Source of the DNA: Thermoplasmatota archaeon
GTDB taxonomy: Archaea; Thermoplasmatota; E2; DHVEG-1; B18-G2
Direction: 5' to 3'
NCBI GenBank assembly: GCA_029259115.1
Contig: JAPDJO010000005.1
Coordinates: 1 to 46,297, forward strand
Length of the DNA stretch: 46,297 bases
Positions 1-46,297 of this stretch are shown here, one piece after another (position 1 is the stretch's first letter; each line of letters begins with the position of its first letter). The translations under genes and the position numbers were made by a program. Below the pieces are notes generated by a model, which ran no database searches, was not told the origin of the DNA, and worked only from the letters and a program-made list of their open reading frames with translations.

Positions 1-977
1 TTCCCGAATTCCCTTACTTCGTTTCTTGCCAATTTTATTTCTTTCCTTGTCTTTCCATCATACGCATGTAATATCAGAAAAGTGGAAAGATTGTCCACCT
101 CTCTGACCAAAGAGGGTAATTTACTCAAATTTATGACTACGACAGAGGAGTTCATCAGAACGGTATGGAGTTTTGGGAAAGGAAGTTTGTTCAGCACTTT
201 TGTAATAGGAGAGATCTTGTAACCGTATGATGTGAAATATTCGAATGTAATTGGTTCATAAATCTCTGCTGATAGTCTTGCAAAACTCTCGGGATTCAAA
301 TAGCTGTTATTTTTGAGTAACCATACCGGCTGATAGTATCTTTTTATGAGATCGTAACCAGCTATATGCTCTTGTGTTGTAACAAGATAGCTGACATAGG
401 GATAAATTTCATAAGACAACTCTATGGAACTCATACAACAAGAAGTGAATAAGACATCAATTTTCCTGCTTCCTCCGCATGTTACTATCTCAAGAGATTT
501 TGCAAAGTCTGAAAGATTCAAACCTCTACCTTTTCTATCGTTGAATGTATACCATTTCCATCCAGTAGCTCCACTTGCAAATGTTATAAAAGCGTAATAC
601 TTGGAAGGGAAGGTTTGCATGACATCTCTGCAAAACCTTTCAAACGTTACTCCACTACTCATATCAACTTCTGATGGCCAACCCATGACATCGTTCAATA
701 TCACTGTCTGTCCATCTCTATCAAAGTAGAGTATCCTTGAGTCATTATATCTTGGACCATCAATTAAAACAATTAGATTAAAGTTAGGTCCAGATCCTAT
801 CTTTGAGAGATTCTCCATCAGCAGATCTGCATACGCATCCATACCTCCTGTTTCCCCACAGATGTAGTACATCACGGTCCAGTTTGTCAGAGATTCTTTG
901 TCCCCCTCTGTAAATGTTGCTATAGTTGTCATGAAAAACAGGAAGAGTATGATGAGTAAGGTTTTCAATTTGATCAT
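1..977 (-). CDS. Secreted clostripain-family (peptidase C11) protein, 3' end outside window
   Basis: Not in the ORF track; translated by hand from ATG 977 and open to the window edge. Signal-like MIKLKTLLIILFLFF, then NWTVMYY, EVDMSSGVTFERF, FPSKYYAFITFASGATGW, KIDVLFTSCCMSSIELSYEI, which follow the clostripain motif order. Confidence 0.8.
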   Translation of the reverse strand, partial: MIKLKTLLIILFLFFMTTIATFTEGDKESLTNWTVMYYICGETGGMDAYADLLMENLSKIGSGPNFNLIVLIDGPRYNDSRILYFDRDGQTVILNDVMGWPSEVDMSSGVTFERFCRDVMQTFPSKYYAFITFASGATGWKWYTFNDRKGRGLNLSDFAKSLEIVTCGGSRKIDVLFTSCCMSSIELSYEIYPYVSYLVTTQEHIAGYDLIKRYYQPVWLLKNNSYLNPESFARLSAEIYEPITFEYFTSYGYKISPITKVLNKLPFPKLHTVLMNSSVVVINLSKLPSLVREVDNLSTFLILHAYDGKTRKEIKLARNEVREFG

Positions 978-1020
978 TATGAATATAATATAATTGAATC
1001 AATATAAATTTATAGCCAAA

Positions 1021-2175
1021 CTAACTAACAATTTCTTTCAGCTTATCCATCTCAATTGCTCTCCTGATTTCCATTGCTACCCTCCTCCCTGTGCTCATCG
1101 GTTTTCTCCAGAGTGTGTTTCCATAGGGATGTCCAACAGACATGTGAACATTCGTTCCTCCTCCAACTCTTGGAGCAACGTCGTAGATGTAGAAGTTGAG
1201 ATCTTTATCCACGCAGGTCTGCAGGCAGAATGGACCAATGATTCCATATTCGTAGTGTTCCCATGTTGCCTTGACGAAAGTTTCTCCAAGTTTGAACGCT
1301 TTTTCAAGGAGAGATTCTCTGAGTGTCGCTGAGTTATGGCCACATACTGTGTATTCAGGAATCATCTGGTGTTCAGGTAGACTTAACTGCTGATGAGCTG
1401 GCAATCTAACATGACCATCTAAGCTGGTTTCAAATCTCCAGTCTATCCCAAGGAGTTCGAGTTTGCTACCTTTTTCCTCTATTGGAGAGTAAAAGAAGTC
1501 TAGGTTGAATACTGGCCCTATGATGTACCTCTCTATCCTTGCTTTTTCGAGGTCTTCCTTGGTTATAACTCCCTGCCTGATGAGTTTCTCTGATTTTTCC
1601 TTGTACTCTTTGTAAGAGGAGCATGTGAAGAATCCTCTCTCCAGTTTCTTAACAGCATGATGGAGTTTAACTATGCAGAGTTCGTTGATATCTTCGGGAT
1701 TTTCAATCTTCTCGGGGAAAGGGAGGCCAGCTTTTTCAAGGAGCCAGTAATAATCCTGCTTTTCTCCTCTCTCCTCAGTTCTGAGCAGAATTCTGGAACC
1801 GAACATCGGAACAAGAAAGTTGTTCTCTATTTCATCGATACTGCAGTAGGAAGTGAATGATCTGTTTGGGACAAATATAACGTTGTTATCCCTGAGTTTT
1901 TTCTGGTTTTCATCCTTCAAGATTTCGCTGAATTTATCGAATATCCATGTCTCATCTATACAACCCCTTACCAGTTTACCATTTTCTCTTATAGATTTGA
2001 AATACTCAGCATAGGCTTTCTCTCTGCCTTTCTGACATACAGCCAAAGTTCTGAATCCTTCCTCCACGGCACCATCACACACATCCAGAGCTGAATGAGA
2101 TGCGATCACTCCAATTTTTACATCCTCTAAGTTATACTCATCTACTATACTCTGTATATCTTTTCTTGATATCAT
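1021..2175 (-). CDS. PurP-like ATP-grasp protein (FAICAR synthetase-like paralog)
   Basis: IASHSALDVCDGAVEEGF, VPNRSF, GPFCLQ, RVGGGTN, MSTGRRVAMEI. Likely start MISRKDIQ at 2175; the track start at 2292 overlaps the divergent gene. Confidence 0.9.
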   Translation of the reverse strand: MISRKDIQSIVDEYNLEDVKIGVIASHSALDVCDGAVEEGFRTLAVCQKGREKAYAEYFKSIRENGKLVRGCIDETWIFDKFSEILKDENQKKLRDNNVIFVPNRSFTSYCSIDEIENNFLVPMFGSRILLRTEERGEKQDYYWLLEKAGLPFPEKIENPEDINELCIVKLHHAVKKLERGFFTCSSYKEYKEKSEKLIRQGVITKEDLEKARIERYIIGPVFNLDFFYSPIEEKGSKLELLGIDWRFETSLDGHVRLPAHQQLSLPEHQMIPEYTVCGHNSATLRESLLEKAFKLGETFVKATWEHYEYGIIGPFCLQTCVDKDLNFYIYDVAPRVGGGTNVHMSVGHPYGNTLWRKPMSTGRRVAMEIRRAIEMDKLKEIVS

Positions 2176-2269
2176 GACTTTAACCCCCTTTTTCTTGGGA
2201 ATTGAGTTTGATGTTATAAATGTACCTGCCCGGAGGATTTTTATAAACAATGCTAGATAACGATACGGA

Positions 2270-2593
2270 ATGAGATTCAATTCTAAATACAAAACTATAG
2301 TAAGGTTGATCGGCGCATCTCTGATTATAATCGGTATGACACTAGTAATAACGAGTCACCTAGAGTCTTTAAATATAAGGCCAGAAAACCTCTATGACAA
2401 AGCGCAAGAACTGATGATACAGTTTCTTGTGGGATCGATAATAGCTGCGGTGGGAACAGCCCTGATTGGTTTTACTCTAACTGGTTCAAAATATCATGAG
2501 ACCAAAGGTTCAATTAAGATAAGATGTCCTCATTGCGGATATTTAGAAAGTGAGGATGCACTATTCTGTAGTAGATGCGGAAGAAGATTGTAG
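2270..2593 (+). CDS. Small membrane protein with C-terminal zinc ribbon
   Basis: Two hydrophobic segments, then CPHCG...FCSRCG. Confidence 0.8.
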   Translation: MRFNSKYKTIVRLIGASLIIIGMTLVITSHLESLNIRPENLYDKAQELMIQFLVGSIIAAVGTALIGFTLTGSKYHETKGSIKIRCPHCGYLESEDALFCSRCGRRL

Positions 2594-4462
2594 TTATCCA
2601 GCAAATTTTGCCCTTTGAGATAGAAGCAATGGTAATGGCAATCTATCTTGAGGATATCCTTTAGTTCTTTTCTTAATCAGTTCAAAAATATCCTCTAGAG
2701 TATACTCTTCTCTACCATCGTCTAACTCAGCCTTTCTGAATCTAGGTTTAAATTTCTCACTCTCCTTCTCTTTTTCTCCAACTACTATGATTATAGGAAT
2801 CCACTCTCTTTCTGCCTCTCTTATCTTCTTTGCAACACTCTCCTCTCTATCATCTATATCAACTCTAACCTTGATACCATCTCCCATGTTTTCTAGTTCT
2901 TCTGCAAACTTCCTGCAATCCTCAACAAATTCCTGACCAACTGGAATAAATCTAACCTGTGTTGGAGATAGCCATAGAGGAAGCATCGGCTTTTCTCCCT
3001 TGTTCATCTTCATTGCTTCTCTTTCAAGGAGGGCATAAAGGCATCTATCAATACTTCCAGATATGCTCGCATGAAGAATGTAAGGATACTTCTCTTCCCC
3101 TTCCTTGTCAACATACTTTATACCAAACCTCTTTGCATTCTCTACATCTATCTGAACCGTAGATAAAGCGCTTGCTTTGTTCGTGGTATCTATAACATTA
3201 AACTCAAACTTCATCACGAAGTAAAAGTATCTTTCATCCCATATCTCAACCAGTGCAGGTCTTCCAACTAACCTCACCAACTCCTTTGCGAACTCCTTGT
3301 TCTCCTCATAAAAATCTCTTACAAACCTTATTGCAACCTCATAATCCAGACCAAGAGCTTTCATCCATCTCGTCGATGCCTCAAACTGCCTCTTGAACTC
3401 TGCTTTTGCCTGCTCCATATCTGCGCAGAGTGTATGCATATCAGGCATGGTAAATGCTCTCAATCTCCTCAATCCAGATAACTCTCCGCTCTGCTCCCTC
3501 CTGAAACTATAGTGCGTAAGCTCGTATAACCTCAACGGCAGATTCTTATAAGATATTATCATATCCTTAGCTATCATATACTGCCCGAAGCAAGCCGCAA
3601 ATCTCAAGAAAAACTCCTTTTCATCAGATTTAACAATATACTGTCTGGCTGGAAACTTCTTTACATACTCACTCAGAGCTGGATGTTCGATATCATACAT
3701 TATAGGCGTTTCTACTTGCATCCCTCCAAGTTCTTTACAGATCTCTGTCACGTATCTTTCAAGTAAACCTTTTACTAACCTACCTTTTGGATACCATCTG
3801 AAGTTTCCAGAATCGCTACTTTCTTCATAATCTACCAATTCTAATCTTCTCATTATCTTAATATGGGCAGGCTCTTTAGTTGCTCTTCTGCTTCCTTTGC
3901 TTTCATAGTCATATAGAATCTTGAGTTCAGGATAGTTTGAGTAATCGAAATCATCCGCATCCATGAGTTCTCCTTCAGGAGTTAGTATATACCAATGAGA
4001 AATCACTTCCTTCTCCTTTTCAACAGCTGTTTTTTCTCTTTTTGGAGATACGTCTCTTGATAATTCTGACAAGGGATGACCTTTACAGGATATCCTGAAA
4101 GCCTTGTACCATCCAAAAGGAGATCTCTTCACGTTGAAACTCGCTTTCAATTTTTCCTCTATACTCCTCAGAATTTCCATCGCTATTTTTGGTCTGGCAA
4201 GATCAGGTGAGAGATGGGCATAGGGGTAGAGCATTATGTTTTTTACCTTGAGCTCATTTGCGACTTTTTCTATCTCTTTGCAACTACTCTCTGCAGCTCC
4301 TTCAGGATCCTTTTCATCCTTTTTTTCTACAGCTATAAAAGCGACCAAAGCTTCATCCAGTCTACCTTTCTTTTTTTCCTCATCGATTTCCTCTGGATTC
4401 TTTATCGCTCTACTTTTGACCTCGTATTCTATAAAATCACTATGTATCAGCAGTAGTTTCAT
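2594..4462 (-). CDS. thrS: Threonine--tRNA ligase (archaeal type, N-terminal editing domain)
   Basis: [53 protein letters not shown]. Confidence 0.97.
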
Positions 4463-4510
4463 GCAAAACCAGAAAGAGCTTTAGCTTATTAAAGCTAATC
4501 TTTCAGTTAT

Positions 4511-4590
4511 GGGGGAGGCGGCGGAGGTGCCCCACTAGCACAAGAAGTAGCGAGTGCATCCCCAGTGCAATCCCATCTCTCCGCCTGAGT
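4511..4590 (-). ncRNA. Candidate structured non-coding RNA (unassigned); also holds a 13-codon micro-ORF
   Basis: 50/77 GC over 4511-4587 in an AT-rich intergenic gap; outer stem GGCGGAG/CUCCGCC; inner G-U-containing hairpin that pairs well only on the minus strand; TTCATAAA box upstream. Confidence 0.55.
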
Positions 4591-4643
4591 TTCGAATTAA
4601 ATTAGAGATTTATGAAATTTTCGCTTCGCTTCTTTCTGCAATT

Positions 4644-5585
4644 TTAGATTTCCCTGAGTAGATCTCTTATAGCTTTCCTTACCGCCTCATCCGACTCGTA
4701 TTTTGGTTTCCATCCTAAAGATTTTATCTTCTCTATGTTGAACTGAAATCTAGGAACATCCCCCTTCCATCCTCTATCTCCACCTGTATACCTGAATTTG
4801 ACATCTTTCAATCCCATCTCTTCCACGACCATTTTTGCTATATCATTAACCTCTGTTGCTCCTTCGGTACCAAGGTTAAACAGATTTATTTGATCAGAAG
4901 ATCTTTCAAAACCAAATAGCATACCATCTATGCAATCACTGATGTAAAGATATGACTTCTTTTGTTTTCCATTTCCAAGAATCTCTAACTCTTTTGGGTT
5001 TTTCCTTAACTTTTTTATGAAATCAAAGATCACTCCATGCGTAGATCTTGATCCAACAACATTTGCAAATCTGAATATCCATCCCTTCATATCGAAGGTG
5101 TGACAGAAAGATGAAATCAACGCTTCACATGCAAGTTTTGCCGCACCATATACAGATATCGGTAAGAGAGGACCATAATCCTCTTTCAATGGTACAGGTG
5201 GAGCTTCCCCATAGACCGTGCTACTAGAAGAAAAAACTATATTTTTCACATCTCTCTTTCTCATTGCATCCAACAAATTATAGGTTGCTAGAATATCTAT
5301 CTTGGATATCTCTGGCATTTTTTCTCCAAGTCTTACATCAGGAATAGCTGCCAAATGAAAGACAACATCATAACCTTCTTTCAACTCTCTATCTATTACA
5401 TCACCATCCAAAAGATCAGCCCTTACCAGTTTGAAGTATCCCTTTCCTACATGATGTTGTATAAAATCTTCCCTACCAGAGCTAAAGTTATCATAAACTG
5501 TAACTTTTTCATATCCTTCATTGGCTAACCTATCAACCAGATGCGACCCTATAAATCCTGCTCCTCCAGTCACTAAAGCTCGCAT
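4644..5585 (-). CDS. NAD-dependent nucleotide-sugar epimerase/dehydratase (GalE-like extended SDR)
   Basis: TGGAGFIGSHL, YGAAK (YxxxK), FRFANVVG. Confidence 0.93.
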   Translation of the reverse strand: MRALVTGGAGFIGSHLVDRLANEGYEKVTVYDNFSSGREDFIQHHVGKGYFKLVRADLLDGDVIDRELKEGYDVVFHLAAIPDVRLGEKMPEISKIDILATYNLLDAMRKRDVKNIVFSSSSTVYGEAPPVPLKEDYGPLLPISVYGAAKLACEALISSFCHTFDMKGWIFRFANVVGSRSTHGVIFDFIKKLRKNPKELEILGNGKQKKSYLYISDCIDGMLFGFERSSDQINLFNLGTEGATEVNDIAKMVVEEMGLKDVKFRYTGGDRGWKGDVPRFQFNIEKIKSLGWKPKYESDEAVRKAIRDLLREI

Positions 5586-5746
5586 GATGTCGCATATCTG
5601 GATACATTATTTAAGATTATTCACAAAAGATCGATTGTGAATTTTTAGAATTTCATACAACAAATCTTAGGTAAGCATTTTTCACTCCGTCATTGATTAT
5701 GAATATCAAATGTGAAAAGATAAGCAATTATATGCACAGCTATTCA

Positions 5747-6901
5747 CTACTTTTCCCTGTCACAATACCCTCTCGCCTTCTTTTGGTCGTATGACTTAAA
5801 AATGTACTGATTAATTCTTTCTGCACGTAGAGGGTGTAAGTGTGATAGTCCGGGAAGAGACAGTCGAGAGATGAAGGTAATGTTTCGGTTTAATCTATGT
5901 ATCTTTGATATAGTATACAGGAAATTGAGGCCACCAAAGTCAATTTTTGTTTTTTCTGTTTTTTTGCCCCTTGAAGAACTTTCTCTCTCTATGGTACTTA
6001 CATTATAACTCTTCTTTTTCTTCACCTCTAAGGTTATTTCTTTCCAATCACTCTCTAATCCAAGTTTGTACTCTACTGCTTTGGCCTTAACTTTGTATTT
6101 GCCCGGAGAAGAATACGTATGGGAGAACTCTATCCAATAACTCCGTTTGTAATCACAATATACATCCTCGCAGTCCGCTGTCCCATCGCCATAGTCTATT
6201 ATAATCCTGTATTTGTTAATATATAGAGAAGGAGCAAATTCCCCACCGACACGGATTTTTATAGGTTTACCTACGTATGCCGGCTCCATTTCAGGCGAAA
6301 CTTTATTTGGTTCGGGGGGGTAAAAACAGAAGTGTAGAGTGACGCTCTTTTTTACCTCTTTTCTGAGGGTGGGTTTGTCACTCCAGAATATAGGATCATC
6401 GTTCCTATAATACTGAGCTTTTAATACAATTTCAGTTTCTGGCCAGGAGTTTTCTGCATCCCACGGACGATCTTCTATATACATTCTTTTCTCCGGATGT
6501 TCATCTGTGGAGCAACTGTCATCCTTTCCCCATGTATCGTAAATGGTTACCTTATCTGAGACCTTACATGGATGCTGATATGACCCACCCAGAACTATGC
6601 TAAAGACCCACTTCTCTTTGTAATGACTGTCCTCTTTGATCTCCCAATCAACCCAAAATCTAAATCTTTCGGACGCTTCTTCTATGTGGGCTGGGACAAG
6701 GATAACATTTTTTTCTCTATCATAGTAATCCCCATAAAGTTCTATAGACGGGTTACCATTTATAATTTTGAGTTTCCCTATAACGATATCCTGTCCACCC
6801 AGAGGATCAGCTTTGACAATTGGAATCCTGTCGAGAGCCATTGTAGGCATTATAAGGAATAAAGAACACAATACTGGAACCAGTCTTTTCACCTTCACCA
6901 T
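5747..6901 (-). CDS. Secreted protein with PKD-like domain
   Basis: Signal-like N-terminus (KRLVPVLCSLFLIMPTMA); IDYGDGT...FSHTYSSPGKYKVKAKA PKD signature; likely ATG at 6901. Confidence 0.75.
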   Translation of the reverse strand: MVKVKRLVPVLCSLFLIMPTMALDRIPIVKADPLGGQDIVIGKLKIINGNPSIELYGDYYDREKNVILVPAHIEEASERFRFWVDWEIKEDSHYKEKWVFSIVLGGSYQHPCKVSDKVTIYDTWGKDDSCSTDEHPEKRMYIEDRPWDAENSWPETEIVLKAQYYRNDDPIFWSDKPTLRKEVKKSVTLHFCFYPPEPNKVSPEMEPAYVGKPIKIRVGGEFAPSLYINKYRIIIDYGDGTADCEDVYCDYKRSYWIEFSHTYSSPGKYKVKAKAVEYKLGLESDWKEITLEVKKKKSYNVSTIERESSSRGKKTEKTKIDFGGLNFLYTISKIHRLNRNITFISRLSLPGLSHLHPLRAERINQYIFKSYDQKKARGYCDREK

Positions 6902-6984
6902 CCTAATCACCTTCGGATATAATCTCAAACTTTATTTATAAGTTTTTTATTTATAAATTTTTCTATATAGAAATCGTAGGGAGA

Positions 6985-7059
6985 CGGACCCGCCGGGATT
7001 CGAACCCGGGACCTGCAGCTTAGGAGGCTGCCGCCATATCCTGTCTAGGCTACGGGTCC
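6985..7059 (-). tRNA. tRNA-Arg(CCU)
   Basis: Acceptor GGACCCG/CGGGTCC, anticodon arm GCAGC-CT-CCT-AA-GCTGC, T loop GGTTCGAATCC; CCA not encoded. Confidence 0.97.
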
Positions 7060-7736
7060 ACCTCTACCGTAAAGCTAACGCTAGCATTACCCTGCAAGTC
7101 CCTTAATCTAACAACTTCTACTTCAATATTTCTGGATCTAAGATGCTCTTCAATCCCTGGAATATGCCCATCTCCAACAAATGCTATTATCTTTTCATAC
7201 TCCCTGGATAATTCTTCCAATCTTTTCGCCATATATTCGTTCCTCTCATCTATCAAAACCCTCTTTAGAGAGGGAAAACTCTTTCCTATTTCTTCAATGA
7301 CCTCATCTACTCTATCCTTAAACTTGTTGATCTCCTTCTCTATGGTCGATCTCCTGCCTATGAGACCAAATATGCCAGAGAAAATAATCCTGAATTTTTC
7401 TCTTAGACTCATACTCTTCCAGAACTTTCTGAATATCTCCTCTGCATCCATATCTATGAATTTTACAGGTATGCCTTTACTTTTGGCTAGATCTATTGCT
7501 GTAATCATCTCTTCTCCAACTCTTGTACCATACCACTCAGCTACTCTCTGTTGGAATTTGGATAAAATTCTGTACATGATAGGAATATTTCTGCTATCCT
7601 TGTCACCTGACATCATTGCTGCAAATCTTTTTTCATCTAGCTCGACGCACACAACATCTGGAGATTTTTCTTCTATTAGCTGAATGATCTTCGAAGACAG
7701 ATCAAACACATGTCCCGTTCCTACTAGAATGATCAT
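7050..7736 (-). CDS. TraB/PrgY/GumN-family protein
   Basis: MIILVGTGHV, VCVELD, GEEM, LIDERNEYMA, VGDGHIPGI. Start at 7736; the stop overlaps tRNA-Arg. Confidence 0.88.
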   Translation of the reverse strand: MIILVGTGHVFDLSSKIIQLIEEKSPDVVCVELDEKRFAAMMSGDKDSRNIPIMYRILSKFQQRVAEWYGTRVGEEMITAIDLAKSKGIPVKFIDMDAEEIFRKFWKSMSLREKFRIIFSGIFGLIGRRSTIEKEINKFKDRVDEVIEEIGKSFPSLKRVLIDERNEYMAKRLEELSREYEKIIAFVGDGHIPGIEEHLRSRNIEVEVVRLRDLQGNASVSFTVEVDP

Positions 7737-7801
7737 GCAAATTTGGGATAGGCTTTTATAAGAAAAAAGTATTCCAATTTTTCCCAAAACAGGTGATAGC
7801 C

Positions 7802-7999
7802 TTGGGAAACATAAAAACCCTGCATATAAAACAGGTAGCCATTCAGCTGGTCGAGAAGTTTCCAGATCAATTCTCAAAGGATTTTGAGCACAATAAAAAG
7901 AAGGTCGCAGAACTTACAGATATAAAAAGTAAAGAAGTGAGAAATAGGGTAGCGGGATATGTAACCAGATATTACACATTGAAATTCAGAAACACGTAA
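7802..7999 (+). CDS. rps17e: 30S ribosomal protein S17e
   Basis: GNIK...FSKDFEHNKK...SKEVRNRVAGYVTR; GGTGA SD before TTG 7802. Confidence 0.95.
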   Translation: MGNIKTLHIKQVAIQLVEKFPDQFSKDFEHNKKKVAELTDIKSKEVRNRVAGYVTRYYTLKFRNT

Positions 8000-8063
8000 C
8001 CCATTTTTGAGTAACAACTCAAGTTTTAATACTAACATGTTTTATGCCAACTTAGGGGGTTCT

Positions 8064-8737
8064 ATGAACTCAGAGGACAAGGTAGAGAGAGCTATCAGAG
8101 ATCTCAAGAATGGAAAGATGGTCTTAGTACATGATAGCGATGCCAGAGAAGATGAGACCGATCTAATACTACCAGCGCAGTTCGCAGATAAAGATTCTAT
8201 AAAAACAATGCGAAAGGATGGAGGAGGTCTAATCGTTTTGATGATATCGAGCGAGATAGCAGAAAAGTTCGATCTCAAATACTTAGCAGACATCTATCAG
8301 GACATCTCAGATAGATATCCAACGTTAGGCAAGCTTCTACCTCTCGATTTACCATATGATACAAAATCTTCTTTCTCCATATCAATAAACCATAGAGAGA
8401 CATTCACTGGGATATCAGATATAGATAGGAGCTTAACTGCTAGAAGATTTGCAGAGCTAGCTGGAAATGGGGACATCAATGATTTTGTCAGGGAATTCAG
8501 ATCGCCGGGTCATGTTCCGATATGTATAGCTAGGAAAGGTTTACTGAGCGAGAGAAAAGGCCACACAGAGCTTGCTGTAACTTTGCTAAAGATCTCGAAT
8601 CTTATACCAGTAGCCCTTGGTTGTGAGATGATAGGAGAAGATGGAAGGAGTTTGAGCAGAGATCTTGCAGAGAGATATGCGAGAGAGAAAAACCTTATCT
8701 TTCTAGAGGGGTATGAGATAGAGGAGGTAGCAGAAAA

Positions 8738-8753
<16 letters not shown>
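8064..8753 (+). CDS. ribB: 3,4-dihydroxy-2-butanone 4-phosphate synthase
   Basis: DSDAREDETD, TFTGISDIDR, FRSPGHV, RKGHTE, CEM. Confidence 0.95.
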
Positions 8754-10083
<1,330 letters not shown>

Positions 10084-10087
<4 letters not shown>

Positions 10088-10563
10088 TCCTCTTTCTCTC
10101 TATCTATCATCGAAAAAAGAGATGGTAGGTGTATAGTGTAAGATCCGTTCTTCTGTATTATTATAAGTTCTTCTTCCAGTAAGCTTTTTAGATCAAGTTT
10201 GTACCTGCCCGGCTCTTCTATAGTTATGGTTTCAGGTTCCTCATTCTTCTCTTCCAGCAACTTCTTAATCCTCTCTTCCCTCTCTTTTTCATCTATCCAG
10301 AATTTCTCTTTACCTTCTGATATCTCCTTAAAAACTTTCTTCACATCCTCTGGTTTAACATCTTTCAGATCTTTTTGAAATATCTCAGCAAATCTCTCTT
10401 CGATTTTGGATTCAACTTCCTTTCTGACCTTTTCCCTTTCCTCCTTGGACAAAGGCTCTTTGATATAGAAGAATCTCTTCCCCCCACACTTTGGACAACC
10501 TTTTAGCAAATAAGGTGAACCTTCCTCAAACACCTCTCCACAATTTAGGCACTGATGGGGCAT
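10084..10563 (-). CDS. oapC: OapC-family zinc-ribbon protein
   Basis: MPHQCLNCG...[15 protein letters not shown]; C-terminal [15 protein letters not shown]; third gene of the oap cluster. Confidence 0.85.
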
Positions 10564-10566
10564 AGC

Positions 10567-10932
10567 CTATACTCCTCTACCTGGAACTATTATAGTCTCT
10601 ATAACCTTATCATCCTTTCTTATAGTTTTGAGAAGATTGGCTGGACCTATAACAGTTATTCTCGATCTCCTTATCCCCAGGATTCTCTGAAAGAAACCAA
10701 CCTTTTCTTCTGGATAACCCTCCATCTCTATTCCTATGAATGTATCATGATCTATGGTTGACATCGTTTTCTTTATCAGATCAGCCTGTTCACTAGCTGT
10801 TAACCCAGATTCAAGAATCAGTATCTTTCCCTTCTTTACTTCCCCTATTATGAAGTCTATTTTTTCGGAGCTCGAGAGTTCATTCAATTTATTTCTAGAT
10901 ACAAGATTAACGGTTATCCCTCTAGCCTTCAC
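10567..10932 (-). CDS. oapB: OapB/DUF2073-family protein
   Basis: ILILESGLTASEQADLI, FIGIEME, ITVIGPAN. Confidence 0.85.
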   Translation of the reverse strand: MKARGITVNLVSRNKLNELSSSEKIDFIIGEVKKGKILILESGLTASEQADLIKKTMSTIDHDTFIGIEMEGYPEEKVGFFQRILGIRRSRITVIGPANLLKTIRKDDKVIETIIVPGRGV

Positions 10933-11591
10933 CTCGATCTCCTCCTTCTCTTCTTACCAAAATGCTCAACCATCTTTGTGTACAACATATCCATATTATG
11001 ACCAGTCAAAGCGCTTATAGGTACAACTGGATGTTGGGGAAACGCCGACTTTAGGGTTGCTGGACTTGCATTCTCTAGATCTATCTTGTTTGCAGCTATT
11101 ATCACAGGGAGATTTCTCGCCTCAAGATTACCAAGTATAGTAACGTTTACTTGGGTAAATGGATCTTGGGTAGAATCCATGACAAGGACAACCCCATCTA
11201 TGTCATCTAACCATCTTATAGCTTCTATAACTCCTTCGGTCGCTTCTTTGGCTCTTCGCCTTGCTTCCTCTTCGCTTAATCCATAGTTCAAAAAGTCTCT
11301 GAAGTCAACCTTTGTTGTTATTCCTGGCGTATCAACTATATCTATGATCAATGATGAGTTCCCGTTTTCTATCTTTATGTTTGATTTTGCTTTCGCTCTT
11401 CTGGTTTCGTGAGGTATATCTGATACGCTTCCTATGACTTCTCCACACCAGTCTCTTGCTATCCTGTTAGCGAGGGTTGTTTTTCCTACGTTTGGAGGAC
11501 CATATATTCCTATCCTTGCATGCCTCCTTCCAAATATCCTTTCAAGGAATCTGCCAAGAGATGAAAAGCGAAACGCATCTATCAATCCCAT
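10929..11591 (-). CDS. oapA: OapA Era-like GTPase
   Basis: GPPNVGKTT (G1), PHETR, DTPG (G3), NKID (G4), ISAL (G5). Confidence 0.88.
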   Translation of the reverse strand: MGLIDAFRFSSLGRFLERIFGRRHARIGIYGPPNVGKTTLANRIARDWCGEVIGSVSDIPHETRRAKAKSNIKIENGNSSLIIDIVDTPGITTKVDFRDFLNYGLSEEEARRRAKEATEGVIEAIRWLDDIDGVVLVMDSTQDPFTQVNVTILGNLEARNLPVIIAANKIDLENASPATLKSAFPQHPVVPISALTGHNMDMLYTKMVEHFGKKRRRRSR

Positions 11592-11653
11592 CCCGCTTCC
11601 TCCAGAGTTGAGTATACTGTTTGAGTTTATTAGTTTAGCGGTTAGTATAATTT

Positions 11654-12361
11654 TTAAACCATAGATTTTGGATATTTACATAATTTTCTCAGAGGACAAT
11701 CCTTACATCTTGGCTCCCTTTTCTTACAGTACTCCTTTCCTAGTCTAACGAGTAGAGCATGATATTCAGCAAAGATCTTTTGGTCTTTGGGGAGGGATTC
11801 CATGAAAATTCTTTGGAGCTGATCATAGTCTTTATCCTTGGTAATACCTAATCTCTCCATAATTCTCTTTGTATAGGCATCTATAACGAAAATAGGCTTT
11901 AGAGCAGAGTACAGAATCATGGAGTCTGCAGTCTCTTTTCCTATACCTTTAATACTCAGAAGTTCGTTCCTCAGGCTTTCTATATCTAGAGAGAACAGGT
12001 TTTCAAGTTTCCCTTCATATTTATCTATCACAAAACTAACAAAATCTTTAATCCGTTGAGCCTTTTGATTGTAATATCCAGAAGATCTTATTAGTCTTGC
12101 AAGGTCTTTTTTGTCTATATGGTTAAGTTTGTGAATATCCATTAAACCTTTTCTGTTCAGATTTTCTATAGCCTTCTCTACGTTCTTCCAGCTGGTGTTT
12201 TGTGTGAGTATCGCACCTACAACTATTTCCAACCGCTCTTTTTCTACCTTTGGCTTCTCACCTCTATGCTCTGGTTTATATTCTCCTTCTTTTGTTGTAG
12301 GCCACCATCCCTGTTCTCCGAAATGATCTAACAGAAGCTTGTAAATCTTGTATAGATCCAC
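11654..12361 (-). CDS. HhH-GPD DNA glycosylase, endonuclease III-related, with 4Fe-4S motif
   Basis: WWP...EIVVGAILTQNTSW, HhH GIGKETAD, VIDAYT, CKKREPRCKDCPLRKLC. Confidence 0.9.
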   Translation of the reverse strand: MDLYKIYKLLLDHFGEQGWWPTTKEGEYKPEHRGEKPKVEKERLEIVVGAILTQNTSWKNVEKAIENLNRKGLMDIHKLNHIDKKDLARLIRSSGYYNQKAQRIKDFVSFVIDKYEGKLENLFSLDIESLRNELLSIKGIGKETADSMILYSALKPIFVIDAYTKRIMERLGITKDKDYDQLQRIFMESLPKDQKIFAEYHALLVRLGKEYCKKREPRCKDCPLRKLCKYPKSMV

Positions 12362-12442
12362 GAGACAGAATTGAATTCTGGATTAAAATTTTACAGTATT
12401 GTAATACCAACCCTTAAATATACTAATCATAATCTGACTGGA

Positions 12443-13366
12443 GTGATAGAGGTAAGTAATCTCAAAAAATCCTATGGAAACATAGTTGCTTTAGATGGCA
12501 TATCCTTTGAGGTTAAAAAAGGAGAGGCCTTTGCCTTTCTTGGGCCAAATGGGGCTGGAAAGACAACGACAATAAAGATTCTCATGGGTTTTTTGTATCC
12601 AGATTCTGGGGAGGTAAAAATCTTTGGGAAAGATGTAGATAGGTATGAAAAGGAAATCAGAAAGAGAATAGGTTTTCTCCCAGAAGAAGTTGGATTCTAT
12701 GAGAATTTGACTGTTTATGACAACATGGATTTCTATGCTAGATTGTTCGGTATTTCAAAATTAGAGAGAAATAAAATAATAAAAGAAACCCTTGAACGTG
12801 TAGGACTTCTGGATAGGAAAGATTCCAAGGTGAAAGAGTTATCTCACGGAATGAAGCAAAGACTGGGAATCGCACAATCCTTGATAAATCATCCAGAGCT
12901 TTTGATATATGATGAGCCAACATCAGGATTGGATCCAAGATCGAGCTATGAAGTCAGGAAGTTAATAAAAGATCTATTAAGAGAAGGTGTAACCCTGTTT
13001 CTATCATCTCATCTTCTCTACGAAGTTCAGCAGATCTGTGATACGGTAGCTATAATCGATAAGGGTAAACTGGTTAAGAAAGACAGGATAGAAAATTTAA
13101 TCAGAGAGATCAGAGGCCAAACCATTAGAGTCAGAATAACCTGTCTCAATCTGAATGAAGATATTTTAAAAATAGCGAGAGAGGTTAGAGGAGTAACGAG
13201 GATAAAAGCATCAGATAAGACAATAATAGCCGACGTAAAAGATGAAGATACCATAGCGAATCTGAACTCAGCAATAACCAAGGCAGGCGGAAGAATAACA
13301 AAGATAGAGCACCTAACACCAGACCTTGAACAGATATTTCTCAAGCTCACAGGTGAGAACAAATGA
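12443..13366 (+). CDS. ABC transporter ATP-binding protein (ABC-2/multidrug type)
   Basis: GPNGAGKTT, LSHGMKQR, LIYDEPTSGLD, SSH; likely GTG start at 12443. Confidence 0.93.
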   Translation: MIEVSNLKKSYGNIVALDGISFEVKKGEAFAFLGPNGAGKTTTIKILMGFLYPDSGEVKIFGKDVDRYEKEIRKRIGFLPEEVGFYENLTVYDNMDFYARLFGISKLERNKIIKETLERVGLLDRKDSKVKELSHGMKQRLGIAQSLINHPELLIYDEPTSGLDPRSSYEVRKLIKDLLREGVTLFLSSHLLYEVQQICDTVAIIDKGKLVKKDRIENLIREIRGQTIRVRITCLNLNEDILKIAREVRGVTRIKASDKTIIADVKDEDTIANLNSAITKAGGRITKIEHLTPDLEQIFLKLTGENK

Positions 13367-14178
13367 TGATATCACTTTTATCGATATGGGAAATATCGAG
13401 GAAGGAGTTTTATGAACATCTAAAGACAAAGAGATTCATTCTGATTTCAGGCTTATACGCTCTAGGTTTTATACTATCCATATGGATTTCATCTTATTAC
13501 AACACTTTAACTTCTAGAGATTTTTTGGAAATCCTGGCTGCCTCACATTCTGTAACATCCATATTCTATGCTATCCTTCCTATAGCTTTATCATATGATC
13601 TCATATCAAGAGAAAGGATCAACAAGTCGATTTATCTCCTGCTTTCGAAACCTGTTAACAGAGAGGAGGTTGTATTGGGCAAATTTCTAGGAGTGTTTCT
13701 GGTAATATGCTCTATCCTGATTCCTGTTGTTACAATAGGATCAGCAATCTTTTCCTTATACCATGGTACTCCATCTCTCCATGATCTATCAAAATCCTAT
13801 CTCTATCTTGGAGCTATAATACTGGCAACCTTATGTTATATATCCTTATCTCTTCTATTCTCAACATTCTCTAGATCATCTGCAACTTCTCTTATATTAT
13901 CCCTAATAGTAGGATGGTTTGGACTAAGCATGATTTATCCTCTGTCTGTGATGTATAGAGCATTTTCGGGAAATGTATCTGGAATTCCATGGTATGTAAA
14001 GATAGCATACGCTATATCTCCATATAACAATCTCAACTCAGCTCAAAGGATAATCTCAAAACCTCTCTATCAGAATCCACCTATATCAGTGGAGCAATCG
14101 ATATTTTCTCTCATCGTTTTTCTCGTAGTTACGTTACTCCTATCTTTAATTATATTTAAGAAAGAGGACCTAAGTTAG
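13363..14178 (+). CDS. ABC-2 type permease
   Basis: About six hydrophobic helices; ISRE...LLSKPVNREEVVLGKF motif; ATGA overlap with the ATPase gene. Confidence 0.9.
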   Translation: MMISLLSIWEISRKEFYEHLKTKRFILISGLYALGFILSIWISSYYNTLTSRDFLEILAASHSVTSIFYAILPIALSYDLISRERINKSIYLLLSKPVNREEVVLGKFLGVFLVICSILIPVVTIGSAIFSLYHGTPSLHDLSKSYLYLGAIILATLCYISLSLLFSTFSRSSATSLILSLIVGWFGLSMIYPLSVMYRAFSGNVSGIPWYVKIAYAISPYNNLNSAQRIISKPLYQNPPISVEQSIFSLIVFLVVTLLLSLIIFKKEDLS

Positions 14179-14255
14179 ATAGCAACGATAAACTATAAAT
14201 AAGGGAAATATGATATGCGTTTTGCTTCTATAAAACCGGATTTTGAGGAGTTACT

Positions 14256-14900
14256 ATGCAAGAGGAAAGGGTTAAGGAAACCGGAACAACAACCTTAGGA
14301 TTGGTTTGCAAAGATGGCGTAGTAGTAGCTACAGAGAGAAGAGCTACAATGGGGACCATGATAGCCCACAAAGTTACAAAGAAGCTTTTCCAGATAGATG
14401 AACATCTTGCTCTGACAACCGCTGGTCTAGTTGGAGATGTCCAAGTACTAGCTAGATACCTAAGTGCAGAAGCAAAGCTCTACAGACTGATGAGAGAGAT
14501 ACCTATGCCAGTAGAGGCAGCTGCTACGCTTATGGCAAACATCCTGAACCAGAGCAAATTCTTCCCATACTATGTGCAGCTCATAATAGCTGGCTATGAT
14601 CTAGAGGGTCCTCATGTATACTCTCTAGATGCCGCAGGCGGAGCGATACCAGATAAGTATGTATCTACAGGATCAGGTTCACCCTATGTCTATGGAGTCT
14701 TAGAGGACCATTACAAAGATGATATGAGTGTAGATGAGGGTATTGACCTTGCTATAAGAGCTATATCCGCTGCAATGAGAAGAGACTCTGCTTCTGGGGA
14801 TGGCATAGATGTTGCTGTTATTACAAAGGAAGGCTTTAGGTTTATACCTGAAGATGAGGTTAAGAAGAGAAGAGAGAGGTTGGAAAAGAAGAAGGCATAG
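14256..14900 (+). CDS. psmB: Proteasome subunit beta
   Basis: Short propeptide then TG/TTTLG; [12 protein letters not shown]; RDSASGDG. Confidence 0.97.
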
Positions 14901-14923
14901 AATCTATTTAGAGCGGATGAGGA

Positions 14924-16834
14924 ATGACAGTAGAGGATGTTCTTAGAGAGATCAAGGTAAAGGTAAAAGAAACTATACCCAGTGATATCCAGATCACAGA
15001 CGTTGAGTTTGAGGGTCCACTTCTAGTTATCTACACAAAGCATCCCCAAAAGTTTGCTGAAAAGGAACATTTGGTAAGGCAACTTGCAAAGATGTTACAG
15101 AAGAGGATAACTGTGAGACCAGATCCATCCGTTTTGACAGATTCAAAGGTTGCTGAGAAGAGAATAAAGGAGATAATACCTGATGAGGCAGGGATAACAA
15201 ATCTCTACTTCCAGCCTGATGTTGGAGAGGTGATTATAGAGGCTGTTAAGCCAGGCGTCGTCATAGGCAAAAAAGGAGCCTTGCTTAACCAGATAAAGAA
15301 GGAGATAAACTGGACACCGAGAGTGGTTAGAACTCCACCTATCCAATCGAAAACGGTTCAGGAGATAAGAGCCTACCTCAGAACAGTATCAGAGGAAAGA
15401 AAATCCATTCTCAGACAGATAGGGAGAAGATTGCATAGGGGAGTATCTGAGAATGAGAAGTTTGTCAGGGTTATAGCTCTTGGCGGTTTCAGAGAAGTTG
15501 GAAGATCCTGTGCGATGCTTCATACCAAAGATGCAAAGATACTTATCGATGTGGGTCTTGATGTCTCCTCAGATGCTAATGGCTCTCCATATCTAAATCT
15601 GCCTGAAGTTTTACCTTTAGAGACCATAGATGCAGTCGTAGTTACGCATGCTCATCTAGATCATTCTGGTCTTGTTCCTGTTCTCTATAAGTATGGATAC
15701 GATGGCCCGGTTTACTGTACTCCTCCAACCAGAGATCTCATGACCCTATTACAGATGGACTACCTCAAGGTAGCTGTTGCTGACGCAAAGAAAACTCCAT
15801 ACTCCTCCGAGCATATAAGAGAATTGCTAAAACACTGCATTACTTTGAATTATGGAGATACGACAGATATAGCTCCAGGTGTGAAGCTTACATTACACAA
15901 TGCAGGTCATATCCTCGGCTCTGCGGTAGCTCACTTCCATATCGGAGAAGGTTTGTATAATATAGTTTTCACTGGGGATATAAAATATGAGAGAACATGG
16001 CTGTTCGATCCTGCTGTAAACAGATTTCCTAGAGTAGAGGCTGTTGTGATGGAAGCTACTTATGGAGGAAAAGCGGATCTCCAGCCATCGAGGAGAGAGG
16101 CTGTAGAGAGACTCAGAGATATCGTTCAGAGAACATTAAAGAGAAAAGGAAAGGTTCTCATACCTGTCTTTGCTGTTGGTAGATCTCAGGAAGTGATGAT
16201 AGCTTTAGAGAATATGATTAGAAATGAGGAGATACCCAATGTTCCAGTTTATCTGGATGGTATGATATGGGAGGCTACAGCCATACATACAGCCTATCCA
16301 GAATATCTAAACAATCATCTGAGAAGCTTGATTCTGCATAAAGGAGAGAATCCTCTTCTATCTGATACATTTGTTAGGGTTGATAGCTATGACATGAGAC
16401 AGGAATTACTTGGAGATCCAGATCCATGCATAGTTCTAGCAACCAGTGGTATGCTTAATGGAGGCCCTATAATGGAATATCTGAAAGCATGGGCTGAAGA
16501 TGAAAAGAATACCTTAACATTTGTAGGTTATCAGGCGGAGGGTACGTTGGGAAGAAGAATCCAAAAAGGATGGAAAGAAGTACCTCTTAGTGTGAGAGGA
16601 GTATCCGCTACAATAAAGATAAAGATGGATGTCGAGACATGTGATGGATTCTCTGGGCATAGCGATAGAGGTCAACTCATAACATATCTTAACAACATGT
16701 CACCAAAACCAGAAAGAGCGATATTCTGTCATGGAGAAGAATCAAAATGCCTTGATCTAGCATCAACTATTCACAGAAGATTTGGCATCCCAACAGTAGC
16801 CCCACAAAACATGGAAGCTGTTAGGTTGAAGTGA
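14924..16834 (+). CDS. fttA: Beta-CASP ribonuclease aCPSF1 / transcription termination factor FttA
   Basis: N-terminal KH domains, THAHLDH, NAGHILGS, FAVGRSQE, GFSGHSD; conserved position after psmB. Confidence 0.96.
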   Translation: MTVEDVLREIKVKVKETIPSDIQITDVEFEGPLLVIYTKHPQKFAEKEHLVRQLAKMLQKRITVRPDPSVLTDSKVAEKRIKEIIPDEAGITNLYFQPDVGEVIIEAVKPGVVIGKKGALLNQIKKEINWTPRVVRTPPIQSKTVQEIRAYLRTVSEERKSILRQIGRRLHRGVSENEKFVRVIALGGFREVGRSCAMLHTKDAKILIDVGLDVSSDANGSPYLNLPEVLPLETIDAVVVTHAHLDHSGLVPVLYKYGYDGPVYCTPPTRDLMTLLQMDYLKVAVADAKKTPYSSEHIRELLKHCITLNYGDTTDIAPGVKLTLHNAGHILGSAVAHFHIGEGLYNIVFTGDIKYERTWLFDPAVNRFPRVEAVVMEATYGGKADLQPSRREAVERLRDIVQRTLKRKGKVLIPVFAVGRSQEVMIALENMIRNEEIPNVPVYLDGMIWEATAIHTAYPEYLNNHLRSLILHKGENPLLSDTFVRVDSYDMRQELLGDPDPCIVLATSGMLNGGPIMEYLKAWAEDEKNTLTFVGYQAEGTLGRRIQKGWKEVPLSVRGVSATIKIKMDVETCDGFSGHSDRGQLITYLNNMSPKPERAIFCHGEESKCLDLASTIHRRFGIPTVAPQNMEAVRLK

Positions 16835-16919
16835 AAACCTAATAATTTAGTTAGGATTTGTACTTATTCTAATAGATACCCAACATTTAAAAGGCACTAT
16901 GAATTATAACTTTATGATT

Positions 16920-17081
16920 ATGAGTAAAAGAAAAAGAATATACAATCCTGTTACTGGAAGATACTACACTATTAGACAGAGGACTACAAAGTTTGGTAGA
17001 AAGGGACAAATTAAAGGATTGTGGAAGCCACCAAAAAAGTTAATGAGAAAATCCTTAATCGATCTCATTTTGGGCAAATAG
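16920..17081 (+). CDS. Hypothetical highly basic 53-aa microprotein
   Basis: MSKRKRIYNPVTGRYYTIRQRTTKFGRKGQIKGLW; TTTAAAA box upstream; ends 4 nt before the PIN gene. Confidence 0.65.
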   Translation: MSKRKRIYNPVTGRYYTIRQRTTKFGRKGQIKGLWKPPKKLMRKSLIDLILGK

Positions 17082-17085
17082 AGTT

Positions 17086-17691
17086 ATGAAAAAAGTATTT
17101 CTAGATTCCAACGTGATTGCAAATTGGATACTTATAAAGGACTTAAGCGAGAAGATAGATGAATTTAAGAATGAAAGGGTACTTAGGAGAAGATTTGAAA
17201 GTATAAGTTTTTCACACACCTTGATTGAAGCTCTCCTCTTTTCTGATAAATACAAGGTTGAAACTTCAAACTTGGCAATAGCTGAAGTCTACCATGTAAT
17301 CTACAATGAGATAATTTCTCTTAGGCTATATCGCAATGGAATTCCTTTGACTCTTTGGTCAAAGATGAGAGAAAAGCAGAAGTTAACAGAGGAGGACAAG
17401 TATCTGATAAGAGAAACAATCACAAGATACATTGGTGAGTTGGAAGAAAATGCAGACATTATAAACGATAAGATAGATCGAGAAGTATATCCAAAATTAG
17501 TCCTTGAATATGGGTTAAGAACACACGATGCTGTTTTACTAACAACTGCTATATTAGATAGATGTAGCTGGTTTATAACTAATGATAGGGAGATTGTAAG
17601 TTTATGCAAGAAGAAAAGGAAAACTCGGTTTTCAGAAATGTTCAAAATCGTTTTAGATCTCCCACAAAACTTCCTGCGTGTTGTGAAATAG
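17086..17691 (+). CDS. PIN-domain (VapC-like) ribonuclease, enlarged (201 aa)
   Basis: VFLDSNV, SNLAIAEV, LRTHDAVLLTTA, FITNDRE: all four acidic PIN positions present. Confidence 0.85.
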   Translation: MKKVFLDSNVIANWILIKDLSEKIDEFKNERVLRRRFESISFSHTLIEALLFSDKYKVETSNLAIAEVYHVIYNEIISLRLYRNGIPLTLWSKMREKQKLTEEDKYLIRETITRYIGELEENADIINDKIDREVYPKLVLEYGLRTHDAVLLTTAILDRCSWFITNDREIVSLCKKKRKTRFSEMFKIVLDLPQNFLRVVK

Positions 17692-17723
17692 ATTTTAGGA
17701 TTGATGTGTAGAAAAACCGAGAG

Positions 17724-17796
17724 CGCCGCCTGCCGGATTCGAACCGGCGACCTCTCGGTTAACAGCCGAGTGCTCCACCAGCTGAGCTAAGGCGGC
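17724..17796 (-). tRNA. tRNA-Asn(GUU)
   Basis: Acceptor GCCGCCT/AGGCGGC, anticodon arm CTCGG-CT-GTT-AA-CCGAG, GGTTCGAATCC. Confidence 0.97.
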
Positions 17797-17833
17797 GGCG
17801 CATTAGGTAAAATAAAGTTTCACCATAAAAGGT

Positions 17834-18376
17834 TTACCAGTTTCCCATCGATTCGAATTCTATCTCTCTCCTCTTCCTCTGCAGATATTTGTAGACGGTT
17901 CCATGCTTACTGCCATTTATCAGCATCTCTATGGCTGTTCTTATGGCTTCCATGAATTCTATAGAGGTTATAACCGCTACCGTATGTCCATAGACAGAGA
18001 TTATGGAGTCTGTCATGTTCTCCAAAATCCTTTTTGTTCTACCCTCTCTTCCTATTATCCTACCTTTTACCCTCCTTATATGACTCTCCTTCCTTCCAAC
18101 ATAGTCTCTAAGATCAAAGAGGATAAAATAGGAATCATCATCAAATAATCTGAATGCATGCTCTGGAGAAAATCCTCTTCCGATAGCTACAACGATATTC
18201 TCTACCTTGAGAGATGCCAAAGGATCTTCTGCATTTGAATCATCTATCTGTACTTCCCCAGAGTTTGAGTCTATCTTCAGCTTTATCTTTGTCTTTCTCT
18301 CAATCTCTTCTTTAACCTCTCCCTTATGCCCTATGAGCACCCCTATTCTATCTCTTGGGATCCTTACATACCTCAT
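17834..18376 (-). CDS. KH-domain ribosome biogenesis protein (Dim2/PNO1 family)
   Basis: RIGVLIGHKG, AIGRGFSPE, GRIIGREG, GSKHGTVY; located after RIO1. Confidence 0.93.
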   Translation of the reverse strand: MRYVRIPRDRIGVLIGHKGEVKEEIERKTKIKLKIDSNSGEVQIDDSNAEDPLASLKVENIVVAIGRGFSPEHAFRLFDDDSYFILFDLRDYVGRKESHIRRVKGRIIGREGRTKRILENMTDSIISVYGHTVAVITSIEFMEAIRTAIEMLINGSKHGTVYKYLQRKRREIEFESMGNW

Positions 18377-18387
18377 AGCCTTACAAC

Positions 18388-19155
18388 CTATCTATTCTTA
18401 ATGATCTTATTAAAAATCTTTTCGGCATCCTCTTCTATGCCGTACCTCTTGAAGTAGTTTACTATGTTTCTTATGTCTCTAGCTAGAAACTCCATGGCCA
18501 TGGGATGCTCACTGATCACGCCCTGCGCCAGATCTATGAGATAGGGGATATCATCGAAATAGAGTATATTGTACTCGCTGAGATCGCTGTGTATAAGATC
18601 TCCCTCCACGAACATCCTTTCTATATATCCTAAAACCTCCTTGTAAATCTTTTCCGGTTTGCTCAATTTTACGCTTTTCAGCAAAGGTGCTGGAGATACT
18701 TCATCACCTATGTAACTCATGACAAGAATATTCTTCCAAGCTCTTACAGGTCGAGGAGCTGGAATATTTAGATCTTTCAAAATCTCGAGGTTTTTGTATT
18801 CTTTCCTCACCCACTGATGTATTATCTCTCTCTTACTTTTCTCTACAGTTGAGAATCTGGGATCTCCTTGGATGTAGTATATCATCCTCTTGAAATTGGA
18901 TGTAGCTATCCTGTATACCTTGACAGCTATGATTTTTCCTCTGGGAGTTACAGCTCTGAAAACGTTAGCTTCTTTCCCTGTAGATATGGGAAAATCTACA
19001 TAATCTATGATTCTATCGGATATTAGCTTTCCAAAAGCTAGAAGGGTAGGTCTATCAAAAACCTCATTCAATGTTTTCCTATCAATACCTATCCTATTCT
19101 TTATCTCCTGAATCTCCCTATCTATTTCCCTTAAAATATCCTCATCAACATCCAT
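18388..19155 (-). CDS. rio1: RIO1-family atypical protein kinase
   Basis: STGKEANVF, AVKVYR, HSDLSEYNIL, IDLAQ. Confidence 0.95.
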   Translation of the reverse strand: MDVDEDILREIDREIQEIKNRIGIDRKTLNEVFDRPTLLAFGKLISDRIIDYVDFPISTGKEANVFRAVTPRGKIIAVKVYRIATSNFKRMIYYIQGDPRFSTVEKSKREIIHQWVRKEYKNLEILKDLNIPAPRPVRAWKNILVMSYIGDEVSPAPLLKSVKLSKPEKIYKEVLGYIERMFVEGDLIHSDLSEYNILYFDDIPYLIDLAQGVISEHPMAMEFLARDIRNIVNYFKRYGIEEDAEKIFNKIIKNR

Positions 19156-19156
19156 A

Positions 19157-19480
19157 CTAGAACACATCTAACTCCTTGGGTAAAATTCCTCTTCTACTTA
19201 GATTCGATGCCTGAATATGAGTGTATCTGAAGATTATATCGGCCTTCTCATCCTCAACATCCCATGGTTTTATTATTACAAGATCTCCATTTCTTATCCT
19301 CTGTTTCCTCTTTATTCTTCCGGGTATCCTCGCTAATCTTACCTTTCCATCCTCACATATAACCCTTGCTCTAGATCCCCCCATCATCTGATCAACTATA
19401 CCAAACATCTCCTTATTCTCTCTCCTGGGCAAAGGTGTACGAAGATACTCCTCTTGCTCATTTGTTTCCTCCTTCCTCAT
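19157..19480 (-). CDS. eif1a: Translation initiation factor aIF-1A
   Basis: GIVDQMMGG, CEDGKVRLARIPGR, GDLVIIKPW, KADIIFRY. Confidence 0.95.
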   Translation of the reverse strand: MRKEETNEQEEYLRTPLPRRENKEMFGIVDQMMGGSRARVICEDGKVRLARIPGRIKRKQRIRNGDLVIIKPWDVEDEKADIIFRYTHIQASNLSRRGILPKELDVF

Positions 19481-19491
19481 ACCAACACCCT

Positions 19492-20046
19492 CTAAAGACC
19501 AAGATCATCAGCTATAGCTTGCAGAGATTTCAGGGATATTTCCAGAAATTCCTTGAGAGGTATACCAAAATCGTAGCATATACTTATCTTCCTTCGATCG
19601 GCACCTCTAGCAAAGCTCTTATCATCAAATTTCTTCATTAAAGTCTCAACCCTGACCTCTGATAATTTCTTGGATGGCATCACTAGGGCTGTTGCTATTA
19701 TCAGACCAGATACAGCGTCTGCAGCAATCAAAGCCTTTTCTAAGCTTCTCGTGGGCATTTGACTTGTGTACTTGTAGTTGTGAGCCTTTATTGCATCTAG
19801 TATCTCTTCTGGAACCAAACCTTTTAACATCTCACAAGCTACTACGCCATGCTCCATGGGATCGTCTTGAGTATATTCATAATCCAAATCATGTAACAAT
19901 CCTGTTAATCCCCATATCTCCTCATCTCTACCTAATCTTCTGGCTAAACCTCTCATTATGGCTTCTACGGCGAGAGAATGCTTTATCAGATTCTCATCTC
20001 TGATGTATTTTCTAAGGAAAGCCAAAGCCTCTTCTCTTGTTATCAT
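19492..20046 (-). CDS. HD-superfamily (HDIG-type) phosphohydrolase
   Basis: KHSLAVEAIM, GLLHDLDYE, AIKAHN, ADAVSG. Confidence 0.9.
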   Translation of the reverse strand: MITREEALAFLRKYIRDENLIKHSLAVEAIMRGLARRLGRDEEIWGLTGLLHDLDYEYTQDDPMEHGVVACEMLKGLVPEEILDAIKAHNYKYTSQMPTRSLEKALIAADAVSGLIIATALVMPSKKLSEVRVETLMKKFDDKSFARGADRRKISICYDFGIPLKEFLEISLKSLQAIADDLGL

Positions 20047-20143
20047 TCAAATAAAGAAGGTAGGGTTTGATATTTTAAGGTTACTGTTGATAAAATCTAA
20101 ACTTCTTAACCGTAATATTTAAAACAGCCTCTCCTTTCAGGGT

Positions 20144-20428
20144 ATGAGAGTTATGGAGATAAAGGTTATTAAGGACAGGGCTAAAGAACTGGAATTAGAA
20201 ATAATAGGTGAGGATTCAACAATTTTGAATCCGATAAAGGAAAAACTTCTGGAAAGAGAGAATGTCGTTTACGCTGAATATTCGATAGAGCATCCAATAC
20301 TCTCTAATCCAAAGCTTTACATCAAAACGAAAAATGCAAATCCCAAGGATGAACTCAAGGCTGTACTCAAGGAATTACAAAAAGAGTTTAAGTCTTTTAG
20401 AGAGCAGATAGAGAAGACAAAGTTATGA
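20144..20428 (+). CDS. rpoL: DNA-directed RNA polymerase subunit L (Rpo11)
   Basis: LEIIGEDSTILN, AEYSIEHP, PKLYIKT. Confidence 0.92.
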   Translation: MRVMEIKVIKDRAKELELEIIGEDSTILNPIKEKLLERENVVYAEYSIEHPILSNPKLYIKTKNANPKDELKAVLKELQKEFKSFREQIEKTKL

Positions 20429-21717
20429 ATGCTTCTGATGATGAAAGGAAGATAGGAATAGATGTCTTTTATACGGATGTAGAGGGTATAGGAGGGAAGC
20501 TTAGATCGAAACCAGAGGATTTTAGAGTTGTAGAGATACCTAAGGACATATCTGCAGATGAGGAAGGGGATTATATCATACTGAAAGTGACATCAAAAAA
20601 CTGGGAGACAAACCATCTCATTAGGGAGTTGGCAAGGAGATTGGGAATATCTAGGAAAAGAATAAGCTTTGCAGGAACTAAAGATAGAAGAGCTGTAACC
20701 ACCCAGCTCCTTTCCATATACTATCCAGACAAAGAGTTGCCAGAGATTAAGATTAAAGATATTGAGATAGAGTTTGTATGTAGATCAAATAGAAGGATAG
20801 AGATAGGAGACCTTATTGGAAATGAATTCCAGATAGTTATAAGAGATGTAGAAGTTGGTAAAGAAGAGGCGAAAAAAAGGATAGATGAAATTAACAAGGA
20901 ACTGAAAGAGATAGGAGGATTTCCAAACTTTTATGGCTTTCAAAGGTTTGGGAGCCTTAGACCTGTAACTCATATTGTTGGAAAGGAAATTGTGAAAGGA
21001 GATTTTGATAGGGCTGTAGATCTTTATCTGACATACACGACAGATAAAGAAGATGAGACATACAGACTAGCTAGAGAGAGATTTTCCAAGGAGAGAGACA
21101 TATCAAAAGCTCTATCATATTTTCCTAAACATCTCAACTTTGAGTTAACTCTTCTAAATGAACTCAAGAAAGGAAAAAATGCGATAGAGGCTTTACAATC
21201 CTTACCAAAAAACCTTCTCATGATGTTTCTCTATGCGTATCAATCATACATATTCAATAGGATACTAAGCGAGAGAATCAAAAGAAAACTACCTCTAGGT
21301 GAGGCTATAGAGGGGGACCTTATAGTTCCTGTCAGTAAATACGGGGAAGAGGAAGATATCATACCCGTTAATAACAGAAACATAGAAAAAGTGAATCGCA
21401 TGATAAGACTTGGAAAGGCTGCTGTTACTGGTGCAATCGTTGGTTATGATACTAGATTTGCAGAGGGAGAGATGGGAGAGATAGAGAAAAGGATAGTTGA
21501 GGAAGAATCTATAGATGTGAGAGATTTTATAGTCCCAGAGATACCTTTTCTTTCATCCAAAGGAGGAAGAAGAGCCTTAGTTTCTCCCTATAAAGATTTC
21601 AGCTACAGATTCCTAGATAATTCATCTGTAGAGATGAAATTCTTCTTGAGAAAAGGATCTTACGCGACATCTCTCCTTAGAGAGTTTATGAAATCAAGAG
21701 ATATAAGAAATTACTGA
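20425..21717 (+). CDS. truD: tRNA pseudouridine(13) synthase
   Basis: PEDFRVVE, FAGTKDRRAVT, FPNFYGFQRFG, GSYATSLLRE. Confidence 0.96.
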   Translation: MNASDDERKIGIDVFYTDVEGIGGKLRSKPEDFRVVEIPKDISADEEGDYIILKVTSKNWETNHLIRELARRLGISRKRISFAGTKDRRAVTTQLLSIYYPDKELPEIKIKDIEIEFVCRSNRRIEIGDLIGNEFQIVIRDVEVGKEEAKKRIDEINKELKEIGGFPNFYGFQRFGSLRPVTHIVGKEIVKGDFDRAVDLYLTYTTDKEDETYRLARERFSKERDISKALSYFPKHLNFELTLLNELKKGKNAIEALQSLPKNLLMMFLYAYQSYIFNRILSERIKRKLPLGEAIEGDLIVPVSKYGEEEDIIPVNNRNIEKVNRMIRLGKAAVTGAIVGYDTRFAEGEMGEIEKRIVEEESIDVRDFIVPEIPFLSSKGGRRALVSPYKDFSYRFLDNSSVEMKFFLRKGSYATSLLREFMKSRDIRNY

Positions 21718-22106
21718 GATTCTGTTAGAATTATCTCTCTCTTTCTCTTCTTGAAAGTGATTTCAAAGTCCTCAAAAAGCGGATCTCTTCCTAAAAGAAC
21801 AGGAATATCACTGCTATCTGTAACAAAAACATCAACATCATTGTACTCTATCTTCTCGCTATCTTTTCCTATAATCATCTTCAATTTAGTCCTTCTTATA
21901 CTGGTAAATCCGCCTGCCGTCTTTGCTATCTCGGCTTCCTCTACGTTCACCCCCAAAAACTCCGCTATAGCTCTTGGAATAACTATGCTGTCTCCGCCCG
22001 AATCTATTAAGGCAGCGATTACTGGCGTTTTCCTATCTTTATGTACAAATTGGACTGGTAGAAGAGGATAGTGTATGTATGGAAACGTGTAACTCTTTCC
22101 CATCAT
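21711..22106 (-). CDS. Retropepsin-like (clan AA) aspartic protease
   Basis: ALIDSGGDSIVIP, flap TAGG, PVLLGRD; single ~130-aa domain. Confidence 0.85.
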   Translation of the reverse strand: MMGKSYTFPYIHYPLLPVQFVHKDRKTPVIAALIDSGGDSIVIPRAIAEFLGVNVEEAEIAKTAGGFTSIRRTKLKMIIGKDSEKIEYNDVDVFVTDSSDIPVLLGRDPLFEDFEITFKKRKREIILTESQ

Positions 22107-22143
22107 TGGGGTAAAATAAAAAGGACGTTAAATACGTTATTGA

Positions 22144-22332
22144 TTAATCTTCCACCAGTCTTAGATCGTATGGCAGCGGAGGAACCTTTGCAATTGTTAT
22201 CTCATCTACAGGAAATTCCTCTGCACTTTTCAGTATCTCTTCAAGATCTGGACTGTGATTCACTACCTTATCTCCAAAAAGTAAAACCCATTCTCCCGAG
22301 AACTTTTCTATATCCTCTTTATCAAGCATCAT
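22144..22332 (-). CDS. DUF5678-like small protein
   Basis: KFSGEWVLLFGDKVVNHSPDLEEIL...IAKVP pattern; upstream of the retropepsin gene. Confidence 0.7.
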   Translation of the reverse strand: MMLDKEDIEKFSGEWVLLFGDKVVNHSPDLEEILKSAEEFPVDEITIAKVPPLPYDLRLVED

Positions 22333-22395
22333 AAGCTACAAGATGTTCTTACCTTAAAAATTTTTCTAGATAAGATATGCAATTTTTTTGGAATT

Positions 22396-22581
22396 TCAGT
22401 CAGATATAGCTAGTAATATGCCAAGTGCGCCGAGTAAAATGAAAGGTACAGCAACAGAGTAACTCGATATGTCAGTCCAAGAGTTGTAGATTGAGGACCA
22501 CAGTATATAGAATACTAGACCAAAGAGTAGAGAAAGTACAGACAAGATCCCTTTCCAATTCATCAATTTTGAGATTTCCAT
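22396..22581 (-). CDS. Small two-helix membrane protein
   Basis: Two hydrophobic stretches around YNSWTDISSYS; AGGTGA SD before ATG 22581. Confidence 0.7.
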   Translation of the reverse strand: MEISKLMNWKGILSVLSLLFGLVFYILWSSIYNSWTDISSYSVAVPFILLGALGILLAISD

Positions 22582-22613
22582 TTTGCATCACCTTCGATAT
22601 TGGGAGAGGAAGA

Positions 22614-22754
22614 TGGGAGCACTGGGATTCGAACCCAGGTCCGCGGGTCACCTCTAGGGTCATCGCTCCAGTTAATCATCATGGGGTCAGATGACCCTCT
22701 TCTAATCATCCCCTAACTGGAGCCCGCGATGATGCCTGGCTACACCATGCTCCC
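22614..22754 (-). tRNA. tRNA-Trp(CCA) with 68-nt intron at 37/38 (22649-22716)
   Basis: Exon 1 22754-22717 GGGAGCA...GCGGGCTCCAG; exon 2 22648-22614 ACCCGC...GGTTCGAATCCCAGTGCTCCCA; 73 nt after splicing. Confidence 0.95.
22649..22716 (-). ncRNA. Intron-encoded box C/D guide RNA, predicted to direct Cm34 and Cm39 of tRNA-Trp
   Basis: C AUGAUUA, D' CUGA, C' AUGAUGA, D AUGA. Guide UAACUGGAGC pairs with GCUCCAGUUA (+5 rule gives C34); guide GGGUCAU pairs with GUGACCC (+5 rule gives C39). Confidence 0.9.
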
Positions 22755-22767
22755 ATCTTATATACTA

Positions 22768-22872
22768 TTATCTCCTCTGCCTACGGGCTCTCATCTCCCT
22801 TCTCATTCTCTTCTTTCTCCACTTCCAGCGCATCTTGCCTCTCTTTTTCCATGCCCTTGAGCTTCTCTTCAT
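22768..22872 (-). CDS. rpl41e: Ribosomal protein L41e (eL41/eS32)
   Basis: MKRSSRAWKKRGKMRWKWRKKRMRR; GAGGT SD upstream of ATG 22872. Confidence 0.88.
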   Translation of the reverse strand: MKRSSRAWKKRGKMRWKWRKKRMRREMRARRQRR

Positions 22873-22998
22873 CTTGATACCTCTTCTAAGCGCCCTAAAT
22901 ACCTTATTATATATATAACCATTTACCATCCTAGAGAGCGAAACCAACAGAGCGCGGTTTTTTGGCTTGTTGACCAATTTTTCTCCTTATAGATTAAA

Positions 22999-23073
22999 CG
23001 GACGCGGCGGGATTCGAACCCGCGACCACTGGCTTAGAAGGCCAGCGCCCTATCCTGGCTAGGCCACGCGCCC
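22999..23073 (-). tRNA. tRNA-Arg(UCU)
   Basis: Acceptor GGGCGCG/CGCGTCC, anticodon arm CTGGC-CT-TCT-AA-GCCAG, GGTTCGAATCC. Confidence 0.97.
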
Positions 23074-23104
23074 TGAATATAAAATAGAGAAATGAATATT
23101 TTAG

Positions 23105-23329
23105 TTATTCGTAAGGTGCAGCTTCCTGAATGAGATCCACATGACTGAGTAACATTCTTCTACAGCAGTACCTTGTTATTCCAAGATCATCCAGTATCTC
23201 CTTTGGAGTCTCTTTCGGTTTCTCTCCTTTTTCTATCGCTTTCTTGTACTCCTCGTATCTTCTCTCGAACTCCTCATAGGCTGAGCCTATTACCTTACCG
23301 CAGGTGAAACATCTTACCGGAATTATCAT
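23105..23329 (-). CDS. rpoN: DNA-directed RNA polymerase subunit N (Rpo10)
   Basis: [12 protein letters not shown]...[13 protein letters not shown]; start at 23329. Confidence 0.96.
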
Positions 23330-23333
23330 CAAA

Positions 23334-23735
23334 TCACCTGTAGGATTTCTGTCTCTTCTTTCTCGCTCCTCTTCCAAGAGGTTTCTTTGGTTCCTTCCTT
23401 CTCGGATCACTTACAAGCAAACTTCTATCGTACTGGATATACATCTCTTTCAACTTTTCGTCTTTTGTAAACTCAACCAAGCCCTTTGCTATCGCTGTTC
23501 TCACTGCATATGCTTGTCCCATTACGCCGCCGCCCTCAACATTCACTTCTATATCCACAGATTTCCAGTATTTGTTTGCCATAACTAAAGGCTCCATGAT
23601 CTTCCATCTCGCTACCTCTGGCTGGTATATCTCTAGAGGTATGTTGTTTATCCTAACTCTACCTTTTCCTTTCTTAATATATGCCCTAGCTATTGCGGTC
23701 TTCCTCTTTCCAGATGCTACTATCGTTTTTTTCAT
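23334..23735 (-). CDS. rps9: 30S ribosomal protein S9
   Basis: [29 protein letters not shown]. Confidence 0.97.
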
Positions 23736-24145
23736 ATCTTAGCACCCAAATATCTTGATAGTTCTTCTATTGTCATATACTTGTAGGGTTTCTTTTCAGG
23801 CAATCCAATTCTTTCCTTTTCAACATCTTTATACTCTTCAGGTACTCCAATATAACATTTCAACCTCTTTAAGGCTTGTCTTCCTTTTGGTTGTTGATAA
23901 GGAAGCATGCCTCTTACCGTTCTTTTCACTATGAGATGAGGCATTCTTGGGAAGAATGGCCCCTTCCTCTGCGTACCAATCTCTCTCTTATTCTTATATT
24001 CCTCTTTTATACTCTGTTCATCTCCAGTTATTATAGCTTTTTCAGAGTTGACTATAGCTATCTCCTCTCCATTCAGTAATCTCTTTGCAACTATGCTCGC
24101 CATCCTTCCTAGTACAGCTCCAGATGCGTCTATTACTGTTACCAT
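23732..24145 (-). CDS. rpl13: 50S ribosomal protein L13
   Basis: [21 protein letters not shown]. Confidence 0.97.
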
Positions 24146-24150
24146 GATCC

Positions 24151-24516
24151 CTACCCTATTATTCTAACATTCTTTCCTTTTGGATTCTCTTCAACCAGCT
24201 CAGATATGGATATGCATCTTCCGCCAGCCCTCTCTATCTTTTCCCTAGCCTTCTGTGAGAATGACCATGCTGCTACAGTTATCTTTTTTGTTAGTTCCCC
24301 AGATGATAATACTTTCCCTGGGACAAGGGCTATCTCATTCTCGTTTACATACTTTTCTATCTTGCCCAAATTTACCTCAGCCCAGTTTCTCAAAGGTCTC
24401 TCCAATCTTTCAGCAATATCTTTCCATATAGGAGCATCATTCTCGTACGATTTTTTCTTTAGTTCATTAATTAAGTTGATGAGCACAGGATTTGTTTTCC
24501 TGATCTTTTTTGCCAT
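24151..24516 (-). CDS. rpl18e: 50S ribosomal protein L18e
   Basis: KTNPVL, EVNLGKI, VPGKVLSSG, NPKG. Confidence 0.96.
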   Translation of the reverse strand: MAKKIRKTNPVLINLINELKKKSYENDAPIWKDIAERLERPLRNWAEVNLGKIEKYVNENEIALVPGKVLSSGELTKKITVAAWSFSQKAREKIERAGGRCISISELVEENPKGKNVRIIG

Positions 24517-24606
24517 CTGATCACCAAAGAGTGGGGTAGTGAAATAGAGAGTGATTTATAAGATTTATGGGGAAATGATTAATAACCTCTTTTAAATGGC
24601 TTACCC

Positions 24607-25110
24607 ATGAAACCCTTAATAGCTGTGTGTGGTAGCGATGAGGATGATGAGAATCTCGGTGATAAAGCACTCAAAATCGCCGAGGAGATAGGCAAAGAAA
24701 TAGCAAAAAGAGGAGCTATACTGATATGTGGAGGCAGAGGAGGAATAATGCAATCAGCATGCAAAGGAGCCAAGGAAGGTGGAGGTATTACTATAGGGAT
24801 ATTACCTTTCTCCAAAGGAGAGGCAAATCCTTATGTTGATGTAGCTATAGAAAGCGGGTTAGGTCATTTTAGAAACTATATAATCATAAGTAGTGCAGAT
24901 GCTGTAATTGCTATATGTGGAAGATGGGGGACATTGAACGAGATATCAACATCTATAATTCTAGGAAAACCCACAATTCTTGTTAAAGGAACTGGGGGAG
25001 TTGTTGACGAGATAATAGAAAATAAAATTCTGGAGAACATAGAGGGAAGGTATCTCATTGCAAGGGATGCAAAAGAAGCTTTGGATTTAGCTTTCAGATT
25101 TATTAGATGA
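24607..25110 (+). CDS. LOG/SLOG-family protein (TIGR00725-like)
   Basis: CGGRGGIMQSACKGA, GITIGILP, RNYIII, GRWGTLNEI. Confidence 0.9.
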   Translation: MKPLIAVCGSDEDDENLGDKALKIAEEIGKEIAKRGAILICGGRGGIMQSACKGAKEGGGITIGILPFSKGEANPYVDVAIESGLGHFRNYIIISSADAVIAICGRWGTLNEISTSIILGKPTILVKGTGGVVDEIIENKILENIEGRYLIARDAKEALDLAFRFIR

Positions 25111-25348
25111 TATCCAATAATCTAAGAGTTTGAACTCCTTTTGGAGTTATCCTTATAGCTTTCCAGTTTTCATCTGGTGCTATTTCAACCATTTCTTTTT
25201 CTTTCAAATCGAGAACCTCTCTGTCTATATCTCCTCTTCCAAGTCTTGATATCAGCTCCTCTTTGGTCATAAATTTATCAAAATGTTCAAGCCCCCAGGC
25301 GTAGAGTATTCTCAATATCTTTCTCTGTATATCGCTAGCTTCCTCCAC
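25103..25348 (-). CDS. Small winged-helix-like hypothetical protein
   Basis: QRKILRILY...LKEKEMVE...IRITPKG resembles a wHTH wing; GTG start. Confidence 0.6.
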   Translation of the reverse strand: MEEASDIQRKILRILYAWGLEHFDKFMTKEELISRLGRGDIDREVLDLKEKEMVEIAPDENWKAIRITPKGVQTLRLLDII

Positions 25349-25387
25349 ACTTATTAATCTATAAGTTTTTCTATATAAAGTTTCTCA

Positions 25388-26626
25388 CTAGTATATGGAT
25401 ACAAGATAGTCAAAATTCTTTTCAAACACACTAGCTTGTTCCTGTATCGCCATTTCAGCCTCGTTCACATCCATATCTTTTACCTCTATCGCATAACTTG
25501 CAAATCTCCCAAGCCAGAGGGGTTTTAGAGCTTCTAGGAGAAGAAACTTATCTGTATCTCTGTTTAGAAGCTTATATGAGGCTGCAAAATTGTAAACAAT
25601 TTTAGACCAGAGGTCCGCATCTAATAGTTTTATGTCCTTTTGGGTTTTTTCCAATTTCTTCTCGAGATCTTCAGGGAGATACATATGTACAATTTTTTTC
25701 ATCTCGTTATATCCTTCTTTGAATATCTTTATGAGATTATCAAGATCAATCTTTACAGGTATTGGCTTTTGGGTGAGCCCAGCTCTGTAGGCTCTCTGAT
25801 GGTAGAATCTTTTTCTATTTTTCCACACATTCTCGTAGTACTTTGCAAGGTCAAACATTTTACCTGTTACCTGTCTGAACATCGGTATCAAAAGTTTCTC
25901 AGGCTCTAGGTATCTGGTTGTGGACTCATGAATCTTCTGAGTAAACAAACTTTCCTTGACCATCATACCTTCGGCTGCTGCTACAGTTACAATGAATATG
26001 TCTATACCAAAATCAAATGGGAAAAGAGGATGATCCAAAAGCTTTTCATATAGATCTTTGGATAGTCCAAACTCACCCGCGATGGGTTGTCTGATATCAA
26101 CCCCATAGACAGCCCTTGTAAATGGATAGGCTAGAACATTCGTTATAACTCCGTCGTATTTATGTCTGATATAGAACGGAACGGTAAGATCAGCTCTACC
26201 ATATATGATCGGACCCGCTATCGATTCAATCCATTTCGGTCTTATACTTAATAGATCTCCATCAACAAGTACCAAAACCTCAGCTTCTAAGTATCTCGCT
26301 ATTTCCATTATCGTTCTAATCCCTGCGCCTTTCCCTTTTCCCCCTATATCCTGCGTTATTATCTTGCCTATGCTGTTATATGTCTGAAAGAGTTCCGCCA
26401 TCTCCATTGTTCTATCATCTGAAGGACCAATACTCACAGCTATACATTTTCTATAATCTGGGAAATAAGAATATAGTCCTTCATTTACGACATTCAGAAC
26501 ATGAAGAACGGTTGTCTCCACGTTTTTACAAAGAACTCCAACAACGATATCTGTTGGTTTAAATTTATCACATTTTTTAATTAAATCCTTTGGCAGTTCT
26601 AGTTCTCCCATCCTCTCCTCATCCAT
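25388..26626 (-). CDS. GT-A glycosyltransferase, glucosylglycerate/mannosylglycerate synthase-like
   Basis: GKGAG, VDGDL (DxD), YIRHKYDGVITN, IRQPIAGEFG, FGIDIF, helical C-terminus with LWLGR. Confidence 0.8.
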   Translation of the reverse strand: MDEERMGELELPKDLIKKCDKFKPTDIVVGVLCKNVETTVLHVLNVVNEGLYSYFPDYRKCIAVSIGPSDDRTMEMAELFQTYNSIGKIITQDIGGKGKGAGIRTIMEIARYLEAEVLVLVDGDLLSIRPKWIESIAGPIIYGRADLTVPFYIRHKYDGVITNVLAYPFTRAVYGVDIRQPIAGEFGLSKDLYEKLLDHPLFPFDFGIDIFIVTVAAAEGMMVKESLFTQKIHESTTRYLEPEKLLIPMFRQVTGKMFDLAKYYENVWKNRKRFYHQRAYRAGLTQKPIPVKIDLDNLIKIFKEGYNEMKKIVHMYLPEDLEKKLEKTQKDIKLLDADLWSKIVYNFAASYKLLNRDTDKFLLLEALKPLWLGRFASYAIEVKDMDVNEAEMAIQEQASVFEKNFDYLVSIY

Positions 26627-26667
26627 GTTATGATTGGAGAGAATAAAAATATATCGATGATTTAAGT

Positions 26668-26913
26668 CTATTTCTCGTCCAGTATCTCCTTTATACTCTT
26701 CTCAAATTTCTCCAAGAGTTTGCTTAGAACCTCAGCCTTAACTAACATAATTCCCCAGAATTCGAGGTCCCCTCTTCCCAATATTAGTAGCTTGTCTCCA
26801 GGACCTATACCATACTTTCTTCTAACCTCTGCGGGTAAGGAGATCTGTCCCCTCTCTCCAACGGTTGCGCTCCCATAAAACTCGAATCCTTTTAAATCTC
26901 TTTTACTCATCAC
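26668..26913 (-). CDS. AbrB/MazE/SpoVT-family DNA-binding protein
   Basis: FYGSATVGERGQISLPAEVRRKYGIGPGDKL. Confidence 0.9.
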   Translation of the reverse strand: MMSKRDLKGFEFYGSATVGERGQISLPAEVRRKYGIGPGDKLLILGRGDLEFWGIMLVKAEVLSKLLEKFEKSIKEILDEK

Positions 26914-26919
26914 TATTCG

Positions 26920-26962
26920 TATGAGATTTCATATATTTATGTTTTTTCATGAAAATCATAAA
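26920..26962. promoter_or_regulatory. Palindromic operator array in the divergent AbrB/MMPL promoter
   Basis: TATGA-GATT-TCATA at 26920-26933; perfect TTTTCATGAAAA at 26944-26955 flanked by TTTATG/CATAAA. Confidence 0.55.
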
Positions 26963-27024
26963 AATTTAATATTCGAAACCAAATATAGTTATATAACAAT
27001 ATTTATACAATAGGATAGATAAAA

Positions 27025-30000
27025 ATGTTGCCACAACTTGCCAAAATAGTCGAAAAGAAACCTTATGCCGTCATATTAGCTGCTACTCTAATAACTATAA
27101 TCTTCTCCCTTTTCATACCCATCATGGAAAGTGGCACAAATATGGAAGATTTCCTTCCGGATGATGAGGTAGTGAGAGCAAATCAGAAAGTGCTTGAGTA
27201 TTTTGGGGAAAGCTATGAGGTTTTGATGGTATATGTTAAAGACAAAAACGTAACTCAACCTCAGGCCATAAAGGAGCAGAAACTTATAGCTGAAAAACTT
27301 TCAAAGAAAAGATTTGTAGAGGGAGTAATCTCTTTGCCTTTCTTCTTAGAGCACGTATGCTATATGGAGTATGGAAAAGATATAGACAATTGCAGTTATC
27401 AGGAGATATCAGATGCATTTAAAGATGTAATGAGTGAGAAAAAGAGTATAATTTTATTAGCTGAACCAGATCCAAGAGAATCAAATATACCCGCATTTGC
27501 GGATATAAAAAATGCATACTTGAGAGAAGACAATAGCAGATTAATCTTTACAATAGAAGTTCAAGATTTGTCGAATTTGGACATAAAAGAGTTACCAGGT
27601 CTAAGCAATTCGATAGAATGGAGCATATCCTTTGAGAACCGCTTTATTCCAGATAAGATGAAGATATCTTATAGAGTATCTGCGAGATTAGAACCCAAAT
27701 CTGTATGGGTATTTGGAGAGAGATATCTACAAAATCTTAGACATATTGTCACCAATCTTGACCTAAAGAGAAATCTTGATCATTACGAAAGAAACGTTTA
27801 TCTTTGGATAAAACCACCAAGAAAGGGCCTTTATATTCCTATAAAGCTGAAGAATTCAACCTTTGATATTGATCTGGAAAGAAACAGGATAATCATAAAT
27901 GTAAGCAGAGACGATCTCAGATCCTTCGGAATAGCACCCAAGTTTGGAAACATGGAATTGCCAGCAAAACTGGAAAAGATGCGGATAGAAACTAGATTTT
28001 ATGGTCTATCGAGATTTAATCTTCCATGGTTTAGACTTTCTGTAGATTCATCTCTTCTATCAAAAATGGAGAAATGGTTTGAGAGTAGGAAATTACTAAA
28101 AGCTCTATATGAGAAGGTATTGGAGAGATTTAACATAAGCATAGAAGATGCTAGCAAATTCACACAATATACAGACAAAAACCATACCCTATCTCTTTTG
28201 GATGTAGATAAAAACTGGAAAACCTTAGATACTGCACCAAATAGAGGTTACTCGAAGGAAACATTTCTTCTAAAGCCTGAATTCATGAAAGACTTGAAAG
28301 AATCTATACTCAGCTTCTTACCGAAAAATGGTTACGATTCAACCCTAATGATTGTTCAGATAAACGGAACTATAAGCAGAGAAACTTTGAAAGAACTGAG
28401 CAAAGAGATAGGCGATCTTCTAGGAGAGGAAAGCAAGAATAAGAGTATCAGCTTTGAAGTCACAGGTTCTGGTATCATCTCTTACCAAATAGATAAATTG
28501 ACGAGTAAGTCCAACTCTATAATAGCGCCAGGCATATTCATAGCAATAATGCTGATCCTGCTTCTAAACTTCAAAAGACCATCCTATGTGTTTCTTCCAT
28601 TGTTGGGCTTGGGCATATCCATTATATGGTTATTTGGGACAATGTCCATCCTTCACATAAAATTCAATACGATAGCGGTAGCCTTGGTTCCATTAATAAT
28701 GGGTCTCGGTGTGGACTATTCCGTTCACATGTTTCACAACTATAGGGCTGAGATATCAAAGGGATCCACACCTGCAAAGGCAATAGCATCTTCAATAAGA
28801 GATGTCGGTACAGCTATGTTTTTAGCTACGATAACCACGTGCATAAGCTTCCTTTCCTTCCTAACATCTTCAGTTCCTCCAGTGAGAGATTTTGGTATCC
28901 TCTGTGCTATAGGAATAATATATACGTTTATCGTGACAATATCCCTTCAAGCATCACTGAGATACATCCTTGATAGAAGAAAACCAAAGAGTAAACTCAA
29001 GGTCGAGAACCATTCTCTAAAAATCACCATGGAGGGCATAGCAAGGCGCATTTGCAAGTACGGAAAAGGAATTCTTTTAGCGGCACTTTTTGTCACAATC
29101 GTCATGGCCTACTTTGCAAGCAATGTAGATACAGGTTTCAGTATGGAAGAATTCCTTCCTGAGGATGCTCCTGCCATAAAAACCATGGAGAAGATATCAG
29201 AAAAATTCCCTTCGGCAAGTCAAGATCAAGAATACATGCTTATAGAGGGAGATATAGCCAATGTAAATGTTCTAAGAGATATTCGCGACACGCTACTAAA
29301 CATACAAGACGATACTTCCGTTGCCAGAAATCCGGATGGTTCTCCAAGGGTAGAAAGCATAATTTCTATTATAGATGAAGCTGTGAGATACAATAAAAGT
29401 ATAGCAGAAAAATTCAATCTTAATGCAAATAACATTCCAAGAAGCAACTCGGAAGTAAAAGCTCTACTAGATTATCTCTATAACAGTCCAGATTATAGTA
29501 GAGAAACTAGGAGTGTACTGTACAAGGAAGGCAACAAATTTAAGGCTACGTTGATAAGAGTATACGTTTCATCTGAGATCTCAAGCAGAGGAGGAGATGT
29601 TGTTTACAGAGAGTTAAGTGAGGATATAGAAAATTTTGGGAATGCAAAGGCTACAGTTACGGGGATGCACTCCCTCATCTATACTATAACTAAATCTCTT
29701 ACAGAGAGTCAAGCCAGTTCAACGGTTGTTTGCCTGATACTGGCTGGGATAGTCTTGATTCTAGCATATAGAAATGTAATTCTTGGGCTCATATCCATGA
29801 TTCCCGTCACTCTTTCCTCCATATGGATACTGGGAACAATGTATCTTGCTGGATACACTTTGAATGTGATGACCGTGATGGTCACATCTCTGACTATCGG
29901 TCTTGGAGTGACCTATGCCATACATGCGGTGGAGAGATACAGATTAGTGATGAGAAGAACTGGAGATGTAGAAAAGGCAGTTTTTGAGACAATCAGCCAC

Positions 30001-30210
30001 ACGGGAGGAGCAATATTGGCTGCTGCAATAACAACGATAGCAGGATTTGGAATACTCATCTTATCTCCTTTACCACCAGAGCAACAATTTGGTGTAATTA
30101 CCGCTATGAGTATATTTTATGCTCTCGTAACAACCATTGTTGTCCTCCCACCGGTTTTATATATCTATGGTAAATGGAGAGAAATTAGAGATAGATCTTC
30201 AGGACATTGA
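27025..30210 (+). CDS. MMPL/RND-family transporter
   Basis: Two repeats (EDFLPDD / EEFLPED); GLGVDYSVH and GLGVTYAIH; 1+5 TM pattern twice. Confidence 0.92.
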   Translation: MLPQLAKIVEKKPYAVILAATLITIIFSLFIPIMESGTNMEDFLPDDEVVRANQKVLEYFGESYEVLMVYVKDKNVTQPQAIKEQKLIAEKLSKKRFVEGVISLPFFLEHVCYMEYGKDIDNCSYQEISDAFKDVMSEKKSIILLAEPDPRESNIPAFADIKNAYLREDNSRLIFTIEVQDLSNLDIKELPGLSNSIEWSISFENRFIPDKMKISYRVSARLEPKSVWVFGERYLQNLRHIVTNLDLKRNLDHYERNVYLWIKPPRKGLYIPIKLKNSTFDIDLERNRIIINVSRDDLRSFGIAPKFGNMELPAKLEKMRIETRFYGLSRFNLPWFRLSVDSSLLSKMEKWFESRKLLKALYEKVLERFNISIEDASKFTQYTDKNHTLSLLDVDKNWKTLDTAPNRGYSKETFLLKPEFMKDLKESILSFLPKNGYDSTLMIVQINGTISRETLKELSKEIGDLLGEESKNKSISFEVTGSGIISYQIDKLTSKSNSIIAPGIFIAIMLILLLNFKRPSYVFLPLLGLGISIIWLFGTMSILHIKFNTIAVALVPLIMGLGVDYSVHMFHNYRAEISKGSTPAKAIASSIRDVGTAMFLATITTCISFLSFLTSSVPPVRDFGILCAIGIIYTFIVTISLQASLRYILDRRKPKSKLKVENHSLKITMEGIARRICKYGKGILLAALFVTIVMAYFASNVDTGFSMEEFLPEDAPAIKTMEKISEKFPSASQDQEYMLIEGDIANVNVLRDIRDTLLNIQDDTSVARNPDGSPRVESIISIIDEAVRYNKSIAEKFNLNANNIPRSNSEVKALLDYLYNSPDYSRETRSVLYKEGNKFKATLIRVYVSSEISSRGGDVVYRELSEDIENFGNAKATVTGMHSLIYTITKSLTESQASSTVVCLILAGIVLILAYRNVILGLISMIPVTLSSIWILGTMYLAGYTLNVMTVMVTSLTIGLGVTYAIHAVERYRLVMRRTGDVEKAVFETISHTGGAILAAAITTIAGFGILILSPLPPEQQFGVITAMSIFYALVTTIVVLPPVLYIYGKWREIRDRSSGH

Positions 30211-31063
30211 TGCCTGTTTTCAGTCCCATAGATCTCGCTACTGCAGTGCATTTTGTTCTGAGTAGATAAGCTATAGGTCTATAGTTGAGCTCCGAAAAAA
30301 CCTCATAATTTGCCATCCCTTTACATATTATTATATCCGCTTCCCGTAAATTCTTCTGCAAATTTTCAGGTATATTATCCAAATCCAAGCCAACAGCAAA
30401 TGTTCCCGTATCAAGTATTCCATCTACAACTTCTTCGAATCTCAGCCTTTCGGCGTCTTCTCTTGTAGCATCAGACAGTATAGGTTCACCTCTTACGACC
30501 AAGATTAACTTTACATTTGGATTGAATCTCTTTATCTCTCTGCAGAGAATTCTATCAAAGACTATCTCTCCGCAATTATCAGCTACAAACAAAGCCTTTT
30601 TTGCATTCGAAAGGATCTTTTTGAAGATATCATAATCGCTGTACCCAAGACCTTCTTCAAAGTAACTATCAAAAGCTTTTACCAAATCATCCGGATCTCT
30701 GCTTCCGCCTTCTATGCCAAAATCTAGAATATTTCCGATTATGGCAGAGATAATCGCGGATTTTAGAGGATCTTTAGCTCTTTTGACTCTTTCCTCGATC
30801 TTTGAAATCAAAGATAAAGCAACTTCGTTACTCCTCCTCTTTACATCTCGGTAAGGATCCTTTACGCCCAAACCATCGTATACTACCTTATGAACCTTGG
30901 TAGCTATAGTTGCACTACATTTATCCGGATCAAACTCCTGTAGTAGAGTTTCCATTGCTTTGATTAAAACCTCTTTCGAGAAAGAAGCATCTTTGCTTAC
31001 CAGTTCGATCTCGTATAAACATCTCCTCATCAGACAAGGAATACACTCGGGCTGAATCTTCAT
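30185..31063 (-). CDS. DUF89/ARMT1-like damage-control phosphatase
   Basis: ECIPC, DPYRDVK, GNILD, DNCGEIVFD, KGMANYE. Confidence 0.92.
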   Translation of the reverse strand: MKIQPECIPCLMRRCLYEIELVSKDASFSKEVLIKAMETLLQEFDPDKCSATIATKVHKVVYDGLGVKDPYRDVKRRSNEVALSLISKIEERVKRAKDPLKSAIISAIIGNILDFGIEGGSRDPDDLVKAFDSYFEEGLGYSDYDIFKKILSNAKKALFVADNCGEIVFDRILCREIKRFNPNVKLILVVRGEPILSDATREDAERLRFEEVVDGILDTGTFAVGLDLDNIPENLQKNLREADIIICKGMANYEVFSELNYRPIAYLLRTKCTAVARSMGLKTGINVLKIYL

Positions 31064-31084
31064 ACCTTTGTGGAAAAAGAGAGA

Positions 31085-32659
31085 CTATTTTAATATCTTG
31101 CTCAGGTAAAACCCATCATCTCTGTATCCCAACTTTCTGTAGTATTCCTTTACACCAACCCCACTCAAAACAAGGATCTTTTCGCAATCGAAGTCTTCTT
31201 TTGCTATCCTCTCAGCTTCCCTCACTAACATCTTACCTATTCCCCTGTGCTGAATTGCCAGATCTGATCTTTCTCCTATCTCTATCTCTCTCCCAACAAC
31301 CTTCAGTTCCCTTATAATCATAGATCTCTCTTCTGACAATTCCTTTATATAAGGATTTCCTGGTAGCCTTAATCTAAGATATCCTAAAAGAACACCATTC
31401 TCTCTATCCTCGAAAGAGAGAAACACCTCTTCTCCATCGCTTGCTGTGTAATCTGTTCTATGTACCTTCAGATTGTCAGGATCAAATTCTCTATCTGTGA
31501 AACCTATCTCTCTACACCTTATGCATTTGCACCTCAACCCTCTCTTCTCCATCTCATTTCTAACAATCTGTCTGAGATTACTCTCCTTTATTCCTGCCTC
31601 TATTCTATTTGATGGAACATCCCTTTCTATCCTCTGTATCCTTGTCCATTCGGGTATCATGCTCTTAACTCTACATAAAAGTTCAATAACTTCAGAAGTT
31701 TCCAAAGGTTTGTACTCTCCTCTTTTCCACATCTCATAGAGTTCTGTTCCCTTGATAACCAAGGTCGGATAGATCTTGAGCATATCTGGCTTGAATCTAG
31801 AATCCTCAAATATCGTTCTGAAAGCTTCCAGATCCATATCAAGATCGGATCCAGGTAATCCTGGCATCATGTGATAGCATACCTTTAGACCAGCATCTTT
31901 TGCTAACCTTGTTGCCAGGATGGAATCATAAACAGTATGTCCTCTACTCATCTTATCCAAGACAGAATCAAAAACAGTTTGTACCCCTATCTCCACTCTA
32001 GTAGCTCCGTATCTAAGCATATCCTCTATTTGATTCATCCTGCACCAATCTGGGCGAGTCTCTATGGTTAAACCTATGCATCTTGATCTAGCTCTCTCAT
32101 TCTTTCTCTTTGCCTCTTCCAGATCTTTGCTATCAGAATTGTTCATTCCATCAAAACATCTCTTTATGAACCACTCTCTGTAAAAAGGATCCCTTGCCAT
32201 AAACGTTCCACCCATCACTATGAAGTCTATCTTGTCAACAGCATGTCCTATCTCTTCAAGCTGTTCTATCCTGTTTCTGGTCTGAAGAAAGGGATCAAAG
32301 TTGTTATTTATGGCTCTCATCGCTGCCGGCTCAAAGCCAGTATAGCTCTGGGGCGTGTTTACCTCGATACCTCCAGGACAAGGTTTGCATCTACCATGTG
32401 GGCATTTCTCTGGAGACGTCATAACCGCAACAACAGTTACTCCAGATGCGGTTCTTGCCGGCTTCTTCCTCAGAATCTCCAGGATATCATCTTTTTTCAT
32501 ATCTTCAGGTAGTCTTTTCAGAATTTCACTATCTGGAGGAATCTTACTTAGATTGTAACGCTTACACAACCTAATCTTTGCCCTATGTAGATCCTTCTTT
32601 GATCTAATGCTACCTTTACGCAGTTCTTGAATAATGTCTCTGTAGAATCCATCTTCCAT
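31085..32659 (-). CDS. elp3: tRNA uridine(34) acetyltransferase Elp3 (radical SAM + GNAT)
   Basis: CPHGRCKPCPGG, PQSYTG, IETRPD, QHRGIG, GVKEYYRKLGY. Confidence 0.96.
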   Translation of the reverse strand: MEDGFYRDIIQELRKGSIRSKKDLHRAKIRLCKRYNLSKIPPDSEILKRLPEDMKKDDILEILRKKPARTASGVTVVAVMTSPEKCPHGRCKPCPGGIEVNTPQSYTGFEPAAMRAINNNFDPFLQTRNRIEQLEEIGHAVDKIDFIVMGGTFMARDPFYREWFIKRCFDGMNNSDSKDLEEAKRKNERARSRCIGLTIETRPDWCRMNQIEDMLRYGATRVEIGVQTVFDSVLDKMSRGHTVYDSILATRLAKDAGLKVCYHMMPGLPGSDLDMDLEAFRTIFEDSRFKPDMLKIYPTLVIKGTELYEMWKRGEYKPLETSEVIELLCRVKSMIPEWTRIQRIERDVPSNRIEAGIKESNLRQIVRNEMEKRGLRCKCIRCREIGFTDREFDPDNLKVHRTDYTASDGEEVFLSFEDRENGVLLGYLRLRLPGNPYIKELSEERSMIIRELKVVGREIEIGERSDLAIQHRGIGKMLVREAERIAKEDFDCEKILVLSGVGVKEYYRKLGYRDDGFYLSKILK

Positions 32660-32753
32660 CTTACCATATTATTGTAGGATAAGGATATAACGTTTTCCTC
32701 AAGGAAGATTTATAAATAAAAAACTGTTTTGGGTCTTCACCAGGTGAATCCTT

Positions 32754-33263
32754 ATGGCCAGAAAACCAAACAGGATGTATAGGGATATTAAAGGACAGCC
32801 AACAACCAGAAAGGAATATCTAAAAGGAGTACCAAATCCAAAAATAACCCAATTCGATATGGGCAACAGGAAAGAAACGTTTCCAATCAAGATATCCCTA
32901 CTCGTAGAAGAAGCTTGCCATATAAGACACAATGCATTGGATGCTGCCAGAGTTGCAGCAAACAGATTTATGGAGAAGTCTGCGGGAGTTTCAAACTATC
33001 ATCTTAAGGTTAGAGTATACCCTCATGTTATCCTGAGGGAAAATAAGCAAGCAACTGGAGCAGGCGCAGATAGAGTTTCACAGGGAATGAGAAAAGCTTA
33101 TGGAAAGCCAGTAGGTACAGCAGCAAGGGTTAGACCAAACCAGCCGATAATCACCATAGAAACAAAACAGCAGTTCGTTGATAAAGCAAAAGAAGCATTG
33201 AGAAGAGCTGGAATGAAAATCCCTTCACCTGTTAGGATAGTTATAGAAGGACATGCTCAATGA
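32754..33263 (+). CDS. rpl10e: 50S ribosomal protein L10e (uL16)
   Basis: [30 protein letters not shown]. Confidence 0.97.
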
Positions 33264-34615
33264 AGCAGAGAATATGCATATTTTAGGAGTAGAGGGTATA
33301 TAACTAAGAATAGGATTAATAGTGAAATAGAAGTCATCACTACCTTCGTTATCTTTTCCTTCTTGTCTTTCTTAACCCTAAACCTTTCGAGAACACTATC
33401 CAAGACATCCTGCATCAGGTAGCCTCCATCGAGAGGAATCATAGGCAGAACATTGAATAAACCAACCGCAAGGTTTAGCCAGAATATCCAGTATATCGCA
33501 TTTGCGAGAGACCAGAATATATTTGGAGAGGATGCAAATATGCCTTTTATTTCATAGAATTTGGTGTAAGGTTCGGTTATTGGGTTATAGCCATTGAAAA
33601 ATGTGCTGAGCGGCATTACATACAGATAGAGAAAACTTCCTGGGAATTTATTGAAGGGATTTTTCAAGATGGAAAGCTCATATTTATATCCAGTCGTTGG
33701 TCCTACTCCTAAAAATCCTTTCCCCCTATCTTTTTCATCTTTTGTAAACGTATACTTATCAGCAAGTTTTACACTTGTGTTAAAGGTCTTTCCATTTTTG
33801 TAAAATTTTATTGGTACAGTTTGATTCGCGTAAGTTTTATTCATAGCAACAAAGAAGTCATCTATATTGCTAATCTTACTTCCATTTATCTCTAGTATTA
33901 TCGATCCAAATTCCAGACCTATGCTCTGAGCAGGGGAATCCTTAACTATATATCTAACTCCTACCCCATCAGCGGCCACGCTTACAGAGTTCATAAGAAT
34001 GAAAGAAAAGATCAGGAGACAGACTATTGAGACTAGAAGATTCATGGCAGGACCTGATGCAAAAACTCTCATCCTTTTCTTTCTCTCTATCTTTTTTAAT
34101 TCTTCTTCATCTGGTTCAACAAACGCTCCAACAGGAAAGATAAAAGCCAATATGCCCATGCTCTTTATCTCCAAACCTTGAGACGCTCCAGATATACCAT
34201 GAGAAAATTCGTGAAAAATTATTGCTACGATTATTGCTATTATAGTATATCCTACAGGTAGTATGGGATTAACGCCGGGTATTATAAGAACCATATTAAC
34301 TCCAGGTAGCTTCTCTGCAACCTCTTTAGTTATATGCTCTCCCAGCCACCAGAATTGCCAAAGCAAAAGAAGAACCATAGCAACCATCGTTACGAAGCAT
34401 ACTACTATACTAATGTTTCCAAACCATATCCAAAATCTTTTCTTCCTAGACAATCTATATATCAAATCCTTACCTTTTTCGGTTCTTATCATCAAAAAAG
34501 GGCCATACAGAGATATATTGTATCTTTTCAACACACCTTTACGATCTAGGAATACGATTATTCCCACGTAGAGAGCAATTATCAATATTATCAGGAAAAT
34601 CTCAAAGGATAGCAC
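33257..34615 (-). CDS. Site-2 protease (M50) with PDZ domain
   Basis: [28 protein letters not shown]; PDZ segment DSPAQSIGL. Confidence 0.93.
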
Positions 34616-34644
34616 AAGCGAGAATATGTTTCCCTTTATTAAAT

Positions 34645-35325
34645 CTATGTCAGAAAAACCAGATCATCAATTTCTTTCAGTAATCTCCTACACCATTCGA
34701 GTTTTTTTCTTTTTATAGCAATATCTCTAGTGAAAGAATACTCTCCTATTTCTCCGTCAAAATCAAACCCTATCAAATAAATCTTCGAAGCATTAAGAGC
34801 CTTGGCCAGAAAAGCAGCCCTGTCTCCATCTGTAAATCCGCCGAAGTTGAACAACCTCTCAAATTTTGAAGAATCAACTTGAGTAGTTCCTATGGTGTTG
34901 CTAAACTTACTTCCAAACTCCTTTATTTTATCCATGTTGTCGCCATGCGCATGAATAACAACTATACTCCCCTCTTCATCTGCTTTCAGCAAATCTTCGA
35001 TTTTGCCATCTAAGTCTGTAATTACGATATCTGGAGTAATCCCTTTCTCTAGTAAGGCAGATGTTGCTCCATCTGCAGATATCTTTGTTAACCTTTCTAT
35101 GAGTTTTCTATACTTGTCTATACTTTTCAGTAAAGATGGACCGGCGCCGAATACTACGACTTCCTTTCCGTTTATTAAACTCCTCAATCTTTCAAAAACA
35201 ACATCAACATCTTTGTTTCTCAGAATATTGTCCAAGATCTTTGCACTCTCTATATCCTCATCTTCAGAGTATCCAAAATCGTTGATTATGGATCTGTAGA
35301 ATATTTTCCATTTCTCATACTCCAT
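34645..35325 (-). CDS. mptE: 6-hydroxymethyl-7,8-dihydropterin pyrophosphokinase (DUF115)
   Basis: GAGPSL, ADGAT, TDLDG, HAHGDN, GGFTDGDRA, GFDF. Confidence 0.9.
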   Translation of the reverse strand: MEYEKWKIFYRSIINDFGYSEDEDIESAKILDNILRNKDVDVVFERLRSLINGKEVVVFGAGPSLLKSIDKYRKLIERLTKISADGATSALLEKGITPDIVITDLDGKIEDLLKADEEGSIVVIHAHGDNMDKIKEFGSKFSNTIGTTQVDSSKFERLFNFGGFTDGDRAAFLAKALNASKIYLIGFDFDGEIGEYSFTRDIAIKRKKLEWCRRLLKEIDDLVFLT

Positions 35326-36446
35326 CAGCTCCCCTCTATGGCTTTTTCCTCGATTTCAACCATGAAAACCTCTTTAACATAGTGATAGCTCACGACACCT
35401 GCTATTGCTATAAGTATGCCTATTATGAGATCTGTAAGTGATGAAGGTGAGTTTCGCAGTATATAGAATGGATTTGCAGAAGGCCCATACAATATCTGAT
35501 AAAGAATCTCAAGAACTCCATTTCCTATAAATCCAAAGGATAGCAGCGAAAAGGGAGCAAGCCAGTACTTCCAAGGATTCCTATTCCTCACTTTCGTATC
35601 TATAGCCCTGCCAAACACGACCAGTAGACCTGCTCCAACTATTCCCCAGATTATGTTTTTGGTGAACACAACAAAGAAATGCCAAGCCGTTGGTGTGGCA
35701 GGAGAAGATGGAAGAGTAGTCTGATTATAGGCATATAAGGCGCTGGCTACGAATATTAAGACAGCTATACCTGTAGTGTATATCGATATTTTTCCAGTTA
35801 GAAATCCAGATTTAAGTTCTTCCCATACTAAAGCAACGCCTCTTTCCCATTTCATAGCTCTTATTAAGAGATATGCTCCTAAAGTAAGGACTATTGCACT
35901 AAATCCTGCGTGAGTCATATTTAGGAGGGCAAAAACAGACCAGACTATCAAAACCAAAGCTATTGGCAAAAGAAACTGCTTTCTTACCTTTTCATCCTCC
36001 ATCATCTTTACTATCCTGTAATAGGTATCTTCTACCGCCCTACTCTGCTTTACGGTTACTCTTCTTATGGATCTTATCCTAGCTCTGGATTCGACTATCG
36101 GAAGGATATATTCATCCTCGGCTCCATCAGTTACTAGGATAACCTCATTTGCTTTTGTTTTCTCTAAAACATAATCCAGCTGATCAGCTATCCTTTGATC
36201 AGACTTTACACCGACAGCTATATCTCCGCACAATGTAGCAATCTCAACATTCTTCCCGCTATTTCTGAGCTGATCATATAAAGATATAGCTGCAAACAGA
36301 GAGTTAACATCAGAATCCTCAGGATCTACAAGGGCTAATTTTTCTGCTGCCTTCAGATTTTCCTCCCTTCCAATTATAGGAGATTCTATCTTTGCCTTTC
36401 TGCCTAGATCATCGTCTCTATCTATGTTCAATACCAATATCTTCAT
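35325..36446 (-). CDS. DUF373-family membrane protein
   Basis: LNIDRDDDLGRK, DPEDSDVN, TDGAEDE, VKQS; multi-TM C-terminal half. Confidence 0.88.
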   Translation of the reverse strand: MKILVLNIDRDDDLGRKAKIESPIIGREENLKAAEKLALVDPEDSDVNSLFAAISLYDQLRNSGKNVEIATLCGDIAVGVKSDQRIADQLDYVLEKTKANEVILVTDGAEDEYILPIVESRARIRSIRRVTVKQSRAVEDTYYRIVKMMEDEKVRKQFLLPIALVLIVWSVFALLNMTHAGFSAIVLTLGAYLLIRAMKWERGVALVWEELKSGFLTGKISIYTTGIAVLIFVASALYAYNQTTLPSSPATPTAWHFFVVFTKNIIWGIVGAGLLVVFGRAIDTKVRNRNPWKYWLAPFSLLSFGFIGNGVLEILYQILYGPSANPFYILRNSPSSLTDLIIGILIAIAGVVSYHYVKEVFMVEIEEKAIEGS

Positions 36447-36486
36447 GAACCCAATTAAGAGAATCCCTTTGAATATATAAGAATAT

Positions 36487-37401
36487 TTATGATGATAGCT
36501 CTCCAAACTTTGATTTATATACCTCTAAAACATCATTCCAAGATGGTATATTCTCCTGAGCACCTATACCTTGAATTATGAAATGCGACACTATCGATCC
36601 TATCCTGCATGAAATAACTTCATTGTATCCTTTCATTATACCAACGAGAAATCCAGCCCTGTGAGAGTCTCCTGCACCTGTTGGATCTTTAATCTCTTTA
36701 ACTTTAACAGCCGGGATATCAAGACGATCCTCTTTGGTGTAGATCCTTGACCCTTTCTCCCCCATGCTCACTATAATTGCTTTTGTATTATCTGAAAAGA
36801 GTTCCCTGATATCTTTGACTCTCATCTCTCTTGATATGTAATCCGCTTCATATTCGTTGAAAAACAGATAGTCTGCATATGCTAAACAGTTGATTATATC
36901 CTCTTTTACATTTCTGTGGAACATTTCCTGACCGGGATCAAAGCTTACTATGCAATTTTCCCTCTTTGCATCCCTCATAAGATTCTCATAAACGCTTATT
37001 TCCCCAGCCGAAAAATGCACACATCTATATTTCGAGAAATCCACCTTCCTGTAAGAAAGTCTGGATGATGCTCCAGAGTAATAGTATATTTGTTGATTCC
37101 CCTTATCATCTGAGAACATGAAGGATCTTGCGGTTATGTCATCTACATACTGTAGATTTTCTATATTTATCCCCATTTCCAACAACTTCTTCTCATAATC
37201 AGAATCCTTGAAATCTTTGCCAACCGAGGAGTAAAGAGAGGAGTTTATCCCTAATTTTTTTGCCACAACAGCCACATTCCCTGCGCAGCCGCCAAAGCAT
37301 AGCTTTAGCTCATCTACAGATGTTGCCTCGTTCTTTCTTGGTAAGAACTTCACCCTCGATATGAAATCAAATGCTATGTTTCCAACTACCAGTAAGCTCA
37401 C
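36487..37401 (-). CDS. PfkB-family carbohydrate/nucleoside kinase
   Basis: GGCAGNVA, FDPGQ, FNEYE, DPTGAGD; likely GTG start at 37401 (track start 37428). Confidence 0.92.
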   Translation of the reverse strand: MSLLVVGNIAFDFISRVKFLPRKNEATSVDELKLCFGGCAGNVAVVAKKLGINSSLYSSVGKDFKDSDYEKKLLEMGINIENLQYVDDITARSFMFSDDKGNQQIYYYSGASSRLSYRKVDFSKYRCVHFSAGEISVYENLMRDAKRENCIVSFDPGQEMFHRNVKEDIINCLAYADYLFFNEYEADYISREMRVKDIRELFSDNTKAIIVSMGEKGSRIYTKEDRLDIPAVKVKEIKDPTGAGDSHRAGFLVGIMKGYNEVISCRIGSIVSHFIIQGIGAQENIPSWNDVLEVYKSKFGELSS

Positions 37402-37424
37402 GAGAAATGTTATGCTAAAGATAT

Positions 37425-38609
37425 TCAAAAATCTTCTACCAACTTCCTTAGATCTATGAGCCTGAAACCAATTTCACATGGATGACCGGGAGAATAGAGA
37501 GCAAGATAATCGTCTGGCTTGATTATTATTGAACATATGGTTCCGTAGGTTATACCATGTCTGCATATATCAAAACTATCTCCAATTTTCAAGAAATTTC
37601 CATGATCTTTCGTGAGAACATCTATGTAAAATTTCTCATCTATTTCTCCAATATTATTTCTGAGCAGTTTGTAAGCCCTCTCTAATCTCAATTTTGAACT
37701 CAGCATGTAATAGCTACTAAGGTCTTCTTTGTATAGATACTGGTAGTGATTTGTCGCAGCTAATATGTTATCATATACAAAGATCGCCTTAGAATGGTTA
37801 TACTCAACTAACATTTGTTTTCCAGATGAATCACTCCATATTGAATTAAGAGTCGCTGTTAAACCGAATGCCGTAAATACAGATCTCAGACCAGCCTCTC
37901 TCTCGTTGCTCTCATAGATTCTCCTAACTTCTTCTACATCTCTGCACCCCTCCATAGCAAGATGATTCAATTCCAAAGGCGTTAACCCTTCTCCAAAATC
38001 GTTTGATACTACAGTAGCATATACACATGCTAAACCCTTTTCATTTAACAGACCAAAGCCAAATATGGAAGGGATAGAGCTGACCTCAACATATCTGTAT
38101 CTTCCTTCTATCTCACATATCACTATTGGAGGTGGTCTTAGATACCTGGAGAAAAGAAACTTGTAGAGATAGTTCAGATCAAGATTCCAAGATAGATATC
38201 TTTTACCATCTTTGGTTACATCTCTAGCAACGCCAGTTATCGTACATCCTGCCTTTATGCTGGATAGAGCGAGAGAGTATCTTACAACATCAGATGTATT
38301 TAAGCTAAGAGATTTGCTCAATCCCCTCAATCTTTCGAGAAACTCAGGATATCTTGATTTCAATATCTCTATGTGAGAATCAACATCCAAATCATTGAAA
38401 CTTTTTCCAAATATTACTTTACACAGTAAGAATAATTTCTTGTAATAGGACCTAAACATGTACCCCTGCTTATAGCCAAGTTCGTAATGGGATTTTGCCT
38501 TTATGACAGGAATATCGAAAACTTCTTTATCATCTCCAAGGGTGATAACACTTAAATTTGGAAGCAAGAAGAGGATAGATAATGCTGTTGCTAGAAGTCT
38601 CTTCATCAC
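37425..38609 (-). CDS. Secreted C45-family Ntn-hydrolase/peptidase
   Basis: Signal-like N-terminus; G-CT nucleophile site, SWNLD, GLLNEKGL, ATNHY, SSKLR. Confidence 0.8.
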   Translation of the reverse strand: MMKRLLATALSILFLLPNLSVITLGDDKEVFDIPVIKAKSHYELGYKQGYMFRSYYKKLFLLCKVIFGKSFNDLDVDSHIEILKSRYPEFLERLRGLSKSLSLNTSDVVRYSLALSSIKAGCTITGVARDVTKDGKRYLSWNLDLNYLYKFLFSRYLRPPPIVICEIEGRYRYVEVSSIPSIFGFGLLNEKGLACVYATVVSNDFGEGLTPLELNHLAMEGCRDVEEVRRIYESNEREAGLRSVFTAFGLTATLNSIWSDSSGKQMLVEYNHSKAIFVYDNILAATNHYQYLYKEDLSSYYMLSSKLRLERAYKLLRNNIGEIDEKFYIDVLTKDHGNFLKIGDSFDICRHGITYGTICSIIIKPDDYLALYSPGHPCEIGFRLIDLRKLVEDF

Positions 38610-38661
38610 AATTTATAATATTAACAAAACCCAAATATACCTTTTTACCTATTCTCAGGGT

Positions 38662-40290
38662 ATGCCAGTTATAAACTTCAGCTACAGAGACCTTGTCACT
38701 CTGATGGGAAGAGAGATAGACAAGAATGATTTTCTTGAGAGAATCCCTCTAATCGGGTGCGAGATAGAAAGAGTGGAGGGAGATGAGATAGGGATAGAAA
38801 TCTTTCCAGATAGACCTGACATGAATTCAGTAGAGGGCATAGCAAGGGCTGCAAGGAGCTTTTTCGGATTGGAAAAAGGGTTAAAGAGATATGATGTGAG
38901 TGATTCAGATATTGTAACATATGTTGATGGATCTGTCAAGGATGTTAGACCAGTGATTGTTACAGCCCTAATTAAGAATGTTGAGATGAGCGACGAGCTA
39001 ATAGCGTCGCTGATGGATCTCCAGGAGAAACTTCACCAGGGTATAGGTAGGAATAGAAAAAAGATAGCGATAGGGGTGCATGATTTTGACAAAGTTAAAC
39101 CTCCTTTCACATATAAAGCTGTAGATCCAAAATCTGTAAGATTCATTCCCCTCAATTCCTACGAGGAGATGGATCTTGTAGAGATTTTAGAGAGACATCC
39201 AAAAGGTATAGAGTACGGTCATCTCCTAAAGGGAAAGAGGCTTTACCCCATTCTTGTCGATTCCCAAGAAAATGTCCTATCCTTCCCTCCGATAATCAAT
39301 GGTACATTAACCGAGGTTACTCCATCTACAAAAAACATCTTCATAGATGTAACAGGAATCGATAGAGAGACAGCCAGCCTAGCTTTGAACATCATCTCGA
39401 CAGCTTTAGCTGAGAGAGGTGGAGAGATCTACAGAACAAAAGTGATTGACAATGGAGAAAAATTATATCCGGATCTGGAGCCAAGGGAGATGAAGGTGAA
39501 AAAAAGCTATGCGGAGAGCATTATAGGTATGAGATTTAAACCAGAGGAGATAAGAGAAAGTTTACTGAGGATGGGATATGATGTGAAGATAGATGGAGAT
39601 GAGATTCTGCTAAAGGTGCCAGCCTGGCGCGGAGACATTCTGCATGAGATAGATATAGTAGAGGATATAGCCATAGGTTATGGTTTTGATAGGATAGAGC
39701 CCGAGAATCCAAAGTATTTGACCTATGGAAAACCCTTGGAAAAAGCCAGATTAATCAAGAAACTGAGAACCATAATGATAGGTCTTGGATTCTATGAGGT
39801 AGAAACTCTAACTTTATCCAATGAGAAGGATGAGTTTGATAAGCTAGGGATGAAGAGAGGAAAAATCGTGAAAATAGAAAATCCGATAAGTGAGGAGTAT
39901 ACTTGCTTGAGAAAATCTTTACTCCCATCTCTATTAAAGATATGCAGGGCAAATAGGCACAGATCTCTACCTCAAAGGATATTTGAGATAGGTTATATAG
40001 TCAATGAAAGGGCAAAGAATGAGTTGCATTTGTCTTTCTTGGAGATTGATGAAAAAACGAACTTCAGCAGATGCAAATCTCTATTTGAAGCCATATCGAG
40101 AGATGCTGGTATTGATATGAAGATAAAGAGATCGAATCATCCCGCCTTCATAGAGGGGAGATGTGCGGGTATCTTGTACAAAGAAAAGGAGATAGGCTTT
40201 TTTGGAGAGATCCATCCCAGAACTCTGGTAGAGTTTGAACTGGAGCATCCAGGAATAGCTCTTGAGATCAATCTAGAGCATTTAGAGTGA
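38662..40290 (+). CDS. pheT: Phenylalanine--tRNA ligase beta subunit
   Basis: MPVI, DRPDMNSVEGIAR, LQEKLH, SFPPIING, RGDILHEIDIVEDIAIGYG; start at 38662. Confidence 0.96.
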   Translation: MPVINFSYRDLVTLMGREIDKNDFLERIPLIGCEIERVEGDEIGIEIFPDRPDMNSVEGIARAARSFFGLEKGLKRYDVSDSDIVTYVDGSVKDVRPVIVTALIKNVEMSDELIASLMDLQEKLHQGIGRNRKKIAIGVHDFDKVKPPFTYKAVDPKSVRFIPLNSYEEMDLVEILERHPKGIEYGHLLKGKRLYPILVDSQENVLSFPPIINGTLTEVTPSTKNIFIDVTGIDRETASLALNIISTALAERGGEIYRTKVIDNGEKLYPDLEPREMKVKKSYAESIIGMRFKPEEIRESLLRMGYDVKIDGDEILLKVPAWRGDILHEIDIVEDIAIGYGFDRIEPENPKYLTYGKPLEKARLIKKLRTIMIGLGFYEVETLTLSNEKDEFDKLGMKRGKIVKIENPISEEYTCLRKSLLPSLLKICRANRHRSLPQRIFEIGYIVNERAKNELHLSFLEIDEKTNFSRCKSLFEAISRDAGIDMKIKRSNHPAFIEGRCAGILYKEKEIGFFGEIHPRTLVEFELEHPGIALEINLEHLE

Positions 40291-41441
40291 TGTTCAGGAA
40301 AACATTTGAGGGAAATGAAGTTGTTTTCGTCATAAGAGATGTGATAGAGGTAAGAATACCTAGAAAGGTATATGAGAAGTATAGCAGGAGATACTCCGAT
40401 GAGGAGATAATAACATACTGTGAGCATAAGAACATCTACAATCACATAACAAAAAGGAGAATGTATTACATAACAAAAGAGAGCGGCATCCCACTCATAG
40501 GACATACAGCTTTTGGGCTGATTGATAGAGGCACAAACCTTATACAGGTTAGACCCTGCTCAGGTTGCAATCTTAATTGCATATTTTGTTCAGTGGATGA
40601 GGGGATAAGCAAAACAAGAGTTACAGACTATATGATTGACCCAGATTATATCTTGGAAGAGTTTGAGAAGTTAGCGGAATTCAAGAGAAGGCATTGTAAA
40701 GGTGTGAAGATAGAGGCACATATAGATGGACAGGGAGAACCGTTTATTTATCCATATATGGTTGATCTGATAAAAAGACTGAAAGATATCGCGGATATCG
40801 TATCTGTACAAACTAATGGCACCTTACTCGATGAGAAGAAGATAAGCGAGCTAGAGGGATACCTCGATAGGATAAATCTTTCCATAAACTCCCTTGATGG
40901 GAAGAAAGCTAAACTTCTTGCTGGAAGGGCTGACTATGATATAGATCACGTAAAATCGATAGCCAAAGAGATAGCTGATAGCGAGATAGATCTTCTCATT
41001 GCTCCCGTTTGGGTTCCCAAGTACAATGATGGGGATATCATGGAGATATTAGAATTTGGCAAGAGGATTGGAGCAGGCAGGATATGGAAACCCTTTGGAG
41101 TACAGAAGTACATAAAGTACAGGTTTGGCAGACATCCAAAAGGGGCAAAGATAATCTCATTCAGAGATTTTTACTCTAGATTGAGAGAGATAGACAGAAA
41201 TCTCATTCTATCCCCTCGAGACTTTGGCATAGTGAAATGCAGATCCTTACCAAAAAGATTCAAGATTGGAGAGAGGGTGAAACTCAGGTTAGAGATGCAT
41301 GGTAGAATAAAAGGAGAGATGATAGGTATTGCCAGGGATAGAGTAATTCAGGTAACAGCTACCAATAAAAAGATCGGAGAGGTTGTGAACGTTAGAATAA
41401 CCAGAAACCAACACAACATATATGTAGCCACACCTGTTTGA
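40287..41441 (+). CDS. Uncharacterised archaeal radical SAM protein with C-terminal TRAM-like domain
   Basis: GCNLNCIFCSVD (CxxxCxxC), FGLIDRGTN, DGQGEP, QTNG; beta-rich basic C-terminus. Confidence 0.88.
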   Translation: MMFRKTFEGNEVVFVIRDVIEVRIPRKVYEKYSRRYSDEEIITYCEHKNIYNHITKRRMYYITKESGIPLIGHTAFGLIDRGTNLIQVRPCSGCNLNCIFCSVDEGISKTRVTDYMIDPDYILEEFEKLAEFKRRHCKGVKIEAHIDGQGEPFIYPYMVDLIKRLKDIADIVSVQTNGTLLDEKKISELEGYLDRINLSINSLDGKKAKLLAGRADYDIDHVKSIAKEIADSEIDLLIAPVWVPKYNDGDIMEILEFGKRIGAGRIWKPFGVQKYIKYRFGRHPKGAKIISFRDFYSRLREIDRNLILSPRDFGIVKCRSLPKRFKIGERVKLRLEMHGRIKGEMIGIARDRVIQVTATNKKIGEVVNVRITRNQHNIYVATPV

Positions 41442-41451
41442 TTCTTGTTAC

Positions 41452-42360
41452 ATGATAAGATGCGATAAATGCAACAAAGAAGCCGTAACTTTCATAAGAT
41501 ACAATGGTACCCATCTATGCAAAGGACATTTTATAGAGTATGTTGAAAAAAGGGTAAAGAGAGAGATAAGGAAGCAGAAAGGAAAGAGGAGATTAAAGAC
41601 CATAGCTGTAGCTTTATCAGGAGGAAAGGACAGCTCTGTAGCTTTATATCTAGTCCATAAGATATTCTCTAAAACCGCGGAGATCCATGCTATAACGATA
41701 GATGAGGGAATTAAGGGTTATAGGGAAAATACCGTGAAAATAGCAAAATCCCTATGTAAAAACCTCGGAATAGAACATCATATACTGAGTTTTGAAAACG
41801 ATATAGGTATTACTATGGATGAGATTGCAAAGAGACAAAGCCAGATAGGGACATGCACATACTGCGGAATATTTAGAAGAAACCTACTGAACAGAAAGGC
41901 AAGAGAGTTGAACGCAGATGCTCTGATTCTCGGTCACAATCTAGATGATTTTTCTCAGTCTGTTCTGATGAATTTTGTTAATGCAGATCTGGAGAAGCTC
42001 GCGCGGATGGCGCCACACTACAGGATACAAAAGAATCTGATTCCCAGAATTCTGCCCTTGAGATTGATTCCTGAAAAAGAGACGATGCTCTATGCTATGT
42101 TGATAGGATTGGAGATAAGCCTAGACGAATGCCCGTATGCATTTTCGAATAGGTTGATTTTTAGAGAGATAATAAACGAGCTTGAAGATAGAAATCCAGG
42201 GACAAGATATAAGATAGTACAGAGCTATGATGTGATAAGACCATACCTTTACGAGAAGTTTCCAGCCCTGGAATTGAAAAGATGCAAGATATGTGGAGAG
42301 CCAGCAAGTAGAGAGATATGTAAAGCCTGCGAACTAAGAAAACAACTTGGATTGATCTAG
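41452..42360 (+). CDS. ttuA: tRNA 2-thiolation protein TtuA/NcsA (TIGR00269-like)
   Basis: N- and C-terminal Zn fingers, SGGKDS PP-loop, CTYCGIFRR, GHNLDD, CPY. Confidence 0.9.
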   Translation: MIRCDKCNKEAVTFIRYNGTHLCKGHFIEYVEKRVKREIRKQKGKRRLKTIAVALSGGKDSSVALYLVHKIFSKTAEIHAITIDEGIKGYRENTVKIAKSLCKNLGIEHHILSFENDIGITMDEIAKRQSQIGTCTYCGIFRRNLLNRKARELNADALILGHNLDDFSQSVLMNFVNADLEKLARMAPHYRIQKNLIPRILPLRLIPEKETMLYAMLIGLEISLDECPYAFSNRLIFREIINELEDRNPGTRYKIVQSYDVIRPYLYEKFPALELKRCKICGEPASREICKACELRKQLGLI

Positions 42361-42933
42361 ATGTTCTCTGATAATTACAAAGGTTGAGAACATGTAAAAA
42401 GCTAATGTATATCCAGCTAGAACATCGCTAAGCCAGTGAACATTTAGGTAGATCCTGCTGAACCCAACCAGCAAAGTAGTAATAGTAGCTATAACATATA
42501 TGATTCTTCTCCTGTAAAGATAGCACACCAGAATAGAAAATATGGCAATCATCGTTGCATGTCCACTGGGAAAACTATAACCAGAGATTGGTATCAGATT
42601 ATCAACGGGTCTAGGTCTATGAATCAAAACCTTGATCAACTCCTCTATTAAAAATGTGGAGAGCATCGACAGAGAGAAGAACAAACCATCTTTTACTCTT
42701 CTTCTATACGCTAGAAGAGCTACTACGATAATAGACATTGCTGTTATGCTGTAAAAACTGCCCAGGTTTGTTATACAAGAGAAGAAAAAGATTAGTTCGG
42801 GATTCTTTGCTGACAAAATCGAATCTTTAACAGAAAGATCCACAGCTGGAATAAGGATATCAAATTCTACCATAATCGAGACTACAAGGAAAAGAGAAAG
42901 AGATGCAACATTCAATATTCTAATCCTATCCAT
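42334..42933 (-). CDS. PAP2-family membrane phosphatase
   Basis: KVLIHRPRP, SFPSGH, SRIYLNVHWLSD; likely start MDRIR at 42933. Confidence 0.92.
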   Translation of the reverse strand: MDRIRILNVASLSLFLVVSIMVEFDILIPAVDLSVKDSILSAKNPELIFFFSCITNLGSFYSITAMSIIVVALLAYRRRVKDGLFFSLSMLSTFLIEELIKVLIHRPRPVDNLIPISGYSFPSGHATMIAIFSILVCYLYRRRIIYVIATITTLLVGFSRIYLNVHWLSDVLAGYTLAFYMFSTFVIIREHLDQSKLFS

Positions 42934-42986
42934 CTTTTCAGAGAGGGCATAAATCTTTTTATTTGTTAAAACCCTTTCATCAGCGA

Positions 42987-43646
42987 ATGAACAAACTTTC
43001 TCTCCAGTGTAAACCTTTAGATAATCTCCTTGGTGGAGGTATAGAGGAAGGGATAATAACAGAGTTCTATGGCGAAGCGGGGAGCGGAAAAACAAACATA
43101 TGCCTACAAGCAGCGAGAGAGGTAGCAAAGCAGGGTAAAAAAGTTGCTTATATAGATAGCGAAGGTGTTTCTATAGAAAGGTTGAGACAGATAATCGGGG
43201 GAGATGAGGAGTATCAGAAGAGCATCATGGCAAATATACTGTTTTTCAATCCTCACTCTCTTGAAGAGCAGGAACGCATGGTTAACAATGCTTTAAAGAT
43301 AAGGGATGTGAAAATGGTGATAGTTGATACCATAAACATGCTTTACAGAATGAAGCTGGAAGAGGATGAGGAAGGAGCCACGAGATCGATAGTTAGGCAA
43401 CTCACAAACCTTCAGATATCTGCTAGGAAAGATGGATTGTATGTTATAGTAACAGGTCAGGTTTATTCTACGGAAGATGGAGATGTGAAACCGTTTGCTG
43501 GTAAAGGGATGGAACACATGGCTAAGACGATAATAAAGCTGGAGAGGGTTGATATGGGAAAGAGAAAAGCCACGATAATAAAACACAGATCCCAGCCTGA
43601 AGGGCTATATGCCATATTTACGATAACAGAGAGGGGTTTAGAGTAG
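42987..43646 (+). CDS. radB: DNA repair and recombination protein RadB
   Basis: LLGGG, YGEAGSGKT, YIDSEG, C-terminal KHR; lacks the RadA N-terminal domain. Confidence 0.95.
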   Translation: MNKLSLQCKPLDNLLGGGIEEGIITEFYGEAGSGKTNICLQAAREVAKQGKKVAYIDSEGVSIERLRQIIGGDEEYQKSIMANILFFNPHSLEEQERMVNNALKIRDVKMVIVDTINMLYRMKLEEDEEGATRSIVRQLTNLQISARKDGLYVIVTGQVYSTEDGDVKPFAGKGMEHMAKTIIKLERVDMGKRKATIIKHRSQPEGLYAIFTITERGLE

Positions 43647-43698
43647 TCTAAAAAGAACATGCGAAACCAATAAAAGCTAATCATCTATAACTTCTTTA

Positions 43699-44778
43699 AT
43701 GGCAGTAGAAGAAAAGATACCCTCCATCAAGGAACTCCTCTCCGGTTATGATAAAAGTAATCTTGTAATCGCTACTATATGTTCCCATTCAAGTTTGCAG
43801 ATTTTCAACGGCGCGAGAAAGGAAGGTTTCAAAACCCTCGGTATAGGAATTGAGGACAGGATAAAGTTCTATGATGCATTTCCTCTGGGCAAACCGGATG
43901 AGTTTTTCCTTGTTGATAATTACAAAGATATTCCAAAGTATGTTGAGGAGCTAAGGGAAAAGAACGTTATCATTATTCCTCATGGCTCATTTGTTGAGTA
44001 TCTTGGTGCTGAAAACTTCTTGAAACTTGAGCTACCAACTTTTGGAAACAGAAGGGTGTTGATGTGGGAATCTGATAGAGATCTTGAGAGAAAATGGCTC
44101 GAGGGTGCTGGTTTGGATATGCCAAAGCAAATAAAGGATCCGAAGGATATCGATAGGCCTGTTATAGTGAAATACCATGGTGCAAAGGGAGGGAAGGGAT
44201 TTTTCATAGCCAAGACTTATGAGGAGTTTGAGAAACTCGTGGATTGGAGCAAACCTTTCACGATACAGGAATTCGTTATGGGGACGAGGTATTATCTGCA
44301 TTACTTCTATTCTCCGATAATCAATGAAGGTTACAGATTGAAGAAGGGCTCACTTCAGTTGCTTTCTATGGATAGAAGAGATGAGACGACTATAGATGAA
44401 CTTCAGAGAATTGGCTCGATCTCGGAGCTGGAAGAGATAGGTATACATCCAACCTTCGTTGTCACTGGTAACATACCGATAGTTATGAGAGAATCTCTGT
44501 TACCAGAGGTGTTCAGGATGGGAGAAAAGGTGGTCGAGAAATCCATTGAGCTGTTTGGTGGGATTATAGGGCCGTTCTGTCTGGAGACCGTGATAACAGA
44601 AGATCTCAAATTCAAGGTTTTTGAGATTTCTGCCAGAATTGTTGCTGGAACGAATCCTTATATATCTGGTTCGCCTTATTCTGACCTGATACAGCCAGAT
44701 TTATCAACTGGCAGAAGGATAGCCCAGGAGATTAAATATGCTCAAAAGCATGATCTGCTTGAAGAAATCCTGAGTTGA
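43699..44778 (+). CDS. purP: Formate--phosphoribosylaminoimidazolecarboxamide ligase
   Basis: ATICSHSSL, PHGSF, GAKGGKG, RESLLP, SARIVAGTN. Confidence 0.93.
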   Translation: MAVEEKIPSIKELLSGYDKSNLVIATICSHSSLQIFNGARKEGFKTLGIGIEDRIKFYDAFPLGKPDEFFLVDNYKDIPKYVEELREKNVIIIPHGSFVEYLGAENFLKLELPTFGNRRVLMWESDRDLERKWLEGAGLDMPKQIKDPKDIDRPVIVKYHGAKGGKGFFIAKTYEEFEKLVDWSKPFTIQEFVMGTRYYLHYFYSPIINEGYRLKKGSLQLLSMDRRDETTIDELQRIGSISELEEIGIHPTFVVTGNIPIVMRESLLPEVFRMGEKVVEKSIELFGGIIGPFCLETVITEDLKFKVFEISARIVAGTNPYISGSPYSDLIQPDLSTGRRIAQEIKYAQKHDLLEEILS

Positions 44779-44782
44779 TCTC

Positions 44783-45466
44783 ATGATAACAATAGTTCTT
44801 GCAGAATCTGAACTTGAGCTCGTGCCGAGCAAGATATGGAGCCATCCGGTAGTGGTTGCATCTGCAAAGAGAAGAGAGAGGGAATCAAAGGATATTCTTC
44901 TGGATTCGAATTATCATCACACCGCTTTGAGATATCTTGAAGACGGCTACAGAAGAGGAAGACCCGATATTGTTCATATATTTCTGCTGGTAACTCTGGA
45001 ATCGATAGCAAATAAAAAAGGACTGGTTAAAACGATAGTGCACACAAGAAATGACGATGTCATCTATGTGAGGAGAGACACAAAGATAATGAGGAGCTAT
45101 AACAGGTTTGTTGGTCTGATGGAGCAGTTGTTCAAGGTTGAGAGGGTACCTGAAGATTCGGAGGATCCTCTTCTCTGGCTGGAAAAGGGAATATCTCTTG
45201 AGAAGCTGATAGAGAAGGAAAAACCTGATAGAGTAGTGACGTTTTCACCAGATGAGAAAAAAGTGAACCTGAAAGAGTATCTGGAGTCGATAGATGATCT
45301 GTGCAAAAAGAACGTGATGTTTCTGATAGGTGGTTTTCCAAAAGGTGATTTTAAGACGGATGTAAAGAAACTCTCTGATGATGTGATATCTATATATGAT
45401 GAACCATTAACCGCGTGGACGGTTGCAGGAGAACTTCTCTCTGTGTACAATCTACTCTGTGGTTAG
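44783..45466 (+). CDS. nep1: 16S rRNA pseudouridine N1-methyltransferase Nep1 (SPOUT)
   Basis: LAESELELVP, LLDSNYHH, RGRPDIVH, RFVGLMEQL, IGGFPKGDF. Confidence 0.93.
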   Translation: MITIVLAESELELVPSKIWSHPVVVASAKRRERESKDILLDSNYHHTALRYLEDGYRRGRPDIVHIFLLVTLESIANKKGLVKTIVHTRNDDVIYVRRDTKIMRSYNRFVGLMEQLFKVERVPEDSEDPLLWLEKGISLEKLIEKEKPDRVVTFSPDEKKVNLKEYLESIDDLCKKNVMFLIGGFPKGDFKTDVKKLSDDVISIYDEPLTAWTVAGELLSVYNLLCG

Positions 45467-46297
45467 GAAATCATCTTTCTTTTCATGGCGATGATTATCC
45501 CTATAGCTATCAAGAGGAGCAAGATCTCAAACCCCGGTTGTTTTCCGCCCTCTCCTTCCTCCTTCACTATTCCAAAAGCTTCCATATCATCTCCAAACTC
45601 ATCCCATAACCATTCGATTTCCTTGTCTTTATAACCGCTCACATCTATATCTTCTTCTGTTATGACAGCCTTCCTGTTCTCCTTTACCTCTTCGTAACTC
45701 ACTCCATTATCCACGCTTACCTTTCCATCCATCACGTATATCTCTGCCGTTTCATTCTCTACGCTCAGAACAAACTCACTGTGCGGAGTGATCTTGATTT
45801 TGCTTCCAGCTTTGTAAGTCGTACCGGAATTGCTCTTAACAATGATGGTACCTCTCACAACCTTTATTCCATCCTTTTCAATCTCTATCTCTGCCTTACC
45901 TATCCATTTGTACATCGCCAGGATCTCTTCCATCGGATTTCCATTCATATCAAATATGGCTATGTAAACTCCATCTCCCTGACCGAAATCCGCAACAATC
46001 TTCGTATCTTTATCAATGAATGCGCAGTATGCCATCCCATCTGCAACGCTCGCAGCTCCGTAGGATGGTTCTTCAATTGTATTGAATGATTTATTTACTT
46101 CGATTTCAACACTTGTGAACCAAGATGGCTCAACGGCAACGAGTAATGGATATCCAAATAAACCCTCCGCTTTACCTGGGTATTCTTTGATATGCGTAGG
46201 TACCAGATCGCAATTATACCCACCTCTCCACACTAGATCCATATAAGTTAGTGCATCGGTACATCTTGGTTCGACGGCAACGATGAAAGGAGCGATA
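45463..46297 (-). CDS. Cell-surface protein with PGF-CTERM sorting signal, 5' end outside window
   Basis: Frame stays open upstream of 46242 to the window edge (IAPFIVAVEPRCTDALTY-M); C-terminus QPGF + hydrophobic helix + KRK. Confidence 0.85.
   Translation of the reverse strand, partial: IAPFIVAVEPRCTDALTYMDLVWRGGYNCDLVPTHIKEYPGKAEGLFGYPLLVAVEPSWFTSVEIEVNKSFNTIEEPSYGAASVADGMAYCAFIDKDTKIVADFGQGDGVYIAIFDMNGNPMEEILAMYKWIGKAEIEIEKDGIKVVRGTIIVKSNSGTTYKAGSKIKITPHSEFVLSVENETAEIYVMDGKVSVDNGVSYEEVKENRKAVITEEDIDVSGYKDKEIEWLWDEFGDDMEAFGIVKEEGEGGKQPGFEILLLLIAIGIIIAMKRKMIS

Follow-up and report, generated by a model that had tools for sequence, protein, structure and literature searches.

The element described here is nearly letter-for-letter conserved across one order of uncultured Thermoplasmata archaea and is very probably a small RNA gene in its own right, representing a new family. 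It lies in a gap of 181 nt between an epimerase-like ORF and thrS, the threonyl-tRNA synthetase gene, in the window, i.e., the whole stretch of 46,297 nucleotides that was analyzed (Table 1). The element belongs to an uncatalogued family and to a wider superfamily of promoter-driven RNAs in the class Thermoplasmata, whose members have in common a TATA box, a 5' end rich in G that contains AUGGG, a pyrimidine/U tract, a CCUCC-type C/U-rich segment, and a 3' CCCAU. The best explanation overall is a conserved, separately promoted minus-strand RNA gene that would pair in trans through its C/U-rich segment; it is held tentatively, at somewhat less than an even chance.

The element stands out by composition in the 46-kb window (39% GC). 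A scan of the whole window for 77-nt segments of GC ≥ 0.62 returned four islands, the element and three tRNA genes, and the G+C count at 4511-4587 is 50 of 77 nt, as stated in the first-pass annotation of this DNA, which had likewise compared the value with that of the tRNAs. A covariance model of the family (R1) matches the window at 4505-4588 with an E-value of 3e-21, and its own genome carries one full-length copy.

Strand and start are indicated by the promoter. A TATA-like box ends 21-26 nt before the pyrimidine-A step preceding GGCGGAG in all 24 copies examined, mostly together with a CGAAA-type BRE, and the box of the window aligns with CGAAA-N-TTATATA at an equal distance. Because a TATA-like box precedes the pyrimidine-A step and GGCGGAG, the minus strand is taken as the coding strand and A4586, the pyrimidine-purine step immediately preceding GGCGGAG, as the likely start; judged from its sequence and spacing, 4608-4623 would be the small RNA's own promoter. 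The earlier annotation had read the minus strand, a call upheld by the conserved promoter alignment, and had placed a TATA-like box at approximately 4608-4615, where the box is indeed present although its coordinates were one base off. Four metatranscriptome runs of one study contain the stretch as contigs whose RNA or DNA origin is indistinguishable; one RNA-library contig spans the element and thrS, and a contig of a relative spans the epimerase gene through thrS, both of which may equally be DNA. No conclusion on expression is drawn from these contigs, as ends, strand, and level are not shown by them and the libraries may contain DNA.

Table 1. Features of the window and of related loci (positions in the window unless a contig or locus is given).
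Feature	Position	Strand	Remarks
thrS (threonyl-tRNA synthetase)	2594-4462	minus	ORF list; tblastn; conserved downstream neighbor
TATA-like box of thrS, TTTAATAA	4486-4493	minus	23 nt before ATG
Predicted small RNA, ~80 nt	4507-4586	minus	start A4586, extending at least to CCCCCAUAA at 4507; 3' end is a lower bound
CCCAU	4509-4513	minus	proposed partner of AUGGG; terminal part of invariant tail GCCUCCCCCAU
P1, 3' strand CUCCGCC	4520-4526	minus	partner of GGCGGAG
Alternative helix, 3' strand GCACCUCC	4523-4530	minus	4-nt overlap with P1 3' strand; carries C/U-rich CACCUCC
13-codon ORF MGLHWGCTRYFLC	4535-4576	minus	ATG 4576, TAG 4535; not a gene
Alternative helix, 5' strand GGGGAUGC	4556-4563	minus	competitor of P1 for CUCC
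AUGGG	4572-4576	minus	proposed partner of 3'-end CCCAU
P1, 5' strand GGCGGAG	4579-4585	minus	pairs with 4526-4520
Putative small-RNA promoter	4608-4623	minus	BRE-like CGAAAA 4623-4618; TATA-like TTTCATAAAT 4617-4608; ~21-22 nt before predicted start
Epimerase-like ORF	4644-5585	minus	upstream neighbor of element
tRNA-Arg(CCT)	6983-7060	minus	GC island
tRNA-Asn(GTT)	17723-17796	minus	GC island
tRNA-Arg(TCT)	22999-23073	minus	GC island
Hairpin RNA candidate of own genome	C3:47044-47110 (L253:1045-1111)	plus	between convergent genes; TATA ~23 nt upstream
Further hairpin RNA examples	L260:801-873, L261:773-834, L249:622-690
tRNA-Ala(GGC) complement of tail	contig C16 26198-26208 (own genome); L231, L233-L236, L243, L245, L247

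The search for homologues that had been proposed with the annotation returned the element in all 40 relatives compared by BLAST, with a similarity far exceeding that of the flanks. Two blocks, TCAGGCGGAGAGATGGGATTGCA (4588-4566) and CACCTCCGCCGCCTCCCCCATAA (4529-4507), are 100% identical between genomes of different families, while the approximately 36 nt separating them are variable; in an alignment of 78 copies, columns 4-10, 12-19, and 71-89 are almost wholly invariant. Over the same order, the identity of ThrRS drops to 57%. The R1 model, built from 19 copies and run on a sample of 151 genomes of the class, found the element in 4/4 genomes of family f1, 65/67 of f2 (the two genomes without a match are 80% and 86% complete), and the single genome of f5, and the third family of the order, f3, has it in both of its genomes. 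Elsewhere in the class sample, R1 matched 1/13 genomes of f10, weakly, 1/25 of f4, 0/32 of f6, and none in the remaining small families; the f4 match sits in coding-like sequence and was not accepted as a member. On a 151-genome sample of the phylum, nothing credible was found outside the class, the two weak matches there being without a promoter and coding-like by eye. In a public genome collection, the matching archaeal records are all titled Thermoplasmata, Thermoplasmatales, or Thermoplasmatota MAGs, for instance, SG8-52-3, whose lineage we take to be Marine Benthic Group D, and the bacterial rows of that scan were dismissed as chance matches, the pattern being loose and the DNA rich in GC.

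Known RNA classes do not account for the element. Rfam 15 gave three tRNAs and nothing else in the whole window at gathering scores and no match in the region 4440-4660 at E ≤ 10, including tRNA, H/ACA, T-box, and other riboswitch models, so the novelty that such a match would have removed is kept; six homologous loci at E ≤ 1 returned the flanking tRNAs only, and five paralogue loci at E ≤ 5 returned one chance snoRNA match elsewhere. ARAGORN called the three known tRNAs of the window and none at the element. Of the 78 copies, none has RUGAUGA or UGAUGA, none has CUGA among the 25 nt that close the aligned RNA, and none has ACA at up to 3 nt from the 3' strand of P1; no K-turn, C/D, or H/ACA signature was present in any copy. 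The first-pass statement that the element is neither a tRNA nor a bearer of C/D or H/ACA signatures agrees with ARAGORN, Rfam, and this box scan alike. An earlier description of the element was likewise not found in the literature searched, in which subscription journals were not covered.

A protein-coding role fails on the ORF itself. The annotation had offered a Cys-containing micropeptide, MGLHWGCTRYFLC, as one reading of the element; the 78 copies would encode 58 distinct peptides of 2-22 aa, with MG-stop in six copies, and no frame is conserved. Only the first two residues (MG) are common to all copies, eight frames stay open to the end, and the nucleotides at synonymous positions are also conserved. 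A decayed tRNA was rejected as well, as neither ARAGORN nor the Rfam tRNA model matches, and so was a MITE or palindromic repeat, given one full copy in its own genome and the conserved gene order and promoter.

The outer stem P1 (GGCGGAG/CUCCGCC), whose two strands were found where the annotation had put them, is paired in 78/78 copies. Its sole compensatory change in this set occurs in G042, with GGCAGAG/CUCUGCC, i.e., a change on both sides. The structural statement with the best support is the two-fold idea, already present in the annotation as a GGGG stretch competing for CUCC: the competing helix GGRGAUGC/GCRYCUCC is retained in 5/5 genomes of the window's genus, where every change at its three variable positions keeps or improves the pairing, it shares the CUCC of P1, and forced folds of the window copy have similar energies (-24.9 vs. 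-27.4 kcal/mol). An equivalent helix is present in two other genera (G005 and G006), with A-U in one against G-C in the other. The inner hairpin CUCGCUA/UAGUGGG of the annotation is present in the window, but it is lost in three of the five genomes of the genus. A further pairing, AUGGG/CCCAU, would cross P1 and give a pseudoknot in the window's family; it is kept in 95.9% of cells over the 78 copies with zero covariation and stays at the level of a proposal, as it never varies. On neither strand did the single-sequence folding energy surpass that of shuffles (z = 0.29 and 0.73). Applied to 19 copies, RNAalifold detected no covariation, the flanks being invariant, and chose a different register, which was rejected because the 1-2-nt insertions of two paralogue types (A and B, below) break it. 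Covariation, which the annotation had suggested as a check, is thin since the paired letters hardly vary: the pairing counts yield one compensatory change in P1 and none in AUGGG/CCCAU. The middle of the f2 copies is AU-rich and almost unstructured, with a U run of 4-10; a run of at least four U is present in 77/78 copies, the exception being the copy of the window, which reads CUUCUU and has no U run longer than two.

The neighborhood of thrS is the most constant feature of the genomic context. Of the main-type copies, 74 are followed by at least 800 nt of sequence; in 71 of these, from two families, the thrS ATG lies 47-171 nt downstream (tblastn), with a commonest spacing of about 59 nt and most values between 55 and 72. 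A separate TATA-like box is found 29-45 nt upstream of the thrS ATG in 64 of the 71 linked copies, and this proximal box would, from its position, give a leaderless or near-leaderless thrS mRNA. The copies located away from thrS comprise both f3 copies, which precede a polyprenyl synthase-like gene, the f5 copy (G042), one f2 copy (L078), all f10 copies, and two paralogue types in one f2 genus: type A has one additional U following CUCCGCC, while type B has UU at this place and a CCCCUA tail. The linkage to thrS, which the annotation had named as a mark of a cis element, is therefore tight in main-type copies but not constant over the family. The annotation's idea of a cis leader of thrS is favored by the linkage and weakened by the separate TATA-like box of most thrS genes and by the unlinked copies. 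We interpret the linkage as a gene order that has been retained, possibly accompanied by read-through into thrS, and do not take it for the main role of the RNA.

The weak R1 match in f10 led to a sister subfamily, found in 11/13 f10 genomes and, in some, as a second copy. Its layout consists of a TATA box, GGGAAUGGGG, an A/U hairpin, GCCUCCCARCCU, CCCCAUUCCC, and a U run directly after the stem. The closing stem has 10 bp and is 100% paired, with G-C replaced by A-U in three paralogues and A-U by G-U in one genome, and it is formed by AUGGG and CCCAU, the same letters as in the window's family. In several genomes, the f10 gene is flanked by intron-bearing tRNA genes (L190-L200; e.g., L190:1499-1573, minus), namely tRNA-Gly(GCC) and one that ARAGORN calls Tyr, Ser, or Asp, a label that varies because this tRNA has an intron.

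A pattern search for the superfamily (ATGGGG-N20-80-CCCCATYC) extended the picture to hairpin RNAs. Among the matches listed, the first 150 of about 620 and all from f1 or f2, most genomes of these families carry 1-6 hairpin RNAs of 55-70 nt, and individual subtypes turn up in different genera with one copy per genome; since each recurs in this way, the subtypes behave like paralogous genes, unlike mobile repeats. A G/C clamp of 10-14 bp (GRAUGGGG...CCCCAUYC) closes a large loop with a U run and a conserved C/U-rich motif, often CUCUCCUCACCACCUYC, and a TATA box stands at the right distance in 9/9 paralogous hairpin RNAs examined. The CACCUCC of GCACCUCC is also found in the loops of many of them. 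The candidate of this kind in the window's own genome (Table 1) is closed by the stem GGAUGGGGG/CCCCCAUCC, and its loop contains CCUCCUCUCCUCAUCCCUCC and a U5 run; two relatives, one from the genus and one from the family, have it conserved, and Rfam gave no match to it. The pattern occurs in 139/151 class genomes, a tally inflated by chance matches in GC-rich families; in two f6 genomes and one f8 genome, 0/18 matches resembled the RNA, and two f4 genomes share one plausible superfamily member. The proposal of a novel sRNA in the first-pass annotation is supported by the lack of an Rfam match, the TATA box in the copies examined, order-wide conservation, and paralogues away from thrS.

Searches for pairing partners gave little. 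A scan of its own genome for at least nine contiguous pairs with the C/U-rich 23-mer revealed no convincing target, the best trans match lying in Gly-codon-like sequence and the remaining matches being ordinary Shine-Dalgarno-like stretches, and a tally of Shine-Dalgarno contexts showed no extension fitting the loop motif. In a rough test of pairing with rRNA, using part of the 16S and the 23S of a relative, the duplex energies did not surpass those of shuffled queries. A search of five relatives for sequences perfectly complementary to the loop motif of the paralogues mostly led back to the hairpins themselves. Own-genome LSM-domain matches number three, and Ro (TROVE, PF05731) has no match in this genome, which is 98.7% complete.

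Several side observations were made in the same searches. The tail GCCUCCCCCAU has an exact complement, AUGGGGGAGGC, at positions 37-47 of tRNA-Ala(GGC) in f1 and f2 (Table 1); it may be due to chance, and the match was set aside because this part of the tRNA is itself paired and a match of 11 nt is not far from chance. A relation to tRNA-Thr, with whose 3' half a 9-mer is common, was also judged to be chance, the structural register being different. The relative G021, in 7 contigs, has 93 matches to GGAGGTGGTGAGGAG at up to two mismatches, while four other relatives have 2-11, an excess that may reflect a higher GC content or Gly-rich coding repeats. The 94 contigs of the window's own genome yielded neither 16S nor 23S rRNA signature motifs, and 47 ARAGORN calls with introns allowed include no tRNA-Met, tRNA-Trp, or tRNA-Tyr; these absences probably reflect assembly gaps or unusual introns.

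On the preferred explanation, the RNA would act in trans by base-pairing: the invariant C/U-rich segment CACCUCCGCCGCCUCCCCCAU would pair with purine-rich mRNA stretches such as ribosome-binding sites and block translation initiation. The G-rich 5' arm may mask this segment through P1 and AUGGG/CCCAU, the accessibility of the segment might switch between the two folds as P1 or GGGGAUGC takes the same CUCC, and the U tract could serve as a landing site for an Sm-like (Lsm) protein. C/U-rich segments recur in every subtype seen, which supports trans pairing, but much of the segment in the window's family is paired in P1 and not displayed in a loop, and a plain anti-Shine-Dalgarno role does not fit all members because the loop motif of other subtypes is CCUCACCACCUYC or GCCUUCUA; antisense action through the C/U-rich segment is a possible mode that stays doubtful when taken on its own. 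Regulatory sRNAs usually drift in sequence, so a fixed partner, such as a protein or the ribosome, would explain the order-wide invariance of the element no less well than antisense does. Such a partner is central to the unlikely alternative of a protein-bound RNA, i.e., an RNP scaffold or decoy, in which proteins would bind the sequence-specific G/C clamp (AUGGG/CCCAU), the U tract, and the C/U-rich segment, the candidate partner being an Sm-like protein or a factor that normally binds a pyrimidine-rich rRNA end. The two 20-nt blocks invariant across the order are typical under such a constraint, and the stem, conserved in sequence beyond pairing across subtypes, the f10 copies lying among stable-RNA genes, the presence of LSM genes, and the empty mRNA target search of its own genome all point the same way, yet the only consistently adjacent protein gene is thrS, none of the 78 copies shows a K-turn, C/D, or H/ACA signature, and the genome has no TROVE/Ro protein, which argues against a Y-RNA-like particle.

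Two further explanations were considered. In the first, the element acts in cis on thrS: read-through from the upstream promoter would carry a structured leader that tunes expression by competing folds or ThrRS binding, a logic akin to that of the E. coli thrS operator; the adjacency in nearly all main-type copies and the two mutually exclusive helices suit it, as do the lack of a strong U run between element and thrS in the window and the RNA-library contigs bridging both (if these are not DNA). It is nonetheless improbable, given the TATA-like boxes at leaderless distance before thrS, the copies that are not thrS-linked, the f10 RNAs ending in a U run right after the stem, and the absence of any T-box or riboswitch match. 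Very improbable, lastly, is a group of readings that comprises the micropeptide gene, a chance GC patch, a decayed tRNA, and a palindromic repeat or MITE. In their favor, there is indeed an ORF, with GGAG in front of it, the superfamily has inverted-repeat ends and several copies per genome, and the single-sequence fold does not exceed shuffles, while the diverging peptides with conserved synonymous positions, the single copy with its conserved gene order and promoter, the tRNA searches without a match, and paralogue subtypes that are each conserved across genera instead of being scattered as near-identical copies speak against one or another of them. Beyond the preferred trans-pairing gene, a broader and decidedly unlikely reading is a class-wide, multi-gene family of Thermoplasmata housekeeping RNP RNAs, whose invariant pyrimidine-rich segment would engage the translation apparatus with the two folds as a switch; the segment would then contact the small subunit or the factors that mature it, or else initiation regions generally. 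If true, the RNAs would not regulate particular genes but would give archaea a new, global layer of translation control.

The near-total invariance over an order, the several recognizable paralogous subtypes, and the tight thrS linkage are unusual. To our knowledge, few archaeal small RNAs are conserved beyond the genus, and almost none have been described for uncultured sediment Thermoplasmata; here, Rfam has no entry for an RNA gene that stands out in its genome as much as a tRNA does. The covariance model is ready for use, and the element is a candidate for transcript mapping, protein pull-down, and target capture as well as a test case for whether C/U-rich regulators associated with Sm-like proteins serve archaea as Hfq-dependent sRNAs serve bacteria.

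The closest archaeal parallel is sRNA41 of Methanosarcina mazei, an intergenic sRNA that is proposed to mask purine-rich ribosome-binding sites and repress translation; sRNAs pulled down by archaeal Lsm and Lsm-bound sRNAs of haloarchaea are described as well (PMC5867862). The element resembles sRNA41 as a probably independently transcribed archaeal small RNA whose CACCUCC/CCUCC is predicted to be able to pair with purine-rich sites likewise, and differs from it in sequence, to which there is no relation, in lineage, in a motif partly sequestered by the G-rich 5' arm, and in a far stricter conservation.

RsaE/RoxS of Firmicutes and 6C RNA of Actinobacteria are Rfam families with repeated C-rich motifs that pair with G-rich initiation regions. 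The element is likewise short, highly conserved, equipped with its own promoter, and C-rich in its motifs, but those RNAs are bacterial and display their C-rich motifs in hairpin loops; no Rfam model matched at E ≤ 10, so the element is not a member of either. The E. coli thrS operator and the T-box leaders of Gram-positive bacteria exert cis control over threonyl-tRNA synthetase genes, and the element resembles them as a structured RNA immediately upstream of thrS in 71 of 74 cases; unlike them, it has a promoter separate from that of thrS, no tRNA-like anticodon arm, and no T-box motif, and its family has members away from thrS. Y RNAs and Sm-class snRNAs have their 5' and 3' ends in a conserved stem, a large pyrimidine-rich interior, and a U tract. 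Unlike these, the element has neither a TROVE/Ro gene in its genome nor detectable homology, and Sm-like binding is only putative, but the paired ends, the pyrimidine-rich interior, and the U tract are shared, especially by the hairpin-type paralogues. Set against these systems, the element represents a new family, though one of a known type, the small non-coding RNAs of archaea.
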